Assembly (NCBI GenBank): GCA_002413705.1
Contig: DHXN01000008.1
Coordinates: 16,576 to 66,285, forward strand
Length of the DNA stretch: 49,710 nucleotides
Origin: Candidatus Nomurabacteria bacterium UBA5155
GTDB taxonomy: Bacteria; Patescibacteriota; Minisyncoccia; Phycocordibacterales; UBA9973
Reading direction: 5' to 3'
Under the pieces are notes generated by a model, which did not search any database, had not been told where the DNA came from, and worked only from the letters and a program-made list of their open reading frames with translations. A program made the translations under genes and the position numbers. Of this stretch, positions 1-49,710 are shown piece after piece (position 1 is the first letter of the stretch; the number at the start of each line of letters is the position of its first letter).

Positions 1-113
1 GCATCCTTGGCCATGCGTTCCTTGGTGCTGCGTCCAAAACGGTAGCCCTTTACTTGTGCTAGGACGTTCTTGCGGCGCTTATTTGCTATGGTTCCTCGTT
101 TTACGCGTGTCAT
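1..113 (-). CDS. rplT: 50S ribosomal protein L20, 5' part (gene runs off the window start)
   Basis: Reverse strand from ATG (113-111) reads MTRVKRGTIANKRRKNVLAQVKGYRFGRSTKERMAKD, the conserved L20 N-terminus. It lies downstream of rpmI and infC as in the canonical operon. Confidence 0.9.
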   Translation of the reverse strand, partial: MTRVKRGTIANKRRKNVLAQVKGYRFGRSTKERMAKD

Positions 114-144
114 GGTAGTAGATTAGTTAAATATTATATAAAGA

Positions 145-336
145 TTATCGGTGTGGGATAAATTGTGCAATATCCTTTGCGGTCATTGGGAATGCTTGTC
201 CTTTTTTGCCAGCCAGCTGCTTGGTACGAGACTGTTTGGCATTGAAGTGGTTAAAACCCGGTGTGCGGCCGATAATTTTGCCTGTTTTGGTCAATTTAAG
301 GCGTTTTGTGTATGATTTGTTGGTTTTTGTAGCCAT
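145..336 (-). CDS. rpmI: 50S ribosomal protein L35
   Basis: 63-aa basic protein MATKTNKSYTKRLKLTKTGKIIGRTPGFNHFNAKQSRTKQ. It sits between infC and rplT. Confidence 0.9.
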   Translation of the reverse strand: MATKTNKSYTKRLKLTKTGKIIGRTPGFNHFNAKQSRTKQLAGKKGQAFPMTAKDIAQFIPHR

Positions 337-354
337 AGTATGGTATTTCTGGAT

Positions 355-870
355 TTATTTTGCATTTTTGTCTCGCTCGATCACAATGGCCAGGCCTTTG
401 GGAGAGCGTTTATGCGGCTCTGCAATCTTATAGTGTTCTGTCACAAAATGCAAGACCCGGTCAAGTCTTTCCTTGAGAAAAGCTTCATCCATACCCTTCG
501 AACGTCCACGAAGGAAAAGTTCGACTTTTATGCGATGACCTTCCTTCAGCCACTTTGAAGCAGTTTTAGCTTTCAGCTCCAGGTCATGGTCTCCAGTACC
601 GACTTTGATTTGAATAGACTTGGTTTCACTGGCTTTGGCGCCGCTTTTGGCTTTTTGTAATTTTTTCTTTTGTTCGTAAAGGTATTTTCCGAATTCAATA
701 ATTTTAGCGATCGGCGGTTTTGATTGCGCGTTGATTTCTACAAGATCCACACCCTGCGCTTCTGCCATCGCAAGCGCTTCTTCAAGAGGAAGAATGCCGA
801 TACTTTCTCCCTCTGCGTCAACGACACGAAGTTCTGACGCGCGTATTTGTTTGTTGATTCGTTCTTTCAA
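355..870 (-). CDS. infC: translation initiation factor IF-3
   Basis: INKQIRASELRVVDAEGESIGILPLEEALAMAEAQGVDLVEI ... KVELFLRGRSKG matches the IF-3 N- and C-domains. The N-terminal 45 aa of the 355..1008 ORF is antisense to truB and looks like junk. The likely start is non-ATG, as is typical for infC: TTG at 870-868 giving MKERINKQIR, or ATA at 879-877. The start is uncertain. Confidence 0.85.
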   Translation of the reverse strand: MKERINKQIRASELRVVDAEGESIGILPLEEALAMAEAQGVDLVEINAQSKPPIAKIIEFGKYLYEQKKKLQKAKSGAKASETKSIQIKVGTGDHDLELKAKTASKWLKEGHRIKVELFLRGRSKGMDEAFLKERLDRVLHFVTEHYKIAEPHKRSPKGLAIVIERDKNAK

Positions 871-888
871 AGTATATATAGTAAGATA

Positions 889-1677
889 ATGCCCTTGCAT
901 AATAACGAAAAAAGCAAAAATAGTCAATACAGGGAGGGAGTTTTTCCATTCTGGAAAAACTCCGGTGAGACTCTGGCTGTCATGCTGCGTCGCTTTCGCG
1001 AAGAACACAACTTCAGTGCCGATGACAAGCTAACCTATGCGGGACGTTTGGACCCTATGGCAGAGGGTATTGTGCCTATTCTGTCCGGAATAGCGCGATT
1101 TCACAAAGATCACCTGCTGAACGCTTCAAAAACCTATGAAGTTGTTATATTGCTTGGTTTGAGTACCGATACCGGCGATATGCTTGGACTGCTGACAAAC
1201 AATACTCTAGAAGAGCATCGTTTTGAACGAATTAAAGATGAGCTGATAAAAAACACGATCGAACAACTTCGGTCACTGACAGAGCTCGTGTATCCGCACT
1301 ATTCATCACGACCTGTCGACGGCAAGCCGTTGTTTGTGCATGCGCGTGCCGGCAATGAAGTGAAGCTACCGGTAAAGAAGATCACGATTCATTCATTGGA
1401 AATGATAGGTATAAAAGAAGTGGCACTAAAAGAACTGCTCGCCAATGCCATGGAAGTTATTTCAAAGGTGTATGGAGATTTTCGCCAAGAAGCGATACTG
1501 GAACAGTGGAAAAAAATCCAAGAACAGGATGGAGAGATTGATGTGCAAATAGTGTCTATCCGAACAACGGTATCATCGGGTACCTACATGCGCTCATTGG
1601 CAGAAAAGATGGGGGAGCTGCTGGGAGTGCCGGCACTGGCCTATAGCATTGTCAGGACAGCAGTGGAAGAAAAATAA
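889..1677 (+). CDS. truB: tRNA pseudouridine synthase, TruB family
   Basis: GVFPFWKNSGETLAVMLRRFR matches the G-x-DKPxGxTS-type N-terminus. YAGRLDPMAEG carries the catalytic Asp motif, and ILLGLSTDTGDMLG is also present. The ATG at 889 is chosen so the N-terminal strand is retained; the start is uncertain. Confidence 0.75.
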   Translation: MPLHNNEKSKNSQYREGVFPFWKNSGETLAVMLRRFREEHNFSADDKLTYAGRLDPMAEGIVPILSGIARFHKDHLLNASKTYEVVILLGLSTDTGDMLGLLTNNTLEEHRFERIKDELIKNTIEQLRSLTELVYPHYSSRPVDGKPLFVHARAGNEVKLPVKKITIHSLEMIGIKEVALKELLANAMEVISKVYGDFRQEAILEQWKKIQEQDGEIDVQIVSIRTTVSSGTYMRSLAEKMGELLGVPALAYSIVRTAVEEK

Positions 1678-1725
1678 GCAAAGAAAAAGCCCGAACGTGT
1701 TAGATTCGGACCTTCTGGTTTTTAC

Positions 1726-2088
1726 TTACACAAGTTTTTGATGAAGAAGAATGCAGTATTCTGTTTCTTCATTGTTGGCCGACAGGCACTGTGGATGACA
1801 ACCATTGTCATCCAGTTTGTTTTTGAAAATAGTGGGCTTATGAACAATTCGTACATGTGACGCGCTACCGCTTGTTTTGTAAGCGATCATAACAGCGCTC
1901 AAACCTGCCGCTCTCATAATGCCGATAGCTAATTTAATAGCATCGTCTCTTAAAAGATTTTGTGTCTGAGTGATTGTTGCGAATTTAATTTGATCAACAT
2001 TGATCAGTCGTCCTCCTTGTATAGATTTTAATAGGGTTGGGCGAATGCTGTCCTGGGACACATTCGCAAGATTTGCTAGTAAGCTCAT
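1726..2088 (-). CDS. hypothetical protein (120 aa)
   Basis: Clean ORF with balanced composition. I recognise no motif. Confidence 0.5.
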   Translation of the reverse strand: MSLLANLANVSQDSIRPTLLKSIQGGRLINVDQIKFATITQTQNLLRDDAIKLAIGIMRAAGLSAVMIAYKTSGSASHVRIVHKPTIFKNKLDDNGCHPQCLSANNEETEYCILLHQKLV

Positions 2089-2176
2089 AGTTCCTTTGTT
2101 TTTTCACATTGTCTCACTAAAATAGAAAAAGTCAACTTCATCTCGTCTTCATATTAGTAATGGTACTATAGTAGCT

Positions 2177-2704
2177 ATGATGACGATAATTAATGTTTTT
2201 GATACTGCAACCGGATATTTTTTCTCAACTATTCGAACTCCCGGGAGAACGGTTTTTTTTAAACTGATGACAATGATTGGTAACCCAAAGACAGCGGTGA
2301 TCATTTTTATACTTGTGAGTATATTTTTCTTGTACAAAAAACAAAAGAAAGTTCTTGTCGCATTTATTATCACGCTGGGTATTGCTGAAAGTATCACCTA
2401 TGTTGCAAAGATGGTGTTTCATCGGGCTCGACCACTGCACGGTCTGGTGATCGAAACTGATTATTCATTTCCTAGTGGTCATGCCACAGCAGCAATGGCA
2501 CTGTACGGCTTTTTGTTGTTCTATTTGCTGAGAAAAAAAACGATACCTACTCCAATAAAAATACTTGTTTTGGTTCTAGGAGTGGCACTGATACTGCTTA
2601 TTGGTATTAGCAGACTGTATCTCGGTGTTCACTATCTCAGCGATGTTCTTGCCGGCTATGTGGTTGGAGCGATCGGTTTGCTGATAGGAACAACTTTTGT
2701 ATGA
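2177..2704 (+). CDS. PAP2-family phosphatase (membrane, undecaprenyl-PP/phosphatidate phosphatase-like)
   Basis: All three PAP2 motifs are present: KMVFHRARP, SFPSGH, SRLYLGVHYLSD. It has multiple TM helices. Confidence 0.85.
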   Translation: MMTIINVFDTATGYFFSTIRTPGRTVFFKLMTMIGNPKTAVIIFILVSIFFLYKKQKKVLVAFIITLGIAESITYVAKMVFHRARPLHGLVIETDYSFPSGHATAAMALYGFLLFYLLRKKTIPTPIKILVLVLGVALILLIGISRLYLGVHYLSDVLAGYVVGAIGLLIGTTFV

Positions 2705-3477
2705 AGATAATTAGTTATAATATTTGGGATTTGCCGTTGTGGTTTGTGCGCAATAGAAAAAAGCGATTGCTTGAAATTGGCAACTTGCTAAGCGATCAAC
2801 ATATGGAAATCATATGCTTTCAAGAGTCATGGGATCTTGAACATCGCGCGGCGCTCTCAGCATATCTCAGAGAAAGAGGGTATCATGATGCCATTCATCA
2901 AGCACAGATCAAACGCAACAATGGCGGATTGCTGACATTTTCAACATTTCCCATTACGTCAGTGCGATTTATTCCTTTTGGCAGAAAAGGACTCTCAGTC
3001 AGTGAAGTTATTGGCAATAAAGGAGTGTTGGAAACTATCATACAAACACCGAAAGGGCCGCTCCGCATCTTGAATCTGCATCTTCATCACCAATCAAGCA
3101 AATTTATCAAAACAGAAAAAATACGATTGCAACAGTTGCAGAAACTTTTTAATGATTTGAAACACGAATCACCGCTGCCTACCATTTTGATGGGCGACTT
3201 CAACGAACATGGTATGATGCAAGAGAAATCATATGCCGATCTTTTTGAGAAAGCCGGATTTATTCACCACAACAATGGCACTGAACTCTTGCCAACATAT
3301 CGAACAGAGAACTATTTTGTTAACAATTGGTTAAACCGCGTACCGCAATCACAACGCTATGACTATATTCTGACTAAGGATATAGAAAAAAACGATTTGC
3401 ATTTTAGCGGCTATGCGCCGTGGTACATTGATCCGCCGCTCTCTGACCATGACCCTGTGGTATTAACAGTCTTATAA
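2701..3477 (+). CDS. endonuclease/exonuclease/phosphatase (EEP) family protein
   Basis: MKIISYNIW, ICFQESW, MGDFNE and SDHDPV motifs. Its ATGA overlaps the end of the upstream gene. Confidence 0.8.
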   Translation: MKIISYNIWDLPLWFVRNRKKRLLEIGNLLSDQHMEIICFQESWDLEHRAALSAYLRERGYHDAIHQAQIKRNNGGLLTFSTFPITSVRFIPFGRKGLSVSEVIGNKGVLETIIQTPKGPLRILNLHLHHQSSKFIKTEKIRLQQLQKLFNDLKHESPLPTILMGDFNEHGMMQEKSYADLFEKAGFIHHNNGTELLPTYRTENYFVNNWLNRVPQSQRYDYILTKDIEKNDLHFSGYAPWYIDPPLSDHDPVVLTVL

Positions 3478-3484
3478 AAAACGT

Positions 3485-4084
3485 ATGCATCTTCCACTGC
3501 AAGATTTGCTAATACAATTTGGAACTACTCATTTTTATTTGATATATCTGGTTATATTTTTTATAGCCATTTTGGAGGGCCCAATACTGTCAGTGATACT
3601 GGGTATCATCCTGCGATTAAATCACTTCAGTTTTATTTTAGTGTATGTGATATTGATAATGGGTGATCTGACCGGCGATGTTATGTTGTATTACGTCGGC
3701 TATCGTTATGGCGTGTCAGTGATATCAAAAGTTAAAAAATGGTTTGGCTTAACGGAGGAGCGAATAAATAAGGCCAAAGAACTGTTTCATAACCATAAGT
3801 ATAAAATATTGTTCATCTCCAAACTGACCAACGGATTTGGTTTCGCAATCCCGGTTCTTGTTACAGCTGGTATCGTGCGTATTCCATTTTGGAAATTTAT
3901 TCGCACCAATATTGCTGGACAGTTGTTCTGGTCAGCAGGACTGCTGGCATTGGGATATTTTTTTGGAGGATTGTATGACAGTATTCACTCTGTCTTGGGT
4001 AAAAGTTTTCTGATCGGGGCGGTACTTATTATCGGTGTTATTGCGTATCACTACATAAAAGGAGTGAGAAAAAATTTTGAATAA
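3485..4084 (+). CDS. DedA/VTT-domain membrane protein
   Basis: Polytopic membrane protein with a LEGPILSV-type N-terminal segment and DedA-like topology. Confidence 0.65.
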   Translation: MHLPLQDLLIQFGTTHFYLIYLVIFFIAILEGPILSVILGIILRLNHFSFILVYVILIMGDLTGDVMLYYVGYRYGVSVISKVKKWFGLTEERINKAKELFHNHKYKILFISKLTNGFGFAIPVLVTAGIVRIPFWKFIRTNIAGQLFWSAGLLALGYFFGGLYDSIHSVLGKSFLIGAVLIIGVIAYHYIKGVRKNFE

Positions 4085-4088
4085 CACT

Positions 4089-4778
4089 ATGATGAAAGCT
4101 TCTATTATTATTCCCGCATACAACGAAGAAGAACGCATTGCTGATGTCATCACATCAGCTTTGATGCAAAACTACCCCTCGTTTGAAATCATCGTTGTGA
4201 ACAATCATTCGACTGATCGCACCAAAGAAATTGCCGTAACATTTCCTGTGACTGTTATTGATGAACAACGAAAGGGATTGCTCTATGCTCGAGAAGCTGG
4301 CAGAAAACAATCGTCGGGAGAGATCATTGCCAATTTGGACGCGGATTGTTTACCAGAAAAAGATTGGTTATTTTCTGGTGCCGCTCATTTTGCTGATGAA
4401 AAAGTAATCGCGGTCAGCGGACCGTATTTGTATCATGATCTTGGTTTATTTGCGCAAAAGTTTTTTCTTTTAACATTTCAATATATATCTCGACCGATGA
4501 ACACGATCATGCAGCTGCCGTTCATCAAACGCGGAGGCGTGCTTGTTGGAGGAAATACGTTCATTCGCGCATCGGTATTAGAAAAGACCAATGGTTATGA
4601 ACAGAGCGATGATTTTTATGGAGAAGACACCAATACTGCCAAGCGTATTTCTCCGCACGGTCGAATTAATTTTGATGCAGATCTTATTATGAAAACATCC
4701 GGACGACGATTTAATAGCGAGGGGTTTATGGCATTGTCTCGCAGATATTTCATAGCATTTTTTACTGCCAGAAAATAA
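4089..4778 (+). CDS. family 2 glycosyltransferase
   Basis: SIIIPAYNEEERI, FEIIVVNNHSTDRT and NLDADC (DxD). The first ATG in the 4077 TTG-ORF is at 4089. Confidence 0.8.
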   Translation: MMKASIIIPAYNEEERIADVITSALMQNYPSFEIIVVNNHSTDRTKEIAVTFPVTVIDEQRKGLLYAREAGRKQSSGEIIANLDADCLPEKDWLFSGAAHFADEKVIAVSGPYLYHDLGLFAQKFFLLTFQYISRPMNTIMQLPFIKRGGVLVGGNTFIRASVLEKTNGYEQSDDFYGEDTNTAKRISPHGRINFDADLIMKTSGRRFNSEGFMALSRRYFIAFFTARK

Positions 4779-4806
4779 TATATGAGTACATCAAAAGTTC
4801 CCGAGA

Positions 4807-5310
4807 CTACATTGCGTTCAAAAATACCAAACTTCTCTCGATAACGTATTTGTTATACAAAGAAAGTGTTTCTTTTAAAACCTCTAGACGCTCACTGATT
4901 AGTTCAATTGCTTTTTCTTTTGATACCCATACTGTTTCCATTCCTCTTTCCAATTCTTTTTCTGTCAGTTCTTGCAATCCTTTTTCACCAATAACTTTTG
5001 CGGTAAAGCAAAACGAGTCATTGATTCGCTCTCGCTCTTTTCGATACTCCAATATTCTGCCGATGTTTGAAAGTATTTCCACATTGCAACCAATTTCTTC
5101 TTTGCATTCTCGCACGCACGCCTGTTCAAATGTTTCTCCTTCTTCCACCCCACCTCCAGGCAATTCATAATAATTACTCTGTCTAATATATAAAAGTGCA
5201 ATATTGCCATCTTCATCAAAGACAATGACACGAGCCGCTTTTCGTGTCTTATACCCAGCAGCTATTTCTTCCGAAATCTGTTCTTCGTTGAAAATATGTA
5301 GGGGTTTCAT
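4807..5310 (-). CDS. NUDIX hydrolase
   Basis: Nudix box GGGVEEGETFEQACVRECKEEIG. The start is at MKPLHIF (or 5328). Confidence 0.85.
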   Translation of the reverse strand: MKPLHIFNEEQISEEIAAGYKTRKAARVIVFDEDGNIALLYIRQSNYYELPGGGVEEGETFEQACVRECKEEIGCNVEILSNIGRILEYRKERERINDSFCFTAKVIGEKGLQELTEKELERGMETVWVSKEKAIELISERLEVLKETLSLYNKYVIERSLVFLNAM

Positions 5311-5368
5311 ATAGGAGAATAGTAGCATGAGCTATAAAAAAAACCTCTTTCGAGGAATTTTTTAGATG

Positions 5369-5757
5369 TGGATATGGGGATATTGAAATCCCGTGTAGAG
5401 AAAGTGAACAAGTAAATCTCCATGCGTAGCACTACTTTTTGTTTAAAGCATAATCTTAAAGTAGTGCGAAATGATTATGTCCCGAGTCTCGACTTATTCG
5501 GCGAATTCCTGAGACAAGGAAGACTACCTATTCTGATGCATGTTGCCGCAATTGTTTTATCAGAAATCAAACATTGCGACACCGGCTTGACCTAAATTAG
5601 GCGAAGATCGGAATGGCACCACCAAATGCTACTGCATAGGGAGATGCCACTTTAGATGAACTTGTTACAGTTATCTGTTGAACGACGGTTGCGGGAGTAC
5701 GTTCATGCCCGGCATGCATACGAGTTCAAGCTTTCACTATCGAAACCTGACATACCC
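5369..5757 (-). ncRNA. ssrA: tmRNA (SsrA)
   Basis: On the minus strand, the 5' GGGTATGTCAGGTTTCGATAG pairs with the 3' CATATCC-A. This gives a 7-bp acceptor stem with the G3:U70 alanine identity pair. A T-arm GGGAT-TTCAAT-ATCCC is present. An internal tag ORF, GCA TCT CCC TAT GCA GTA GCA TTT GGT GGT GCC ATT CCG ATC TTC GCC TAA, lies at 5647-5597. The gene starts 4 nt after the smpB stop. CCA is not encoded. Confidence 0.85.
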
Positions 5758-5761
5758 AAAT

Positions 5762-6208
5762 TTATCTTATAGCCTTAATCTCGCGATCCATATCGCGCTT
5801 ATCAGCTTTTTCTTTCAACGTGTTTCGCTTATCAACTGTTTTTTTACCTTTTGCGATTGCAATGGTCAGCTTGATAAGTGAACCCTTATTATGCAATGAA
5901 ATAGGCACAATAGTCAATCCTTTGGTTTTGAGGATTTTCGCCAGCCCCAGCAGCTCTTTTTTATGCACCAAAAGCTTGCGGGTACGATAGGGGTCGTATG
6001 CAGAGGAGACATTTTTTTCCTGCCAGGCCGGAATATGAGCGCCGAGTAAGACCAGTTCGCCATTCAATAGTGTGACATGACTGCCGTTGAGACTGCCATG
6101 TTGAGCTTTCACGGACTTCACCTCTGTACCCAAAAGCTCGATACCGGTTTCTATCGTGTCTTCGAGTGTGAAATTGAGACCGGCTTTTTTGTTGCGGAGA
6201 TATTCCAT
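5762..6208 (-). CDS. smpB: SsrA-binding protein SmpB
   Basis: GIELLGTEVKSVKA, NGELVLLGAHI, YDPYRTRKLLVHKKEL and KGLTIVPISL. The start is taken at MEYLRNKK, since the longer ORF overlaps the ftsH start. Confidence 0.9.
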   Translation of the reverse strand: MEYLRNKKAGLNFTLEDTIETGIELLGTEVKSVKAQHGSLNGSHVTLLNGELVLLGAHIPAWQEKNVSSAYDPYRTRKLLVHKKELLGLAKILKTKGLTIVPISLHNKGSLIKLTIAIAKGKKTVDKRNTLKEKADKRDMDREIKAIR

Positions 6209-6259
6209 ACCAATATCGTAGCATATCTCCGCTCCAGTACGCGTGGTATAATAGCCATT

Positions 6260-8179
6260 ATGCCGAAAAAAGACAAAAACACCGTACCCCCTCAAGAAGG
6301 AAATCCCCAAAAGAAACCAGACCCAAAGAAGCGTTCACTTTCTTCTTATATATTCAGTACACTGCTGATATTTGCTGTGATCATGGTGGTATTCTCACTG
6401 TTCTCTGGAGTTGGCACACCAAAAACAACTACCGTGACACTTTCAGAAGTAGCTCGTCTGGCTGAAGCGGGACAAGTGAAAAGCATTGTCATTACAGACG
6501 AAGATCTGACGGTAACAAAAACTGATGACTCTGTGGTGAAGTCGGTGAAAGAAACTGATGCATCACTGGTGCAAACACTTTCATCATACGGAGTGGACGC
6601 GACTCACCTCAATGCGCTTGATATCAGTGTTTCAACACAGTCTGGATTTATGTATTTCTTGGTGACATTCTTGCCAATCATTTTACCAATTCTTCTTGTA
6701 ATATTCTTCTTCTGGATGCTGACACGTCAGTCCAAAGGAGCAGGTATGCAAGCATTCACATTTGGACAATCCAAAGCGCGTATCACTGACCCTAATGACA
6801 ACACCAATCGTGTCACCTTCAAAGATGTGGCCGGCGCGCGCGAAGCAAAAGAGGAACTGAAAGAAATTGTCGACTTCCTGCGCAATCCAAAAAAGTTTTT
6901 GGAAATCGGCGCGCGTATTCCTAAAGGTGTGCTGTTGACCGGAGCACCGGGAACAGGTAAGACATTGCTTGCTCGTGCGGTAGCCGGAGAGGCAGGTGTG
7001 CCGTTCTATCATTTGTCCGGTTCTGAATTCGTTGAAATGTTTGTCGGTGTCGGTGCGTCTCGCGTGCGTGATCTTTTCAAAATGGCCAAGCGTGCAGCGC
7101 CGGCAATTATTTTTATTGATGAAATTGATGCTGTCGGACGAGTCCGCGGTGGTGGCTATGGAGGCGGCAATGACGAACGAGAACAAACACTCAATCAAAT
7201 CCTGGTTGAAATGGACGGCTTTGAGCCAAATGATAAAGTGATCGTGATGGCAGCGACAAATCGTAATGATGTGTTGGATCCTGCATTGCTTCGTCCGGGT
7301 CGCTTTGACCGTCGAGTGATACTCGACCTGCCTGATCGCCGCGATCGTGAAGAAATTCTCGAAGTGCACTCAACCAAGAAACCGTTCGGCGAAGATGTGA
7401 ATTTGAAAGTGATCGCGGAACGCACACCGGGATTTTCTGGCGCCGACTTGTCATCATTGATGAATGAGGGCGCGATCCTGGCAGCGCGTGAAAACCGCAA
7501 GAAAATTTCTCAGTTTGATCTTATTCGTTCGATTGAAAAAGTGATGATCGGTCCAGAACGCAAGAGTCATTTGTTTACCAAAAAAGAAAAATTGATCACC
7601 GCATATCACGAAGCCGGTCACGCGCTTGTGGCATCAGTATTGCCTGATGCTGATCCGGTGCACAAGATTTCTATCGTGGCGCGCGGACGTGCCGGCGGAT
7701 ACACATTGAAGCTGCCGCTTGAAGAACGAAAGCTTCAGACACGCAAAGAATTTTTGGATGACATTGCCATGAGTCTCGGCGGTTATGCCGCAGAACAAAT
7801 GATCTTTGGCGACGTGACCACTGGTCCTTCAAATGACTTGCAGGTGGCCAGCAGTTTGGCACGCGCCATGGTCACTCGCTGGGGTATGAGTGACAGCATT
7901 GGTCCGGTGGCGCTTGAAAATGACGGCGGACGCGCGATGTTCGGACAGGGCGTGGAAAGCAAAGAATACTCTGAAAAAACCAGCGCATTGATTGACTCCG
8001 AAGTGCAGCGCATCATGAACGAAGCAATGACGCGCGCTCGCGAAGTGCTCACTACTTACAAAAACGTCTTGGAAATCATCACCAAAAAACTGATGGATGT
8101 CGAAACACTTGAACAGCCGGAGTACGAAGCGATTCTTTCTGCGCATGGCATTGAGCTTAAGAAATTAGAGGTTCTCTAG
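6260..8179 (+). CDS. ftsH: ATP-dependent zinc metalloprotease FtsH
   Basis: Walker [29 protein letters not shown], the SRH motif and the zinc site HEAGHAL. An N-terminal TM helix is present. The start is at MPKKDKN. Confidence 0.95.
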
Positions 8180-8187
8180 TGTCTAAC

Positions 8188-9294
8188 ATGAAAACATTTT
8201 TTGCAACACTTGTACTCGTGGCGATATGCATTGTTTCTTTGCCGACTACTGTTGCCCATGCCAGCGCGCTGAAGATCGTGCAAAAACCGGTTTCATTTGG
8301 ATACAAAACTGTTGCTAGTACCCGTCCCCGCACTATTGATACGATCATTGTTCATGCCACATATAATCCCACACTGAAAACACAAACATTTGCCGGGGCA
8401 TTTTCAGAATGGAAGGCAAACGCCGTGTCGCCGCACTATGCGATTGATCGCGTCGGAGTGATTTATCAACTGGTGGCAGAAAAAAATATTGCGTATCATG
8501 CCGGTGTCGCCACATTGCCCAATGGTGATACCAATGTGAACACGCGCTCTATCGGCATTGAAATGATCTACAGCAACAAGGACACACCGAGTGCCGCGCA
8601 GTATGCATCATTGCAAGCGTTGATCAAAAATATTCAAAGTCGTTATAACATTGGATACATATTGGGCCATAAACAAATTTCACCAGGACGAAAAGTAGAT
8701 CCATGGAATTTCGACTACACCAAGATCAGTAGCTTGTTCATGCCAGCCACATCAGTTTTTGCACCACCTGTCACACTGAGTACTACAATATTTCAAAGAG
8801 CGATCGCACCGCTGACAATTGCGCAACAGTCAGTCATGCAACAGTACTCATATCGCGCCAGATGTCCTGTTTCGCTTGGTGATTTGCGCGCGATCAATGT
8901 TTCATACCATGACTTCAATGGAGCAGTAGAGCAGGGTACACTGGTGGTACACAAATCAATCGCTCCACAAACCGTTGACGCATTTCAAGCCTTGTTCAAT
9001 CAAAAATTTCCTATTCATAGCATCAGACCAATAGATGAATACCAGGGCATGGATGCGTCATCGGTTGCCGCTGACAACACTTCAGCATTTAACTGTCGCC
9101 CCGTCTCCGGCACCAGTGTCTTGTCTCAGCATGCATACGGTACCGCGATTGATATCAATCCAAAAGAAAATACAAATGTAAAAAACACTCTCACCGCAGC
9201 CGTGGTTTCAATCATGAAAAATTTCGGCTTTCAGTGGGGCGGCAATTGGACTGCCAAGAAGGACTATCAACACTTTTCTACCAACGGGAAATAA
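8188..9294 (+). CDS. secreted two-domain peptidoglycan hydrolase (N-acetylmuramoyl-L-alanine amidase + M15 D-Ala-D-Ala peptidase-like domain)
   Basis: Signal peptide MKTFFATLVLVAICIVSLPTTVAHA. The N-terminal half has IDTIIVHATYN, IAYHAG and SIGIEM (amidase_2/PGRP-like). The C-terminal half has SQHAYGTAIDINP and FGFQWGGNW (VanY/M15-like). Confidence 0.7.
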   Translation: MKTFFATLVLVAICIVSLPTTVAHASALKIVQKPVSFGYKTVASTRPRTIDTIIVHATYNPTLKTQTFAGAFSEWKANAVSPHYAIDRVGVIYQLVAEKNIAYHAGVATLPNGDTNVNTRSIGIEMIYSNKDTPSAAQYASLQALIKNIQSRYNIGYILGHKQISPGRKVDPWNFDYTKISSLFMPATSVFAPPVTLSTTIFQRAIAPLTIAQQSVMQQYSYRARCPVSLGDLRAINVSYHDFNGAVEQGTLVVHKSIAPQTVDAFQALFNQKFPIHSIRPIDEYQGMDASSVAADNTSAFNCRPVSGTSVLSQHAYGTAIDINPKENTNVKNTLTAAVVSIMKNFGFQWGGNWTAKKDYQHFSTNGK

Positions 9295-9321
9295 TATATA
9301 CTTAATTAAACCCTTTGTACT

Positions 9322-9591
9322 ATGAAAATTTTGTTCATTTGTCTTTTTGCGCTATTCCTGGGAGTAGGAAGTGTCGCAGCTCAATCAAAAAATCTAACTG
9401 ATTCTTTAGTATTGTCTCCAAAACAAAAAAATAAACCGTATCCTGTGCTAAAAGCGGAAACGCCGCAATTATTTTTTCAACAGGTATTGCTTGAACATAT
9501 TGAGAAAAGGATTCAGAGAAAAATTATAAAATCAATCCAGCAGGAAGATCGTAAAAATTGTATGTCGTATTCGTACGGTATTCGATTTTAG
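9322..9591 (+). CDS. small secreted hypothetical protein
   Basis: Signal peptide MKILFICLFALFLGVGSVAAQS. It is followed by a terminator. Confidence 0.4.
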   Translation: MKILFICLFALFLGVGSVAAQSKNLTDSLVLSPKQKNKPYPVLKAETPQLFFQQVLLEHIEKRIQRKIIKSIQQEDRKNCMSYSYGIRF

Positions 9592-9612
9592 GATTTTTAT
9601 TTTCAATAAAAC

Positions 9613-9641
9613 AAAAAAGCTACCGCAATGGTAGCTTTTTA
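9613..9641. terminator. bidirectional rho-independent terminator
   Basis: AAAAAAGCTACC-gcaat-GGTAGCTTTTT lies between convergent genes. Confidence 0.65.
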
Positions 9642-9665
9642 TATTGCGAATTATTTTTTACGTTT

Positions 9666-10139
9666 TTATGCGCTGACTTTATCAGTACCGATAGTTTCGA
9701 GATGTCCCTCAGAAAGTTCAAGCATTTCATAATGCCAATTTACTCCTTCTTCACTGAGTATCAGAAGATCCTCATGTTCCATGCCTTCAGCCGCACCGCG
9801 AACAAGCGCCCAGTGCACAATTGCCGCACCTTCAAAGAAACCACTCCATTCCATCAGTTCAGTGGCATTGTCCCATTGGTCAGCAACATACAGGTCGCGC
9901 ATCTTTTTCAATTTTTCTTCCGTGGCAGTTGCTTTCACAAGTGTTGTATCGATGACACCACCATCTGTCGCCAGCTTCATGATCGATTCGCCATGCATGC
10001 GATTTTTCTCTTCTATGTCCACTACCTTTTCTTCACCCAAAGCTTCCACCAATGCCGCGCGACCTTTTTCATAAGTATCGGTACCCACGCGGTTAAATGC
10101 CAATAATTCTCCCAGTTTCTTTCCCACAAATTCATTCAT
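9666..10139 (-). CDS. hypothetical acidic helical protein (possibly ferritin-like four-helix bundle)
   Basis: 157 aa with balanced, acidic composition. The opposite-strand ORF (9558..10106) is F/C/H-rich junk. The fold assignment is a guess. Confidence 0.55.
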   Translation of the reverse strand: MNEFVGKKLGELLAFNRVGTDTYEKGRAALVEALGEEKVVDIEEKNRMHGESIMKLATDGGVIDTTLVKATATEEKLKKMRDLYVADQWDNATELMEWSGFFEGAAIVHWALVRGAAEGMEHEDLLILSEEGVNWHYEMLELSEGHLETIGTDKVSA

Positions 10140-10255
10140 ATATAATTTGATTATTCTGCTAATGCTGGTTATAGAGTAGAGGAAATTGCGTATTTATACA
10201 AGTCATATATAATTAACAATATTACTCGGTACACTTAATTCAGTAGTTCTATTTT

Positions 10256-10921
10256 ATGGCTCGTAGAGAAGACAAAATAAAAGCAATACAAATGAGGCAA
10301 AAAGGAATGAGTTATTCCAAGATAAAGACTGTTCTGAATGTGAGTAAGAGCACTTTAAGTAATTGGCTTTCTGGTGTAGTGCTTTCAAAAGAACAGTTAA
10401 GTAAGTTGAAAGAAATTACTCCTCAAAAAATAGAACGATATAGAGAAACTATGAAAATTAAAAAAACCGCTCGACTAGAAACTGTTTTTCAAAAAGCACA
10501 ATCTGATATCGGTATATTATCTCAACGAGATCTATTTGTTGCTGGTATTGCTTTATACTGGGGAGAGGGAACAAAAGCACAGCCTGCCCATGTTGCGTTG
10601 ACGAATACTAATCCTGCAATGTTACAATTTTTCCTTAAATGGATTGATATTTTTAATATAGACAAAAGTAAAATACGAATAAGATTGCATTTATACAACG
10701 ATATGGATATTAAAAAATCAATGCAATTTTGGTCAAAAGAACTTTCAATACCACTTGCACAGTTTCGAAAACCGTATATAAAGAAAACGAGTAGTTTTAG
10801 CATTACCTATAGGAATAGTTTCAAAATGGGGACATGCAGTGTAACATATGGCAATGCACCGTTATATGAGTATATAATGATGTGCATAAAGGTTCTTGAA
10901 TCCCCAATAATCCGCTCTTAG
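10256..10921 (+). CDS. HTH + LAGLIDADI-like (single-motif) homing-endonuclease-like protein
   Basis: N-terminal resolvase-type HTH (GMSYSKIKTVLNVSKSTLSNWL). It is followed by FVAGIALYWGEGTK, a LAGLIDADI-type motif ending in an acidic residue plus G. The last 10 nt, including the TAG stop, lie inside the tRNA gene. Confidence 0.6.
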   Translation: MARREDKIKAIQMRQKGMSYSKIKTVLNVSKSTLSNWLSGVVLSKEQLSKLKEITPQKIERYRETMKIKKTARLETVFQKAQSDIGILSQRDLFVAGIALYWGEGTKAQPAHVALTNTNPAMLQFFLKWIDIFNIDKSKIRIRLHLYNDMDIKKSMQFWSKELSIPLAQFRKPYIKKTSSFSITYRNSFKMGTCSVTYGNAPLYEYIMMCIKVLESPIIRS

Positions 10922-10984
10922 CTCAGTTGGTAGAGCAGTCGTCTTATACACGACCGGTCCATGGTTCGAATCCATGAGGGCGGA
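10912..10984 (+). tRNA. tRNA-Ile (anticodon UAU)
   Basis: Hand fold: acceptor CCGCTCT/AGGGCGG (C1-G72, one U-G); D arm GCTC-AGTTGGTA-GAGC; anticodon arm GTCGT-CTTATAC-ACGAC; T arm CATGG-TTCGAAT-CCATG; discriminator A. Confidence 0.85.
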
Positions 10985-11025
10985 CAATATTTACTTTCAA
11001 CAAAAATCTAGTATAGTTTTCTTAT

Positions 11026-11514
11026 ATGAATAAACAAAAAGGTTCTGCAAACGTAATCCTCATTATTTTAGTAGTTCTTTTAGTCGCGACAGTAATCTAT
11101 TTTGCTTTTATTAAAAAGCCAGATGTAACTGTACAACCTATTAATTCTTCTATTCCACCACAGAGTAGTACGGAACAATCAGTAACTTATGTTCCCTCAC
11201 CTTCAAATTTTGGAACAGTAGTAAGTTATAACTCAAAGTGGTCAATCACTCCACAATATTACGGCTCTGCTGCAATGGAAGCAGAAGGAAAAAGTCAGTT
11301 AGTAGGTTATATGTTTACATTGCCAGATGGTGCATTATTAACTTGGGGAGGAAACCAATCTGCATGTTCATCAAGTGAACCAGGATTTAATGTTTCTAGT
11401 GGGAGAGCATGTGTAAAAGGTCTCACTGCCACTATCGGCCATGCCAGTGCACGAGCATCTTTAAGTACAGCAGACCTGAATGCTTTTGGTGATTTTGTTG
11501 TAAAGAACCAATAA
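11026..11514 (+). CDS. membrane-anchored/secreted hypothetical protein
   Basis: N-terminal TM helix ANVILIILVVLLVATVIYFAF. I recognise no domain. Confidence 0.55.
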   Translation: MNKQKGSANVILIILVVLLVATVIYFAFIKKPDVTVQPINSSIPPQSSTEQSVTYVPSPSNFGTVVSYNSKWSITPQYYGSAAMEAEGKSQLVGYMFTLPDGALLTWGGNQSACSSSEPGFNVSSGRACVKGLTATIGHASARASLSTADLNAFGDFVVKNQ

Positions 11515-11517
11515 CAT

Positions 11518-12174
11518 ATGAAATTTCTCCTGACTTCATCCGGGCTCACAAATCCCTCCATAGCAAATACACTCCTTGAACTGGTGGGAAAGAAGCCGGA
11601 GGACATTTCGGTAGCGTTTATTCCTACTGCGGCAAATGTAGAACATGGCGAGAAGCAATGGCTTATTGATGACCTGACCACTCTCGCCAATCAAAAATAT
11701 AAATCGGTTGATATTGTAGATATCTCAGCAGTATCAAAAGAAATATGGCTGCCAAAATTTGAAGCAGCCGATGTATTATTTTTTGAGGGCGGTAACACAT
11801 ATCACCTCATGGAATGGATAAACAAATCAGGCCTGAAAGATGTATTGCCAGAATTATTGAAAACAAAAGTTTGGGTGGGTGTCAGTGCAGGTAGTATGGT
11901 GACGAACAAAGATTTGTCACTCAAAATCTCTCAAACGATATACGAAGAAGATCTGGATAAAACAACAGACATGACAGGATTGAATTTCGTAAATTTTTAT
12001 TTCTTACCACATCTTAACTCTCAATATTTCACAAAAGTGCGAAAAGAAAATATCGAGAAAGTTGTTGAAGGAGTGACTGAAAAAATCTATGTTATGGATG
12101 ATAATGGCGCAGTGAAAGTGGTAGATGGAAAAGTTGAGATTGTGACGGAAGGCGAGTATTTGGAGTTTAATTAG
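11518..12174 (+). CDS. peptidase S51 (dipeptidase E-like)
   Basis: MKFLLTSSG, FFEGGNTYHL and VWVGVSAGSMV (Ser nucleophile context). Confidence 0.8.
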   Translation: MKFLLTSSGLTNPSIANTLLELVGKKPEDISVAFIPTAANVEHGEKQWLIDDLTTLANQKYKSVDIVDISAVSKEIWLPKFEAADVLFFEGGNTYHLMEWINKSGLKDVLPELLKTKVWVGVSAGSMVTNKDLSLKISQTIYEEDLDKTTDMTGLNFVNFYFLPHLNSQYFTKVRKENIEKVVEGVTEKIYVMDDNGAVKVVDGKVEIVTEGEYLEFN

Positions 12175-12238
12175 ACGCGCTAAGTTGCTATACTGAAAGA
12201 GGTTGTCGTTATTTATAACCGACGGCGATCATATACAT

Positions 12239-12610
12239 ATGATGAACACACAAAAAGCGGCAAAATGGTTCGGATACATACTGCTGATTGTTGGTATTCT
12301 TGGATTTATTCCAGGAGTGGTGACGGGCAGCGGACTTCTGCTTGGTACTTTCCAAGTGGATGTGATGCACAATCTTATTCATATTATTAGTGGTCTTATT
12401 GCTGTCGCTTGTGCGGCTAGCTTCGGTGGCGCTAAACTGTATTTCAAAATCTTTGGTATTGTTTACGCGCTTGTCACCATTCTCGGTTTCTTAGGTGGCG
12501 GTATAGTACTTGGCATGATGATGAATATGGCAGACAATGTTCTACATCTTGTGATCACAGTCTTTGCGCTGTATTACGGTTTTCGTAATGAAGGTGGAGC
12601 GACAATGTAA
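12239..12610 (+). CDS. DUF4383-like small membrane protein
   Basis: Four TM helices with the MHNLIHIISG and DNVLHLVI motifs. The ATG at 12239 is preferred over the TTG at 12203. Confidence 0.6.
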   Translation: MMNTQKAAKWFGYILLIVGILGFIPGVVTGSGLLLGTFQVDVMHNLIHIISGLIAVACAASFGGAKLYFKIFGIVYALVTILGFLGGGIVLGMMMNMADNVLHLVITVFALYYGFRNEGGATM

Positions 12611-12612
12611 TT

Positions 12613-14814
12613 TCATTCGAAATGCATCTTCTCAAACGGCTTAGTATAAGCATCCAGTAATGGGTGCTTTTCTAATGTCGGATCTTCAACAATGAGCGTA
12701 ATGGCTGCTTGGCGCGCTGCTTCCACTAGTTTCAAATTGCGCAGCGCCTCCATACCGATATCGGAAATGCCCCATTGTTGTGTGCCGGTTAGCTCGCCGG
12801 TGCCGCGCAGCTGCAAGTCATACTCTGCCAATTCAAAACCATTTTTGGCTTCCAAAAATAATTTCATGCGCTCTTGTGTGCGTTCACTCTTGGCATCAGC
12901 GAACAAATAACAATACGGCTGGTATGACGATCGCTGTACGCGTCCGCGCAATTGATGCAGTTGTGACAGACCAAAACGTTCGGCACCTTCAATAATAATC
13001 ACTGTTGCATTGGGTACGTTCACGCCGACTTCCACCACCGATGTTGCCACCAGTATGTCGACTTCATGATTCACAAAGTCATACATGCTTTCTTCCTTCT
13101 TTTCTTTGGTCATCTTGCTGTGCAGTATGCCGATGCGATATTCTGGAAATATTTTTTCTTGCAATCGCTTGGCTTCGGTCGTGACATTTTTCATCTGTAG
13201 TTTTGCTATTGTATCTTTTGCATCTTTGTCAGACGAAGCGATGCGAGGACAAATGATGTAACACTGTCGTCCTTCTTTTAGTACGGCGCGAATTTTTTCA
13301 TACACATCTTCGCGTTTGTCAGGTGTGACAAGTACGGTAGTGACTTGCTTGCGCCCGGCGGGCAGTTGATCAAGCAGTGACAAATCCAAGTCGCCATAGA
13401 TCGTCAGTGCCAGCGTGCGAGGAATCGGTGTGGCAGTCATCGAAAGTAGGTGAGGAAAGTGTGTATCTTTTTTGGCCAACCCTTTGCGTTGATTGAGCCC
13501 GAAGCGATGTTGCTCGTCGATAATTGCCAGTGCCAGGTGTTTGAATGTCAGACTTTTTTGAATGAGCGCATGCGTGCCGATGACAATAGGAATTTCACCA
13601 TTGGCAATCCATTTTGAAAGTTGCGGTCGAGAGATAGTTGTCCAATTATCTTTGTTTGATGCGACCTTACTGGGAAATTTTCTGCAGCCGCTGCCAGTGA
13701 TCAATGCAATGGAAATACCTGTGTGACGAAAGAGTTCAATGAAACTTTCGAAATGTTGTGTCGCCAGTATTTCTGTTGGCGCCATGTACGCGACCTGTAG
13801 GCTGCCATATGTTTGTTTGGTGCGAACCGATCGGTCAAGCGGTTTATCAGTTGCTTTAAATGGACGATTCATGATCGTGGCATATGCAGCCACGGCAGCA
13901 ACGGCAGTCTTGCCGCTACCAACATCTCCTTCCAGTAAACGTGACATTGGCACATCATGTTCCATGTCTTGCAAAATATGTCCGATAGCGGTGCGCTGTG
14001 CATCGGTCAGAGGAAAACCAAAGCGTTTGATAAAATCTTCAGTGTCGACACTTTCGGTATTGATTGCATAGGCTACTTGCTCTTTGATATTTAAGCGCTC
14101 CTTTTGTCGCGCAATGTTGATAGAAAATATTTCATCAAATGCAAAACGCTTGCGCGCGATAATGGCGTTATCTTTTGTTTTTGGTCCGTGTATCCAAATC
14201 AGTGCCGTTTTCAACGTGGGAAGTGAATTTTGTTTGAGCAGTTCGGCAGGAAGGTGGTCGGGAATAGTTTCCAACGTCGCCAGTGCTCGTGTCACTGCAT
14301 GATGCAGCCACAAGCTCGATACGCCACGTGTTTCTGGATAGACTGGTGTTAGCACGGCATGTTCATCGCTGGCAAAAAGCGAATCGTGACTATCGATCGG
14401 CAGTGCTTTCTCCTCGCGCACTGTTGGATTGACCATTGCCAAGCTGTCTTTGTAAGTGCTGACCTTGCCGGTGATTTCGATTGTGCCTCCAACGTGCAGC
14501 ATTTTTGATAGGTATGGCTGATTGAACCAAATGACAGTCATGGTGCCGCCGACATCTTCAATGACACCTTCGGTCAGTGCCATTTTGCTTTTCCATGATT
14601 TTTTGGCCGTCAGTTTTTTGATAGTGCCACGAACTGTGGCGACCGTGTCTTCGGTCAGACCCTGGATTGAAACATACTGACTTTCATCGGCATAGCGCGT
14701 CGGGAAGTGATAGAGCAGGTCGCGGACTGTCACGATACCAAGTTTGGCCAAGCCTATTTTTTTGTCCCCATCCAGTCGGGTAAGTTCGGCAATTGGTGAC
14801 TGAAGGGTAATCAT
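12613..14814 (-). CDS. recG: ATP-dependent DNA helicase RecG
   Basis: Wedge domain plus GDVGSGKTAVAA, IIDEQHRFG, MTATPIPRTLA and QLRGRVQR. Confidence 0.95.
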   Translation of the reverse strand: MITLQSPIAELTRLDGDKKIGLAKLGIVTVRDLLYHFPTRYADESQYVSIQGLTEDTVATVRGTIKKLTAKKSWKSKMALTEGVIEDVGGTMTVIWFNQPYLSKMLHVGGTIEITGKVSTYKDSLAMVNPTVREEKALPIDSHDSLFASDEHAVLTPVYPETRGVSSLWLHHAVTRALATLETIPDHLPAELLKQNSLPTLKTALIWIHGPKTKDNAIIARKRFAFDEIFSINIARQKERLNIKEQVAYAINTESVDTEDFIKRFGFPLTDAQRTAIGHILQDMEHDVPMSRLLEGDVGSGKTAVAAVAAYATIMNRPFKATDKPLDRSVRTKQTYGSLQVAYMAPTEILATQHFESFIELFRHTGISIALITGSGCRKFPSKVASNKDNWTTISRPQLSKWIANGEIPIVIGTHALIQKSLTFKHLALAIIDEQHRFGLNQRKGLAKKDTHFPHLLSMTATPIPRTLALTIYGDLDLSLLDQLPAGRKQVTTVLVTPDKREDVYEKIRAVLKEGRQCYIICPRIASSDKDAKDTIAKLQMKNVTTEAKRLQEKIFPEYRIGILHSKMTKEKKEESMYDFVNHEVDILVATSVVEVGVNVPNATVIIIEGAERFGLSQLHQLRGRVQRSSYQPYCYLFADAKSERTQERMKLFLEAKNGFELAEYDLQLRGTGELTGTQQWGISDIGMEALRNLKLVEAARQAAITLIVEDPTLEKHPLLDAYTKPFEKMHFE

Positions 14815-14828
14815 TTAAACAGTATAGC

Positions 14829-14858
14829 AAAAGGCCATCCCGTAGGGATGGCCTTTTG
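14829..14858 (-). terminator. rho-independent terminator (after the RRM gene)
   Basis: AAAAGGCCATCC-cgta-GGGATGGCCTTTT. Confidence 0.7.
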
Positions 14859-14880
14859 CTCTATAATCTTGCGATTATGA

Positions 14881-15189
14881 TTAGTTACGGTTATCGCGAC
14901 TGAAGCCACGATTTCCACCGCCATTACCACCTTCACGCTTTTCGCTAGGGCGAGCAATGTCAACGAAGATGGTGCGTCCATCTAGTTCAGTGTTGTTAAG
15001 CTTATCAACAGATGCCTGAGCTTCTGCATCACTTGAAAATTCAACGAAGCCAAATCCTTTTGATTTGCCAGTCATTTTGTCCATGATAACGTTCGCACTG
15101 GTAACTGTACCAACTTGTGCGAAGTAGTCTGATAAACCTTGGTTGTTGGTGTTGAATGAGAGACTACCAACGAAAACTTTATTATTCAT
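14881..15189 (-). CDS. RRM-type RNA-binding protein with Gly/Arg tail
   Basis: RNP2 VFVGSL, RNP1 KGFGFVEF, and a C-terminal GGNGGGNRGF tail. Confidence 0.9.
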   Translation of the reverse strand: MNNKVFVGSLSFNTNNQGLSDYFAQVGTVTSANVIMDKMTGKSKGFGFVEFSSDAEAQASVDKLNNTELDGRTIFVDIARPSEKREGGNGGGNRGFSRDNRN

Positions 15190-15293
15190 TATATATTTTA
15201 CTTATTTATTATCCTTGCAACGCACTATTTCGAAACAGAGCACATTACAATAGCCACACTATAGCACACATTTCTCAAAATACGCTAAAGGTC

Positions 15294-15869
15294 TCAATCT
15301 AGTGTCACGCTGCTTTTTGGCAAAAAATAGAACAATGGCGGAATAGCCAGTAGAACATAGCCCAAAGGAATAGAAATAACAGGAGCAAGTATGGCCAAGA
15401 AGTACACAGTTGGACCAAGCAGGCTGCGCTTCATGCCGATAATATGACGATCATTGCAGCTTTTATGAATCCAGTAGCGAAGCAAGCTAAAACTGGCTGA
15501 AGCGCCAAAGAGCACCAGTGCGTAGATGCTCTGCGCTGCCGCAGAAGGAGCATTGAGACTCATGGTTTGCGTGACGAAAGGAATAAGTGTCACGAAAAAC
15601 AAAAAGAAAATATTCAGCCACAAAACGCGACGCTGATTGATAGTAGTCAGCATTTGTGTCAGCTGATGATGATTGACCCAAAAAATAGCGATGGCGGTAA
15701 AACTTAAAATAAATGTCAGCAGGCTGGGAATGAGCGGTACTAGTCCTTGAAATGAAAATTGCGCAGTTTTTAAATAGGGAACACGAAGTTCCAATGCCAG
15801 TAATGTGACAGCGATTGCGAAGACACCATCGCTGAAAGATTCGAAACGGATTTTATTGGTTGGTTGCAT
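15294..15869 (-). CDS. TMEM175/DUF1211 family potassium channel-like protein
   Basis: RFESFSDGVFAIAVTLLALELRVP signature helix and six TM segments. Confidence 0.75.
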   Translation of the reverse strand: MQPTNKIRFESFSDGVFAIAVTLLALELRVPYLKTAQFSFQGLVPLIPSLLTFILSFTAIAIFWVNHHQLTQMLTTINQRRVLWLNIFFLFFVTLIPFVTQTMSLNAPSAAAQSIYALVLFGASASFSLLRYWIHKSCNDRHIIGMKRSLLGPTVYFLAILAPVISIPLGYVLLAIPPLFYFLPKSSVTLD

Positions 15870-15970
15870 GTTGAAAGTATATCCTATTGAGGATCGTATA
15901 TACTAGTAGGAGGCGACAATTTCAGTTATGATTGGATGGTCTTATTAGTAATAAATAAAATGTTAACTAT

Positions 15971-16798
15971 ATGAATAAAAAATTACTTACTATATCAACA
16001 CTTATGCTTGCGGCTACTGTTGCAAGTGCGAGTCTTGCGACACTAGCACTGGCTGAGGATAATAATACCAACGCAAATGTTGGTGTGAATCTCACTGCCC
16101 CAGGTCTCATTATGCACACCCAAAGCAATGGCGATGGAAACAACATGATGGGCGGCGAACATCGTGGTGCGATAGTTGGTAAAGCTGCTGGACACATGAT
16201 GTCAGGAATATATGGAACAGTTACTGCTGTAAGCGGCAACACTGTCACCGTGCAAAGCAAGACATTCACGAAGGGTAGTACCACTAGTACGATGACTACC
16301 TACACCGTGGACGCGTCTGTTGCAACTATAGTGAAAAACAAAGCGGCAAGTGTTGTCTCAGCAATCGCAGTGGGCGATACCATAATGGTACAGGGAACAT
16401 TGACCGGTACATCAATTGTAGCAAAAACTATTATTGACGGTATCGTGATAAAAAATCAGCCAGAGATTGATAAAAACAGCACGACTCTTCCAATAGGAAA
16501 TGGTCAGCCAATTGTCGTAGGTACAGTCACTGCGATCAATGGCAGTACTGTGACTATTACAAACAAAAGTAATGTCTCATACACAATCAATGTAGCCGGT
16601 GCGACTGTAACAAAAAATGGTGACACTAGTACCGTTTCAAATGTTACAGTAGGAGACACCGTACTTGCTCAGGGTACAATCAATGGTACATCAGTTACCG
16701 CAGTCTCACTTACCGACAGCGCAACTGCATCTACTAATGTAAATAAACACAAAGGATTCTTCGGAATGATCGGAGCATTCTTCGCAAGATTTTTCTAA
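15971..16798 (+). CDS. secreted repeat protein (DUF5666-like beta repeats)
   Basis: Signal peptide. Repeated GTVTAVSGNTVTVQSK / GTVTAINGSTVTITNK and GDTIMVQGTLTGTS / GDTVLAQGTINGTS units. Confidence 0.65.
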   Translation: MNKKLLTISTLMLAATVASASLATLALAEDNNTNANVGVNLTAPGLIMHTQSNGDGNNMMGGEHRGAIVGKAAGHMMSGIYGTVTAVSGNTVTVQSKTFTKGSTTSTMTTYTVDASVATIVKNKAASVVSAIAVGDTIMVQGTLTGTSIVAKTIIDGIVIKNQPEIDKNSTTLPIGNGQPIVVGTVTAINGSTVTITNKSNVSYTINVAGATVTKNGDTSTVSNVTVGDTVLAQGTINGTSVTAVSLTDSATASTNVNKHKGFFGMIGAFFARFF

Positions 16799-16825
16799 AG
16801 AGAAATTAGATTGAACATAGATAGT

Positions 16826-16856
16826 AAAAAGCCAATCTTTACAGGATTGGCTTTTT
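16826..16856 (+). terminator. rho-independent terminator
   Basis: AAAAAGCCAATC-tttacag-GATTGGCTTTTT. Confidence 0.7.
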
Positions 16857-16896
16857 ACTTTTTTACCATTTTGAGCTATGATATCCTCACAATCCT

Positions 16897-16981
16897 GGAG
16901 GATTGGATGAGTGGTTTAAATCAACGGTTTACTAAACCGTCGACTGTAAAAGGTCCGTGAGTTCGAATCTCACATCCTCCG
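16897..16981 (+). tRNA. type II tRNA, Ser-like, anticodon ACU
   Basis: Acceptor GGAGGAT/ATCCTCC with all pairs Watson-Crick. 3-bp D stem GAT/ATC with GG in the loop. Anticodon arm ACGGT-TTACTAA-ACCGT. Long variable arm CGACTGTAAAAGGTCC. T arm GTGAG-TTCGAAT-CTCAC. Discriminator G. Confidence 0.7.
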
Positions 16982-17007
16982 CCGCTACTTTAGGGTATAA
17001 TCATCCT

Positions 17008-17643
17008 ATGAATCAAGAACAACAGCTTACTGAATATCTCTTAAAAAAATATAACCCACTCGCAATTCTCATTCACGGTTCACGAGCAAGCGGGTATGCG
17101 CGCGAACATAGCGATTGGGATTTTGCGATTATCGTAGACAAAGATATTGAAGTTGAGCGAGAAATAATTGATGGAGCAAATATCGAGATACGAGTACTGC
17201 AACTTCCTTTCGATGCACAAAAGATTGGAGACAAATGGATAGCCCTTAGAAAAGGGAATGTTAAAGTTGTATACGATCCTCAAAATATCACAGAATCAAT
17301 AATTGAAAAAGTTACAGAATACTATAACAAGCCGATGGTATGGGCGAAGGGAGAGATTTTTGGACACAAGGCTTGGTACCGTTCTCATACAGACGGCATG
17401 ATCGATTATCAGAATGACCATCTCGCGTTCTACAGAAAATTAAGTGAGCTTTATACAAGATCAATAATGTATTGGTTTCATTTCCTGCATAATACATACA
17501 TGCCCCAGGTATATCTTTCATTGCCTCGAATTGAAAAAGAGGACCCTGAACATTATGAACTTCTAAAGGTTCTCGCCGGAAATGGTACGAATCAGGAAAA
17601 GATTGAAGCAGCTGAGAAAATTTATAACAGAATTTGGAAATAA
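17008..17643 (+). CDS. nucleotidyltransferase-fold protein (KNTase-like: NTase + helical C-domain)
   Basis: ILIHGSRASGYAREHSDWDFAIIV matches GS-x(n)-DxD. The start at MNQEQQ is preceded by TATAAT 6 nt upstream. The longer ORF would overlap the tRNA. Confidence 0.75.
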   Translation: MNQEQQLTEYLLKKYNPLAILIHGSRASGYAREHSDWDFAIIVDKDIEVEREIIDGANIEIRVLQLPFDAQKIGDKWIALRKGNVKVVYDPQNITESIIEKVTEYYNKPMVWAKGEIFGHKAWYRSHTDGMIDYQNDHLAFYRKLSELYTRSIMYWFHFLHNTYMPQVYLSLPRIEKEDPEHYELLKVLAGNGTNQEKIEAAEKIYNRIWK

Positions 17644-17670
17644 GTTCCAACATCCTGCCACAGCGCCCGC
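17642..17670 (+). repeat. 29-nt junction box, copy 1
   Basis: AAGTTCCAACATCCTGCCACAGCGCCCGC. It starts inside the TAA stop of the preceding gene. Confidence 0.85.
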
Positions 17671-17672
17671 CG

Positions 17673-17710
17673 ATACAGAAAAAGACCGCATGTGCGGTCT
17701 TTTTCTGTAT
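17673..17710. terminator. long perfect hairpin terminator
   Basis: ATACAGAAAAAGACCGCA / TGCGGTCTTTTTCTGTAT, an 18-nt perfect inverted repeat flanked by an A-run and a T-run. Confidence 0.8.
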
Positions 17711-17922
17711 ACGTTTTTTTGAGTATTATTTAACAACCTCGGTAAAAATTTCGCCAGTTCGTTCGATTTCAAAATTTCCTAGACGTATCCAAGATGTAGA
17801 TATTTTGATAAATACAATTTCACTATCCTGTAGTTGGTCGATGGATGGTTGCCCTATTCATGGTAAGTCCAATTAGATAATTCAATGCTTCGTATTATTG
17901 TCATTAGGCGTATACTTAATAC

Positions 17923-18321
17923 ATGAAAGGATACAAAGGAGATATTGAAAAAGACACGTTAGATAATAGTAATTTCAGAAAAGTATTATACACAGCAAAA
18001 CACAGCCAGCTCGTTTTAATGAGCTTGAAGCCATTAGAAGAAATTGGTTTGGAAGTTCATCCAGATAATGATCAGTTCTTTCGTTTTGAAGGAGGAACAG
18101 GGAAGGTTGTTATCGATGATACAACATATGAAGTGAGTGATGGTATGGCAGTGATTATTCCTGCAGGATCTCAGCACAATGTCATTAATACTTCAGAAAC
18201 AGAAGCGCTAAAAATGTACACCATTTATTCACCCGCGCACCACAAAGACGGTGTGATACATGCCACTAAGGCTGATGCTGAGAGTTCGGATGAAGAATTC
18301 GACGGAGTAACTACTGAATAA
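17923..18321 (+). CDS. cupin-domain protein
   Basis: GLEVHPDNDQFFRFEGGTGKVVIDD...AVIIPAGSQHNVINT (cupin motifs 1 and 2). Confidence 0.8.
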   Translation: MKGYKGDIEKDTLDNSNFRKVLYTAKHSQLVLMSLKPLEEIGLEVHPDNDQFFRFEGGTGKVVIDDTTYEVSDGMAVIIPAGSQHNVINTSETEALKMYTIYSPAHHKDGVIHATKADAESSDEEFDGVTTE

Positions 18322-18348
18322 TTATATGTATAATAATGTTGGTTAAAT

Positions 18349-18377
18349 AAGTTCCACCATCCTGCCACAATGCCCGC
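18349..18377 (+). repeat. 29-nt junction box, copy 2
   Basis: AAGTTCCACCATCCTGCCACAATGCCCGC, 26/29 identical to copy 1. Confidence 0.85.
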
Positions 18378-18403
18378 AGCTACTTTTTGCTATACTAAAA
18401 TAT

Positions 18404-19018
18404 ATGCAAAATCCTTTTGGAGAAAAATATCAGAAATACTGGGATAGAAGACTAACTAAGTTTAGTAAGTTTGACGAGGGTATTCAGACAGATATCGAAG
18501 GATTGTACTCAGTTGGACCTGAAGATATCGCCGATAAGAATGCTATTAAAACTGGAGCAAAAATTGTCGTTGATGGTTTTTGTGGTATAGGTGGTAACAC
18601 TATCGGTTTCGCAAAACATGCAGACCATGTTTATGCAATTGAAATTGATCACAATAGAATTGAAATGGCAAAAAATAATCTTAAGGTGTACGGGCTTGAA
18701 GACAAGGTAACGTTTATTGAAGGGGATTATTTTAAAGAAGCACCTTTGATACAGGCAGATGCCGTTTTTATTGCTCCACCGTGGGGAGGCCCTGATTACT
18801 CTCAGAAAGAACGATTTACTCTTGAAGACTTTAGTCCTTCAGGAAAAGATATACTCGATCTTGCATTTAAGCATTTTTCTAAAGTGGTGCTACAAATACC
18901 CAAGAATTTTGATCTTAGCGAATTAGACCAATTTGGAAAAGAATATACAGTAGAGAATGAAATGTATGAAGATAATATAATGTTTAAAACAGTTTACTTC
19001 TTTACTCTTGAAATATAA
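18404..19018 (+). CDS. TGS1-like RNA cap guanine-N2 methyltransferase family protein
   Basis: VVDGFCGIGGNTIGFA (SAM motif I), VYAIEID and FIAPPWGGPDY, the signature of the trimethylguanosine-synthase family. Confidence 0.75.
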   Translation: MQNPFGEKYQKYWDRRLTKFSKFDEGIQTDIEGLYSVGPEDIADKNAIKTGAKIVVDGFCGIGGNTIGFAKHADHVYAIEIDHNRIEMAKNNLKVYGLEDKVTFIEGDYFKEAPLIQADAVFIAPPWGGPDYSQKERFTLEDFSPSGKDILDLAFKHFSKVVLQIPKNFDLSELDQFGKEYTVENEMYEDNIMFKTVYFFTLEI

Positions 19019-19047
19019 ACGTTCCAACATCCTGCCACAGCACTCGC
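19019..19047 (+). repeat. 29-nt junction box, copy 3
   Basis: ACGTTCCAACATCCTGCCACAGCACTCGC, 26/29 identical to copy 1. It begins directly after the TAA stop and is followed by a decayed hairpin ending GTTTTTCTGTGTAC (to about 19098). Confidence 0.85.
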
Positions 19048-19104
19048 ACTTGATTAGTACATACATAAATTGGTTGTGCCGGTGTTTTTCTGTGTACTTT
19101 TCCA

Positions 19105-19133
19105 TTGTGCATGGATAGGTATGGTTGTATAAT
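19105..19133 (+). promoter_or_regulatory. sigma70-like promoter
   Basis: TTGTGC, 17-nt spacer, TATAAT. Confidence 0.45.
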
Positions 19134-19184
19134 TATCATGAGCAAAATTTAGAACTTTTAATTATCAACAAACAATATTTATCT

Positions 19185-20042
19185 ATGCGTACATATAAAA
19201 CAATCGGGGTAGCGGGTACTGTTGCCATACTTCTTCTTTCTGGCACTGTTGTGTTTGCTCAAGGCAGACCGGCTAGCGCGGGGCCGGGAAGTGTTACTCA
19301 GGGTACTGCTCAAGGAGCGGAGAACCAATATCGACCGGCGAATACCGGCTCGACTGGCGGAGTACCGGCTGGAAATCCTAGCGGCACTTACCGTCCCGCA
19401 ACTACTTCAACGACATCAACTACTTCTCAAGGAAGCAAGGGGCAAGCTGCGCAGGAACGGATGCAGGCTGCGCGAACGCAAGGCCAAGCACATGCGACAG
19501 CCGCCCGCGAGCAGGTCGCACAGCGACTTGCCGGCATTCAAGACAAAGTAAAACAGCGTCTTGCAGAAAATCTCGCAACGCGGTTCGACCAGCTTAACAA
19601 GACGTGGACCGACCACTTTATGCAGGTGCTCGACCACTATGATGCCATTTTGCAGAAAGTGCAGGACCGTGCGACTGCTGCAGCTTCAAGTGGAAAAGAC
19701 ACAACTGCAACAAGCGCGGCTATCACTGCGGCAAAAACATCTATTGCGACTGCTCGCACTGCGATAACAGCACAAGCGGCTAAGACCTACACACTCAATA
19801 CTTCAACTGTTACTACGACATCTACAACCACCACTTCAAGCGGTCAGACGGAACTTATGCAGGGACTCCGCACTTCTTTCCAGAATCTCAATGAGACACT
19901 GTTTAAAGATCTCTTTGCGCTTCGCGACGGCCCTATGACTGATACTCGCAAAGCAGTACAGAGTACACTACAGACACTCAGCCAAATTCCCGGAGTCGAC
20001 CAGGTGAATACCACTTCAACCGACGCAACCTCGACCAATTAA
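19185..20042 (+). CDS. secreted Ala/Thr/Gln-rich low-complexity protein
   Basis: Signal peptide MRTYKTIGVAGTVAILLLSGTVVFAQG. Helical A/Q/T-rich body. The DNA is visibly more G+C-rich than its surroundings. Confidence 0.6.
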   Translation: MRTYKTIGVAGTVAILLLSGTVVFAQGRPASAGPGSVTQGTAQGAENQYRPANTGSTGGVPAGNPSGTYRPATTSTTSTTSQGSKGQAAQERMQAARTQGQAHATAAREQVAQRLAGIQDKVKQRLAENLATRFDQLNKTWTDHFMQVLDHYDAILQKVQDRATAAASSGKDTTATSAAITAAKTSIATARTAITAQAAKTYTLNTSTVTTTSTTTTSSGQTELMQGLRTSFQNLNETLFKDLFALRDGPMTDTRKAVQSTLQTLSQIPGVDQVNTTSTDATSTN

Positions 20043-20063
20043 TAATAAATAATTGAAACTACT

Positions 20064-20363
20064 ATGGATTATCAAACAACACCACCAATGATGCCAATAA
20101 AAGAACCCGCTTCAATGAAACCGTGGTATATCGGCGGCGCAGCAGCGGTCGTCGTTCTCGCCGCGCTTGGCTGGTACTATTTTGGATCGCAAGCTCCAGT
20201 CGCAAGCACACAGCCATCTGCTGCTGAAACCACACAAGCAGCTCCTCTCACGAGTGGTAATACAACCGCCGACATCCAGACCGATCTCAACAATACGCCG
20301 AACGACTCTGTCATGCTCAACCAAGATGCAGCCGCTTCCGCCAAAGCTATTCAGAGTTTCTAG
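20064..20363 (+). CDS. small membrane-anchored hypothetical protein
   Basis: One TM helix WYIGGAAAVVVLAALGWYYFG. Confidence 0.5.
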   Translation: MDYQTTPPMMPIKEPASMKPWYIGGAAAVVVLAALGWYYFGSQAPVASTQPSAAETTQAAPLTSGNTTADIQTDLNNTPNDSVMLNQDAAASAKAIQSF

Positions 20364-20383
20364 TACAAAATGATTCTCAAATG

Positions 20384-20412
20384 AAAAAATCACCCAACTG
20401 GGTGATTTTTTC
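20384..20412 (+). terminator. rho-independent terminator
   Basis: AAAAAATCACCC-aact-GGGTGATTTTTT. Confidence 0.75.
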
Positions 20413-20461
20413 ATTTATCCACTGTTTACTTTCAAACCGCATTCCTTGTATACTAATTTAG

Positions 20462-20475
20462 TAGTTTCGAAACTA
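20462..20475. promoter_or_regulatory. perfect 14-bp palindrome, candidate ArsR-family operator
   Basis: TAGTTTCGAAACTA lies 8 nt downstream of a TATACT -10 box (20449-20454) and upstream of the PNPOx-like gene. Confidence 0.45.
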
Positions 20476-20527
20476 TGTAACCTTTGTTTAAGCGCACCAT
20501 TTATTATAGTTAAAAACAAGAACATAT

Positions 20528-20899
20528 ATGCAACTCTCACAAGAAATAATCGATATACTATTAGACTCAGAAAATAAAGCCTTTGCAACAACAGGTAAAG
20601 ATCGTATCAATGTTGTACCAGTATCCACTATGTATATAATAGATGGAAAAATTTGGCTCATAAATTATTTCTTTAAGAAAACACTAGAAAATATTCTGGA
20701 AGAACCGCGTGCAGCATTGGTGTGCTGGAAAGGATTTTGCGGATATCAAATAAAAGGACAGGTAGAATATATTGAAAATGGAGTTCTTTTTGAGAAGGCA
20801 AAGGAAATGGTGTTTCAAAAACTCCCTGATCGCATTGTAAAAGGATTGCTTATATTGAAACCAGAAGAGGTGTATAACATATCGCCGGGAGCAAATTGA
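20528..20899 (+). CDS. pyridoxamine 5'-phosphate oxidase-like FMN-binding (split-barrel) protein
   Basis: Size and pattern fit the family: AFATTGKDRINVVPV...GKIWLINYF...AALVCW...GYQIKGQVEY. Confidence 0.65.
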   Translation: MQLSQEIIDILLDSENKAFATTGKDRINVVPVSTMYIIDGKIWLINYFFKKTLENILEEPRAALVCWKGFCGYQIKGQVEYIENGVLFEKAKEMVFQKLPDRIVKGLLILKPEEVYNISPGAN

Positions 20900-20959
20900 T
20901 ACCGAGGCTCATTTTTAATAAAAAAACAACCGCTTGCAATGCCCACTGTATTTGTTGCA

Positions 20960-20973
20960 TACTTTAGAAACTA
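20960..20973. promoter_or_regulatory. second, imperfect copy of the palindrome at the ArsR gene start
   Basis: TACTTTAGAAACTA matches TAGTTTCGAAACTA at 12/14. It ends on the A of the ATG. Confidence 0.4.
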
Positions 20974-21278
20974 TGAAGATTAAACAACCGCTACCTCGTA
21001 AGACTTATGAGAGAAATGCTGAAATATACAAAATACTGGCCAATGCCAAGCGTCTGGAGATTCTCAATTTGCTGCGGGAACAAGAAATGTCCGTCGAGGA
21101 TCTGATTAAGACACTCGGCATTCCTAAAGCAAACGTGTCGCAACATCTTGCATTGCTTCGCCATGCAGATTTGGTCACGGTTCGCCGCGAAGGGTTGAAT
21201 GGATACTACAATATTATTGATCCTCGGATTGTTGAGCCGTGCAGAATTTTGCACCAGCTGGCAATCAAGCGGGGATAG
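20973..21278 (+). CDS. ArsR/SmtB-family transcriptional regulator
   Basis: YKILANAKRLEILNLLREQEMSVEDLIKTLGIPKANVSQHLALLRHADLVTVRREG (winged HTH). Confidence 0.85.
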   Translation: MKIKQPLPRKTYERNAEIYKILANAKRLEILNLLREQEMSVEDLIKTLGIPKANVSQHLALLRHADLVTVRREGLNGYYNIIDPRIVEPCRILHQLAIKRG

Positions 21279-21294
21279 CTGCTGCGCAAACAAT

Positions 21295-21381
21295 GGAGAC
21301 GTGGCTGAGTGGTTGAAGGCACCGGTTTCGAAAACCGGCATATGAGCAATCGTATCGAGGGTTCAAATCCCCCCGTCTCCG
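21295..21381 (+). tRNA. tRNA-Ser (anticodon CGA)
   Basis: Acceptor GGAGACG/CGTCTCC, anticodon arm CCGGT-TTCGAAA-ACCGG, long variable arm, T loop TTCAAAT, discriminator G. Confidence 0.85.
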
Positions 21382-21436
21382 CAAGTTATTCTTTCTTCAT
21401 GTTTAATTCATCAATTATTGTTATTATAGTAACGAC

Positions 21437-23308
21437 ATGTGTGGAATTGTAGGAATCGTAGGAGAAATAGAACATAAAAATGATGTCATCAAAATGATGA
21501 ATGACGAAATAATCCATCGCGGTCCGGACGACGAGGGGTTTTTTCTCGATGATTCTATCGCACTAGCAATGCGTCGTCTTTCAATTATTGATATTGAACA
21601 CGGCAAACAACCTATCACCTCACTCGATGGCCGCTACACCATCGTATTTAATGGTGAAATTTATAATTATAAAATTTTAAAAGAAGCATTGTTGCAGCAA
21701 GGATATAACTTTCAAACAAATTCTGATACCGAGGTTATTTTGGCACTGTACCAAACAGAAGGGGAAGCGATGGTTTCAAAATTACGCGGTATGTTCGCTT
21801 TTGCGATTTTTGACAAAGAAGAAAAAACCATTTTTTTGGCCAGAGATTATTTTGGTATCAAGCCGTTGTACTATGTGCAACTCGACACTGCGATTGTGGC
21901 ATTTGGTTCTGAAATAAAAAGCTTGCTCAAACATCCGCGCTATAAAAAAGAAATCAATGACGAAGTGGTGTTTAATTATTTGTCATTTCAATACAATCCT
22001 TTGGAAGAAAGTTTCTTTAAAAATATCTACAGTCTTGCGCCGGGACATTCTTTGCGTATCAACACAACTGACGGCTCTTTTGTGAAAAAGAAATATTGGT
22101 CATTTGAATTTGCTCCTGTGAATAATCCATACGATGAGATGAAAGAAGATATCAAGAAAACATTGAAGGATTCTGTTACCGCGCATATGATTGCTGATGT
22201 TCCGGTGGGATGCTTCTTGAGCGGCGGAATCGACAGTGGCATCATTGCGCAGTTTGCTTCTGATGTTGTTAAAGAACATTCGGTAGCAACACTTTCAACT
22301 TTTACGATTGGTTTTAAAGAAACAAATGAATGGGAACAGGCGCGAGAACTGTCAGACACCATTCATTCCGATCATCAAGAAATAGTGTTGAATTGGAAGG
22401 ATTATTTTGTGGCGCTGCCGACCATCGCCTGGCATTTTGACGAACCGGTGGCTGATCCGTCGGCGATTTCACTGTACTTTCTGGCTCGTGAAGCTCGAAA
22501 GAAAGTAAAAGTAGTGGTTTCAGGTGAGGGTGCCGATGAGCTATTCGGTGGCTACAATATTTATCTTGAACCGTATGCTCGAAGAAAACTACAATATATT
22601 CCTCGATTTGTTCGCCATGCTTTGTATCAGATCATTGTTGCACTTAACATCTCTACACATTTCCCAAAACTCAGAGGAATAAAATATTTGGAACGATCAT
22701 TACAGACACCGGAAGAGTGGTATATTGGCAACGCCACAATATTCACCGAAAAAGAAATGGCGAAAATCTGGACAGGAAAAAAGTTTCAAAGAACTGATCT
22801 CGGTGCATATTATAAAAAAGTTGCGAATTATTCTGATTCGGTAAAAATGCAATACATTGATATCAATACTTGGCTGAAAGGGGATATTCTAGCCAAGGCT
22901 GACAAAATGAGCATGGCCAATTCGTTGGAAGTTCGCGTGCCGTTTCTCGATAAAGAAGTTGCCGCCATTGCCGCAACATTAACGGACGAAATGAAATGGG
23001 GCGAAAATGAAACCAAGAAAATCCTGCGCGCTTCTGTCAGAGAGATCATCCCCGAATCCACACGTATTCGAAAAAAACTTGGCTTCCCGACACCTATCAA
23101 CCTCATGCTGGTGGAACATATCGCTGAAATCAAAGACGTGATACTTAATAATGTGTATATTAAAAATAATTGTGATATTGATTATATAAAAGCAATACTT
23201 TCCGATCATCAAAACACACAGGAGAGAAATGCCAGAAAAATTTTTGCGCTGCTGATGTTCAGCATCTGGCACGAACAGTATTTTACTGAACTACCACGAC
23301 TTGATTAG
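21437..23308 (+). CDS. asnB: asparagine synthase (glutamine-hydrolysing)
   Basis: N-terminal MCGIVG nucleophile, SGGIDS PP-loop, length 623 aa. Confidence 0.9.
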   Translation: MCGIVGIVGEIEHKNDVIKMMNDEIIHRGPDDEGFFLDDSIALAMRRLSIIDIEHGKQPITSLDGRYTIVFNGEIYNYKILKEALLQQGYNFQTNSDTEVILALYQTEGEAMVSKLRGMFAFAIFDKEEKTIFLARDYFGIKPLYYVQLDTAIVAFGSEIKSLLKHPRYKKEINDEVVFNYLSFQYNPLEESFFKNIYSLAPGHSLRINTTDGSFVKKKYWSFEFAPVNNPYDEMKEDIKKTLKDSVTAHMIADVPVGCFLSGGIDSGIIAQFASDVVKEHSVATLSTFTIGFKETNEWEQARELSDTIHSDHQEIVLNWKDYFVALPTIAWHFDEPVADPSAISLYFLAREARKKVKVVVSGEGADELFGGYNIYLEPYARRKLQYIPRFVRHALYQIIVALNISTHFPKLRGIKYLERSLQTPEEWYIGNATIFTEKEMAKIWTGKKFQRTDLGAYYKKVANYSDSVKMQYIDINTWLKGDILAKADKMSMANSLEVRVPFLDKEVAAIAATLTDEMKWGENETKKILRASVREIIPESTRIRKKLGFPTPINLMLVEHIAEIKDVILNNVYIKNNCDIDYIKAILSDHQNTQERNARKIFALLMFSIWHEQYFTELPRLD

Positions 23309-24155
23309 TCAGCGGACCCCACATATTCATATGTTTCATTAGGCGATTGGCGCTCCAGTATTCATTGCCTATACCCGTAAGAGGGTCATTAAGAAAAAAT
23401 CCTACCAACGTACCATCCTTTGCACGCAGCGTCGCCACTACTACTCGCACGTGTTCTCCGCGATATGCGGTAACCGATTTTCCTTGAGGTGTTTGCCATG
23501 AGTATTTCACATATGGAGGACTATTGAAAAATCCCCAGACCATGACAGGATGATCTTGGTCAATCTGTGTGGCGATAAAATCTGCAGAGACCAGTGTATA
23601 GCTTTGCGCACTTCTGCCAAATGTTCGCGCTGCCTTGGCAAGCGCCGGAGCAAAAGCCCCATAGCCACTTTTAAGCGGGTCATCGATGTTGCCGACGAAC
23701 ATTGTATTGGGGTCATCCCAAATATTGTGTTTTGTATCCCAAGGACGAGGGTTGTATCCAACTTTTTTTACAATATCCATATCACCGGTTTGGATACCAT
23801 AGTATGCCAATACCATACGCAGAGAGGACTCTTCACAACTTCGTGGATACTGCTGCTTGTACGCCGGAACCGACAGTTGATGCACGTCTAAGGATGAGAG
23901 GTCTGGTGTCGGCTCGCTTTTAAGTGTATCCAAAAAGGGTTGATCGTGCGGCGAAACAGTTACTGTCGTTGAAACAACAGCGGTAACAGGGGTTGGGGTA
24001 GTGGTAGGGGTTGGAGTAGATAAGGTTGGCGTCTCAGCGATTTGTTTTATTGGAGCTTTACTGGCCTTTAGATAGTGGTTGATAACAACAAAAAAAACCA
24101 ATGCAGTCAGTATAGAAATTATTTTTATTTTTAGCGCCACTTTAGATTTACTCAT
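23283..24155 (-). CDS. membrane-anchored C39-like cysteine peptidase domain protein
   Basis: N-terminal TM helix, Pro/Thr linker, then YKQQYPRSCEESSLRMVLAYYG (C39_2-like catalytic Cys context). Its 3' end overlaps the asnB 3' end by 26 nt. Confidence 0.6.
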   Translation of the reverse strand: MSKSKVALKIKIISILTALVFFVVINHYLKASKAPIKQIAETPTLSTPTPTTTPTPVTAVVSTTVTVSPHDQPFLDTLKSEPTPDLSSLDVHQLSVPAYKQQYPRSCEESSLRMVLAYYGIQTGDMDIVKKVGYNPRPWDTKHNIWDDPNTMFVGNIDDPLKSGYGAFAPALAKAARTFGRSAQSYTLVSADFIATQIDQDHPVMVWGFFNSPPYVKYSWQTPQGKSVTAYRGEHVRVVVATLRAKDGTLVGFFLNDPLTGIGNEYWSANRLMKHMNMWGPLTNQVVVVQ

Positions 24156-24163
24156 GTTGTGTA

Positions 24164-24709
24164 TTACTTTCTGAACAATTTACCCCCGTGCCACGGTACT
24201 CCGAGATAAGACAGGGCATAATAATCCAAACCATAATAGCCAGCGATTTTCCACGCCAAGATAATACCGATACTTAAGGTGAAAAGTATTGGGTTGGTAC
24301 TGACTGTACCAGCAAGTAAATAATTCAGATTCATAAACAGTCCAAAAAATGCAGCAATGCCAGTGAATAGTCCGATGATAAGTGCAATGCCAACTGTCAG
24401 CTCACCATACGCAATGATATGTGCCCAGGTATGTATATGACCAAGCACCACATGTTGTAAAAAATATCCATACCATCCTTGCACATCAGGGTGAGCTGAG
24501 GCAGTTTTTTGTAGCGCACCTTTAATAAATCCTGACAGTGCTCCTCCGGCGTTTGCTCCTGTCCACAAAGGATCATGTACTTTCTCCCAACCAGCAGAGA
24601 GCCAGCCCCACCCGACATACACACGCACTATCAACCAGAGCCATGATAGTTTTGTATTATGAAATAGTAATTTTGAAAAAGGTGATTCTTCTATGGTTGT
24701 ATTATTCAT
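24164..24709 (-). CDS. DoxX-family membrane protein
   Basis: LIVRVYVGWGWLSAGWEKV and four TM helices. Confidence 0.65.
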   Translation of the reverse strand: MNNTTIEESPFSKLLFHNTKLSWLWLIVRVYVGWGWLSAGWEKVHDPLWTGANAGGALSGFIKGALQKTASAHPDVQGWYGYFLQHVVLGHIHTWAHIIAYGELTVGIALIIGLFTGIAAFFGLFMNLNYLLAGTVSTNPILFTLSIGIILAWKIAGYYGLDYYALSYLGVPWHGGKLFRK

Positions 24710-24798
24710 GCATACATAATAACTCTAATATCATGGAAAAGAAAACTAATTGTCAAAACCTTGACTATATGGTCATAAGCGACTAATATCGCTTATAT

Positions 24799-25947
24799 AT
24801 GAGAAAGTATAGTTTTAAAGCAATAAAAAGGGGATTTTTGGCAACAGCTCTGTCAGCGATTTTTACGTTGGCTTTTGTGGCGTATGCGTCAGCAATGACC
24901 CCTACGTTGACATTAAATAGCAATAATAACGGATATGGCTACGGCACAGTACAGGTGACTGTCTATGGCGATGCAAATGCGCCGGTTATTCTGGATTATT
25001 ATTCAGGCGGTCAGCTGCTCGGAGCCGGCGTCATCGGGTACACCAACTACAGCGGTTCTTTCTCAGGACAGCTCAGTACTAGTAACTACACTATCCCAAA
25101 CGGTGCACAAACCATTGTCATGGTAAATGGCCAGCAATCCAACACAATCTCTTGGATGGGAACTTCTTCATACAATAACAATGGTGGTACTACAAATGGC
25201 ACACTGTCACTCAGTCAGAGCAGTGTCACACTTTCTCTCGGACAAAGTCAGACAGTGTCATTGAACAACGGCAGCTCTTACAATTACAATTATAATAATT
25301 ACAACAGTGCATCTCAGTACTATATTTCCAACAGCAACACAAACAATATTGTTACTGCTTCTATCAGTGGCAACAGTATCAGTCTGTACGGACAAAGTAT
25401 TGGTTCAACCACGCTCAATATCTGTCCAAACAATAGTATTTCTGGCTTGAGTAACTACTACAACAGCAATGGGGGATGTGCCACTTTGTATGTCACTGTG
25501 TCAGGAAATAATAATAATTATTATTATCCACAACAACAAACTCCTTACTACCAGCCTGTTAATAATAACTACTATGGTTACAACAACACTCCGCTAAGTG
25601 TCAGTAATAGTAATGTACAAGTAACAGTGGGAAATGTTGGCACAGTGGTGATCAACAGCGATAATAATAGCAATAGTTATTACAATAATTCAGGTACCTA
25701 TTACATCAGCAATAACAACAACGGCATTGCAAATGCAACCATCAGCGGCAATACACTTTCTATTTACGGAACGGCAGCTGGCAGTACAACAGTGACAGTC
25801 TGTCAGTCAGGGACAAATCAGTGCACAAGTGTAAACGTAACTGTCACCTCACCATCATATTTCAACTACACCAACGGTCAGTACACCTCATCACAAAACG
25901 GTCATTGGTACTATTCAAATCAGAATCGTTGTTGGCAGCATCGCTAA
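24799..25947 (+). CDS. secreted Asn/Tyr/Ser/Gln-rich surface protein with two Ig-like (Big_2-like) repeats
   Basis: Signal peptide. Repeats ASISGNSISLYGQSIGSTTLNICP and ATISGNTLSIYGTAAGSTTVTVCQ are separated by N/Y/Q low-complexity tracts (NNNNYYYPQQQTPYYQPVNNNYYGYNN). Confidence 0.65.
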   Translation: MRKYSFKAIKRGFLATALSAIFTLAFVAYASAMTPTLTLNSNNNGYGYGTVQVTVYGDANAPVILDYYSGGQLLGAGVIGYTNYSGSFSGQLSTSNYTIPNGAQTIVMVNGQQSNTISWMGTSSYNNNGGTTNGTLSLSQSSVTLSLGQSQTVSLNNGSSYNYNYNNYNSASQYYISNSNTNNIVTASISGNSISLYGQSIGSTTLNICPNNSISGLSNYYNSNGGCATLYVTVSGNNNNYYYPQQQTPYYQPVNNNYYGYNNTPLSVSNSNVQVTVGNVGTVVINSDNNSNSYYNNSGTYYISNNNNGIANATISGNTLSIYGTAAGSTTVTVCQSGTNQCTSVNVTVTSPSYFNYTNGQYTSSQNGHWYYSNQNRCWQHR

Positions 25948-25948
25948 C

Positions 25949-25980
25949 AAAAAATAACCAGGAAAATCCTGGTTATTTTT
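25949..25980. terminator. bidirectional terminator
   Basis: AAAAAATAACCAGG-aaaat-CCTGGTTATTTTT lies between the surface-protein gene and the convergent tRNA. Confidence 0.75.
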
Positions 25981-25985
25981 ATGTG

Positions 25986-26070
25986 CGGAGACGGCGAGAT
26001 TCGAACTCGCGAGGCTTTGACACCTGCCTCCTTAGCAAGGAGGTACGTTAGACCACTCCGACACGTCTCC
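25986..26070 (-). tRNA. tRNA-Ser (anticodon GCU)
   Basis: On the minus strand: GGAGACG...CCTCC-TTGCTAA-GGAGG...long variable arm...CGAGT-TCGAATC...CGTCTCC-G. Confidence 0.85.
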
Positions 26071-26121
26071 ATTGTCCACGATGTTATCATACATAGAAAT
26101 CGCGGACAACATTTTGAACTA

Positions 26122-26391
26122 TTATCGAGCTGGAGTAAGTGTAGTAGCAGGCACAGTAGTAGCGCCTTGTTGCTCTATTATTATTCCTTGATCTTGATTC
26201 CAGTGACGACGCATCATCGTGCCGTCTCCGTATGAAAATCCGCGCATCTGTCCGATTACCATACCAGCAAAGAAAATAAACAATCCTAATACAATCGCAA
26301 GAAGCAATCGTATGAATGAGAATCCTTTATCCAGTCCGCACCATCCACATGTTTTGTGATCCATGTTCATAGAAGTCTTTTCATGTTCCAT
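26122..26391 (-). CDS. small membrane protein, hypothetical
   Basis: One TM helix IRLLLAIVLGLFIFFAGMVIG. The start is taken at MEHEK. Confidence 0.45.
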   Translation of the reverse strand: MEHEKTSMNMDHKTCGWCGLDKGFSFIRLLLAIVLGLFIFFAGMVIGQMRGFSYGDGTMMRRHWNQDQGIIIEQQGATTVPATTLTPAR

Positions 26392-26456
26392 AATTCTTTT
26401 TCGTTTTATAAAGTAGTAATGCCGTAAGTATAACACTTATAAAGTATAATGAAGAA

Positions 26457-26819
26457 ATGGAAAATTCATATTTAAATGGCCCTGAAAATAATAATGAAAT
26501 AACACCCGACCAAAAGTTAGAAGATTTGCAGTTTTTATCAGAAATGGCAAAGGAAACAGGTTTTATAGAAACGCCCGAAATGAAAGAGTTAAGAAAAATT
26601 CCCAGCGAGTGGGTAGAAAAAGCTCAAGAATTGGTAGAAAGTGCTGAAAAAGATAGTCCTGCACGCAAGAGATTGTTTGTTGGATATCTTATAGAATTGA
26701 TAGGAATCTGTCTCGAACAAAATGACCGCGATGAATATTTTAAAAATGTTGACTATGCAGCGCAGGCTGCCCGCAGTATCGGTGACATTGCTCTAGCTGA
26801 AAAAATAGAAACTTTTTAA
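26457..26819 (+). CDS. acidic hypothetical protein
   Basis: 120-aa clean ORF. TATAAT lies 6 nt before the ATG, and a hairpin (AGCTTG...CAAGCT, T-run) follows. Confidence 0.55.
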   Translation: MENSYLNGPENNNEITPDQKLEDLQFLSEMAKETGFIETPEMKELRKIPSEWVEKAQELVESAEKDSPARKRLFVGYLIELIGICLEQNDRDEYFKNVDYAAQAARSIGDIALAEKIETF

Positions 26820-26900
26820 TAAAGTTTTTCTAAAGAAAAAGCTTGTTTTATACACTCGCAAGCTTGATTTTACGGAAAGGGAATATGCTACACTGAAGTC

Positions 26901-27650
26901 ATGACTACTTCATACAAAATTGTGCAGAGTGACTTTATGTTTGACGACGTCCTTGCGGATGAAATCAGTAATAAGCAGTATACCCTCACTATCAAGGACA
27001 TGCCGACCGAGGACAAACCTCGGGAAAAGCTTGCGCACTATGGCCCGTCTGCGCTCTCCGTTCAGGAATTGGTGGCGGTCATTTTGACCACCGGCACCAA
27101 GAAAGAGGGTGTCATGAGTATGGCTTCTCGTATTATCAAGGACTACGGTGAGAAAACACTGGCTGGTCAAAGAGATGCTGCAGCCATGGCCAAAGATCTT
27201 GATATTCCGTTGATCAAAGCCATGCAAATTGTGGCATGTGCGGAGTTGGGTCGTCGCTTCTTTGATAAGAGCATCAGCGGTCCGCAAACCATTCGCACCG
27301 CCAAAGATGTCTATGACTATTTATATGACATGCGCAATCTGCCAAAAGAACATTTGCGTGGCATTTATTTGAACACTCACCATCGCATTGTGCACGATGA
27401 AGTTATTTCTATCGGCACCATCAATGGCAATCTCATTCATCCTCGTGAAGTGTTCAAGCCTGCCATTGAGCATGGTGCGGCAGCAGTGATCTTGGCGCAC
27501 AATCATCCTTCAGGCATCGTCACTCCCAGTCAGGCAGATATTGAAATCACTAAACATATTATTGAAGTGGGGAAGATCATTGGTATCCCTGTGGTGGACC
27601 ATGTCATCATTGTGGCTGATAAATTTATTAGTATTGACGTTGAGTATTAA
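26901..27650 (+). CDS. radC: RadC-family JAB/MPN domain protein
   Basis: N-terminal HhH region and C-terminal AHNHPSG JAMM motif. Confidence 0.85.
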   Translation: MTTSYKIVQSDFMFDDVLADEISNKQYTLTIKDMPTEDKPREKLAHYGPSALSVQELVAVILTTGTKKEGVMSMASRIIKDYGEKTLAGQRDAAAMAKDLDIPLIKAMQIVACAELGRRFFDKSISGPQTIRTAKDVYDYLYDMRNLPKEHLRGIYLNTHHRIVHDEVISIGTINGNLIHPREVFKPAIEHGAAAVILAHNHPSGIVTPSQADIEITKHIIEVGKIIGIPVVDHVIIVADKFISIDVEY

Positions 27651-27653
27651 AAA

Positions 27654-27926
27654 ATGAAAACATTAAAACACTATCAAGTTTCTACCGTACCATCATATTT
27701 CTCAAATATTTCTTCCATCCAAAAGTTGGCAGTCTTGCACGACGCGCCGATTGATGACAAGAAAGTCGAATTGCAAATACATTTTAACGATTTGTATCAA
27801 GTCTTCATGCATCGCTTTGCGCAGTATGCGCTGACTGATACTGTGGCAGAAACCGAAGAAGACAAGCTGGCGAATATTTTTCTGCAATTGATCAAGACCA
27901 AGCGAACACTTCGAGAAGAGGACTAA
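27654..27926 (+). CDS. hypothetical protein (90 aa)
   Basis: It starts 4 nt after radC. I recognise no motif. Confidence 0.45.
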   Translation: MKTLKHYQVSTVPSYFSNISSIQKLAVLHDAPIDDKKVELQIHFNDLYQVFMHRFAQYALTDTVAETEEDKLANIFLQLIKTKRTLREED

Positions 27927-28603
27927 ACACGCTTTGCATAGCCATGAGCCAGGGCGATGGCATATATATGTTGCGCACCAGCCGCGCGCAATGCGCGGCT
28001 GGCTTCGTCTATGGTGCTGCCGGTGGTAATGACATCATCCACCACTATATATAGTGCGTGCGGATTGAGCGGATAGTGCTGCGCAGAAACTTCCATAGTG
28101 TGTGCCAAATTTTCTTGTCGCTGTTTGCGGCTATGCGTGTGGGCTTGCGAATCGGTGGCACGAATTTTTTTTAACACAGAAAGCATGTTTGCGTCGGGCA
28201 GTCCTGCATTGATCCATCGCGCAATCAGGTTGCTTTGATTGAAACCGCGGTTCAATGTTTTGCTGAAATATTGCGGCACAGGAACAAGTACAGTATTCAT
28301 GGGAGTGCTGCTTTGAAGCACTGAAGCCAGCTGATCGACGATATCGCAAGCGCCATATTGTGCCAATGCTTTGGCAGCAGCACTTTTGCGATGGTATTTC
28401 AATTCCCATATTGCTTTGCTAACCATTGGATCGCTATAGTCATAGATTGCAAAGGCATTTTGTACCTTTCCACTCGGATCAGCAATAGCGTTAGAAAGGG
28501 GAATATGTTCTATGCATGAGACACAAACAGCCATACCGCTTTTTTGGCAGCCAATACAGTGTTCGGGAAATAAGAAAGCAAGCAGTTCTTCAATCATAGG
28601 CAA
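27923..28603 (-). CDS. comFC: ComF-family phosphoribosyltransferase-domain protein
   Basis: N-terminal CxxC...CxxC zinc finger (CIGCQK...CVSCIE) and PRT motif YIVVDDVITTGST. Confidence 0.8.
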   Translation of the reverse strand: MPMIEELLAFLFPEHCIGCQKSGMAVCVSCIEHIPLSNAIADPSGKVQNAFAIYDYSDPMVSKAIWELKYHRKSAAAKALAQYGACDIVDQLASVLQSSTPMNTVLVPVPQYFSKTLNRGFNQSNLIARWINAGLPDANMLSVLKKIRATDSQAHTHSRKQRQENLAHTMEVSAQHYPLNPHALYIVVDDVITTGSTIDEASRALRAAGAQHIYAIALAHGYAKRV

Positions 28604-28633
28604 TCCGGATTTTTGCGTTATACTGTCTGATAT

Positions 28634-29764
28634 ATGGACAGTATACTCTCTAGTATCAAAAATGCCTTCTCGGGACTCTTTAGCGGGGCAGGTGATAACC
28701 GTGTGGTGGGTATTGATATTGGTACTTCATCGATCAAGGTGGTGGAACTCAAAAAAGAAGGCGGTCGAGTGATTCTCGATACCTATGGAGCGCTGGCGCT
28801 TGGTCAATATAATGAAGGTGGATTTATTGGACAGGTGACCAATCTCAGCGTTGAAAATCTAACCAAAGCCGTTATTGATGTATTGAGAGAAACAGCTATT
28901 ACCAGCACCAATATCGTACTCGGTATTCCCTCAGTGTCATGTATTATTTTTATTCTGCAATTGCCGTCACAAATTGAAGAAAAGAATTTGGCATTGGTCA
29001 TTCCCAATGAGGCCAAGAAATTTATTCCTGTACCGCTGAACGATGTGTCACTGGACTGGTATGTATTGCCTCGACGCGAAGACTCCGGCAATGAAGCGCG
29101 TGTGCTGGCGGAAAGCGGCGGAGTGGCAACCATGTCAGTGTTGGTTGTGGCAACATTGAACGAAACACTTACCAAATACACCGATGTTATGCAAAAATCA
29201 GGACTACCGGTGGATAGTTTGGAAATCGAAGTCTTCAGTCATATTCGTTCTGTTATGACTCGCGAACTGTATCCGGTGATGATTGTTGATATCGGCGCAT
29301 CAAAAACCAAGCTGACAATTGTTGAGCATGGTATTGTCGAAACATTTCGTTTGGTGAACAAAGGTTCGCAAGACATGACGCAAGCCATCAGTCACAGTTT
29401 TGAACTGTCATTTGAACAGGCAGAAAATCTCAAAAAAGAACACGGATTGATCGCGCCGCCGGAATATCCGCGTCTGGCAGAGCCGATCAAGATTCAGCTT
29501 GCGGAGATTTTCCAAGAAACCAACGCCACCATTTTGGCATTTGAAAAACGATACAATAAAAATATCGGTAAAATCATTTTTACCGGCGGGGGAGCAATGA
29601 CACACGGACTGATCGATTACGCCAAGCAAAGTTTTGCTTCAGAGCTGGCAATCGCCGATCCTTTTGTAAAAGTTGAATCACCGGTATTTCTCAGTGGTGT
29701 GTTAAAAAACACCGGACCAGAATTTTCTATCGCTATCGGACTGGCATTGAAGAAAATTCAATAG
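28634..29764 (+). CDS. pilM: type IV pilus assembly protein PilM (actin-like ATPase)
   Basis: VVGIDIGTSSIKVVELKK, IVDIGASKTKL and IIFTGGGA. Confidence 0.8.
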   Translation: MDSILSSIKNAFSGLFSGAGDNRVVGIDIGTSSIKVVELKKEGGRVILDTYGALALGQYNEGGFIGQVTNLSVENLTKAVIDVLRETAITSTNIVLGIPSVSCIIFILQLPSQIEEKNLALVIPNEAKKFIPVPLNDVSLDWYVLPRREDSGNEARVLAESGGVATMSVLVVATLNETLTKYTDVMQKSGLPVDSLEIEVFSHIRSVMTRELYPVMIVDIGASKTKLTIVEHGIVETFRLVNKGSQDMTQAISHSFELSFEQAENLKKEHGLIAPPEYPRLAEPIKIQLAEIFQETNATILAFEKRYNKNIGKIIFTGGGAMTHGLIDYAKQSFASELAIADPFVKVESPVFLSGVLKNTGPEFSIAIGLALKKIQ

Positions 29765-29780
29765 TATACTTTCAGTATCA

Positions 29781-30440
29781 ATGGAACCCATCGTCTCAAC
29801 TTCGTTCATTCCAAAACGGCCAGTATCAACTGAGCCAATCATTACCAATCGTCATAGTGGCGTAGTGGGACTTTTATCTTTTATTACTTTTATTGTTGTG
29901 CTTGGTACCGCTGTTGCATTTGTTGGCGTCTATTTATATCAAAAATCTTTGGCGGCACAGCAAGCAAATGCGCAAGCCGCCATCATTAAAGCGCAAAACG
30001 GTCTCGGTACCACATTTGTATCCGACATGCAGCGCCTCAGCAATCGCATCACCGGCGTGAAAACGTTGATTCAAAACCATGTTGTCGTGTCACCAATCTT
30101 TGACGCGCTGCAGGCCACAACACTGCGGGATGTGCAGTACAAAGATTTTAGTTATCAGTTCACTACCGACAGCGGCAATCACAACAAGCTTGTGCAGGTC
30201 AGTATTACCGGTGTGGCAAAAAGCTACGCGACACTTGCGTTGCAGTCAGATGCATATGCCAAGAGTACGCTCATTCAAAACCCAATCTTTTCCGGTCTGA
30301 CTGTTGAAGATAAAACACAATACATAGACTTCAAGCTCGTGTTCACTGTCGATCCAAACGCCCTTTCATACCAGACGTTCATCAACAGTCTGCCTGCCAG
30401 TCAAACCAATTCGGTAAGTTCAGTGAGTTCGTCAACATGA
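29781..30440 (+). CDS. PilN-like bitopic pilus assembly protein
   Basis: Single TM helix after a short cytoplasmic N-terminus. It lies directly after pilM. The call rests on position and topology. Confidence 0.5.
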   Translation: MEPIVSTSFIPKRPVSTEPIITNRHSGVVGLLSFITFIVVLGTAVAFVGVYLYQKSLAAQQANAQAAIIKAQNGLGTTFVSDMQRLSNRITGVKTLIQNHVVVSPIFDALQATTLRDVQYKDFSYQFTTDSGNHNKLVQVSITGVAKSYATLALQSDAYAKSTLIQNPIFSGLTVEDKTQYIDFKLVFTVDPNALSYQTFINSLPASQTNSVSSVSSST

Positions 30441-31075
30441 GATACATTTTTTTACTACTTCTAATAGCAGGATCAGTCGGAATATTTGTTGCGGTTATTA
30501 TTCCTCGCTATGATGCCATCAACATAGAACGCGCTCAACTTACCGGCTACAATGCTGATCTCATTACTGCCAATCAGTTGCAACAATCTCGCGATACGTT
30601 GATTGCACAATATAATAATATTAATCAAACAGACATTACCAATATCAAAACATTGCTCCCAGATAGTGTCGATGACATTCGTCTTATCATTCAGCTTGAT
30701 TCATTGGCAACAAAAAATGGTTTGTCATCATTGCGCAATTTGAACTATGATGCACCGCAAGCGTCAACTAAAACGGGGACTGCCGGCACTGCTTCAGCCG
30801 GAGCTGCTCCTGTTGCAAATGCTACTCCTACGCTTAGCCCTAGTGTGTCACAGAGCACCTACGGTCAGTTTGTGATTTCATTTGAAACGACAGGTCAGTA
30901 TTCAAACTTTTTGTCATTCATGTCAGACTTGGAACAAAATCTTCGACTGGTGGATATCACTGATGTTGAATTCACTCCCGCTCAGGCGACCAGTACTGGT
31001 ACTACCACTGCTCCCACCGCCGCGACCGGACTGGGGTACAAGGTCACATTAACAACTTACTGGTTGAAACAATAA
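30437..31075 (+). CDS. PilO-like bitopic pilus assembly protein
   Basis: N-terminal TM helix, a coiled segment, and a 4-nt overlap with the upstream gene. The call rests on position and topology. Confidence 0.5.
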   Translation: MRYIFLLLLIAGSVGIFVAVIIPRYDAINIERAQLTGYNADLITANQLQQSRDTLIAQYNNINQTDITNIKTLLPDSVDDIRLIIQLDSLATKNGLSSLRNLNYDAPQASTKTGTAGTASAGAAPVANATPTLSPSVSQSTYGQFVISFETTGQYSNFLSFMSDLEQNLRLVDITDVEFTPAQATSTGTTTAPTAATGLGYKVTLTTYWLKQ

Positions 31076-31079
31076 TATA

Positions 31080-31745
31080 ATGAGTAAAAAAGTTAAAATT
31101 TTCGTAATCGTCGTTCTGGTCATCGCAGCATTGGTTGGAGCATTTTCATATTTTGGCAACAGTGCACCGGTTCCTTCAGCCAGTGCGCTCAAAAACTCAA
31201 CTGCTTCGGCGGTTCTTCCTGGCGGCGGTGGAGCAGTGACTCCTGTGATGAATACCGGCGGCACAGGTGCATTTACTGCACTGCTCTCAAGTATCAACGG
31301 CATCAATCTCGATACTTCTATTTTTTCAAGTCCTGCCTACAAGGCTTTGCGCGACTATCCAGTATCTCTGGGCACTGCAATCATCGGTCGTCAAAATCCA
31401 TTTGCTCCTATTGGTATCGATAGTGGTTCTACAATAGCAGGCACATTGTCCGTGCAAACACTTGCGCCAGATAAAGTACTCAGTACTTCCGGTGAATTTG
31501 GAGCACTTGTCACCGCCTCAACTACTGACCCTGTGACAGTAGTATTTCAATACGGCACCAGCGACACATTTGGATCAGCCACGACACCAACAGCAGTGAC
31601 AAAAAATGGCACAGCATTGTTTACCGCCACCGCACTTACACCTGCAACGTTGTACTACGTTGAGGCAGTAGCAGTACAAGGATCGACTACTGCGACCGGT
31701 GCTATTATGACATTTACCACTGCCGCTGCTGCGCAGAAACACTAA
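31080..31745 (+). CDS. membrane-anchored hypothetical protein with C-terminal Fn3-like beta domain
   Basis: TM helix IFVIVVLVIAALVGAF. The C-terminus is VVFQYGTSDTFGSATT...LTPATLYYVEAVAVQG...MTFTT. Confidence 0.45.
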   Translation: MSKKVKIFVIVVLVIAALVGAFSYFGNSAPVPSASALKNSTASAVLPGGGGAVTPVMNTGGTGAFTALLSSINGINLDTSIFSSPAYKALRDYPVSLGTAIIGRQNPFAPIGIDSGSTIAGTLSVQTLAPDKVLSTSGEFGALVTASTTDPVTVVFQYGTSDTFGSATTPTAVTKNGTALFTATALTPATLYYVEAVAVQGSTTATGAIMTFTTAAAAQKH

Positions 31746-31746
31746 A

Positions 31747-33480
31747 ATGTTTCTTGATTTTCTCCTCGCACAACACATCATCACCGATCTGCAATATAAT
31801 CGCGTGATGGCCGAATTGGAACACGAGTACCACGGCGATATCAATGCCGCGCTTACTGCTCTTGGTTTGGCTGAAGATGTTGTTACGCAAGCCAAAGGCT
31901 CGTTCTATCATTTACCATACATAAAAATTGCCACCAACGGTGTTGCTGGAGAGACGCTAAAATACATTCCTGAAGAAGCTGCTCGGCAATATAAATTTGT
32001 TCCGTTGTCATTTTCAGAAGGCGTGCTTTCGATCGGTGTGACCGAACCAGAAAATATGGAGTCGATGAATGCGTTGCAGTTCATGTCGGTGAAGCTCGGC
32101 GTGCCATTCAAAGTCTTTCTGATTTCTTCAACCGATTTTGCCGCGGTCATTCAACAATACAGCGAGGTGACACAAGAGACTGTCGACGGTGAAGTCAGCA
32201 AGCTCAACAGAGAGCTTGAACTGGCCAATAAAAAAGACGGTGATGAACCCGATGTTGCAAAGAAAAAAGCAGTTGATCCAAATCAGCAAGAAAAAATCGT
32301 TGAAGACGCTCCGATCATCAAAATTGTTGCCGTCATCATTCAGCATGCCGTGGAAGGAGGCGCATCCGATATTCACATTGAAAACAATGGTGCATCAGTG
32401 AAAGTGCGCTATCGTGTTGACGGCACATTGCACACCACACTCGTGCTGCCGCTGCTGAGCTTCGATGCTATCATTGCGCGTATTAAAATTTTGGCCAAGC
32501 TCCGTCTGGATGAAAAGCGTAAACCGCAAGATGGAAGTTTCGTCACAATGCTTGAGGGCAGAAAAATTGAATTTCGTGTTTCAACATTTCCTGCATACTA
32601 CGGCGAAAAAGTCGTAATGCGTATTTTGGATGCTGAAAATGGTATCAAAAAATTGGAAGATCTCGATCTGTCTCCGGAACATTTCAAAATGGTGCAAGCG
32701 GCATTGGCGAAACCGTACGGTTTGATTTTGATTTCTGGTCCGACTGGTTCTGGTAAGAGTACGACACTGTATTCGATGCTTAGTGCAGTTGATAAAGAGG
32801 GCAGTAATGTCGTATCGCTGGAAGATCCTGTTGAATATCAAATCCCCGGCGTGACACAGTCTCAGGTTATGCCGGAAATTGGCTACACGTTTGCCTCCGG
32901 TTTGCGTTCTATTTTGCGTCAGGACCCGAACATTATCATGGTGGGAGAAATCCGCGATAAAGAAACGGCAGAGTTGGCGATTCAAGCCGCGCTGACCGGA
33001 CACTTGGTGCTTTCAACCATTCACACCAACAGCGCCATCGGTATCATCCCGCGTCTGGTCGACATGGGAATTGATCCTTATTTGATCGCGCCAACATTGG
33101 TCATGGCCATCGCGCAGCGTTTGGTGCGTCGTGTCCACCCCAGCGCTCGTCATCAAGTGCCAATGGATGAAATAACAAAAGATTTTATTAAAAAAGAATT
33201 TGCCGATCTGACTCCTGAAGAAATCACAAACTTGCACGTGCCGGATACTATGTACGAAATTCGTCCTTCATCCGAAGCGCCATCAGGCACTCGCGGCCGT
33301 ATTGCCGCTTTTGAAATGTTTGCCGTTGATAAAGATGTCCAGCAAATTATTTTGAAAGATCCAACAGAGCCAGAGTTGTACAAGATCACTCGCGCCAAAG
33401 GCATGCTGACCATGCGCGAGGATGCACTGATGAAAGCACTGCATGGTGAAGTCCCGATGCAAGAAGTCTTTGGACTGTAG
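31747..33480 (+). CDS. pilB: type IV pilus assembly ATPase PilB (GspE family)
   Basis: Walker A SGPTGSGKSTT, Asp box, Walker B IIMVGEIRD, His box, and an N-terminal GSPII domain. Confidence 0.9.
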   Translation: MFLDFLLAQHIITDLQYNRVMAELEHEYHGDINAALTALGLAEDVVTQAKGSFYHLPYIKIATNGVAGETLKYIPEEAARQYKFVPLSFSEGVLSIGVTEPENMESMNALQFMSVKLGVPFKVFLISSTDFAAVIQQYSEVTQETVDGEVSKLNRELELANKKDGDEPDVAKKKAVDPNQQEKIVEDAPIIKIVAVIIQHAVEGGASDIHIENNGASVKVRYRVDGTLHTTLVLPLLSFDAIIARIKILAKLRLDEKRKPQDGSFVTMLEGRKIEFRVSTFPAYYGEKVVMRILDAENGIKKLEDLDLSPEHFKMVQAALAKPYGLILISGPTGSGKSTTLYSMLSAVDKEGSNVVSLEDPVEYQIPGVTQSQVMPEIGYTFASGLRSILRQDPNIIMVGEIRDKETAELAIQAALTGHLVLSTIHTNSAIGIIPRLVDMGIDPYLIAPTLVMAIAQRLVRRVHPSARHQVPMDEITKDFIKKEFADLTPEEITNLHVPDTMYEIRPSSEAPSGTRGRIAAFEMFAVDKDVQQIILKDPTEPELYKITRAKGMLTMREDALMKALHGEVPMQEVFGL

Positions 33481-33491
33481 CCGCACGATCG

Positions 33492-33520
33492 TTGACAGAA
33501 TCAATAAAAAGTGCTATTAT
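33492..33520 (+). promoter_or_regulatory. consensus sigma70-type promoter
   Basis: TTGACA, exactly 17 nt, then TATTAT. Confidence 0.6.
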
Positions 33521-33576
33521 AAAAACGGAAAAACGATATTGTTCTCCACAACCAAAAATACAAATACTGTAAGCAA

Positions 33577-34248
33577 ATGACAAGAATTGTAGGCAGCCCC
33601 ATCACTCGTGGACAGTCCACCGAGATGGTAAACCAAATCGAAAACGCAATGAAAAAATGCGGTGTCGATCCTCAACAAATCACTAAAAAAATGCTCAACA
33701 AAAAAGCATTCGAAAAGTTTATTGTTGATTATCTAAAAGAAAATAACCAAGCGCAAATTGTTTCAGAAAAATTTGATGCAAACGACAAAGTTATCAGTAC
33801 CACCCCGAGCGGCAAAACCTATACCGTTAAAAACGACAAACTGGTTGCGCTTAAGTCCGAAGGCGGATTATTCGATTATGTTGATGGCGATATTAACGGC
33901 TGGTTCGGCGATGTAACATTCACCGATACCGAAGCAGTATCTGGCAGGGTACAGCGTTTCAAAAATGCCATGACCCATCGCGCCATTATTGACGAAGGTA
34001 ACAGCCTTGGCATATATGAAGAATACGACATCGTGCAAGCATTGCTTTTGGCGAATGAATTGGTAAAAGCAGGTGAAATCGAAAAACCAGGTTTCGGTGT
34101 GATCATTTATTTGAAAAACACCAGAAATAGTAACCGCTGCAGGCTCGACGTGGGTCGCTATTCCGATGGCGAGTTGGGCGTCAGCGTCGACGAGGTGAAT
34201 GTCGACTTCGAGTGGAGCGCTGGCGGTGGTACCCTCTTTAGCAACTGA
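33577..34248 (+). CDS. hypothetical protein (223 aa), orphan unit inside the pilus operon
   Basis: Clean ORF with its own promoter upstream and a hairpin plus T-run downstream. I recognise no motif. Confidence 0.6.
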   Translation: MTRIVGSPITRGQSTEMVNQIENAMKKCGVDPQQITKKMLNKKAFEKFIVDYLKENNQAQIVSEKFDANDKVISTTPSGKTYTVKNDKLVALKSEGGLFDYVDGDINGWFGDVTFTDTEAVSGRVQRFKNAMTHRAIIDEGNSLGIYEEYDIVQALLLANELVKAGEIEKPGFGVIIYLKNTRNSNRCRLDVGRYSDGELGVSVDEVNVDFEWSAGGGTLFSN

Positions 34249-34299
34249 AACTTTTTCATTTTGTTCTAACAATTAAAACCCTTAGGCCCTTAGGCCCTT

Positions 34300-34326
34300 A
34301 GTATCTTTGATACTTTGGGTCTTTTT
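34300..34326 (+). terminator. short hairpin + T-run
   Basis: AGTATC-ttt-GATACT followed by TTGGGTCTTTTT. It is preceded by the tandem CCCTTAGG x2.9 (34279-34301). Confidence 0.4.
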
Positions 34327-34376
34327 AATTAAGAGTATAGACGTAGTGAGTTGAAACACGCTATACTACATGCATC

Positions 34377-35435
34377 ATGGACTATAAAAAATCGTTCGAA
34401 GCATTACTCGAAATTTTGATTGCGCAACAAGGATCAGACCTGCACATTTCTGCCGGGCGTGTGCCGGCAGTGCGTGTGAATGGCGATCTGATCTTTTTAT
34501 TAAATCACGCGGCGCTGACACAGGAAGATTTGTCCGGCATGCTCAAAGCGATTCTGTCCGAGGATCACTACAAGCACTTTACCGACGTTGAAGAACTCGA
34601 CTTTTCATACGAATATCAATCAAAGCTTCGTTTACGCGGCAATGCATTTGTGCAACAAGGCAAAGTCGGTATTGTGTTACGCTTGATTCCGGAAGTGAAA
34701 ACATTCGAAGAACTCGGACTACCGGTTATTTTGAAAGACTTTGCGCGCAAGCGACAGGGATTTTTCTTGGTGGTGGGTCCGGTCGGACAAGGTAAGTCCG
34801 CAACCATGGCAGCGATGGTACGACTGATCAACGAAGAACGCGCGGCGCACATTATGACGATTGAAGATCCGGTGGAATACACGTATCCGGAAGGCAAGTC
34901 CATTATTGACCAACGCGAAGTCGGCATTGATACCGCGGACTTTCCTGTGGCATTGAACTCAGCATTTCGTCAGGATGTGAACGTGATTTTGATCGGTGAA
35001 ATGCGTAATGCCGAAACTATCGGTACGGCGGTGACTGCCGCTGAAACAGGACACCTTGTGCTTTCGACTCTTCACACCAACAATGCCTCACAAACGGTTG
35101 ATCGTATCATCGACTCATTTCCGTCAGGACAGCAAGATCAGATTCGTGTGCAGCTGGCCAGTTCATTGATCGGTATTTTCTCACAACGTTTGATTCCGCG
35201 CGTGGCCGGAGGACGTGTACCTGCATATGAATTATTGATCAATAACAATGCAGTATCAAACTTGATTCGTGAAAAACGCACTCATGAAATTGACATGGTC
35301 ATTGAAACCGGCTCAGAGCTTGGCATGATCGACATGAACCGCTCACTGGTTGATCTTGTTCGTCGCGGAGAAATTACTATCGAAAATGCATATGCGTATG
35401 CGATCAATCCAAAAAGTCTGGAGCGCCTGCTATAA
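34377..35435 (+). CDS. pilT: twitching-motility retraction ATPase PilT
   Basis: GPVGQGKSAT, ILIGEMR, GHLVLSTLHT and 352 aa. Confidence 0.9.
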   Translation: MDYKKSFEALLEILIAQQGSDLHISAGRVPAVRVNGDLIFLLNHAALTQEDLSGMLKAILSEDHYKHFTDVEELDFSYEYQSKLRLRGNAFVQQGKVGIVLRLIPEVKTFEELGLPVILKDFARKRQGFFLVVGPVGQGKSATMAAMVRLINEERAAHIMTIEDPVEYTYPEGKSIIDQREVGIDTADFPVALNSAFRQDVNVILIGEMRNAETIGTAVTAAETGHLVLSTLHTNNASQTVDRIIDSFPSGQQDQIRVQLASSLIGIFSQRLIPRVAGGRVPAYELLINNNAVSNLIREKRTHEIDMVIETGSELGMIDMNRSLVDLVRRGEITIENAYAYAINPKSLERLL

Positions 35436-35438
35436 CAT

Positions 35439-36644
35439 ATGAACTACGTCTACACAGCCATCACTGATAAAGGAGAGAAGCGCGAGGGAATGATTGAAGC
35501 CGTCAATCAAGAACTTGCTGTTGGTGGCCTGCAACGTCGCGGACTGATCGTGACCTCGATCAAAAGTGAAGCCGATGCGAAGAAATGGTTTGAACTGACA
35601 CTCTTCGAACACGTGCCGCTAAAAGACATTGTGATTTTGTCTCGACAAATGTCGACACTCTTTGAAGCGCAAGTGTCCGCGCTCAAAGCGTTTAGTTTGT
35701 TGTCAGAAAATACTGAAAATAAATTGCTCGGCCGCAAACTGGAAACCATCGTTGCCGACTTGCAAGCCGGCTCATCCATTGCTGCGGCCATGGCGAAGCA
35801 AGGTGATATCTTTTCAGACTTCTATGTAAACATGGTGAAAGCCGGCGAAGAGTCCGGAAAGCTCACACAAGTGTTTTCATTCTTGGCCGACTATCTCGAT
35901 CGTCAGTACGCGCTGACCACTAAAACAAAAAACGCATTGGTCTACCCGGCATTCGTGGTCGGCGTGTTTTTTGTGGTGATGATTTTGATGTTCACTTTGA
36001 TTGTGCCAAAACTGTCCAGTATTATTACTGAATCAGGACAGGCAATCCCGGTCTATACACAAGTCGTTTTCGGCATCAGTAACTTCTTTGTGAACTACGG
36101 TATTTTCATGCTCATCTTCTTGGTGTTGGGCGTGGCCGGACTTATTTATTATGCTCGCACTCCCAAGGGTAAACAGGTGCTTGATGATATAAAGTTTGCA
36201 GCGCCGGTCTTTGGTAATCTTTATAACAAACTGTACCTGTCTCGTATCGCCGATAACATGGATACGATGCTGTCGTCCGGTATTCCGATTGTGCGCGCCA
36301 TTGAAATCACTGCGCAGGTGGTGGGCAATAAGCGCTACCAAGCGATCATGGTCAGTGCCATGGAGGATGTGAAAGCTGGTAAGTCATTTTCACAAGCCTT
36401 ATCGGAGCATCCAGAAGTGCCAAAACTGATGTCGTCAATCATTCGTGTCGGTGAAGAAACCGGTTCTGTTGGGTCTATTTTGAAAATGTTGGCGCGCTTC
36501 TACAACCGTGAAGTCGATCAGTCTATTGACACATTGGTCGGACTGATCGAACCGTTCATGATCGTGTTCTTGGGCTTGGCGGTCGGTATTTTGCTTGTTT
36601 CCATTCTTGTGCCGATTTATAACATTGCTGGAGGTATTAGTTAG
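35439..36644 (+). CDS. pilC: type IV pilus platform protein PilC (GspF family)
   Basis: Two GspF repeats and three TM segments, 401 aa. Confidence 0.9.
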   Translation: MNYVYTAITDKGEKREGMIEAVNQELAVGGLQRRGLIVTSIKSEADAKKWFELTLFEHVPLKDIVILSRQMSTLFEAQVSALKAFSLLSENTENKLLGRKLETIVADLQAGSSIAAAMAKQGDIFSDFYVNMVKAGEESGKLTQVFSFLADYLDRQYALTTKTKNALVYPAFVVGVFFVVMILMFTLIVPKLSSIITESGQAIPVYTQVVFGISNFFVNYGIFMLIFLVLGVAGLIYYARTPKGKQVLDDIKFAAPVFGNLYNKLYLSRIADNMDTMLSSGIPIVRAIEITAQVVGNKRYQAIMVSAMEDVKAGKSFSQALSEHPEVPKLMSSIIRVGEETGSVGSILKMLARFYNREVDQSIDTLVGLIEPFMIVFLGLAVGILLVSILVPIYNIAGGIS

Positions 36645-36654
36645 GTGGTATACT
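36625..36654 (+). promoter_or_regulatory. possible pilin promoter
   Basis: TTGCTG, 18 nt, then TATACT. It overlaps the pilC 3' end. Confidence 0.35.
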
Positions 36655-36725
36655 ATGTGCATTACAGCTATTTGTAATAATCGATTATTAACGAACTGTT
36701 CGAGAAAATATATTTAATATAAATT

Positions 36726-37202
36726 ATGAAGAAGAATCTTAAAAAAGGTTTTACATTGATTGAACTCTTGGTGGTTATCGCAATCATCGGTATTCTTGCC
36801 TCTGTAATCCTCGCATCACTCGACTCGGCACGTGCTAAGGGTGTTGATGCTGCAACCAAAGCAGACCTCGATAACTCTCGTGCACAGGCAGAATTGTTCT
36901 ATGACAGTGGTGGTGTCAGTGCTAATACTTATCTAAATGTTTGTACTACGGCTGTAACCGCTAGCGGTATTCAGGGTATGATACAAGATGCTGCTGGAAA
37001 GACAGGAACCACCGTTGCAGCTAATGGTGTTGCTGGAAGCATATCTGCAACTGCATGTCACGACTCTGCAGGAGCATGGGCAGCTGAAGCGCCACTTAAA
37101 TCAGTTACTACTGGTGGACCATGGTACTTCTGTGTGGATAGTACCGGTGCATCAAAACAAACAACAACTGCGCTTGGAGCAGCTGCAACCGTTTGTAGTT
37201 AA
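36726..37202 (+). CDS. pilA: major type IV pilin
   Basis: Class III signal MKKNLKKG/FTLIELLVVIAIIGILASV with Glu+5. Two Cys pairs lie in the C-terminal half. Confidence 0.85.
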   Translation: MKKNLKKGFTLIELLVVIAIIGILASVILASLDSARAKGVDAATKADLDNSRAQAELFYDSGGVSANTYLNVCTTAVTASGIQGMIQDAAGKTGTTVAANGVAGSISATACHDSAGAWAAEAPLKSVTTGGPWYFCVDSTGASKQTTTALGAAATVCS

Positions 37203-37233
37203 TAGAGACTATCTCTAGCTAATTGCAAATAAT

Positions 37234-37266
37234 AAAAAATCCTTCATTTACTTGAAGGATTTTTTA
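37234..37266 (+). terminator. rho-independent terminator after pilA
   Basis: AAAAAATCCTTCA-tttact-TGAAGGATTTTTT. Confidence 0.8.
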
Positions 37267-37313
37267 TTATTTCTTCGGTTTAAATTGATACTCTGAATGA
37301 TACATTTTCTGTC

Positions 37314-37757
37314 ATGACTGAGAGTATTTTTCGAAGAATATCCACCATAAAACGATTGGTAAAGATTTACTATGACTTGCCATATGGACAATTGATCGAT
37401 AAACACAGCGAGCTTTTGCGAGTATTTGATATTCGAGGTTCAATTCATGTTTTTCACCCGCATAAAATGATGCGAGTATATATTTCTCGTCGAGCCCTAA
37501 AACATTTTGTCGAGAGTCGAAAAATAGAGTTGGATAAATATCACAGTCCTGAGGAAACATTGAAGAGTTTTTATTTTGCTATAGATTCAATTCGAGAAAC
37601 CATTACTAATTTTGATGATTATGAAATACGTCTGTCAAAGTATTTTTATACCAAAGATTATTCTATTGTTGATAGGCCACAAATAAGAATTATTTTAGAA
37701 ATAAATAATGATAATCTTGAAATAATCTCAATTCACTTTAAAAAGAAGGGAAAATAA
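37314..37757 (+). CDS. hypothetical protein (147 aa), orphan unit between pilA and pilD
   Basis: Clean ORF bracketed by two strong terminators. I cannot assign a confident domain. Confidence 0.55.
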   Translation: MTESIFRRISTIKRLVKIYYDLPYGQLIDKHSELLRVFDIRGSIHVFHPHKMMRVYISRRALKHFVESRKIELDKYHSPEETLKSFYFAIDSIRETITNFDDYEIRLSKYFYTKDYSIVDRPQIRIILEINNDNLEIISIHFKKKGK

Positions 37758-37784
37758 AAATACCACCTTTCGGTGGTATTTTTG
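37756..37784 (+). terminator. rho-independent terminator
   Basis: AAAAATACCACC-tttc-GGTGGTATTTTT. Confidence 0.8.
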
Positions 37785-37948
37785 TAAAGCTCGGAGCGAC
37801 GGCAATTACCCAAGTAACATTTCGCTCATTAGTACACCGTTTGATAAGTGTCCGCAGCGAAGCCGATATATTTTCTGACGTCGAGCTGTGGATATCGTAT
37901 CATGGTGAAAATTCATGGTCAAGGTTTCTCGTATGGTACAATATACAT

Positions 37949-38734
37949 ATGATATTTCTTCCGATCTTCATTTTTGTTCTCGGGCTCATTATCGGAAGTT
38001 TTTTGAATGTAGTCATCTTGCGTATGAATACCGGACGCAGTGTGGCCAAAGGTCGCTCAAAATGCGCGCGATGCAGCACGGCACTTTCTTGGTATGAACT
38101 GATACCGGTGTTTTCATTTCTTGGTTTGCGAGGGAAGTGCAAGACATGTAGTAATCGCATTTCATTTCAGTATCCATTGGTAGAACTTATTACAGCGATC
38201 GTTTTCACTATATTGTACGGCGCGGTTATCAACACCTACGGTCTGACAGGAGTTGCGGCAGTGATATTTATTTTCTCAGCCACGATTGCGGCACTGCTGA
38301 TCATTATTTTTGTTTACGATATACGTCACACAATCATTCCTGATGTCGCCGTCTATCTTTTTATTCTACTGGCACTTGTTTCTATCATCTGGCGATTGTT
38401 TACCGTACCTGGTTTTGCCGCTGGTACGGCAATCTTCTACGGAGTGTTTGTGGCATTACCATTTTTCTTGTTATGGGCATTTTCCAAAGGCAAACTGATG
38501 GGCTTTGGTGATGTGAAGCTGGCACTTGGCATGGGCTGGCTGCTCGGACTGGTCGGTGGATACAGCGCGGTGCTGTTTTCATTTTGGATCGGCGGACTGG
38601 TCGGTATTATTTTGTTGGCACTGTCACGCAAGTACAACATGCGTTCAGAAATTCCTTTTGCACCATTTCTGATACTGGGAACATTTATTGTCGGTGTCTT
38701 CGGAGTAACCATTTTTACTCTTTTCAACATATGA
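37949..38734 (+). CDS. pilD: prepilin peptidase (A24 family)
   Basis: Zinc-finger CARCSTALSWYELIPVFSFL...CKTC and the catalytic GFGDVKL context. TGgTACAAT lies 6 nt before this ATG. Confidence 0.85.
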   Translation: MIFLPIFIFVLGLIIGSFLNVVILRMNTGRSVAKGRSKCARCSTALSWYELIPVFSFLGLRGKCKTCSNRISFQYPLVELITAIVFTILYGAVINTYGLTGVAAVIFIFSATIAALLIIIFVYDIRHTIIPDVAVYLFILLALVSIIWRLFTVPGFAAGTAIFYGVFVALPFFLLWAFSKGKLMGFGDVKLALGMGWLLGLVGGYSAVLFSFWIGGLVGIILLALSRKYNMRSEIPFAPFLILGTFIVGVFGVTIFTLFNI

Positions 38735-39408
38735 TAGCCACTAAAACACAACGAGGATTCACTATCATTGAAATGCTCGTCGTGGTAGCGATATTTGCTG
38801 TGGTGGCGACAGTGCTGCTCTTCCGCTATTCTGATTTCAGTACCAGTGTCGGCATACGAAATCTGGCTGAAGAAATTGGACTGACTGTTCGAGACGCGCA
38901 AAGTTATGCCACCAGTGAACGCATTATCAATGGCGCCACCGGAATTTCGAGTAGCACGTTTCCGGCATACGGCATCAGTTTTTCGGTAGATGAAAGTGTT
39001 CAACAAACATTTGATCCCAGCACTCAGAGCTTTGCACTGTTTGCCGATGTCTCAGCAAACGGCACCACAGTCACAAACAATAGCTATGACAACAACGGCA
39101 CGTGCGGCAATCCAACCACAGGGCAAGAATGCGTCGAGAACTTCACTGTCTCCGGAGGAAATAAAGTAGTATCATTGTGTACAGATCTGCCTACTGCAAA
39201 TACTTGTCTAACACCTGTCAGCGCTGGTGGATCAGGTGGTACAGTGAATGTGGTCTTTCATCGACCAAATCCTGACGCGGTGATTTGTGTCAGCGGTATT
39301 GATTGTACGATTCGCAAAGCATCATATCTTAAAATTACCGTTCAATCTCCAAAAGGATTGCAACGACTGATTACTATCTGGAACACCGGTCAAATAAGTG
39401 TTAACTAA
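38731..39408 (+). CDS. minor (pseudo)pilin
   Basis: MIATKTQRG/FTIIEMLVVVAIFAVVA prepilin signal. Its ATGA overlaps the pilD stop. Confidence 0.8.
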   Translation: MIATKTQRGFTIIEMLVVVAIFAVVATVLLFRYSDFSTSVGIRNLAEEIGLTVRDAQSYATSERIINGATGISSSTFPAYGISFSVDESVQQTFDPSTQSFALFADVSANGTTVTNNSYDNNGTCGNPTTGQECVENFTVSGGNKVVSLCTDLPTANTCLTPVSAGGSGGTVNVVFHRPNPDAVICVSGIDCTIRKASYLKITVQSPKGLQRLITIWNTGQISVN

Positions 39409-39409
39409 C

Positions 39410-40027
39410 ATGCATAAAAAAACTTTTCACCATTCATCTCAAATATCACTCAATGCAGGGTTCACGCTTGTTGAATTACTTGTTTCACTAGCACTGTTCA
39501 CCGTCATTGTGACGGCCGCTGTCGGTTCGCTCTATACCGTCAACCAAGCATCAGTGAAAGTTGGCGCGATGCGCACCGTGCTGGACAATCTCAGTTTCGC
39601 CACCGAATCGATGAGTCGTACTATTCGTACCGGAGACCTGATCATTTGCGGCGGTGTTGATAATCAATCAGGCACGGCTAACTGCGCACTGGGAAACTCT
39701 AACGGCCCTGGAAATGAAATTTCTTTGTATAGTACTATTGATAGTGCGATCATCGAATATCGATGGAGAACGGACAGTCTCACCGGCAATTATGAAATTC
39801 AGAAATGTACTGTTGTAAACAACAGTGTTAATGATAACAATTGTGTTTCTATCACTAATCCGGAAGTCAATGTGCAAAAAATGAGTTTCTATGTTGATGG
39901 CGCAGACGCTACCGACGGCAAGCAGCCAAGTGTTATGATATTGATGCAGGGCGTCGCCACGGCCGGTATTAACAATATTGCGCCATTTGCCATTCAGGAA
40001 TTAGTATCGCAACGAGCAGCAGAATAA
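39410..40027 (+). CDS. minor (pseudo)pilin
   Basis: LNAG/FTLVELLVSLALFTVIV prepilin signal. Confidence 0.75.
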   Translation: MHKKTFHHSSQISLNAGFTLVELLVSLALFTVIVTAAVGSLYTVNQASVKVGAMRTVLDNLSFATESMSRTIRTGDLIICGGVDNQSGTANCALGNSNGPGNEISLYSTIDSAIIEYRWRTDSLTGNYEIQKCTVVNNSVNDNNCVSITNPEVNVQKMSFYVDGADATDGKQPSVMILMQGVATAGINNIAPFAIQELVSQRAAE

Positions 40028-40028
40028 T

Positions 40029-40595
40029 ATGAAATATCACACATACAAAAAAGGTTTTACTCTCATCGAAACACTGATCGCGATTTTCATCTTGACACTG
40101 ACAGTCGGAGGATTGCTGACGCTGGCTGCCAATGGGTATTTCTCTGTGCGCTATGCTCGCAATCAAATCAGCGCTGACAGTTTGGTGCAAGAGTCAATCG
40201 AGTATATTCGCAACAGTCGCGACACTGCAGTGCAAGACGGAACAGACTGGCCGACATGGGTTGGACAATTCAGCAGCAATGGTTGTACTAGCAGCACCGG
40301 CTGTATCGTTGATCCTTTCAATATCGGCGGCAGCTATTTCCGCGCATGTGGCAGCACTTGTGAGGCTACTTCATTTTATCCAACCAGTGGATTTTATGGC
40401 TATGCAACAGATGGGACGTATCCTGCCACGATGACTTCCGGAGCTGCCCCGCAAACTACTACCTACGTGCGAACTGTCACCATGCATCTTGTCGGATCAG
40501 ATCAGCTGGTAGTTAATTCAACGGTTCGGTGGTTCAATGGCAATGCCGCAAAGTCCACTTCGCAGTCCACGCTACTGACCAATTGGCATTTTTAA
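40029..40595 (+). CDS. minor (pseudo)pilin
   Basis: YKKG/FTLIETLIAIFILTLTV prepilin signal. Confidence 0.8.
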   Translation: MKYHTYKKGFTLIETLIAIFILTLTVGGLLTLAANGYFSVRYARNQISADSLVQESIEYIRNSRDTAVQDGTDWPTWVGQFSSNGCTSSTGCIVDPFNIGGSYFRACGSTCEATSFYPTSGFYGYATDGTYPATMTSGAAPQTTTYVRTVTMHLVGSDQLVVNSTVRWFNGNAAKSTSQSTLLTNWHF

Positions 40596-40596
40596 T

Positions 40597-43111
<2,515 letters not shown>

Positions 43112-43119
43112 TGTTTGAT

Positions 43120-43407
43120 ATGAGTACGAATCTGAGTAGTGATGAGATAAAAAGACTGGCATTATTGGCACGACTGACTGTGCCGGAAGCCGAGCTTGAA
43201 ACGATCGGTAAGGATGTTACCAATATTTTGGGTTTTGTGGACACTATTCAGTCCGTGCAACTGGGCGATCAGGTTGCGACTGCCGATGGACACACCAATG
43301 TTTTTCGCGAGGATATAGTACACCCGATCACTCCGGCATATGATCTGATCGAAGCCGCACCGTTGCACCAAGATCATTTTGTGAAAGTACCAAAAGTGAT
43401 TGAGTAA
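43120..43407 (+). CDS. gatC: Asp/Glu-tRNA(Asn/Gln) amidotransferase subunit C
   Basis: SSDEIKRLALLARLTVPEAELE...ILGFVDTIQ. The ATG at 43120 is preferred over the GTG at 43111. Confidence 0.85.
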   Translation: MSTNLSSDEIKRLALLARLTVPEAELETIGKDVTNILGFVDTIQSVQLGDQVATADGHTNVFREDIVHPITPAYDLIEAAPLHQDHFVKVPKVIE

Positions 43408-43425
43408 CATCAAATAATTTTTTAT

Positions 43426-44823
43426 ATGGAATATCCAACAATAGAACAATTGCATAAGAAACTGACAGCGGGAGAAATGGCCGTGACGACTCTTGTTGAT
43501 GAGTATGTGGCACGCGCGAAAGCCAGTGACCTGAATGCGTTCAGAGAAATTTTTTCAGACGTTGATATTGCGGCGCAAGTTGCGACTGCACAAATGATGT
43601 TTAAAGAAGGCACCGCGACAATACTGACCGGCATGCCGATTGCATTGAAAGATAATATTTTATTTGCCGGACATATTGTCAGTGGCAGCTCAAAAATGTT
43701 GGAGCACTACACGGCCAGCTACGATGCGACAGTGGTCGAAAAATTGAAAGCTGCCGGAGCAGTGCTGATCGGGCGTACCAACATGGACGAATTTGCTATG
43801 GGATCTTCAACAGAAAATTCGGCCTATGGCGTAACCAAAAATCCTCATGATACTTCGAAAGTTCCCGGCGGTTCATCGGGTGGCTCAGCAGCGGCGGTGG
43901 CGGCAGGGTTGTGTGTGGCGGCATTTGGTTCAGATACTGGCGGCTCTATCAGACAGCCGGCGGCATTTTGCGGCATTGTCGGACTGCTGCCAACGTACGG
44001 CTCTGTGTCTCGTCATGGTTTGATGGCATTGGGTTCATCATTGGACGTGATCGGCCCAATGACTCATTCCGTCGCCGATGCTGAAATTTTTTACAATACA
44101 TTCAAAGGCGCAGACAAATATGACGGCACATCTGTTGCACAAAATGTAACAATACCATTGAAGAAAAAAATCGCTATGCCAAAAAATATGTTTGCGGCCG
44201 GCGGTGTTGATCCAGAAATCAAAAAGAATTTCGAGGACATGGTGGAGAAATTGAAAACACAAGGATTTACTGTCGACGAAATTGATTTGCCGCATTTTGC
44301 TGATTCACTGGCTGCGTACTATATCTTGATGCCGGCCGAAGTGTCTTCAAACTTGGCGCGCCTCGACGGTATTCGCTATGGCGACAGAGCGAAAAGTATC
44401 TCCATACACGATGTGTATGGAGATACGCGCGGCGCACTGTTTGGCATTGAAACACGACGACGTATTTTACTCGGCACATATGTGCTGTCACACGGATACT
44501 ATGACGCATACTATAACAAAGCGGTTGCACTACGAAGCATTATTCGCAAAGAATTTGAAACTGCCTTGGAGCAATATGATGCAATTCTAACACCAACGAC
44601 ACCAACACCGGCATTCGGCATTGGCGAAAAAGTGCATGATCCGGTCAGTATGTATCTGTCTGATTTGTTCACGGTACCTGCAAACATTACACAGCATCCG
44701 GCAATTTCTATTCCTTCAGGAAAAAGTACCAGCGGACTACCATTTGGCGTGCAATTCATTGGTGCACGTTTTGCCGAAGACACGCTGTTTAGCCTTGGTA
44801 AAATAGTCGAAGATATACGATAA
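43426..44823 (+). CDS. gatA: Glu-tRNA(Gln) amidotransferase subunit A
   Basis: Amidase signature GGSSGGSAAAVAAG and GSDTGGSIRQPA. Confidence 0.95.
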   Translation: MEYPTIEQLHKKLTAGEMAVTTLVDEYVARAKASDLNAFREIFSDVDIAAQVATAQMMFKEGTATILTGMPIALKDNILFAGHIVSGSSKMLEHYTASYDATVVEKLKAAGAVLIGRTNMDEFAMGSSTENSAYGVTKNPHDTSKVPGGSSGGSAAAVAAGLCVAAFGSDTGGSIRQPAAFCGIVGLLPTYGSVSRHGLMALGSSLDVIGPMTHSVADAEIFYNTFKGADKYDGTSVAQNVTIPLKKKIAMPKNMFAAGGVDPEIKKNFEDMVEKLKTQGFTVDEIDLPHFADSLAAYYILMPAEVSSNLARLDGIRYGDRAKSISIHDVYGDTRGALFGIETRRRILLGTYVLSHGYYDAYYNKAVALRSIIRKEFETALEQYDAILTPTTPTPAFGIGEKVHDPVSMYLSDLFTVPANITQHPAISIPSGKSTSGLPFGVQFIGARFAEDTLFSLGKIVEDIR

Positions 44824-44830
44824 TACTAGT

Positions 44831-45334
44831 GTGACTATCATAATAATTTTTAATGCGATACTGACACTGTTTGCGATTGCGCTCATCACATTGGTTCTTT
44901 TTCTGTTCGTGCGTTTTTATGAAATCCGCCAAGGAGACAAGAAAAAAAATTTGATTGTGTTGCAACATACTATGCCGACCATTGCGCAAAGCGGCGACGC
45001 GGCGATGGTGGTGCCAATTGAAAATCAAACATGGAAAAGCATCCGGGCACGACTGTTGGGAGAAAATCCAAGCGACTGGAAGCTGTCAGTCATTGAGGCG
45101 GATATTTACATGGATCGTCTGCTCGATGATAAAGGCTTTCACGGGGATACGACCAGTGACAAACTGAAGCAGATCACCCCCGATAGATTGCCATCCGTGC
45201 AGATTGCGTGGGAAGTGCACAAGATTCGCAATCGCATCGCGCATGACGGTGCGGCATTTGTGCTGACCATGCCCGAAGCGCGGCGACTGCTGTCGTACTA
45301 TGAAATTATTTTTACTGATCTCGGCGCGATTTAA
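44831..45334 (+). CDS. membrane-anchored hypothetical protein with C-terminal HEPN/DUF4145-like helix pair
   Basis: GTG start, N-terminal TM helix, and HKIRNRIAHDG (an Rx4H motif). The domain call is weak. Confidence 0.45.
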   Translation: MTIIIIFNAILTLFAIALITLVLFLFVRFYEIRQGDKKKNLIVLQHTMPTIAQSGDAAMVVPIENQTWKSIRARLLGENPSDWKLSVIEADIYMDRLLDDKGFHGDTTSDKLKQITPDRLPSVQIAWEVHKIRNRIAHDGAAFVLTMPEARRLLSYYEIIFTDLGAI

Positions 45335-45395
45335 TTTCGGAAAACGCCATTTGCATTAATCTGATAAGGATTGTATAATCCAACCCTAACTATAT

Positions 45396-45466
45396 CGCGG
45401 GGTAGAGAAGTGGTATCTCGTAAGGCTCATAACCTTAAGGCAGCTGTTCGATTCAGCTCCCCGCAA
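45396..45466 (+). tRNA. initiator tRNA-fMet (CAU)
   Basis: C1 opposite A72 gives a mismatch. A11:U24 in D stem GAGA/TCTC. Anticodon arm TAAGG-CTCATAA-CCTTA. T arm AGCTG-TTCGATT-CAGCT. Confidence 0.8.
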
Positions 45467-45511
45467 CAATTTACAAATAGGCTCATTATGCTATAGTCTT
45501 GTGGCACTTAT

Positions 45512-45585
45512 GCCGGTGTAGCTCAGGTAGTTAGAGCATCTCACTCATAAAGAGAAGGTCACAAGTGCAAATCTTGTCATCGGCA
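45512..45585 (+). tRNA. elongator-type tRNA with CAU anticodon (Met, or Ile2 if lysidinylated)
   Basis: Acceptor GCCGGTG/CATCGGC. D arm GCTC-AGGTAGTTA-GAGC. Anticodon loop CTCATAA. T arm ACAAG-TGCAAAT-CTTGT, with G at position 55. Confidence 0.7.
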
Positions 45586-45621
45586 CACTTCACAATATTT
45601 ATTACTAATTTTACTGAGTAA

Positions 45622-46293
45622 ATGCCAGTTTATAAAAATGTAAATAAAAAATTTTTTAACATATGGACTTCTGAAATGGCATACGTGCTAGGATTTTTTG
45701 CTGCCGATGGTTATATTACAGTTAATAAAAGAGGTGGACAATATTGGGGTATTCAAATTATTGATAAAAATTTGTTGGAAGAAATTAAAAAGGTGATTGG
45801 ATCTGAACACGCTATTGGTTGTAAAAAAGGTAAGGAAAATGAAAGCACATTATATCGTCTTCAGATCGGCAGCATTGAAATATGTGATGCACTTCGGGGG
45901 TTGGGGTTTTCTGAAAAGAAAACAAACAATATGACACTGCCCGGTGTCCCGGAAGAGTATGTTGGAGATTTTATCAGAGGATATTTTGATGGTGATGGCA
46001 ATGTCTGGGTTGGTAAGAATAATGCGCGTCGAGAAAGAAGTGTTGATACGATACTTGTCATGTTTACTTCCTGTTCTGAATCATTCTTACAGTCTTTGAA
46101 ACAAAGACTCATTTTGAAAGGTTTAAAGGGTGGTTCACTATATTCCTTAAAAGAAGGGTATTTTCGGCTTTCACTGAGTGTGCAGGACTCTTTGAAATTA
46201 TTCGAAATTATGTATAATAACAGCACGTCAGAGAGCTTGTATCTAAAGCGAAAGAAAGACGTTTTCGAACAATTTATAGCAATGCGACCGTAG
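45622..46293 (+). CDS. double-motif LAGLIDADI homing endonuclease
   Basis: LGFFAADGYI and IRGYFDGDGNV motifs about 100 aa apart. The last 10 nt, including the TAG stop, lie inside tRNA-Asp. Confidence 0.85.
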   Translation: MPVYKNVNKKFFNIWTSEMAYVLGFFAADGYITVNKRGGQYWGIQIIDKNLLEEIKKVIGSEHAIGCKKGKENESTLYRLQIGSIEICDALRGLGFSEKKTNNMTLPGVPEEYVGDFIRGYFDGDGNVWVGKNNARRERSVDTILVMFTSCSESFLQSLKQRLILKGLKGGSLYSLKEGYFRLSLSVQDSLKLFEIMYNNSTSESLYLKRKKDVFEQFIAMRP

Positions 46294-46358
46294 CTCAGCT
46301 GGTTAGTAGCGCCCGCCTGTCACGCGGGAGGTCGGCGGTTCAAGTCCGCTCGGTCGCG
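46284..46358 (+). tRNA. tRNA-Asp (GUC)
   Basis: Acceptor GCGACCG/CGGTCGC, anticodon arm CCCGC-CTGTCAC-GCGGG, T arm GGCGG-TTCAAGT-CCGCT, discriminator G. Confidence 0.9.
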
Positions 46359-46363
46359 CAAAG

Positions 46364-46393
46364 AAAAAGAACCATAGAAATAGGGTTCTTTTT
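46364..46393 (+). terminator. terminator after tRNA-Asp
   Basis: AAAAAGAACC-10-nt loop-GGTTCTTTTT. Confidence 0.55.
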
Positions 46394-46453
46394 CGTATAC
46401 TTGAAATTTGACTTTATATAGGGAAAATGTAGAGTGAAGAAAAATTGAAAATT

Positions 46454-46939
46454 ATGCAAGAGACTGAAACGTATACCCGCCCCATTATCACTTTCCTGAA
46501 AAACCTCAAAGGAGATGATTTATTTATCACGGGAGACTGCTTATTGTCCCCGTCAACATTTAAGATGTTTTTTATAGCTAATCATCTTAGCTTGCGACCT
46601 GTTTTTATTCTAAGCCCTAAAAACAGTAAAGAAAAACTCATTCTCGTGTCAGAGGGTGATATACAACATTTTGGCAATAAAAAATATATGAGCCAATACG
46701 GATTATCCGTACATTTCCACAATACACTTCCGTGTATGTACATTCTCCGAATGAATGAGTGGAACAATGAAATAGTGTGGAGACTTGGCACTGAATTAAG
46801 GGAATGGGAATCATGTGAGTTGGAAAGAAAGGTTACGGAAAAAGGACTTATACAGTCAACTGTAATACATGTTGATTTTACGGCAACCTTTCAGCATGAA
46901 AATGCAAAAGCAGGTACCTTTACTCTTGGTATTCGGTAG
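46454..46939 (+). CDS. hypothetical protein (161 aa)
   Basis: Clean ORF followed by a strong terminator. I recognise no motif. Confidence 0.5.
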   Translation: MQETETYTRPIITFLKNLKGDDLFITGDCLLSPSTFKMFFIANHLSLRPVFILSPKNSKEKLILVSEGDIQHFGNKKYMSQYGLSVHFHNTLPCMYILRMNEWNNEIVWRLGTELREWESCELERKVTEKGLIQSTVIHVDFTATFQHENAKAGTFTLGIR

Positions 46940-46954
46940 ATTTTTCTCATAATG

Positions 46955-46985
46955 AAAGCCCGAGTGAAATTACTCGGGCTTTTTC
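46955..46985 (+). terminator. rho-independent terminator
   Basis: AAAGCCCGAGT-gaaatt-ACTCGGGCTTTTT. Confidence 0.8.
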
Positions 46986-46987
46986 TA

Positions 46988-47015
46988 TTGACTTTATCCA
47001 TGAAAAACATAGAAT
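46988..47015 (+). promoter_or_regulatory. sigma70-like promoter of a mini transcription unit
   Basis: TTGACT, 16 nt, then TAGAAT. Confidence 0.5.
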
Positions 47016-47032
47016 AATAAAAAAATAACGTT

Positions 47033-47149
47033 ATGAAAAAATATAATTGGTTCTGGATGTTTTTTAAAAAGATTGGCCTATTGTTCGACTCTATAATAAC
47101 TGAAGTAAAAATCTACAAGTTAAAAAAATCAGGGTTTTGGCCGCTGTAA
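47033..47149 (+). CDS. 38-codon small ORF (aromatic/basic peptide)
   Basis: MKKYNWFWMFFKKIGLLFDSIITEVKIYKLKKSGFWPL. It is framed by a promoter 18 nt upstream and a terminator 13 nt downstream. It falls below the ORF-track cutoff. Confidence 0.4.
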   Translation: MKKYNWFWMFFKKIGLLFDSIITEVKIYKLKKSGFWPL

Positions 47150-47161
47150 ATTATTATGTAT

Positions 47162-47193
47162 AAAGCTCCCAATGTTTGGGAGCTTTATTTTTT
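47162..47193 (+). terminator. rho-independent terminator
   Basis: AAAGCTCCCAA-tgt-TTGGGAGCTTT followed by ATTTTTT. Confidence 0.8.
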
Positions 47194-47318
47194 ATACAAA
47201 GCAGGAATAACAGGGTTGGAATAAACATTCCTAGGCTAATGCCTGTGAGACCATAGATATTAAGCTTTTTCAGTATGCTATACTTTTGAAGTTAGTAGTT
47301 AAGATTGAATGAAAATAT

Positions 47319-47564
47319 ATGTATTATTTTGACCCTATAGTTATGGTATTTCATCTCCTCGGATGGATTTTGGTAGTGTGGTTTATTATTTGGCTATTGC
47401 GCAAGGCTCGATATCATCGTCATCACCATATGTGGTGCGATGGTCAGAACTGCAATCATCCAATACATAGCAACCGCGCGCTTGATCTGTTGAAGGAGCG
47501 TTTCGCAAAAGGAGAGATCAACAAGGAAGAGTACGAAGAAAAGAAGAAGGTACTTAGTGCTTGA
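47319..47564 (+). CDS. SHOCT-domain small membrane protein
   Basis: N-terminal TM helix, a His-rich linker, and C-terminal LDLLKERFAKGEINKEEYEEKKKVL (SHOCT). Confidence 0.75.
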   Translation: MYYFDPIVMVFHLLGWILVVWFIIWLLRKARYHRHHHMWCDGQNCNHPIHSNRALDLLKERFAKGEINKEEYEEKKKVLSA

Positions 47565-47589
47565 CAATAAAAAGCAATAGTGTTATCAT
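47561..47589 (+). promoter_or_regulatory. sigma70-like promoter for the helicase gene
   Basis: TTGACA, exactly 17 nt, then TATCAT. It overlaps the upstream stop codon. Confidence 0.55.
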
Positions 47590-47662
47590 TCTGACATTAC
47601 TATACGTATTGTGTTATTGACTATCTGAGTCTGAATGACACAGTAATAGAAAATAATATAAT

Positions 47663-49045
47663 ATGAATACATCAAACGCCGTTCGCGGCAACAACTCTTC
47701 GGCTCGCCGGAGTTTTAACGGAGGCGGCTCTCGTTCAGAGAGTTCCAGTAGTCGTGGCCCACGTACAGCATCAGCTGGTGGGGCATCTTCTGCACCTCGT
47801 ACAAATTACGCTTCACGCGGCAGCTTCAGTGGAGCTCGCAGTTCCGGGTCATCATTCGGTGGTGGTTCTCGCGGTGGCTTCTCAGGTGGTTCACGTGGTG
47901 GATTTTCCGGTGGCGGCCGTCCAAAAGGACGCTCATTCAAAGGTGACAATATCGACACTTCACGATTTATCAATCGTGCTACAGCAGTAGAAGAAGTGGC
48001 ACATGTTGCCAAGCATACATTTGCTGATTTTAATGTACATCCTGCCCTTCAAGCCAATCTTGATGCCAAAGGATTCGTACAGCCTTCACCAATTCAAGAC
48101 CAGGCTATTCCGGTAGCACTCGAAGGTCGCGATGTTATTGGTATCGCTAATACTGGCACTGGTAAAACAGTAGCCTTTCTTATTCCTATCATCAACAAGT
48201 TGGTAAGCGATCGCAATCAAAATGTCATGATCCTTACTCCTACTCGAGAACTTGCACAGCAAATTGAAACAGAATTTCGTGCGTTGACTGCAAACATGAA
48301 ATTGTGGAGTGTCTGCGTGGTGGGAGGACTGCCAATCATGCGTCAGATTCGCTCGCTTGAAATGGGTGTGCATGCCGTGATCGGTACTCCTGGACGTGTC
48401 AAAGATCTTATCGCTCGCGGCAAGATCAACATGCCAAAATACAACACTATCGTGCTCGACGAAGCAGACCGTATGTTGGACATGGGATTCATCGACGACA
48501 TGAAAATGATTCTTGGCGGTATGCCAAAAGAACGACAGACATTGTTCTTCTCCGCGACATTTTCTCCAGATATCAAAGCACTTTGTTCTCAGTTTCTTAC
48601 TGACCCTGTAACAGTTGCGATCAAAACTCGTGATACTGCTGCAAACGTGGACCAAGACGTGATTCGTGTTGGACATGTTTCAGAAAAGATTGAAAAGCTT
48701 CATGAACTTCTTAACAAAGAAGAATTCAAGAAAGTATTGATCTTCCGCGAAACAAAGCATCACACTGACGAACTTGCAAAAGAACTTCGTGGCCGTGGCT
48801 TCGCAGTATCTGCATTGCACGGCGACATGCGTTCTCGCGAACGATCTCGTGCTGTTGAGTCTCTGACCAAAGGACAAATCCAAGTTGTGGTGGCAACCGA
48901 CGTTGCTGCTCGCGGTATTGATATTCCTGATATCACTCACGTGATCAACTACGATACTCCTTCAACCTACGATACTTATGTGCACCGTATCGGCCGTACT
49001 GGTCGCGGGGACAAGAAAGGTGTAGCACTGACTTTTGTTCGATAA
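47663..49045 (+). CDS. DEAD-box RNA helicase with about 95-aa N-terminal Ser/Gly/Arg-rich extension
   Basis: Q motif, ANTGTGKT, DEAD, SAT and HRIGRTGR. The N-terminus contains GGSRGGFSGGSRGGFSGGGRP. Confidence 0.9.
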   Translation: MNTSNAVRGNNSSARRSFNGGGSRSESSSSRGPRTASAGGASSAPRTNYASRGSFSGARSSGSSFGGGSRGGFSGGSRGGFSGGGRPKGRSFKGDNIDTSRFINRATAVEEVAHVAKHTFADFNVHPALQANLDAKGFVQPSPIQDQAIPVALEGRDVIGIANTGTGKTVAFLIPIINKLVSDRNQNVMILTPTRELAQQIETEFRALTANMKLWSVCVVGGLPIMRQIRSLEMGVHAVIGTPGRVKDLIARGKINMPKYNTIVLDEADRMLDMGFIDDMKMILGGMPKERQTLFFSATFSPDIKALCSQFLTDPVTVAIKTRDTAANVDQDVIRVGHVSEKIEKLHELLNKEEFKKVLIFRETKHHTDELAKELRGRGFAVSALHGDMRSRERSRAVESLTKGQIQVVVATDVAARGIDIPDITHVINYDTPSTYDTYVHRIGRTGRGDKKGVALTFVR

Positions 49046-49054
49046 TTGAAATAG

Positions 49055-49088
49055 AAAAAAGGCCACACCGTCAGGTGTGGCCTTTTTG
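49055..49088 (+). terminator. rho-independent terminator
   Basis: AAAAAAGGCCACACC-gtca-GGTGTGGCCTTTTT. Confidence 0.85.
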
Positions 49089-49203
49089 TTGAATTAATCT
49101 GTCTTTATGGTATCTTTTACAACAGGCGTTAGTGGTTGTAAGCAAAGCTTGCAACGGCTTCGCTCGGACAAAAAATGAGCAAGCTCTTTTTTGCTCCTCG
49201 CTC

Positions 49204-49279
49204 GCCGTTGTAGCTCATTTGGTAGAGCATGTCCATGGTAAGGACAAGGTAATCGGTTCGATCCCGATCAACGGCTCCA
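49204..49279 (+). tRNA. tRNA-Thr (GGU), CCA encoded
   Basis: Acceptor GCCGTTG/CAACGGC, anticodon arm TGTCC-ATGGTAA-GGACA, T arm ATCGG-TTCGATC-CCGAT, discriminator T, then CCA. Confidence 0.9.
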
Positions 49280-49379
49280 AAAAATAAAACCCTCATTACG
49301 AATAACGAGGGTTAGTACTAGCAAACTGTTCGTGCAAATAAGAAGGTCCGCTGCGACAGTGTGGGCTAGCAAGGTTTTA

Positions 49380-49710
49380 CTAAAGAAAATAATGTCCAAT
49401 TTCATTCCAACTTCTCAATCGATAATAAATTTCTTCAATGTGATCATTTACACCGAGCGGATCGAATAAATAGGAAGTAAGAACATCTTGCACCTTGAGT
49501 ATCTCACTGGCGCTATCATCTATAAATCCAACTTTATTTCCAGGAAAGTTTTTAATAAATTCTCTTTTAGAAATTTCATTATATTTTCCATCACCGAGAT
49601 GTTCCCACACGCAATGAATGCCATTGATGCAGCCTGGAATATGATTTTCAATCAAATGCTCAATAACACTCAGACCATCTTTCGGTCGCGCGGTCACTGT
49701 CCATAATTCA
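49380..49710 (-). CDS. hypothetical protein, possibly C-terminal part of a HAD-like hydrolase (open to window end)
   Basis: The frame stays open upstream of the GTG at 49697 to the window edge. VGFIDDS resembles HAD motif IV. The call is weak. Confidence 0.4.
   Translation of the reverse strand, partial: ELWTVTARPKDGLSVIEHLIENHIPGCINGIHCVWEHLGDGKYNEISKREFIKNFPGNKVGFIDDSASEILKVQDVLTSYLFDPLGVNDHIEEIYYRLRSWNEIGHYFL

What the first reader, a model, noticed from the sequence alone, without database searches (positions are those of the whole stretch)
10256..10984. Homing-endonuclease-like gene borrows its stop codon from tRNA nucleotides 8-10 (locus 1, tRNA-Ile)
Seen directly: the HTH + LAGLIDADI-like ORF ends ...ATC CGC TCT TAG at 10910-10921. 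The tRNA-Ile begins at 10912. The last two sense codons are therefore the tRNA 5' acceptor strand, and the TAG is tRNA U8-A9-G10.

The identical geometry recurs at 46284-46293, with an unrelated LAGLIDADI protein and tRNA-Asp. The overlap is 10 nt in both cases.

Inference: the endonuclease gene sits flush against the 5' edge of a tRNA gene. It relies on the near-invariant UAG(CUCAG) of the D-arm entry as its terminator codon. RNase P cleavage at tRNA position 1 would cut the shared transcript 7 nt upstream of the stop. That would produce a non-stop mRNA, which is a substrate for the smpB/ssrA system encoded in this window. tRNA maturation and endonuclease translation would then be mutually exclusive on a given transcript. 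The conserved tRNA 5' region would also be an ideal homing target.
Basis: partly seen in the sequence, partly recalled or inferred. Interest (0 to 1): 0.68.

Follow-up and report, generated by a model that had tools for sequence, protein, structure and literature searches.

The report
Optional selfish genes abutting tRNA genes
In tiny-genome (CPR/Paceibacteria) bacteria, an optional, probably selfish DNA-binding gene always sits flush against the tRNA-Ile(UAU) gene and often ends on a stop codon that is part of the tRNA. Two other gene families do the same at tRNA-Val and tRNA-Asp.

Summary
ORF1 (10256-10921) ends on TAG 10919-10921, which is U8-A9-G10 of tRNA-Ile(UAU) (10912-10984, ARAGORN and Rfam). 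ORF2 (45622-46293) does the same with tRNA-Asp.

It is not chance. ORF1 belongs to a family of more than 1,200 proteins, found in 405 species genomes. In 79 of 79 testable loci it abuts tRNA-Ile(UAU). Of the members that run into the tRNA, 37 of 39 stop at the position 8-10 TAG.

About half the family has its own stop a few bases upstream, and the state has flipped at least 15 times. Housekeeping genes (DsbB, GNAT, L19) also end inside tRNAs. The shared stop is therefore a backstop produced by tight packing, not an obligatory device.

The gene is optional. Many relatives have ftsH followed directly by tRNA-Ile, others carry remnants, and others carry GIY-YIG genes in the same slot. ORF1 is under purifying selection (pN/pS 0.1-0.2).

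The "LAGLIDADG-like" label for ORF1 is not established: a confident model finds no LAGLIDADG structure. ORF2 is a true LAGLIDADG protein.

Best reading: homing-endonuclease-like selfish cassettes, each dedicated to one tRNA locus. The RNase P/tmRNA gating idea is untested.

The parts
10256..10921 (+). ORF1, 221 aa: member of a Paceibacteria family with an N-terminal HTH and an unannotated C-terminal domain. The stop codon is included.
   Evidence: The family N-terminus MARKxDKQKA supports the 10256 start. pN/pS is 0.10-0.20 in close pairs.
10259..10372 (+). Helix-turn-helix DNA-binding domain (aa 2-39), resolvase/transposase-type
   Evidence: Pfam HTH_23 E=8.9e-07, above the gathering score, plus HTH_3, HTH_28 and HTH_7. 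HTH_23 matches all 33 family members scanned.
10511..10897 (+). Conserved C-terminal domain (aa ~86-214) with invariant YWGEGTK and TNTNP motifs. No Pfam or PHROG family and no structural match.
   Evidence: The superfamily has 2689 representative clusters.
10898..10918 (+). Variable C-terminal tail (ESPIIRS). The last two codons (CGC TCT) are tRNA positions 2-7.
   Evidence: Alignment A1 shows the tail is not conserved in length or sequence. The core end lies a median 26 nt from the tRNA.
10919..10921 (+). Shared TAG: the stop codon of ORF1 and U8-A9-G10 of the tRNA
10912..10984 (+). tRNA-Ile, anticodon UAU, C1-G72 acceptor pair, no encoded CCA
   Evidence: ARAGORN. Rfam RF00005, 66.7 bits. 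Cloverleaf fold.
10196..10255 (+). Degenerate copy of the dyad/hairpin-plus-promoter element that precedes the ORF in relatives (ATAyGAAC-N~30-GTTCrTAT, ending 4-7 nt before the ATG)
   Evidence: In the window the hairpin is weak (-6.4 kcal/mol, z=+0.45). It is strong in L067 (-24.5, z=-6.1) and L019 (-18.1, z=-2.2).
6077..8179 (+). ftsH, the conserved upstream neighbour of the slot
   Evidence: Pfam Peptidase_M41 and AAA. Upstream of the ORF in 63 of 81 loci.
12613..14814 (-). recG, the conserved downstream neighbour of the slot
   Evidence: Pfam RecG_wedge, DEAD and Helicase_C. Synteny.
45622..46293 (+). ORF2, 223 aa: double-motif LAGLIDADG endonuclease, with its stop inside tRNA-Asp
   Evidence: Pfam LAGLIDADG_3 E=3.5e-12, two stretches. 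PHROG 4645 'endonuclease' E=1.3e-40. Invariant D29 and D125.
46284..46358 (+). tRNA-Asp(GUC), intronless here. TAG 46291-46293 is positions 8-10.
45512..45585 (+). tRNA-Met(CAU), the upstream flank of ORF2. The same order (tRNA-Met, tRNA-Met, ORF2, tRNA-Asp) is seen in relatives.
5366..5757 (-). tmRNA (ssrA). smpB lies next to it at 5762..6310 (minus strand).
   Evidence: Rfam RF00023, 61.7 bits. Pfam SmpB E=1.8e-44.

Best explanation
What it is:
- ORF1 is a real, selected gene. It belongs to a large Paceibacteria-specific family with an N-terminal helix-turn-helix and a roughly 130-aa domain of unknown fold that probably acts as a dimer.
- It forms an optional cassette of about 0.75 kb: a dyad/hairpin element carrying a -10 box, followed by the ORF.
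- The cassette occupies one fixed slot, directly beside the tRNA-Ile(UAU) gene, usually between ftsH and that tRNA.
- It behaves like a free-standing homing-endonuclease-type selfish gene dedicated to one tRNA locus. This is inferred; no nuclease activity has been shown.

How the shared stop arises:
- The conserved core of the protein ends 8-30 nt before the tRNA, and its tail is free to vary.
- When that short spacer holds no stop codon, translation runs into the tRNA gene. The near-universal T8-A9-G10 then acts as a backstop terminator.
- Arrangements in the other two frames, which would read 20-80 nt into the tRNA, are removed by selection.

Where else it happens:
- The sister family at tRNA-Val(GAC).
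- The true LAGLIDADG family at tRNA-Asp(GUC), which is locus 2 (ORF2).
- Ordinary housekeeping genes in these compact genomes.

Consequence: where ORF and tRNA share a transcript, RNase P cleavage would remove the stop codon. This probably keeps expression low, but it is a side effect rather than the reason for the arrangement.
For: Shown:
- tRNA and ORF coordinates.
- The family has 1266 proteins and is found in 405 species genomes.
- tRNA-Ile(UAU) abuts the ORF 3' end in 79 of 79 testable genome loci, on the opposite strand in 5 of them.
- ftsH-ORF-tRNA-recG synteny.
- 37 of 39 ORFs that read into the tRNA stop at the position 8-10 TAG. ORFs with their own stop are spread 12:15:16 over the frames. 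There are at least 15 switches between the two states.
- The core end lies a median 26 nt from the tRNA. The tail is not conserved.
- pN/pS is 0.10-0.20.

Optional cassette:
- Of 99 informative metagenomic tRNA-Ile(UAU) loci, 12 have the full ORF and 84 have none.
- 21 loci are true empty sites, with the ftsH stop 0-146 nt from the tRNA in 20 of them and 265 nt (a GIY-YIG ORF lies between) in L183. Occupied sites have 700-890 nt there.
- Remnants of the ORF are found in L085 and L096.
- Presence or absence needs at least 23 changes on an FtsH tree of 106 loci.
- The same slot holds GIY-YIG genes, a Y1 transposase or other cargo in other lineages.

Same geometry elsewhere:
- The Val(GAC) sister family has a 10-nt overlap in L197, L204 and L205, and 82 of 120 members have acceptor-stem-encoded tails.
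- In the ORF2 family, 88 of 120 members end [MLVI]R-x and 23 more read further into the tRNA. Contexts are L201, L203, L206 and L209.
- DsbB, GNAT and L19 genes stop inside tRNAs.

Other support:
- A hairpin-plus-promoter element lies upstream of the ORF. It matches the control architecture described for T4 segB, mobE and I-TevI (PMC2988022).
- T4 SegB is a free-standing endonuclease in a tRNA cluster that recognises a tRNA TψC motif (PMC2330249).
- Single-chain proteins with two copies of the C-domain exist. This suggests the domain works as a dimer.
Against: - No nuclease fold or motif is established for ORF1. There is no significant Pfam, PHROG, PDB or BFVD match for the C-domain.
- No target site has been identified. 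DNA upstream of the tRNA in empty sites is not conserved. The tRNA D-arm is the same in occupied and empty alleles, so how an occupied allele would escape self-cleavage is unexplained.
- ORF divergence tracks FtsH divergence (Mantel r=0.69, 0 of 2000 permutations). Much of the history could therefore be vertical descent with repeated loss rather than active homing.
- No footprint or duplicated tRNA fragment flanks the cassette in general.
- The hairpin element is degenerate in the window's own copy.
Confidence: 0.6

Rival explanations
1. The borrowed stop is an adaptive regulatory device. RNase P cleavage at tRNA position 1 makes the endonuclease mRNA a non-stop message that tmRNA/SmpB destroys. 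tRNA maturation and endonuclease translation are then mutually exclusive, and the overlap is selected for that reason.
For: - The position 8-10 frame is kept in 37 of 39 read-in cases.
- It is nearly universal in the ORF2 family, where 88 of 120 members have M/L-R-x tails, and in the Val family.
- tmRNA and smpB are present.
- In empty sites with a 0-5 nt ftsH-tRNA spacer (L120, L112), the tRNA must be cut out of a protein-coding transcript. Co-transcription is therefore normal here.
- T4 work shows that ribosome access to structured RNA around homing-endonuclease genes is kept low (PMC2988022).
Against: - 51 of 90 ORF1-family loci have their own stop upstream, and the state flipped at least 15 times.
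- The gene stays next to the tRNA when the tRNA is on the other strand, where no shared transcript with this polarity exists.
- Housekeeping genes (L19, DsbB, GNAT) show the same overlap, although tagging them for destruction would be harmful.
- tmRNA and smpB are universal bacterial genes, so finding them in the window carries no information.
- No expression data are available.
Confidence: 0.2
2. ORF1 is a host gene, not a mobile one. It would be a domesticated HTH regulator, for example of the ftsH-tRNA-Ile(UAU) transcription unit or of AUA decoding. It would be inherited vertically and lost often because it is dispensable.
For: - Strong purifying selection (pN/pS 0.1-0.2).
- ORF distances correlate with FtsH distances (Mantel r=0.69).
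- A dyad-symmetric, operator-like element with covarying half-sites overlaps a -10 box upstream of the gene.
- No recognisable nuclease domain.
- Sources name members 'transcriptional regulator with XRE-family HTH domain'.
Against: - It is absent from about 85% of sampled tRNA-Ile(UAU) loci, including close relatives whose FtsH is 83-90% identical.
- Presence and absence are nearly randomly scattered: 23 changes against 32.8 for shuffled labels.
- Decayed remnants exist.
- The slot is shared with GIY-YIG nucleases and a Y1 transposase.
- A sister family is locked in the same way to a different tRNA.
- Some pairs have ORFs more similar than their FtsH (L003-L010: 0.82 against 0.71).
Confidence: 0.2
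3. The tRNA-Ile(UAU) gene and ORF1 travel together as one mobile unit, with the tRNA as cargo.
For: Linkage of the ORF to this tRNA is 100%. tRNA-Ile(UAU) is an unusual way for bacteria to decode AUA (PMC3575796).
Against: - The tRNA occupies the same ftsH-recG slot without the ORF in many genomes.
- tRNA sequences co-diverge with the host and differ between loci whose ORFs are very similar (L003 against L010).
Confidence: 0.04
4. Coincidence or annotation artefact: a spurious ORF, or a misplaced tRNA 5' end.
For: U8-A9-G10 is common in tRNAs, so any ORF entering in that frame will stop there.
Against: - Two independent tRNA callers agree on the 5' end.
- The ORF has more than 1200 homologues under purifying selection.
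- The frame bias is 37:2.
Confidence: 0.01

Closest known systems
Phage T4 SegB, and the T5 tRNA-region endonucleases (the latter from my own knowledge): free-standing homing endonucleases embedded in tRNA gene clusters
   Same: - A free-standing gene, not inside an intron or intein, lying between or next to tRNA genes.
- Present in some relatives and absent from others at the same place.
- SegB recognises a site containing the conserved tRNA TψC motif (PMC2330249).
- segB is controlled by a hairpin-plus-promoter arrangement (PMC2988022), like the element upstream of the ORF1 family.
   Different: - SegB is a GIY-YIG enzyme of a phage. ORF1 is chromosomal in CPR bacteria and has an HTH plus an unclassified domain.
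- No cleavage has been shown for ORF1.
- Each CPR family is locked to one specific tRNA and packed so tightly that the stop codon lies in the tRNA.
LAGLIDADG homing endonucleases in rRNA insertion sequences and introns of CPR bacteria (e.g. I-ShaI; PMC11270868)
   Same: - The same host group.
- Site-specific, patchily distributed endonuclease genes, inherited both vertically and by homing.
- ORF2 is a bona fide LAGLIDADG_3 protein.
   Different: - Those genes lie inside introns or insertions of rRNA genes and are mostly single-domain.
- ORF2 is free-standing, has two motifs, and sits outside the tRNA, flush with its 5' end.
- ORF1 is not shown to be LAGLIDADG.
Collaborative or trans homing: a free-standing endonuclease next to a gene carrying an endonuclease-less group I intron (F-CphI/psbA, mobE/I-TevIII; PMC6083498, PMC2790892, PMC2988022)
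   Same: In three of five ORF2-family lineages examined (L201/L202, L206-208, L209), the adjacent tRNA-Asp carries a roughly 250-nt group I intron without an ORF in its anticodon loop. The LAGLIDADG gene lies just outside.
   Different: - In the window itself, and in L203, tRNA-Asp is intronless.
- The target site is unknown.
- The intron match is below Rfam's gathering score (39.9 against 50 bits, E=6e-9).
tRNA punctuation in animal mitochondria, where protein genes abut or overlap tRNA genes and transcript processing defines mRNA ends (from my own knowledge)
   Same: A protein-coding gene and a tRNA share bases and probably a transcript. tRNA excision defines the 3' end of the mRNA.
   Different: - In mitochondria, incomplete stops are completed by polyadenylation.
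- Here the complete stop lies inside the tRNA and would be lost on RNase P cleavage.
- This is a bacterial setting with tmRNA.
WhiA: a domesticated LAGLIDADG-plus-HTH transcription factor (from my own knowledge)
   Same: It combines an HTH with a homing-endonuclease-like scaffold in a DNA-binding protein. It is a model for the 'domesticated regulator' rival.
   Different: - WhiA has two degenerate LAGLIDADG domains followed by a C-terminal HTH, and is universally conserved in its clades.
- ORF1 has an N-terminal HTH and one unclassified domain, and is patchily present.

Membership tests
LAGLIDADG homing endonuclease (ORF1) | Significant match to a LAGLIDADG profile (Pfam LAGLIDADG_1, _2 or _3) | tested here: not met
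   - The window protein has no LAGLIDADG hit at E<=0.1.
- 10 of 33 family members hit LAGLIDADG_3, all below threshold: best E 0.0087, 16.7 bits against a cut-off of 22.5, covering only the first 46 residues.
- hhalign against the ORF2 family gives a probability of 0.8%.
LAGLIDADG homing endonuclease (ORF1) | αββαββα fold superposable on solved LAGLIDADG enzymes | tested here: not met
   - The C-domain model has pLDDT 87.9 and pTM 0.81, with topology α-β-β-α-β-α-β-β-α.
- The Foldseek PDB top 50 contains no LAGLIDADG enzyme; the best TM-score is 0.42, to OmpA-like or IspF folds.
- BFVD has no match at E<=0.001.
- Caveat: a divergent domain with an inserted helix could be missed.
LAGLIDADG homing endonuclease (ORF1) | Motif helix ending in a conserved acidic residue | tested here: inconclusive
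   LFVAGIALYWGEGTK, with G103-E104-G105 invariant in 97 sequences, resembles LAGLIDADG...GDG. This is a motif-level resemblance only.
LAGLIDADG homing endonuclease (ORF2) | Two LAGLIDADG domains, each with a conserved acidic residue | tested here: met
   - Pfam LAGLIDADG_3 E=3.5e-12, two stretches.
- Invariant FAADG (D29) and FDGDG (D123, D125) in 24 sequences.
- PHROG 4645 'endonuclease' E=1.3e-40.
Free-standing homing endonuclease gene (functional class), ORF1 | Lies outside any intron or intein, at one fixed genomic site next to a conserved target gene | tested here: met
   79 of 79 loci are next to tRNA-Ile(UAU). ftsH/recG synteny.
Free-standing homing endonuclease gene (functional class), ORF1 | Presence/absence polymorphism with clean empty sites and decaying copies | tested here: met
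   - 21 empty ftsH-tRNA sites.
- Remnants in L085 and L096.
- At least 23 state changes on the FtsH tree.
Free-standing homing endonuclease gene (functional class), ORF1 | Horizontal spread: gene tree incongruent with host tree | tested here: inconclusive
   Mantel r=0.69 indicates mostly co-divergence. Outlier pairs run in both directions: L003-L010 (FtsH 0.71, ORF 0.82) and L028-L063 (0.79, 0.45).
Free-standing homing endonuclease gene (functional class), ORF1 | Site-specific double-strand cleavage of the empty allele | not testable with these tools
   This needs purified protein and empty-site DNA.
tRNA (Rfam RF00005) | Covariance-model match over the full model, with a cloverleaf and an anticodon | tested here: met
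   - 10912-10984: 66.7 bits.
- 46284-46358: 59 bits.
- ARAGORN anticodons UAU and GUC.
Non-stop mRNA / trans-translation substrate | An mRNA 3' end generated upstream of the stop codon, here by RNase P at tRNA position 1 | not testable with these tools
   The geometry permits it, because the stop lies 7 nt inside the tRNA. There are no transcript or end-mapping data. tmRNA and SmpB are present.

The most novel reading that the evidence does not exclude
CPR/Paceibacteria carry several families of selfish endonucleases, each dedicated to one tRNA gene: Ile-UAU, Val-GAC and Asp-GUC, and possibly more.
- The HTH-'YWGEGTK' family would be a previously unrecognised homing-endonuclease fold.
- All families are inserted into the tRNA's 5' leader, so that the tRNA's own U8-A9-G10 is their terminator.
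- Their expression would be gated twice: by a start-codon hairpin on read-through transcripts, and by RNase P cleavage that turns the message into a tmRNA substrate.
Probability: 0.2. Interest if true: 0.8.

Novelty: new variant of a known kind. Interest (0 to 1): 0.6.

Why it matters
**A rule rather than a curiosity.** Hundreds of uncultured bacterial species hold optional genes locked to one specific tRNA gene. The packing is so tight that the tRNA supplies the stop codon.

**What it offers:**
- A large uncharacterised protein family with a clear genomic address. Its natural empty and occupied alleles make function testable.
- A bacterial chromosome counterpart to the phage SegB/tRNA-cluster system.
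- A natural case in which tRNA processing and translation termination compete on one transcript.
- A practical warning for annotation. Gene callers and tRNA finders will disagree at these loci. Some relatives' tRNA-Asp genes are missed altogether because they carry an intron.

**Engineering interest.** If the proteins cleave DNA, they would be compact, highly specific enzymes that recognise tRNA genes.

Tried and rejected
1. **A displaced tRNA 5' fragment upstream of the ORF**, as if the cassette carried a replacement 5' half.
   - Local alignment of each tRNA to its own upstream 300 nt gives a median z of about 0 over 176 comparisons.
   - The only hits are L033 (a 28-nt 3' fragment) and L052 (a 25-nt D-arm-like piece).
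   - The apparent 11/15 match I saw by eye at 10233-10247 is not supported.
2. **A tRNA promoter hidden in the conserved W-E-Y-I-M codons.**
   - There is no clear synonymous-site constraint: Y codons TAT 15 / TAC 11; I codons ATA 19 / ATT 8, against a family background of 43% ATA.
   - The consensus scan finds no promoter-like site between 10256 and 10911 on the plus strand.
3. **LAGLIDADG identity of ORF1.** Sequence profiles, profile-profile comparison, the PDB sequence search and two fold libraries gave no significant match; the only LAGLIDADG hits were sub-threshold Pfam ones.
4. **The full-length model.** It was poor (pLDDT 73, pTM 0.47) and its fold matches were meaningless. I redid the prediction on the C-domain with 97 sequences.
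5. **Transitive links to LAGLIDADG through larger relatives.** The 400-580-aa relatives have only HTH Pfam hits.
6. **Exact insertion boundaries.** The closest occupied/empty pairs are only 76-81% identical in the ftsH 3' end. That is too far apart for base-level boundaries.
7. **Empty sites for ORF2** (tRNA-Met directly followed by tRNA-Asp).
Full report
**1. The observation**

- The ORF 10256..10921 (+, 221 aa) ends ...ATC CGC TCT TAG, with TAG at 10919-10921.
- ARAGORN calls tRNA-Ile(UAU) at 10912-10985. The Rfam tRNA covariance model matches 10912-10984 over its full length at 66.7 bits.
- The overlap is therefore 10 nt, and the stop codon is U8-A9-G10 of the tRNA.
- The second locus has the same geometry. 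ORF 45622..46293 (223 aa) has TAG at 46291-46293, and tRNA-Asp(GUC) lies at 46284-46358.
- The two proteins share no similarity.
- tmRNA (5366-5757, minus strand) and smpB (5762-6310, minus strand) are in the window.

**2. What the proteins are**

ORF2 is a genuine double-motif LAGLIDADG protein:
- Pfam LAGLIDADG_3, E=3.5e-12, two stretches.
- Invariant FAADG and FDGDG in 24 relatives.
- PHROG 'endonuclease', E=1.3e-40.

ORF1 has a significant N-terminal HTH (HTH_23, E=8.9e-07; found in all 33 relatives scanned). Its C-terminal 130 residues are not assignable:
- Only sub-threshold LAGLIDADG_3 hits, in 10 of 33 members (best E 0.0087, first half of the model only).
- hhalign against the ORF2 family gives a probability of 0.8%.
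- No PDB sequence match and no PHROG.
- A confident AlphaFold model of the domain (pLDDT 87.9, pTM 0.81) finds no LAGLIDADG enzyme in PDB or BFVD. The best TM-score is about 0.4, to unrelated α/β folds.

The domain is nevertheless widespread:
- It has 2689 representative clusters at E<=1e-3.
- These include 400-580-aa proteins with two copies plus HTHs. That hints the domain works as a dimer.

It is a resemblance, not a demonstrated membership.

**3. The main finding: each family is locked to one tRNA gene**

- ORF1 has 1266 homologues and is encoded in 405 species-representative genomes. All are CPR/Paceibacteria-type genomes assembled from metagenomes.
- In the 80 loci fetched, every one that extends far enough (79) has tRNA-Ile(UAU) directly at the 3' end of the gene. 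In 74 it is on the same strand. In 5 (L036, L047, L050, L059, L062) it is on the opposite strand, yet still close to the stop: 3-50 nt in four of them and about 245 nt in L059.
- A distant paralogous family (32% identity, 427 proteins) sits in the same way upstream of tRNA-Val(GAC). It has the same 10-nt overlap in L197, L204 and L205.
- The ORF2 family (2314 proteins) sits upstream of tRNA-Asp(GUC), after two tRNA-Met genes, as in the window.

**4. Is the shared stop conserved?**

In 90 ORF1-family loci:
- 39 ORFs read into the tRNA. 37 of them end at the position 8-10 TAG; one ends at position 20 and one at position 81.
- 51 have their own stop upstream. Their frames relative to the tRNA are evenly spread (12:15:16).
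- On the ORF tree the state changes at least 15 times.

The conserved protein core ends at the equivalent of residue 213-214. The tail beyond it varies in length and sequence. The core end lies a median 26 nt from the tRNA, and within 30 nt in 49 of 82 loci.

Protein tails tell the same story in the other families:
- 88 of 120 ORF2 relatives end [MLVI]-R-x, that is AT|G CGN NNN TAG, which is tRNA positions 1-10. Another 23 carry read-through signatures from other frames or from TAG-less tRNAs (checked on DNA in L201, L203, L206, L209).
- 82 of 120 Val-family members end in two acceptor-stem-encoded residues.

Ordinary genes do it too:
- A DsbB gene ends at the position 8-10 TAG of tRNA-Phe.
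- A GNAT acetyltransferase gene ends at that of tRNA-Val(UAC).
- Ribosomal protein L19 ends at the position-19 TAG of tRNA-Leu.
- A GIY-YIG gene ends at the TAG of tRNA-Ile(UAU) in L127.

My reading: the tRNA's TAG is a backstop terminator. Selection tolerates ending there and removes arrangements that would read deeper into the tRNA. The overlap itself is not required.

**5. The gene is optional**

I scanned metagenomes with a tRNA-Ile(UAU) pattern, which is blind to the ORF. This gave 120 loci. Of the 99 with at least 700 nt upstream (or an ORF hit):
- 12 carry the full ORF.
- 2 carry only C-terminal remnants (L085, L096).
- 1 carries the Val-type paralogue.
- 84 carry nothing.

Many of the 84 are true empty sites in the same synteny. 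In 20 of the 21 classified empty loci the ftsH stop codon is 0-146 nt from the tRNA; the 21st, L183 (265 nt), carries a small GIY-YIG ORF in that gap. These include relatives with FtsH 83-90% identical to that of an occupied genome. Occupied loci have 700-890 nt there.

On an FtsH tree of 106 loci, presence or absence needs at least 23 changes (shuffled labels: mean 32.8, minimum 26).

The slot can instead hold GIY-YIG genes (L127, L183), an IS200-type Y1 transposase (L144), hydrolases or membrane proteins.

When present, the gene is under purifying selection (pN/pS 0.10-0.20 in 14 close pairs).

ORF divergence tracks FtsH divergence (Mantel r=0.69, 0 of 2000 permutations), with outliers in both directions. 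Much of the history is therefore vertical. Horizontal gain is likely but not proven.

The tRNA does not need the protein. This rules out a dedicated tRNA-Ile(UAU) cofactor.

**6. A control element belongs to the cassette**

- Directly upstream of the ATG, occupied loci share an inverted repeat, ATAyGAAC ... GTTCrTAT.
- Its spacing is fixed: 38 nt in 30 of 50 loci and 36-39 nt in nearly all the rest. It ends 4-7 nt before the ATG.
- The two arms covary: GTAC/GTAC in L014 and L032, and GTTCC in L071. RNAalifold shows covariation at two of six pairs.
- A -10-like box lies inside the loop (TGGTATACT) or forms the distal arm (TATAAT).
- As RNA, the element is a strong hairpin that buries the start codon in L067 (-24.5 kcal/mol, z=-6.1), and it is significant in L019 (z=-2.2). 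It is degenerate in the window's own copy (z=+0.45).
- It is absent from empty sites.
- This is the architecture described for T4 segB, mobE and I-TevI. There, read-through transcripts fold and are not translated, while transcripts from the promoter inside the hairpin are (PMC2988022).
- It could equally be the operator of the HTH domain. I cannot separate the two readings.

**7. Mechanism**

Shown:
- The flush geometry.
- The conserved linkage to one tRNA.
- The optional presence.
- Selection on the protein.
- The frame bias.

Inferred:
- The cassette is a free-standing homing-endonuclease-type element that targets the tRNA-Ile(UAU) locus. The closest precedent is T4 SegB, which lies in a tRNA cluster and recognises a tRNA TψC motif (PMC2330249).
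- In empty sites with 0-5 nt between ftsH and the tRNA (L120, L112), the tRNA must be cut from the ftsH transcript. The cassette is therefore inserted into an existing co-transcription unit.
- RNase P cleavage of a shared transcript would strip the stop codon from those alleles that use the tRNA's TAG. I regard this as a probable dampening side effect, not the purpose.

Weak points:
- No nuclease fold has been found.
- No target site has been identified.
- It is unexplained how an occupied allele would escape self-cleavage.

**8. Locus 2 has an extra twist**

- In three of five ORF2-family lineages, the adjacent tRNA-Asp carries a roughly 250-nt group I intron between positions 35 and 36. Rfam Intron_gpI matches the full model at 39.9 bits, E=6e-9, below the gathering score.
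- ARAGORN and the Rfam tRNA model miss these genes.
- A free-standing LAGLIDADG gene beside an ORF-less intron is the 'collaborative homing' configuration (PMC2988022, PMC6083498).
- The window's tRNA-Asp is intronless.

**9. Novelty**

- Literature searches found LAGLIDADG genes in CPR rRNA insertions (PMC11270868) and phage endonucleases in tRNA clusters.
- They found nothing on CPR gene families locked to specific tRNA genes, or on tRNA-encoded stop codons in bacteria.
- The held library does not include most subscription journals, so this is absence of evidence only.
- I class the finding as a new variant of a known kind.

Noticed in passing
L206 3183-3429; L201 about 3678-3925; L209 about 3195-3425: In relatives, the tRNA-Asp(GUC) gene downstream of the ORF2 homologue is split by a roughly 250-nt group I intron between anticodon positions 35 and 36. 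Rfam Intron_gpI matches the full model at 39.9 bits, E=6e-9, below the gathering score of 50. ARAGORN and the Rfam tRNA model fail to call these tRNAs.
   Followed up: partly
L001-L200, 60 nt upstream of each ORF1-family ATG; window 10196-10255: A conserved inverted repeat, ATAyGAAC-N~30-GTTCrTAT, has fixed 36-39 nt spacing, covarying arms and an embedded -10 box. In several lineages it forms a start-codon-sequestering hairpin. It is degenerate in the window.
   Followed up: partly
L048 4245-4796 (DsbB, then tRNA-Phe at 4787); L066 4589-5023 (GNAT, then tRNA-Val(UAC) at 5014); L048 3370-3714 (L19, then tRNA-Leu at 3694): Housekeeping genes also terminate on a TAG inside the downstream tRNA (positions 8-10, or 19-21 for L19). 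Gene/tRNA overlap therefore looks like a general trait of these compact genomes.
   Followed up: partly
L127 (reverse complement of the stored locus, 1431-1679 on the tRNA strand); L183 about 9525-9760: Small GIY-YIG proteins (82 and 78 aa, Pfam E=6.6e-15 and 1.4e-13) occupy the same ftsH-tRNA-Ile(UAU) slot. The L127 gene also stops on the tRNA's position 8-10 TAG.
   Followed up: partly
L144 598-1302: An IS200-type Y1 transposase gene (Pfam Y1_Tnp, E=1.3e-08) lies in the same slot, 54 nt upstream of tRNA-Ile(UAU).
   Followed up: no
L169, 60-110 nt upstream of the tRNA at 3536: An empty site carries a truncated pseudo-copy of the tRNA-Ile 5' half (cgcccgtagctcagttggtcagagcacggagtttataatgagg), just upstream of the intact tRNA.
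   Followed up: no
window 16897-16981: A serine-type tRNA with a long variable arm has the anticodon loop TTACTAA, which reads as anticodon ACU (A34). This is unusual for bacteria. Rfam tRNA scores 55.6 bits. A normal tRNA-Ser(GCU) is also present at 25986-26070 (minus strand).
   Followed up: no
window 10912-10984 and many relatives: tRNA-Ile(UAU) of the window's clade begins with a C1-G72 pair (CCGCYCU...). Other clades have G1. The anticodon loop CUUAUAC is near-invariant across 80 loci.
   Followed up: no
L120 and L112: The ftsH stop codon is 0 nt and 5 nt from tRNA-Ile(UAU) position 1. The tRNA must therefore be processed out of the ftsH transcript or made from a promoter inside ftsH.
   Followed up: no
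P0397, P0403, P0408, P0412, P0429, P0444, P0463, P0467: Proteins of 400-580 aa carry two copies of the ORF1 C-terminal domain plus HTH domains, so they look like fused dimers. No Pfam family covers the domain.
   Followed up: partly
P0344: One Val-family member gives a near-threshold match to Pfam DUF6902 (E=1.1e-05, 25 bits against a cut-off of 27) over residues 37-194. This may link the domain to a family of unknown function.
   Followed up: no
window 10256 against P0001: Public gene calls start this ORF at Met13 (209 aa). The family alignment, with its conserved N-terminus MARKxDKQKA, supports the 10256 start (221 aa).
   Followed up: yes

What the first reader, a model, noticed from the sequence alone, without database searches (positions are those of the whole stretch)
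16897..19098. tRNA-Ser-headed array of three equal-sized single-gene modules, each closed by the same 29-nt box plus terminator (cassette-like, no recombinase in view)
Seen directly: three co-oriented copies of one box.
- Copy 1, 17642-17670: AAGTTCCAACATCCTGCCACAGCGCCCGC
- Copy 2, 18349-18377: AAGTTCCACCATCCTGCCACAATGCCCGC
- Copy 3, 19019-19047: ACGTTCCAACATCCTGCCACAGCACTCGC

Copies 2 and 3 each match copy 1 at 26/29. Box-to-box spacing is 707 and 670 nt. Copy 1 starts 661 nt after the 3' end of the tRNA-Ser gene. Each interval holds exactly one co-oriented accessory gene: a KNTase-like nucleotidyltransferase, a cupin, and a TGS1-like methyltransferase.

In copies 1 and 3 the gene's TAA stop lies inside the conserved lead-in of the box (GGAAATAAG / GAAATATAAAC). 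Each box is followed by a terminator hairpin. The hairpin is a perfect 18-nt inverted repeat in copy 1, decayed in copy 3 and deleted in copy 2. The hairpins end in CTTTTTCTGTATAC, GTTTTTCTGTGTAC and CTTTTTGCTATAC respectively.

The box resembles a tRNA T-loop-to-acceptor segment. Compare box GTTCcAA....CATCCTgCC with GTTCGAATCTCACATCCTCCGCC at the 3' end of the adjacent tRNA-Ser. The 18 nt after the tRNA (GCTACTTTAGGGTATAAT) match the 18 nt after box 2 (GCTACTTTTTGCTATACT) at 15/18. That match includes the -10 hexamer placed 6-7 nt before the next ATG.

Inference: all four junctions descend from one junction element. The layout is what repeated site-specific insertion at a tRNA 3' end, or integron-like cassette accretion, would leave. 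However, the modules are single genes and carry their own -10 box. The box does not fit the attC core GTTRRRY. No integrase is present in the window. An alternative reading is a paralogous family of 3'-UTR elements, each a conserved single-stranded box plus terminator.
Basis: partly seen in the sequence, partly recalled or inferred. Interest (0 to 1): 0.72.

Follow-up and report, generated by a model that had tools for sequence, protein, structure and literature searches.

The report
Serine-recombinase cassette stack at tRNA-Ser
Three small accessory genes sit in a row behind a serine tRNA gene, each ending in a leftover docking site of a mobile-DNA recombinase; sister strains carry the 9-kb mobile element that encodes such a recombinase exactly at the head of the row, so this looks like a stack of recombinase-less gene cassettes in a candidate-phyla-radiation bacterium.

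Summary
Three co-oriented boxes (26/29 identical to copy 1) close three single-gene modules behind tRNA-Ser(ACU), and nowhere else in the 49.7-kb window.

An 8,952-bp element encoding a large serine recombinase (LSR) sits exactly at the tRNA|module-1 junction, with crossover inside CCGC (16979-16982).

That element's right end (GTTCTAAC-N15-CCGC) has the same architecture and register as the box (GTTCCAAC-N15-CCGC). The tRNA arm carries the motif 5 bp closer (GTTCGAAT-N10-CCGC), which is the published attB/attP offset for serine integrases.

In this LSR family attP lies inside the 3' end of the recombinase gene. Read in the register fixed by the core, the box encodes RALWQDVGTF, which matches the C-terminal tails of unintegrated family members.

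Each box is therefore an attP-derived arm joined to a host-type right arm, that is, an attR-like junction.

Similar arrays (2-5 boxes, 0.4-1.2 kb apart, varied cargo) occur in several other Patescibacteria. One shares the methyltransferase module but has different neighbours.

Best reading: recombinase-less cassettes stacked at an active LSR attB (CIME- or pseudo-SCC-like). This is a new variant of a known kind. Mobility of the cassettes themselves is inferred, not shown.

The parts
16897..16983 (+). tRNA-Ser (anticodon ACU), head of the array. Its 3' part is the B arm of the attB site: GTTCGAAT at 16961-16968, then N10 at 16969-16978.
   Evidence: ARAGORN and Rfam. Motif register. The same tRNA abuts LSR genes in L032 and L060.
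16979..16982 (.). Core CCGC: the crossover region. An 8,952-bp LSR element is inserted here in sister contigs.
   Evidence: Comparison of the occupied contig (L032) with the empty one (L033). Left identity runs through CCGC and right identity starts at CCGC. A second LSR variant sits at the same point.
16983..17007 (+). Right arm, promoter type (B' arm): CGCTACTTTAGGG, then TATAAT (16996-17001), with 6 nt to the ATG.
   Evidence: Read from the sequence. The same arm type follows box 2, and follows boxes or P arms in L021, L015 and L006.
17008..17643 (+). Cassette 1 gene: Polbeta / NTP_transf_2 nucleotidyltransferase (211 aa).
   Evidence: Pfam PF18765, E=3.5e-10.
17644..17670 (+). Box 1, a P-type left arm: GTTCCAAC, then N15, then core CCGC (17667-17670).
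   Evidence: The minus-strand reading RALWQDVGT matches LSR tails.
17671..17720 (+). Right arm, terminator type (B' arm): perfect 18-nt inverted repeat at 17673-17710 followed by a T run.
   Evidence: ATACAGAAAAAG resembles the right arm of the L061 element (ACATATAGAAAAACCC) and the native terminator after tRNA-Ser(GCU).
17923..18321 (+). Cassette 2 gene: Cupin_2 protein (132 aa).
   Evidence: Pfam PF07883, E=1.9e-14.
18351..18377 (+). Box 2, a P-type left arm, with core CCGC at 18374-18377.
18378..18403 (+). Right arm, promoter type: AGCTACTTTTTGC, then TATACT (18391-18396), with 7 nt to the ATG.
   Evidence: Matches the tail after the tRNA at 14/18.
18404..19018 (+). Cassette 3 gene: Methyltransf_15 (TGS1-like) SAM methyltransferase (204 aa).
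   Evidence: Pfam PF09445, E=2.7e-33. A module of roughly 80% nucleotide identity sits in the L006 array.
19021..19047 (+). Box 3, a P-type left arm, with a decayed core TCGC at 19044-19047.
19048..19101 (+). Right arm, decayed terminator type. Its 3' half (19080-19101) is homologous to 17695-17716.
   Evidence: Direct repeat D15, 86%. No terminator is called here.

Best explanation
**What the boxes are.** They are the attP-derived (P-type) left arms of attachment sites used by a Patescibacteria-wide family of large serine recombinases (LSRs). These recombinases integrate at the CCGC that ends tRNA-Ser genes. Each box is joined to a host-type right arm, either a promoter or a tRNA-style terminator. 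That makes each junction attR-like.

**What the array is.** The tRNA|GCTACTTT junction at the head is an intact, currently empty attB. The array is a stack of recombinase-less single-gene cassettes bounded by attR-type junctions.

**Proposed mechanism (inferred).**
1. An LSR element integrates at the head: attP x attB.
2. It can excise using either its own attR or any downstream box junction as an alternative attR.
3. Using a downstream junction picks up cassettes. Using its own junction leaves cassettes behind next to a regenerated attB.

This is cis-mobilisation, or accretion. It needs only the canonical LSR reactions and places the newest cassettes next to the tRNA.

**Shown here:** the insertion polymorphism, the crossover core, the homology and register of the arms, and the coding origin of the box.

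**Inferred:** that box junctions are still recombination-competent, and that alternative-attR use built the array.
For: 1. **Insertion polymorphism.** Same-population contigs differ by an 8,952-bp insertion exactly at the tRNA 3' end. The element carries a 559-aa Resolvase+Recombinase protein, an AAA_25 protein, a MerR/HTH_17 protein and tRNA-Arg. The junctions are attB CATCCT-CCGC-CGCTACTTT, attL ...CCGC-AAAGTGAG and attR GTTCTAACAGCCTCAACAGTCCG-CCGC-CGCTACTTT. A second LSR variant occupies the same site in other samples.
2. **Shared arm architecture.** P arms of three LSR elements (L032, L061, and the intact attP of L059) and the boxes all read GTTCYAAC-N15-CCGC. The tRNA arm reads GTTCGAAT-N10-CCGC. 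This 5-bp inward shift of the distal motif in attB relative to attP is the published rule for serine integrases (PMC3783163).
3. **Box-to-P-arm similarity.** Identity is 16/27 ungapped at a fixed register, P about 4e-4.
4. **Coding origin of the box.** attP lies inside the LSR gene's 3' end. The reconstructed circular-form protein gains the tail ...RRTVEAVRTW..., and unintegrated homologues carry V[RG]T tails. The box, read in the register fixed by the core, gives RALWQDVGTF. This resembles P0122 (LTLWDDFGTI) and P0162 (LAVWYEVGTS), and only 2 of 20,000 shuffles score as well.
5. **Interchangeable ends.** In L021 two copies of the L032-type P arm and two boxes occupy equivalent positions in one array, with the same GCTACTTT right arm.
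6. **Family target.** LSR homologues (more than 1,100) abut tRNA-Ser genes in L060 and L061.
7. **Arrays elsewhere.** Arrays with varied cargo occur in L006, L015, L021 and L048, and a single box lies behind the same tRNA in L001. Cargo includes APH, VanX-like, EamA and WGR proteins.
8. **Shared module.** The methyltransferase module is shared with L006 but has different neighbours, and homology ends at the box.
9. **Composition.** The array has GC 0.34-0.39, against 0.42-0.48 in the flanks.
Against: - No cassette presence/absence polymorphism was seen. All contigs of this population that cover the array carry the same three modules.
- The cognate LSR with a box-type tail was not found. No LSR lies within the 8-kb loci around boxes in other genomes.
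- The L015 array has no tRNA within 2.6 kb upstream.
- Box 3 has a mutated core (TCGC), and several boxes elsewhere are degenerate. At least some junctions are therefore decaying.
- The near-identity of the 19-nt box core between genomes is partly an ascertainment effect, because an exact-pattern search was used.
- Right arms were classified by eye.
- The sample is small: about 8 arrays.
Confidence: 0.68

Rival explanations
1. Passive scars. Each box is the attR left by a separate full-length LSR element that later decayed down to its last gene. The modules are inert remnants, and nothing moves as a cassette.
For: - Boxes derive from the LSR 3' end / attP.
- Some boxes are degenerate, and box 3 has a mutated core.
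- The array is invariant within this population.
- L006 holds short geneless stretches with tRNA-3'-like remnants.
Against: - After one LSR integration no attB remains, so repeated integration plus decay must regenerate tRNA|B' each time. No simple deletion does that.
- The modules are consistently intact single genes whose ORFs end at the box, across several lineages.
- The same methyltransferase module sits in two non-syntenic arrays.
- The head attB is intact and in use.
Confidence: 0.22
2. Autonomous integron-like cassettes. Each module circularises on its own, giving a box|right-arm junction, and inserts at the tRNA or at another box. The recombinase acts in trans and is either the LSR or an unknown enzyme.
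For: - The layout mimics an integron array: single genes, each closed by a conserved site.
- Sites of one type recombining with the head site would regenerate both site types.
Against: - Serine integrases do not recombine attR-type with attB-type sites (PMC3783163 abstract).
- There is no tyrosine recombinase in the window or in the loci examined.
- The box has no attC-like fold and no GTTRRRY core.
Confidence: 0.06
3. RNA-level element. The box is a conserved single-stranded 3'-UTR motif, with or without a terminator, that acts on mRNA stability or processing.
For: - In the window each box follows a stop codon on the coding strand.
- Two of the three are followed by terminator-like sequence.
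Against: - Folding is no better than shuffles, and no structure is shared.
- There is no Rfam match.
- In L004 and L015 the box lies after a terminator. In L001 it flanks the 5' end of an opposite-strand gene, and the degenerate copy in L015 lies by the 5' end of one.
- Methyltransferase homologues at 62-78% identity lack it.
- There are only 3 copies in 49.7 kb.
Confidence: 0.03
4. Displaced tRNA 3' fragments. The boxes would be the direct repeats that flank tandem islands made by a tyrosine integrase.
For: - The box shares GTTC.AA, CATCCT and GCC with the tRNA 3' end.
- A true 14-nt tRNA 3' fragment does occur in L006.
Against: - The box matches the tRNA end at only 11/27 when aligned at the core, and the motif is offset by 5 nt.
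- The crossover lies at the extreme 3' CCGC, so no tRNA segment is duplicated.
- The recombinase found is a serine recombinase, not a tyrosine one.
Confidence: 0.01

Closest known systems
CIMEs (cis-mobilisable elements) and accretion-mobilisation at ICE/IME attachment sites, e.g. ICESt1/ICESt3 at fda and tRNA-Lys islands in streptococci (review PMC5704250)
   Same: - Recombinase-less DNA flanked by att sites.
- It sits in tandem with an integrase-encoding element at the same target.
- The composite can excise through alternative att sites, and arrays grow by site-specific accretion.
   Different: - Those systems use tyrosine integrases, and the CIMEs are multi-gene remnants several kb long.
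- Here the recombinase is a large serine recombinase.
- The units are single genes of 0.4-1.2 kb.
- The host is a CPR bacterium.
- Cis-mobilisation is not demonstrated.
SCCmec composite islands and pseudo-SCC elements in staphylococci, with Ccr large serine recombinases at the 3' end of rlmH/orfX (from my own knowledge, not checked here)
   Same: - An LSR-driven, single chromosomal attB.
- Tandem arrays include elements that lack the recombinase.
- Each is delimited by repeated integration-site sequences.
   Different: - The target there is a protein gene, not a tRNA.
- The elements are 3-60 kb.
- The repeats are attB-like cores, not fossil ends of the recombinase gene.
Integron cassette arrays (IntI, attI, attC)
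   Same: - Co-oriented single-gene cassettes, each closed by a recombination site.
- The newest cassettes are expected next to the head site.
- The cargo is accessory or resistance-like.
   Different: - There is no IntI tyrosine recombinase and no folded attC with a GTTRRRY core.
- The cassettes carry their own -10 boxes.
- The head is a tRNA gene.
Phage-type serine integrase att sites (A118/LI, Bxb1, phiC31; PMC3783163)
   Same: - A short crossover core.
- attP arms are longer than attB arms.
- The distal (zinc-ribbon-domain) motif lies 5 bp closer to the centre in attB.
- The recombinase gene lies next to attP.
   Different: - attP lies inside the 3' end of the recombinase ORF, so integration replaces its last roughly 27 residues with 2 (RM, then stop) read from the tRNA.
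- attR-type junctions recur as arrays.
Tycheposon-type tRNA-targeting elements and island build-up in Prochlorococcus (bioRxiv 10.1101/2020.12.28.424599; seen only as a title and abstract)
   Same: - tRNA-targeted integrative elements are proposed to build variable genomic islands in a streamlined genome.
   Different: - The paper was not read in detail.
- The arrays of single-gene modules closed by a conserved P arm described here were not compared with it.

Membership tests
Large-serine-recombinase attachment sites | A mobile insertion bounded by a short shared core, with a Resolvase+Recombinase-domain gene at one end | tested here: met
   An 8,952-bp insertion at CCGC, with a 559-aa LSR abutting attL. 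A second variant sits at the same site.
Large-serine-recombinase attachment sites | The distal recognition motif lies 5 bp closer to the crossover in attB than in attP half-sites (PMC3783163) | tested here: met
   tRNA arm GTTCGAAT-N10-CCGC. Three P arms and the three boxes are GTTCYAAC-N15-CCGC; box 2's motif reads GTTCCACC and box 3's core TCGC. Tested for left arms only. Right arms were inspected by eye and are inconclusive.
Large-serine-recombinase attachment sites | The box is homologous to a bona fide attP arm of the family | tested here: met
   - 16/27 identity at a fixed register, P about 4e-4.
- The translated box matches LSR C-terminal tails; 2 of 20,000 shuffles score as well.
- The box is interchangeable with the L032-type P arm in the L021 array.
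Large-serine-recombinase attachment sites | The recombinase binds and recombines the box junctions | not testable with these tools
   Needs biochemistry, or read-level evidence of recombinant junctions.
CIME / accreted recombinase-less elements | Bounded by att-type sites, lacking a recombinase, and in tandem with a recombinase-encoding element at the same target in some genomes | tested here: met
   No recombinase in the window. L032/L026/L028 carry the LSR element directly upstream of cassette 1.
CIME / accreted recombinase-less elements | Excision or transfer of the composite (cis-mobilisation) | not testable with these tools
   There is only indirect support: the methyltransferase module is shared between non-syntenic arrays.
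Integron | An IntI tyrosine recombinase with attI at the head of the array | tested here: not met
   No Phage_integrase-type gene appears in the window or in sister contigs around the array. The head is a tRNA gene.
Integron | attC: an imperfect palindrome that folds as single-stranded DNA, with R' core GTTRRRY | tested here: not met
   The box reads GTTCCAA. Six box regions fold no better than shuffles (z from -1.3 to +1.2) and share no structure.
Generic terminator-associated or REP-like intergenic repeat | Many copies dispersed downstream of unrelated, including core, genes | tested here: not met
   There are 3 copies in 49.7 kb, all in the array. In other genomes the copies are clustered. 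The exact core occurs in only 6 species-representative genomes, all Patescibacteria.
Structured RNA family (Rfam) | A match to a curated covariance model, or a conserved fold | tested here: not met
   Only the tRNA is found. There is no fold.

The most novel reading that the evidence does not exclude
Patescibacteria may possess a gene-cassette exchange system that does the job of an integron but is built on large serine recombinases.

- Single-gene cassettes carry their own leaderless promoter in the right arm and a fossil recombinase-tail P arm at their end.
- They are picked up and dropped next to tRNA-Ser genes by passing LSR elements, through alternative-attR excision.
- This would let very small genomes swap accessory and resistance-like genes across classes, for example between Saccharibacteria and Paceibacteria.
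- The unusual, near-identical tRNA-Ser(ACU) would serve as the shared landing pad.
Probability: 0.3. Interest if true: 0.8.

Novelty: new variant of a known kind. Interest (0 to 1): 0.6.

Why it matters
- Candidate-phyla-radiation bacteria have tiny genomes, and how they exchange genes is poorly understood. This locus gives a concrete, testable route: an abundant LSR family (more than 1,100 homologues) that targets tRNA-Ser 3' ends, with single-gene cassettes stacked behind the target.
- It offers natural attB/attP pairs and a recognisable arm grammar (GTTCYAAC-N15/N10-CCGC) for a new group of serine integrases. That is of interest for genome engineering.
- It shows an LSR whose own C-terminus is rewritten by integration, which is a possible built-in sensor of the integrated versus excised state.
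- The cargo is accessory and in part resistance-like: nucleotidyltransferases, an APH kinase, a VanX-like dipeptidase and an EamA transporter.

Tried and rejected
- **Viral contigs, box pattern:** no match.
- **Viral contigs, L032 P-arm pattern:** 5 matches, all chance hits in unrelated coding DNA with no LSR.
- **Metagenome scan for the box:** this added only one new array (L048) and copies of L004.
- **Non-Patescibacteria genome hits:** these are chance or conserved coding sequence, for example one gene shared by Rhodobacterales and Sphingomonadales. None extends beyond the searched pattern.
- **Right end of the L060 element:** not located.
- **Strictly alternating right-arm model:** I considered attP-like and attR-like junctions in turn, then dropped it. 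The terminator-type arm after box 1 resembles host tRNA-Ser terminators (a B' arm), not LSR P' arms.
- **Inverted-repeat symmetry of the right arms:** a by-eye check was inconclusive.
- **Search for the cognate LSR:** a chimeric query (LSR C-terminus plus box-encoded tail) found no candidates.
- **Naming the organism:** the cluster look-up gave no organism names. The assignment to Patescibacteria rests on the titles of related records.
- **Literature:** the searches run turned up no description of these arrays or of a bacterial tRNA-Ser(ACU).
Full report
**1.

The region reads as described. A 20-nt core of the box occurs three times in the 49,710-bp window at up to 3 mismatches, all on the + strand at 17644, 18351 and 19021. 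None is expected in shuffles. The 29-nt copies match copy 1 at 26/29, and spacing is 707 and 670 nt.

The array is headed by tRNA-Ser(ACU) at 16897-16983. The three genes are a Polbeta-type nucleotidyltransferase, a Cupin_2 protein and a Methyltransf_15 (TGS1-like) methyltransferase.

Box 1 is followed by a perfect 18-nt inverted repeat and terminator. Box 3 is followed by only the 3' half of a homologous hairpin. Box 2 is followed directly by GCTACTTTTTGCTATACT and the next ATG.

Minor corrections: the two 18-nt tails match at 14/18, and box 1 begins 659 nt after the tRNA.

**2. The missing recombinase is in sister strains**

Exact-protein look-ups of window genes returned contigs from several samples of the same population.

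- Some contigs are collinear with the window (L027, L029, L033, L034).
- Others (L026, L028, L032, L035) carry an extra 8,952 bp between the tRNA and the nucleotidyltransferase gene.

The insert encodes a 559-aa large serine recombinase (Resolvase + Recombinase domains), an AAA_25 protein, YaaC, PP2C, a MerR/HTH_17 protein and tRNA-Arg(UCU).

Comparing occupied and empty sites gives the following junctions:

- attB: CACATCCT-CCGC-CGCTACTTT
- attL: ...CATCCT-CCGC-AAAGTGAGAAT
- attR: GTTCTAACAGCCTCAACAGTCCG-CCGC-CGCTACTTT

The crossover therefore lies within CCGC, window 16979-16982, at the very end of the tRNA.

In further samples a different LSR, about 63% identical over the last 57 residues, sits at the same point and has the same right end. 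The head junction is a live attB.

**3. The box is a P-type arm**

The right end of the element and the box have the same build and the same distance to the core:

- L032 right end: GTTCTAAC-N15-CCGC
- L061 right end (a 70%-identical LSR abutting tRNA-Ser(UGA) in a Taylorbacteria MAG, 6.7 kb from the tRNA): GTTCTAAC-N15-CCGC
- L059, an intact attP next to the LSR stop: GTTCTAACTTCGTCTAGTACCCT-CCGC-ATAGTGAGAC
- the box: GTTCCAAC-N15-CCGC

The tRNA arm carries its T-loop motif 5 nt closer: GTTCGAAT-N10-CCGC. A 5-bp inward shift of the distal (zinc-ribbon-domain) motif in attB relative to attP is the published distinction between the two site types of serine integrases (PMC3783163).

Ungapped identity of the box to each P arm is 16/27 at a fixed register, P about 4e-4. 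To the tRNA end it is only 11/27.

**4. Where the box sequence comes from**

In this family attP lies inside the 3' end of the recombinase ORF.

- Integrated, the L032 protein ends ...LTLRRM*, using codons read from the tRNA.
- Across the reconstructed attP it is 583 aa and ends ...LRRTVEAVRTWYEENNDVFYIPTLENAL.

Among the 120 best homologues:

- many stop within 1-3 residues of the core (RRR, RRM, WLRG);
- some read on into a tRNA T arm (..RDSNSRS.., ..DQGSNLGHPP);
- a minority carry tails with a V/F-[RG]-T motif, which I read as unintegrated forms.

The box, read on the minus strand in the register dictated by alignment at the core, has no stop and encodes R-A-L-W-Q-D-V-G-T-F. This resembles P0122 (L-T-L-W-D-D-F-G-T-I) and P0162 (L-A-V-W-Y-E-V-G-T-S). 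Only 2 of 20,000 shuffles score as well, and the other frames score negatively or could not be scored.

The DNA of P0162's own 3' end begins AGTTCCAAC like the box, but it has another core (CAGC), so it targets something else.

The box is thus a fossil of the attP / 3' end of an LSR gene. The exact cognate recombinase was not found.

**5. Right arms**

Two kinds follow the core.

- **Promoter type.** (A/C/T)GCTACTTT... with a -10 box 6-7 nt before the ATG. It follows the tRNA, box 2, and boxes or P arms in L021, L015 and L006.
- **Terminator type.** After box 1, ATACAGAAAAAG... resembles the right arm of the L061 element (ACATATAGAAAAACCC...) and the native terminator after tRNA-Ser(GCU) in the window.

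Both are what lies downstream of tRNA-Ser genes, that is, B' arms. None resembles the LSR P' arm (AAAGTGAGAA). The three box junctions therefore read as attR-type (P|B'), and the head junction as attB (B|B').

**6. The same thing elsewhere**

The exact 19-nt core (one position free) was found in 25 stretches of species-representative genomes. Only the Patescibacteria hits extend beyond the pattern (...GCGCCCGC); the rest are chance or coding sequence. Because the search demanded the core, its perfect conservation is partly ascertainment.

The informative points are these:

- Copies are clustered: L015 has 5 (2602, 3210, 4088, 4506, 5488), L021 has 2, L006 has 3 and L048 has 2.
- L001 and L006 have the same tRNA-Ser(ACU) upstream on the same strand.
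- Cargo differs between arrays: APH kinase, VanX-like dipeptidase, EamA transporter, WGR protein and unknowns.
- Genes can lie in either orientation relative to the box.
- In L021 two copies of the L032-type P arm and two boxes alternate as equivalent cassette ends in one array, followed by the same GCTACTTT arm.

L006 carries a methyltransferase module with roughly 80% nucleotide identity to the window's. Homology starts at the promoter arm and ends at the box, and the neighbours differ.

Methyltransferase homologues at 62-78% protein identity in six other loci, from five different contexts, have no box and no tRNA-Ser. The box therefore belongs to the array, not to the gene.

**7. What it is not**

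- **Not an integron.** There is no tyrosine recombinase in the window or in sister contigs. Six box regions show no attC-like fold. There is no GTTRRRY core, and the promoters are the cassettes' own.
- **Not a known RNA family or a structured motif**.
- **Not a generic terminator-associated repeat.** There are three copies in about 50 genes, all in this array.
- **Not duplicated tRNA ends.** Identity to the tRNA end is poor and the motif is offset by 5 nt. The crossover sits at the last bases of the tRNA.

**8. Mechanism proposed**

Canonical serine-integrase chemistry allows attP x attB, and with a directionality factor attL x attR. It does not allow other pairings (PMC3783163).

A model that needs only these reactions runs as follows:

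1. An LSR element integrates at the head attB.
2. On excision, attL can pair with the element's own attR or with any downstream box junction.
3. Pairing with a downstream junction captures cassettes into the circle. A later excision through the proximal attR deposits them beside a regenerated attB in a new host.

This is the accretion / cis-mobilisation logic described for CIMEs (PMC5704250). From memory, it is also the logic of pseudo-SCC elements in SCCmec composite islands.

The model explains:

- the attR-type junctions;
- the empty attB in the window alongside occupied sister strains;
- the mixing of two P-arm types in one array;
- the sharing of a module between non-syntenic arrays;
- why ORFs stop at the box: in the circle, the cargo gene converges on the recombinase's 3' end.

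The low GC of the array (0.34-0.39, against 0.42-0.48 in the flanks) fits foreign origin.

These steps are inferred. No cassette-level polymorphism was seen in this population, box 3's core is mutated, and several boxes elsewhere are decayed. The main rival is that the modules are now inert scars.

**9. Verdict**

The recombinase, the crossover point and the origin of the box are now identified. It is a new variant of a known kind: tandem accretion of recombinase-less elements at an integrase target. It is unusual for three things: the single-gene size of the units, the serine recombinase whose gene spans attP, and the CPR host.

Interest is moderate to high (0.6). The integron-like reading, if it held up, would deserve more.

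Noticed in passing
window 16897-16983; also L001 7482-7568(-), L006 7721-7807(-), L060 11695-11782(-): This is a tRNA-Ser with anticodon ACU (A34), which is unusual for bacteria. It is identical outside the variable arm in the window, a Saccharibacteria MAG and a Paceibacterota MAG. An ordinary tRNA-Ser(GCU) is also present (window 25985-26070). No paper on it was found. It may be a shared landing pad, or itself horizontally spread.
   Followed up: partly
L032 11000-12679(-) with 19938-19964; homologues P0097-P0216: The LSR ORF spans attP, so integration replaces its last roughly 27 residues with 2 (RM, then stop) read from the tRNA. Homologues fall into three classes: integrated (ending RRR, RRM or WLRG), reading through into a tRNA T arm, and tailed (V[RG]T). 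This could be a built-in switch between integrated and excised states.
   Followed up: partly
window 45622-46293 (+): A LAGLIDADG_3 homing-endonuclease-like ORF is wedged between tRNA-Met (45512-45586) and tRNA-Asp (46284-46359), overlapping the start of the latter. Two tRNA-Met genes lie just upstream.
   Followed up: no
window 10912-10985 (+): A tRNA-Ile with anticodon UAU, a rare way of reading AUA in bacteria.
   Followed up: no
window 16996-17010 and 18391-18406; L015 2640-2656: -10 hexamers sit 6-7 nt before the ATG, with no room for a Shine-Dalgarno sequence. The cassette genes appear to be expressed as leaderless mRNAs.
   Followed up: no
L006 7400-7720(-) and 5810-5960(-): Two homologous leaders of roughly 150 nt each hold a hairpin that includes the CCGC core, plus two decayed tRNA-3'-like units (GCGACTAYAWAA..CTCCGC). 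A true 14-nt copy of the tRNA 3' end lies about 190 nt after the tRNA. These look like stacked geneless att remnants.
   Followed up: partly
L015 1380-1400 and 1815-1845: Upstream of the five-box array lie a GTTCTAAC-N10-CCGC sequence (attB-type spacing, but not in a tRNA) and a degenerate L032-type P arm after a GIY-YIG gene. The array may extend further than the boxes show.
   Followed up: no
window 19185-20042 (+): The first gene after the array is a high-GC (0.55), low-complexity T/S/A/Q-rich secreted protein with no Pfam family. The region up to tRNA-Ser(CGA) at 21295-21382 may be part of a larger variable island.
   Followed up: no
L030 1-35; L036 and L037 contig ends: Nextera adapter remnants (CTGTCTCTTATACA / AGATGTGTATAAGAGACAG) sit at contig ends where assemblies break at the attL and attR junctions. 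These are assembly artefacts that mark strain heterogeneity at this site.
   Followed up: no
window 5366-5757 (-): A tmRNA gene lies next to smpB, and a type IV pilus gene cluster lies at about 28.6-40.6 kb. Both are ordinary.
   Followed up: no

Follow-up and report, generated by a model that had tools for sequence, protein, structure and literature searches.

A free-standing LAGLIDADG endonuclease gene that abuts tRNA-Asp and ends on a stop codon inside it in Patescibacteria

We analyzed a 49,710-nucleotide stretch of DNA from Candidatus Nomurabacteria bacterium UBA5155 (GCA_002413705.1, contig DHXN01000008.1, positions 16,576 to 66,285 of the forward strand), here called the window; coordinates count from its first letter. 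The locus holds the following genes and elements.

45350..45379, + strand: sigma-70-like promoter, TTTGCA-18-TATAAT (10/12 matches, consensus match only)
45396..45467, + strand: initiator-type tRNA-Met(CAT) (ARAGORN, Rfam)
45470..45497, + strand: second promoter-like site, TTTACA-16-TATAGT with TG, upstream of the second tRNA(CAT) (consensus matching)
45512..45586, + strand: tRNA(CAT), elongator Met or Ile2 (ARAGORN, Rfam)
45587..45621, + strand: spacer of 35 nt with the tRNA end from ARAGORN, 36 nt with that from Rfam (alignment to relatives)
45622..46293, + strand: free-standing double-motif LAGLIDADG gene, 223 aa, without its own stop codon
45688..45714, + strand: LAGLIDADG motif 1, LGFFAADGY, with D29 invariant in the family (alignment)
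45976..46002, + strand: LAGLIDADG motif 2, RGYFDGDGN, with D125 invariant in the family (alignment)
46284..46293, + strand: overlap of the open reading frame (ORF) and tRNA-Asp, 10 nt
46284..46359, + strand: tRNA-Asp(GTC), intron-less (ARAGORN, Rfam)
46300..46324, + strand: inferred endonuclease target segment inside tRNA-Asp (an inference from the relatives' pseudo-site consensus), made up of TGGTTAG (46300-46306), AGCGCCCG (46308-46315), and CCTGTCACG (46316-46324)
46307..46307, + strand: extra T in the D-loop, GGTTAG^T^AGC
46363..46394, + strand: terminator-like hairpin followed by a U-run, directly 3' of tRNA-Asp (dG -14 kcal/mol, z = -4.6)

The gene order given by the first-pass annotation (tRNA-fMet, tRNA(CAU), a 36-nt gap, a 223-aa ORF, and tRNA-Asp) was confirmed by ARAGORN, Rfam, and the ORF listing, with a gap of 35 to 36 nt. 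The first tRNA-Met carries a C1xA72 mismatch, an initiator-type feature read from its sequence. The tRNA(CAT) at 45512-45586 is unusually divergent in the window; it is the upstream neighbor of the endonuclease gene in most relatives. The ORF listing places the start codon ATG at 45622 and the end of the TAG at 46293, and the 3' end, read directly from the window, is ATG CGA CCG TAG. This TAG (46291-46293) is U8-A9-G10 of tRNA-Asp(GTC), in which G46284 is position 1; tRNA positions 1 to 10 encode the last base of Met221, Arg222, Pro223, and the stop. The coordinates thus uphold both the stop at tRNA positions 8 to 10 and the 10-nt overlap. A tRNA start after 46293 would have undone that reading, and the start lies ahead of the stop. 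Rfam detected no group I intron in the window.

Is the endonuclease gene co-transcribed with the tRNA operon, as had been proposed? Apart from two weaker matches within the ORF (9/12; 45995-46023 and 46055-46084), promoter-like sites in the window stand only upstream of the two tRNA-Met genes, and the terminator-like hairpin follows tRNA-Asp. The site at 45350..45379, ahead of tRNA-fMet, is a candidate start for a polycistronic transcript. Co-transcription remains plausible on this pattern, and no transcript data support it.

The ORF at 45622-46293 encodes a double-motif LAGLIDADG monomer, the identity first assigned to it from its motifs alone. Pfam LAGLIDADG_3 matched in two stretches (E=3.5e-12), and the catalytic residues D29 and D125 are retained in all of 21 diverse homologues. 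The AlphaFold model (pLDDT 87, pTM 0.86) contains two alpha-beta-beta-alpha-beta-beta-alpha repeats and was matched by Foldseek to I-Tsp061I (E=3.7e-10), I-AniI, I-DmoI, and the I-OnuI group. A PDB search with the window protein as a single sequence returned only marginal matches (E=0.03). Against close relatives, dN/dS is about 0.06-0.12. Site-specific cleavage by this protein is an inference, for which there are no cleavage data.

The protein family comprises 2314 homologues, with at least 505 loci among species-representative genomes. The ORF ends inside tRNA-Asp in 68 of 78 evaluable species-level relatives, all Patescibacteria; with four more that end in a duplicated tRNA 5' fragment, the stop is tRNA derived in 72/78. 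Tails derived from the tRNA also close over 85% of the top 120 metagenomic homologues, and family endings such as "...MRP" or "...LRL" arise because the final codons belong to the tRNA. Among relatives, the tRNA is entered in any of the three frames, and translation ends at the first internal TAG, giving overlaps of 10, 15, 21, 23, and up to 85 nt. Six relatives duplicate the tRNA 5' end (positions -2 to +12/17 in some loci), always downstream of the ORF, and no leftover tRNA-Asp 5' fragment that would mark a target-site duplication lies upstream of the window ORF. Decayed copies are rare, about 2 in 80 loci (L039 and L146).

Is the U8-A9-G10 stop itself selected? TAG occupies positions 8 to 10 in 210 of the 242 tRNAs (87%) of the examined loci and is so nearly universal that an ORF entering a tRNA in the matching frame stops there automatically. 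Open frames of at least 100 codons end at positions 8 to 10 of tRNA-Asp in 24 cases and of tRNA-Ile(TAT) in 2; none does so in the 185 other tRNAs with a stop at these positions. Judged by sequence comparison, the conserved feature is a coding sequence that abuts tRNA +1 and lacks its own stop. The proposed insertion or selection rule at tRNA 5' boundaries is supported, with one qualification: abutment recurs family wide, in a GIY-YIG gene, and in a second family described next, but the stop triplet is not what is selected.

That second family is represented in the window by an ORF at 10256-10921, whose TAG (10919-10921) is positions 8 to 10 of tRNA-Ile(TAT) (10912-10985), and relatives keep the same geometry at that tRNA (L089). 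The two proteins had been said to share no obvious sequence similarity beyond the family motif, and indeed none is detectable between them (BLASTP E=3.4). The annotation had also counted both loci as instances of one LAGLIDADG arrangement. The 10-nt geometry does hold at tRNA-Ile(TAT), but the protein there could not be confirmed as LAGLIDADG: Pfam found only HTH domains, a PDB profile search only a resolvase HTH, and Foldseek nothing significant with its AlphaFold model (pLDDT 80).

Among close relatives that share LigA-GatC-GatA synteny (GatA identity 82-87%), the slot between tRNA-Met and tRNA-Asp occurs in three states. It is empty, with a spacer of 31 nt (L082/L083), 59 nt (L084-86), or 38 nt (L213); it holds a 79-aa GIY-YIG gene, unrelated to the LAGLIDADG gene and with the same 10-nt overlap (L081, L087/88, L214); or it holds the LAGLIDADG gene (the window, L211, L212). 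At this one precise site, within conserved synteny, the close clade has 3 carriers and 6 non-carriers. The carriers are not each other's nearest relatives by GatA: the gene-less genomes are 82-87% identical to the window, and carrier L212 is 78%. One further contig (L215) ends short of the tRNA cluster. Absence of the ORF from relatives with no precise empty site had been named as a refutation; the empty sites above exclude that outcome. Since three slot states occur under conserved synteny, we take the ORF to be a mobile free-standing homing endonuclease gene (HEG).

An alignment of the relatives' tRNA clusters had been expected to give the uninterrupted spacer and the insertion point to the nucleotide. 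It gave the former, in the three lengths just listed, but for the latter only an interval of about 9 nt. The T at position -1 of tRNA-Asp is conserved in filled and empty sites alike. Empty sites and GIY-YIG loci have in common an extended -10 element, cTGATATAAT, which in L082 lies 10-12 nt ahead of tRNA +1. The window spacer (45587..45621) can be aligned with the initial stretch of the spacer in empty sites; this stretch covers the site of the element, which is degenerate in the window (TACTAATTTTAC). The insertion point is downstream of the spacer -10 box, no more than ~9 nt ahead of tRNA +1; divergence of the AT-rich spacer prevents its assignment to an exact nucleotide. The spacer between tRNA(CAU) and tRNA-Asp apparently serves as the 5' leader of the tRNA-Asp precursor, and the gene probably sits in that leader, between the promoter of tRNA-Asp and its +1. 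We rejected placement of the HEG inside a larger intron or as a tRNA-intron ORF: empty sites are plain intergenic sequence, and the introns found in relatives are ORF-less and downstream of the gene.

What might the enzyme cut? About 53 of 78 relatives carry, ahead of the ORF start, a tRNA-Asp-like pseudo-site that mimics positions ~17-40 of the tRNA, and in 41 relatives a -10 hexamer lies exactly 6 nt ahead of the HEG start codon. The upstream consensus of 32 loci reads TGGTTAG-tatAATnt-CCTGTCACG-nGn-TATAAT-N6-start and matches tRNA-Asp at 16/24 positions with identical spacing. From this promoter-embedded mimic we infer that the enzyme targets the corresponding segment of the tRNA-Asp gene, from D-loop to anticodon loop; neither cleavage nor binding data are available. 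Autorepression through the mimic is likewise inferred for most relatives, without binding or transcript data. The pseudo-site is absent upstream of the gene in the window, L211, and L212, so autoregulation cannot apply in the window as described. A search for a second canonical target elsewhere in the window produced a single match with 1 mismatch (40807-40828), which is at chance level.

If the target lies within tRNA-Asp, how might carriers escape their own enzyme? Group I introns of ~200-260 nt interrupt tRNA-Asp between anticodon nucleotides 35 and 36 in about 40 of the 78 relatives. Rfam Intron_gpI matched in the ten loci tested (E=1.9e-19 to 3e-4) and additionally in L035 (52.5 bits); the gathering threshold caught few introns, and the E-value mode was needed. 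The insertion point, CCTGT|CACG, falls inside the inferred target and corresponds in the window to the junction between 46320 and 46321. Canonical sites were found in 27 loci with an intron and 5 without, and sites with a T insertion in 0 with and 10 without (Fisher p=2e-6, uncorrected for shared ancestry). Loci with an intron and a canonical site and loci with no intron and a T insertion are sisters three times on the endonuclease tree, and intron state is scattered randomly across the protein tree. The neighbor-joining tree is star-like, and the association statistics ignore shared ancestry.

T46307 is the sole difference between the window tRNA-Asp and that of the empty-site relative L082. 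In the close clade the T insertion occurs in 3/3 LAGLIDADG carriers and 0/6 non-carriers (p=0.012, calculated by hand and uncorrected for ancestry). As it alters the spacing of the half-sites, we regard it as a candidate for an immunity change. Intron-less carriers, including the window, mostly show altered sites, from which immunity is inferred in the absence of cleavage data. Several of them differ only modestly, with GGTTAA or CGGTAG left half-sites and unchanged spacing, and L046 and L076 are exceptions: they have the gene, yet their site appears canonical and holds no intron. We also scanned metagenomes by DNA pattern for tRNA-Asp loci irrespective of the HEG, but the scan was unspecific, and most matches were tRNA-Asp, -His, or -Asn of other phyla. 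Only three loci of Patescibacteria type were informative (L124, L135, L146): two had an intron, one with an intact HEG upstream and one with a decayed copy, and the third had neither HEG nor intron. With only three such loci, the association of intron and HEG cannot be tested independently of the HEG.

Taking these observations together, we favor, with some assurance and real reserve, a mobile free-standing LAGLIDADG HEG inserted in the tRNA(CAU)/tRNA-Asp(GUC) spacer of Patescibacteria (Paceibacteria-type) and working as follows. Its DNA target would be the tRNA-Asp gene itself, over the ~24-bp stretch TGGTTAG-N8-CCTGTCACG from D-loop to anticodon loop. A gene-less allele would be cleaved, and repair templated by the carrier would copy the adjacent endonuclease gene by co-conversion. 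Selection for minimal distance to the cut site, together with genome compaction, may have pressed the ORF against tRNA +1, so that, we propose, the stop had to be borrowed. In relatives the target mimic over the -10 boxes would let the enzyme repress its own promoter; the window would have lost that element, and its gene would probably be transcribed from the upstream tRNA promoters as tRNA-fMet/tRNA-Met/HEG/tRNA-Asp. RNase P cleavage at tRNA +1 would strip the stop codon from the mRNA. Untagged protein could then come only from unprocessed precursor, and processed mRNA would be a non-stop substrate for tmRNA (encoded at 5366-5757 of the window).

Could the layout be explained otherwise? We give practically no credence to chance or an annotation artifact, in which an ORF merely runs to the first stop and that stop happens to sit in a tRNA. 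The near-universal TAG at positions 8 to 10 would make this easy, since a one-in-three frame match is enough; yet the protein is conserved and structured, its homologues abut tRNA-Asp in 72/78 species, and no long ORF runs into the other tRNAs to stop at positions 8 to 10. Family-wide conservation has already refuted it: the endonuclease/tRNA-Asp layout is a conserved system. A target at the uninterrupted junction of spacer and tRNA-Asp 5' end, destroyed by the insertion, is unlikely but deserves more weight; the intron, the T insertion, and the mimic would then be unrelated features of lineages. This is the commonest logic of homing elements, and it would suit the right-hand junction fixed at tRNA +1, the conserved T at -1, the duplication of tRNA -2 to +12/17 at some ORF ends, and the exceptions L046 and L076 to the immunity pattern. 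However, empty spacers are 31, 38, or 59 nt long, differ in sequence just upstream of the tRNA, and would make a poor left half-site. Nor does such a target explain a 24-bp mimic of tRNA positions ~17-40 held in fixed register in at least 32 loci, or the complementary distribution of introns and altered sites.

Somewhat less probable again, in our judgment, is a domesticated LAGLIDADG protein, no longer mobile and inherited vertically as a host factor of tRNA-Asp, either an intron maturase or a promoter-binding regulator. The dN/dS of at most 0.12, the scarcity of decayed copies (~2 in 80 loci), the several hundred species with the gene at one locus, the conserved element resembling a protein-binding site at its promoter, and the presence of the LAGLIDADG maturases bI3 and I-AniI among the nearest sequence and structure matches would all be expected of such a factor. 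But precise empty sites exist at 82-87% GatA identity, the slot can take another nuclease gene, and carriers are not mutual nearest relatives by GatA. The two catalytic aspartates are invariant, an intron to mature is lacking in half of the carriers (the window among them), and intron state is random on the protein tree. The rarity of pseudogenes and the strong purifying selection are as compatible with a benefit to the host as with active drive.

The mobile HEG that we favor can be extended to a self-regulating gene-drive cassette around an essential tRNA gene in Patescibacteria. We put this forward only tentatively and doubt that all its components will hold jointly. The LAGLIDADG endonuclease would be translated from the leader of the tRNA-Asp precursor and would cut the D-loop-to-anticodon segment of gene-less alleles; the target mimic would repress its promoter, and removal of the stop by RNase P would tie its dosage to tRNA processing and tmRNA tagging. 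Interchangeable immunity devices, either a hitch-hiking group I intron without an ORF or the insertion of one base in the D-loop, would protect the host tRNA and would have turned over repeatedly. The GIY-YIG gene at tRNA-Asp and the HTH protein at tRNA-Ile(UAU) would have converged on the same tRNA-leader niche.

Several known systems share parts of this arrangement. I-Ssp6803I, a homing endonuclease of the PD-(D/E)XK type from bacteria, targets the anticodon region of a tRNA gene in which a group I intron resides; it is encoded inside the intron, whereas here the gene lies outside it, upstream of the 5' exon. In animal mitochondria, coding sequences abut or overlap tRNAs, tRNA processing sets the mRNA end, and polyadenylation completes the stop; here RNase P cleavage would instead remove it. 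The T4 enzyme SegB is a free-standing GIY-YIG homing endonuclease encoded in a phage tRNA gene cluster (PMC2330249). Its gene likewise lies between tRNA genes, its site includes a conserved tRNA motif, and flanking tRNA markers are co-converted, but that motif is T-psi-C and there is no tRNA overlap (PMC2330249). The window system is by contrast a LAGLIDADG gene on a bacterial chromosome, with an inferred D-loop-to-anticodon-loop site in one tRNA, with which it shares 10 nt and a stop.

Collaborative, or trans, homing pairs F-CphI with a psbA intron and mobE with an nrdB intron (PMC6083498, PMC2790892, PMC3984707). In the tRNA-Asp system too an intron interrupts the inferred target, and the two elements would protect and mobilize each other; the known cases, however, involve phages and protein-coding genes rather than a cellular tRNA (PMC6083498, PMC2790892, PMC3984707). 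Moreover, only about half of the carriers have the intron, the rest, including the window with its intron-less tRNA-Asp (which does not meet this feature), appear to use point changes in the tRNA, and the inferred site is not centered on the intron position but reaches 4 bp beyond it. I-TevI represses itself through an operator that resembles its homing site and lies over its own promoter (PMC2988022). The relatives' near-target copy (16/24, same spacing) similarly overlaps the -10 elements of the endonuclease gene, but the enzyme family differs, the window lacks the element, and repression in the relatives is inferred without binding data. The LAGLIDADG genes at CPR rRNA insertions are intron or insertion encoded and mostly single domain (PMC11270868). 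They share with the tRNA-Asp family the phylum, the superfamily, site-specific occupation of a conserved RNA gene, and signs of horizontal spread; the tRNA-Asp family differs in being double motif, free-standing, and tied to a tRNA, and that paper does not mention tRNA (PMC11270868).

Searches of the literature on LAGLIDADG and tRNA in Patescibacteria, on tRNA-Asp group I introns and homing endonucleases, and on group I introns in CPR tRNAs turned up no account of the system; only a brief mention of such introns in some CPR tRNAs was related (PMC8172020). With several hundred species, it would be the first extensive natural series in which a free-standing homing endonuclease on cellular chromosomes is bound to a single tRNA gene. 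Empty, occupied, putatively intron-protected or mutation-protected, decayed, and otherwise replaced slots (by another nuclease gene) stand side by side, which opens long-debated questions to comparative genomics and simple biochemistry: how free-standing endonucleases come to cooperate with ORF-less introns, how hosts gain immunity, and why such genes persist. Researchers working on meganucleases may also be interested in the compact monomer of 223 aa and in its predicted 24-bp target, which lies in a tRNA that is universally conserved. In CPR/Patescibacteria annotation tRNA-Asp is often missed because of the intron in its anticodon.

The first-pass annotation had described a double-motif LAGLIDADG gene wedged into a tRNA cluster and ending inside tRNA-Asp. 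Its coordinates, gene order and 10-nt overlap proved correct by ARAGORN, Rfam, ORF listing and inspection of the sequence:

45396-45467, plus strand: tRNA-Met(CAT) (ARAGORN and Rfam), with an initiator-type C1xA72 mismatch read from the sequence
45512-45586, plus strand: tRNA(CAT) (ARAGORN and Rfam)
45622-46293, plus strand: LAGLIDADG ORF of 223 aa, ATG to TAG, between the second and third tRNAs
46284-46359, plus strand: tRNA-Asp(GTC) (ARAGORN and Rfam)

The ORF closes with ATG CGA CCG TAG, and its stop codon (46291-46293) is U8-A9-G10 of the tRNA. A tRNA-Asp beginning after 46293 would have overturned this arrangement; both tools place position 1 at G46284. The family assignment also holds. 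Pfam LAGLIDADG_3 matched the protein in two stretches (E=3.5e-12), its AlphaFold model (pLDDT 87, pTM 0.86) has two alpha-beta-beta-alpha-beta-beta-alpha repeats, and Foldseek matches to the model include I-Tsp061I (E=3.7e-10), I-AniI, I-DmoI and the I-OnuI group. The two catalytic aspartates do not vary across the homologue alignment, and a dN/dS of about 0.06-0.12, with dS saturated, points to purifying selection.

This homing endonuclease gene (HEG) product has 2314 database homologues (~55-60% identity), exclusively in Patescibacteria/CPR. Scanning one genome per species gave at least 505 loci; 80 were examined, and the 78 uncut by a contig end were counted. The ORF ended within the 5' part of tRNA-Asp at 68 of the 78, and 47 of those 68 ORFs stopped at the TAG of tRNA positions 8-10. 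The remaining 21 entered tRNA-Asp in other frames and used a later tRNA-internal stop, usually TAG, with overlaps of 15, 21, 23 and, at most, 85 nt. In four further loci the ORF ended in a second copy of the opening 12-17 nt of tRNA-Asp, and only about five had a stop codon of their own. Among the top 120 metagenomic homologues, the C-terminal tails (LRL, MRL, MRP, MRS, VVV, AQR and others) are translated tRNA sequence.

Perhaps such overlaps arise by chance? A TAG at positions 8-10 is a near-universal trait of these genomes' tRNAs (210/242), but open frames of 100 or more codons that end at it occur solely at tRNA-Asp and tRNA-Ile(TAT), with none at the other 185 tRNAs. This absence, together with the geometry at 68/78 loci, rules out chance. 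Since long open frames are confined to these two tRNAs, we conclude that the conserved feature is a coding sequence abutting tRNA +1 without its own stop, not U8-A9-G10 as such; the stop position is fixed by the tRNA sequence. The proposed recurrent rule at tRNA 5' boundaries thus survives as geometry, found at the 68 loci, at GIY-YIG loci and in the locus-1 family, but not as a U8-A9-G10 stop, since 21 of the 68 ORFs stop later.

Separately, six relatives' loci have, at the ORF end, a duplicate of the first 12-17 nt of tRNA-Asp (plus positions -2 and -1). Unrelated sequence of 50-110 nt, alike in L007, L034 and L027 (GTTTTGG...), parts each duplicate from the complete tRNA:

L007, 3664-3740
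L018, 1464-1560
L034, 1128-1205
L027, 1075-1135
L052, 3710-3795
L042, 3672-3750

Locus 1, the window's other ORF/tRNA overlap, has counterparts in two relatives; each region comprises an HTH protein gene and tRNA-Ile(TAT) beside FtsH:

window, 10256-10985
L089, 2501-3239
L090, 2501-3240

The window ORF (10256-10921) stops at TAG 10919-10921, positions 8-10 of tRNA-Ile(TAT) (10912-10985). Sequence comparison confirmed that the proteins of the two overlaps are unrelated. The LAGLIDADG label given to the 221-aa locus-1 protein was not established, since Pfam, PDB profile search and Foldseek found only an N-terminal HTH. About a third of its 1266 homologues end N[IF][RH]P, the CC[GA]CCCT acceptor stem translated up to the tRNA TAG. 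Both relatives' loci lie between FtsH and tRNA-Ile; L089 has the same 10-nt overlap, and in L090 a TAA of the ORF's own precedes tRNA-Ile(TAT) by 9 nt. Judged from the tails and L089, the locus-1 geometry is likewise family-wide.

LigA-GatC-GatA-small-protein-tRNA-cluster synteny is kept in genomes whose GatA is 82-87% identical to the window's. The slot between tRNA-Met/tRNA(CAT) and tRNA-Asp was found empty or filled:

empty, L082/83, L084-86 and L213: tRNA-Met, spacer of 31, 59 and 38 nt, respectively, tRNA-Asp
unrelated, stand-alone 79-aa GIY-YIG gene before tRNA-Asp, L081 (7493-7732), L087/L088 (7495-7734) and L214 (5470-5709): stop at tRNA-Asp positions 8-10 (...CTG CGG TCG TAG), 10-nt overlap
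LAGLIDADG gene, window, L211 and L212: HEG identity to the window's 75% (L211) and 67% (L212)

The uninterrupted spacer that the annotation had suggested seeking in relatives therefore exists. It narrows the insertion point to the ~9 nt immediately upstream of tRNA +1, past the extended -10 (cTGATATAAT), but no single nucleotide can be named because the AT-rich flank is too diverged. Gene-less genomes (GatA 82-87%) are closer to the window than carrier L212 (78%); hence, carriage does not track host relatedness. Decayed copies are rare: the L039 copy (3001-3456) is cut short by a stop 212 nt upstream of an intron-less tRNA-Asp, and L146 (metagenome contig Ga0124853_1109893, upstream of position 643) has in-frame stops and keeps its ...RLRS tail beside an intron-containing tRNA-Asp. 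These comparisons give good support to the HEG being a mobile insertion.

More distant GIY-YIG homologues (31-37% identity) lie at other positions in L013, L038, L080, L096 and L118. Between tRNA-Met and the GIY-YIG gene, L081 has a tRNA-Asp-like pseudo-sequence (7365-7475): GCGGTCGTA, a ~52-nt near-perfect hairpin (cccgcccgaac...gttcggtacgggcggg), then GCTCAGCTGGTCAGAGC... Possibly this is what remains of a tRNA copy with a small inserted element.

ARAGORN missed tRNA-Asp at about 40 of the 78 loci because a 200-260 nt, ORF-less insertion lies between anticodon nucleotides 35 and 36. Its borders are ...CCTGT / AGAcgTGCAGC ... GTG / CACGCG..., where GCAG and CUGU pair to form P1 and the intron ends in G. 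Rfam Intron_gpI matched all 10 tested (E=1.9e-19 to 3e-4), and L035 scored 52.5 bits. The HEG never lies inside the intron; it sits 25 nt upstream of the point of insertion, and ARAGORN and Rfam found no intron in the window's tRNA-Asp. HEG-independent sampling of tRNA-Asp gave three informative loci only: L135 had both an intron and the HEG, L146 an intron beside a decayed HEG, and L124 had neither element. Further group I matches near tRNA-Met genes, outside tRNA-Asp, may be introns in other tRNA genes (L049 2522-2758, plus strand, 75.5 bits; L021 1824-2038, minus strand, 80.8 bits).

Most relatives have a conserved block before the HEG start codon; the window ORF has no such promoter mimic upstream. 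The consensus of 32 loci in fixed register is aatTGGTTAG-tatAATnt-CCTGTCACG-tGn-TATAAT-N6-ATG/GTG, and its tRNA-Asp counterpart is cTGGTTAG-AGCGCCCG-CCTGTCACG. Spacing and 16/24 positions are identical; only the central 8 nt differ, replaced by a -10 box. About 9 additional loci have a shorter variant adjoining the start codon. The operator of I-TevI overlaps the promoter of that enzyme's gene and resembles its homing site (PMC2988022); the mimic is similarly a tRNA-Asp look-alike over the HEG promoter. From this resemblance, and without an assay, we infer that the enzyme may recognise the D-loop-to-anticodon-loop segment of tRNA-Asp, which has typical LAGLIDADG site length, and may repress itself at the mimic.

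The inferred site contains the position at which the intron is inserted (CCTGT/CACG). Canonical resident sites (GGTTAG-N9-CTGTCAC) occurred with an intron 27 times and without one 5 times; GGTTAG^T^AGC, a one-base insertion shifting the half-sites, occurred 0 and 10 times (Fisher p=2e-6, without phylogenetic correction). On a poorly resolved NJ protein tree, intron state was scattered as if random (Fitch 24 steps versus 26.9 expected), and intron-plus-canonical and T-insertion loci were sisters three times. In the window's clade, the extra T (window position 46307) is present in 3/3 carriers, and 6/6 non-carriers show the canonical sequence (p=0.012, Fisher's exact test by hand, without phylogenetic correction). 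That T aside, the window tRNA-Asp is identical to that of empty-site L082, and scanning the whole window found no canonical site elsewhere. There are exceptions: L046 and L076 carry the HEG beside a canonical intron-less site, and other intron-less carriers are only slightly off canonical (GGTTAA, CGGTAG). The resident alleles would fit immunity, for which there is no assay; support for the target and immunity model is moderate.

Under this model, a cut about 18 nt from the ORF end would be repaired from the carrier chromosome, copying the adjacent HEG by co-conversion along with the intron or T allele, where present. We propose that, in a streamlined genome, selection to keep the HEG as near as possible to the cut would have pressed the ORF onto tRNA +1 with a borrowed stop. 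Given the overlap, only nucleotide-precise deletion could remove the HEG without damaging a probably essential tRNA.

The HEG probably occupies the leader of tRNA-Asp. An extended -10 is common to empty sites and GIY-YIG loci, 10-12 nt before tRNA +1 in L082. Exactly 6 nt separate a -10-like hexamer from the HEG start codon in 41 carriers, a spacing that suggests a leaderless mRNA running on into the tRNA. The window has only a degenerate form of this element, its best promoter-like sites lie upstream of the two tRNA-Met genes, and a hairpin and U-run follow tRNA-Asp (dG -14 kcal/mol, z = -4.6); we therefore infer co-transcription of tRNA-fMet, tRNA-Met, HEG and tRNA-Asp as likeliest. RNase P cleavage at tRNA +1 would strip the last three HEG codons, stop included, from the mRNA. 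That HEG output is coupled to tRNA processing is a hypothesis, nothing more. The window has a tmRNA gene (5366-5757, minus strand; Rfam 61.7 bits), which bears on the idea that processed HEG mRNA would end without a stop codon.

Might the protein instead be domesticated, as a maturase or regulator, or the enzyme have a classical junction target? Both remain possible, and we rank both below a mobile tRNA-leader endonuclease. Gene identity, geometry and mobility are well supported; the mobile reading as a whole we regard as fairly probable. The annotation's overall interpretation is supported and extended.

The closest systems include T4 SegB, an endonuclease whose free-standing gene lies in a tRNA cluster and which recognises a tRNA motif (PMC2330249); trans or collaborative homing, which pairs free-standing endonucleases with ORF-less introns (PMC2790892, PMC6083498, PMC3984707); I-TevI autorepression (PMC2988022); and an intron-encoded endonuclease for the tRNA-fMet anticodon region, cited in PMC3984707. 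LAGLIDADG genes of CPR bacteria have been catalogued solely within rRNA insertions, in a paper from which tRNA is absent (PMC11270868), and PMC8172020 mentions group I introns of CPR tRNAs only in passing. We found no description of a tRNA-Asp-linked LAGLIDADG family in open-access papers or bioRxiv preprints. Intron-less or collaborative homing is itself known; what differs here is a LAGLIDADG enzyme, on cellular chromosomes, within a tRNA leader, with a borrowed stop and interchangeable immunity devices, the immunity being inferred.

The window's second tRNA(CAT) (45512-45586) is strongly divergent, with T-arm GTCACAAGTGCAAATCTTGTCAT versus GGTCGGAGGATCGTTCCCTCC in close relatives, all of which, carriers L211 and L212 included, have near-identical copies; Rfam still scores it 61.9 bits. 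The window also has a tRNA-Ser with anticodon ACT, unusual for bacteria (16897-16983; ARAGORN; Rfam tRNA 55.6 bits), as well as tRNA-Ser(GCT) (25985-26070, minus strand). An ORF with a nucleotidyltransferase domain (16957-17643) overlaps the 3' end of tRNA-Ser(ACT) only via an upstream GTG start.
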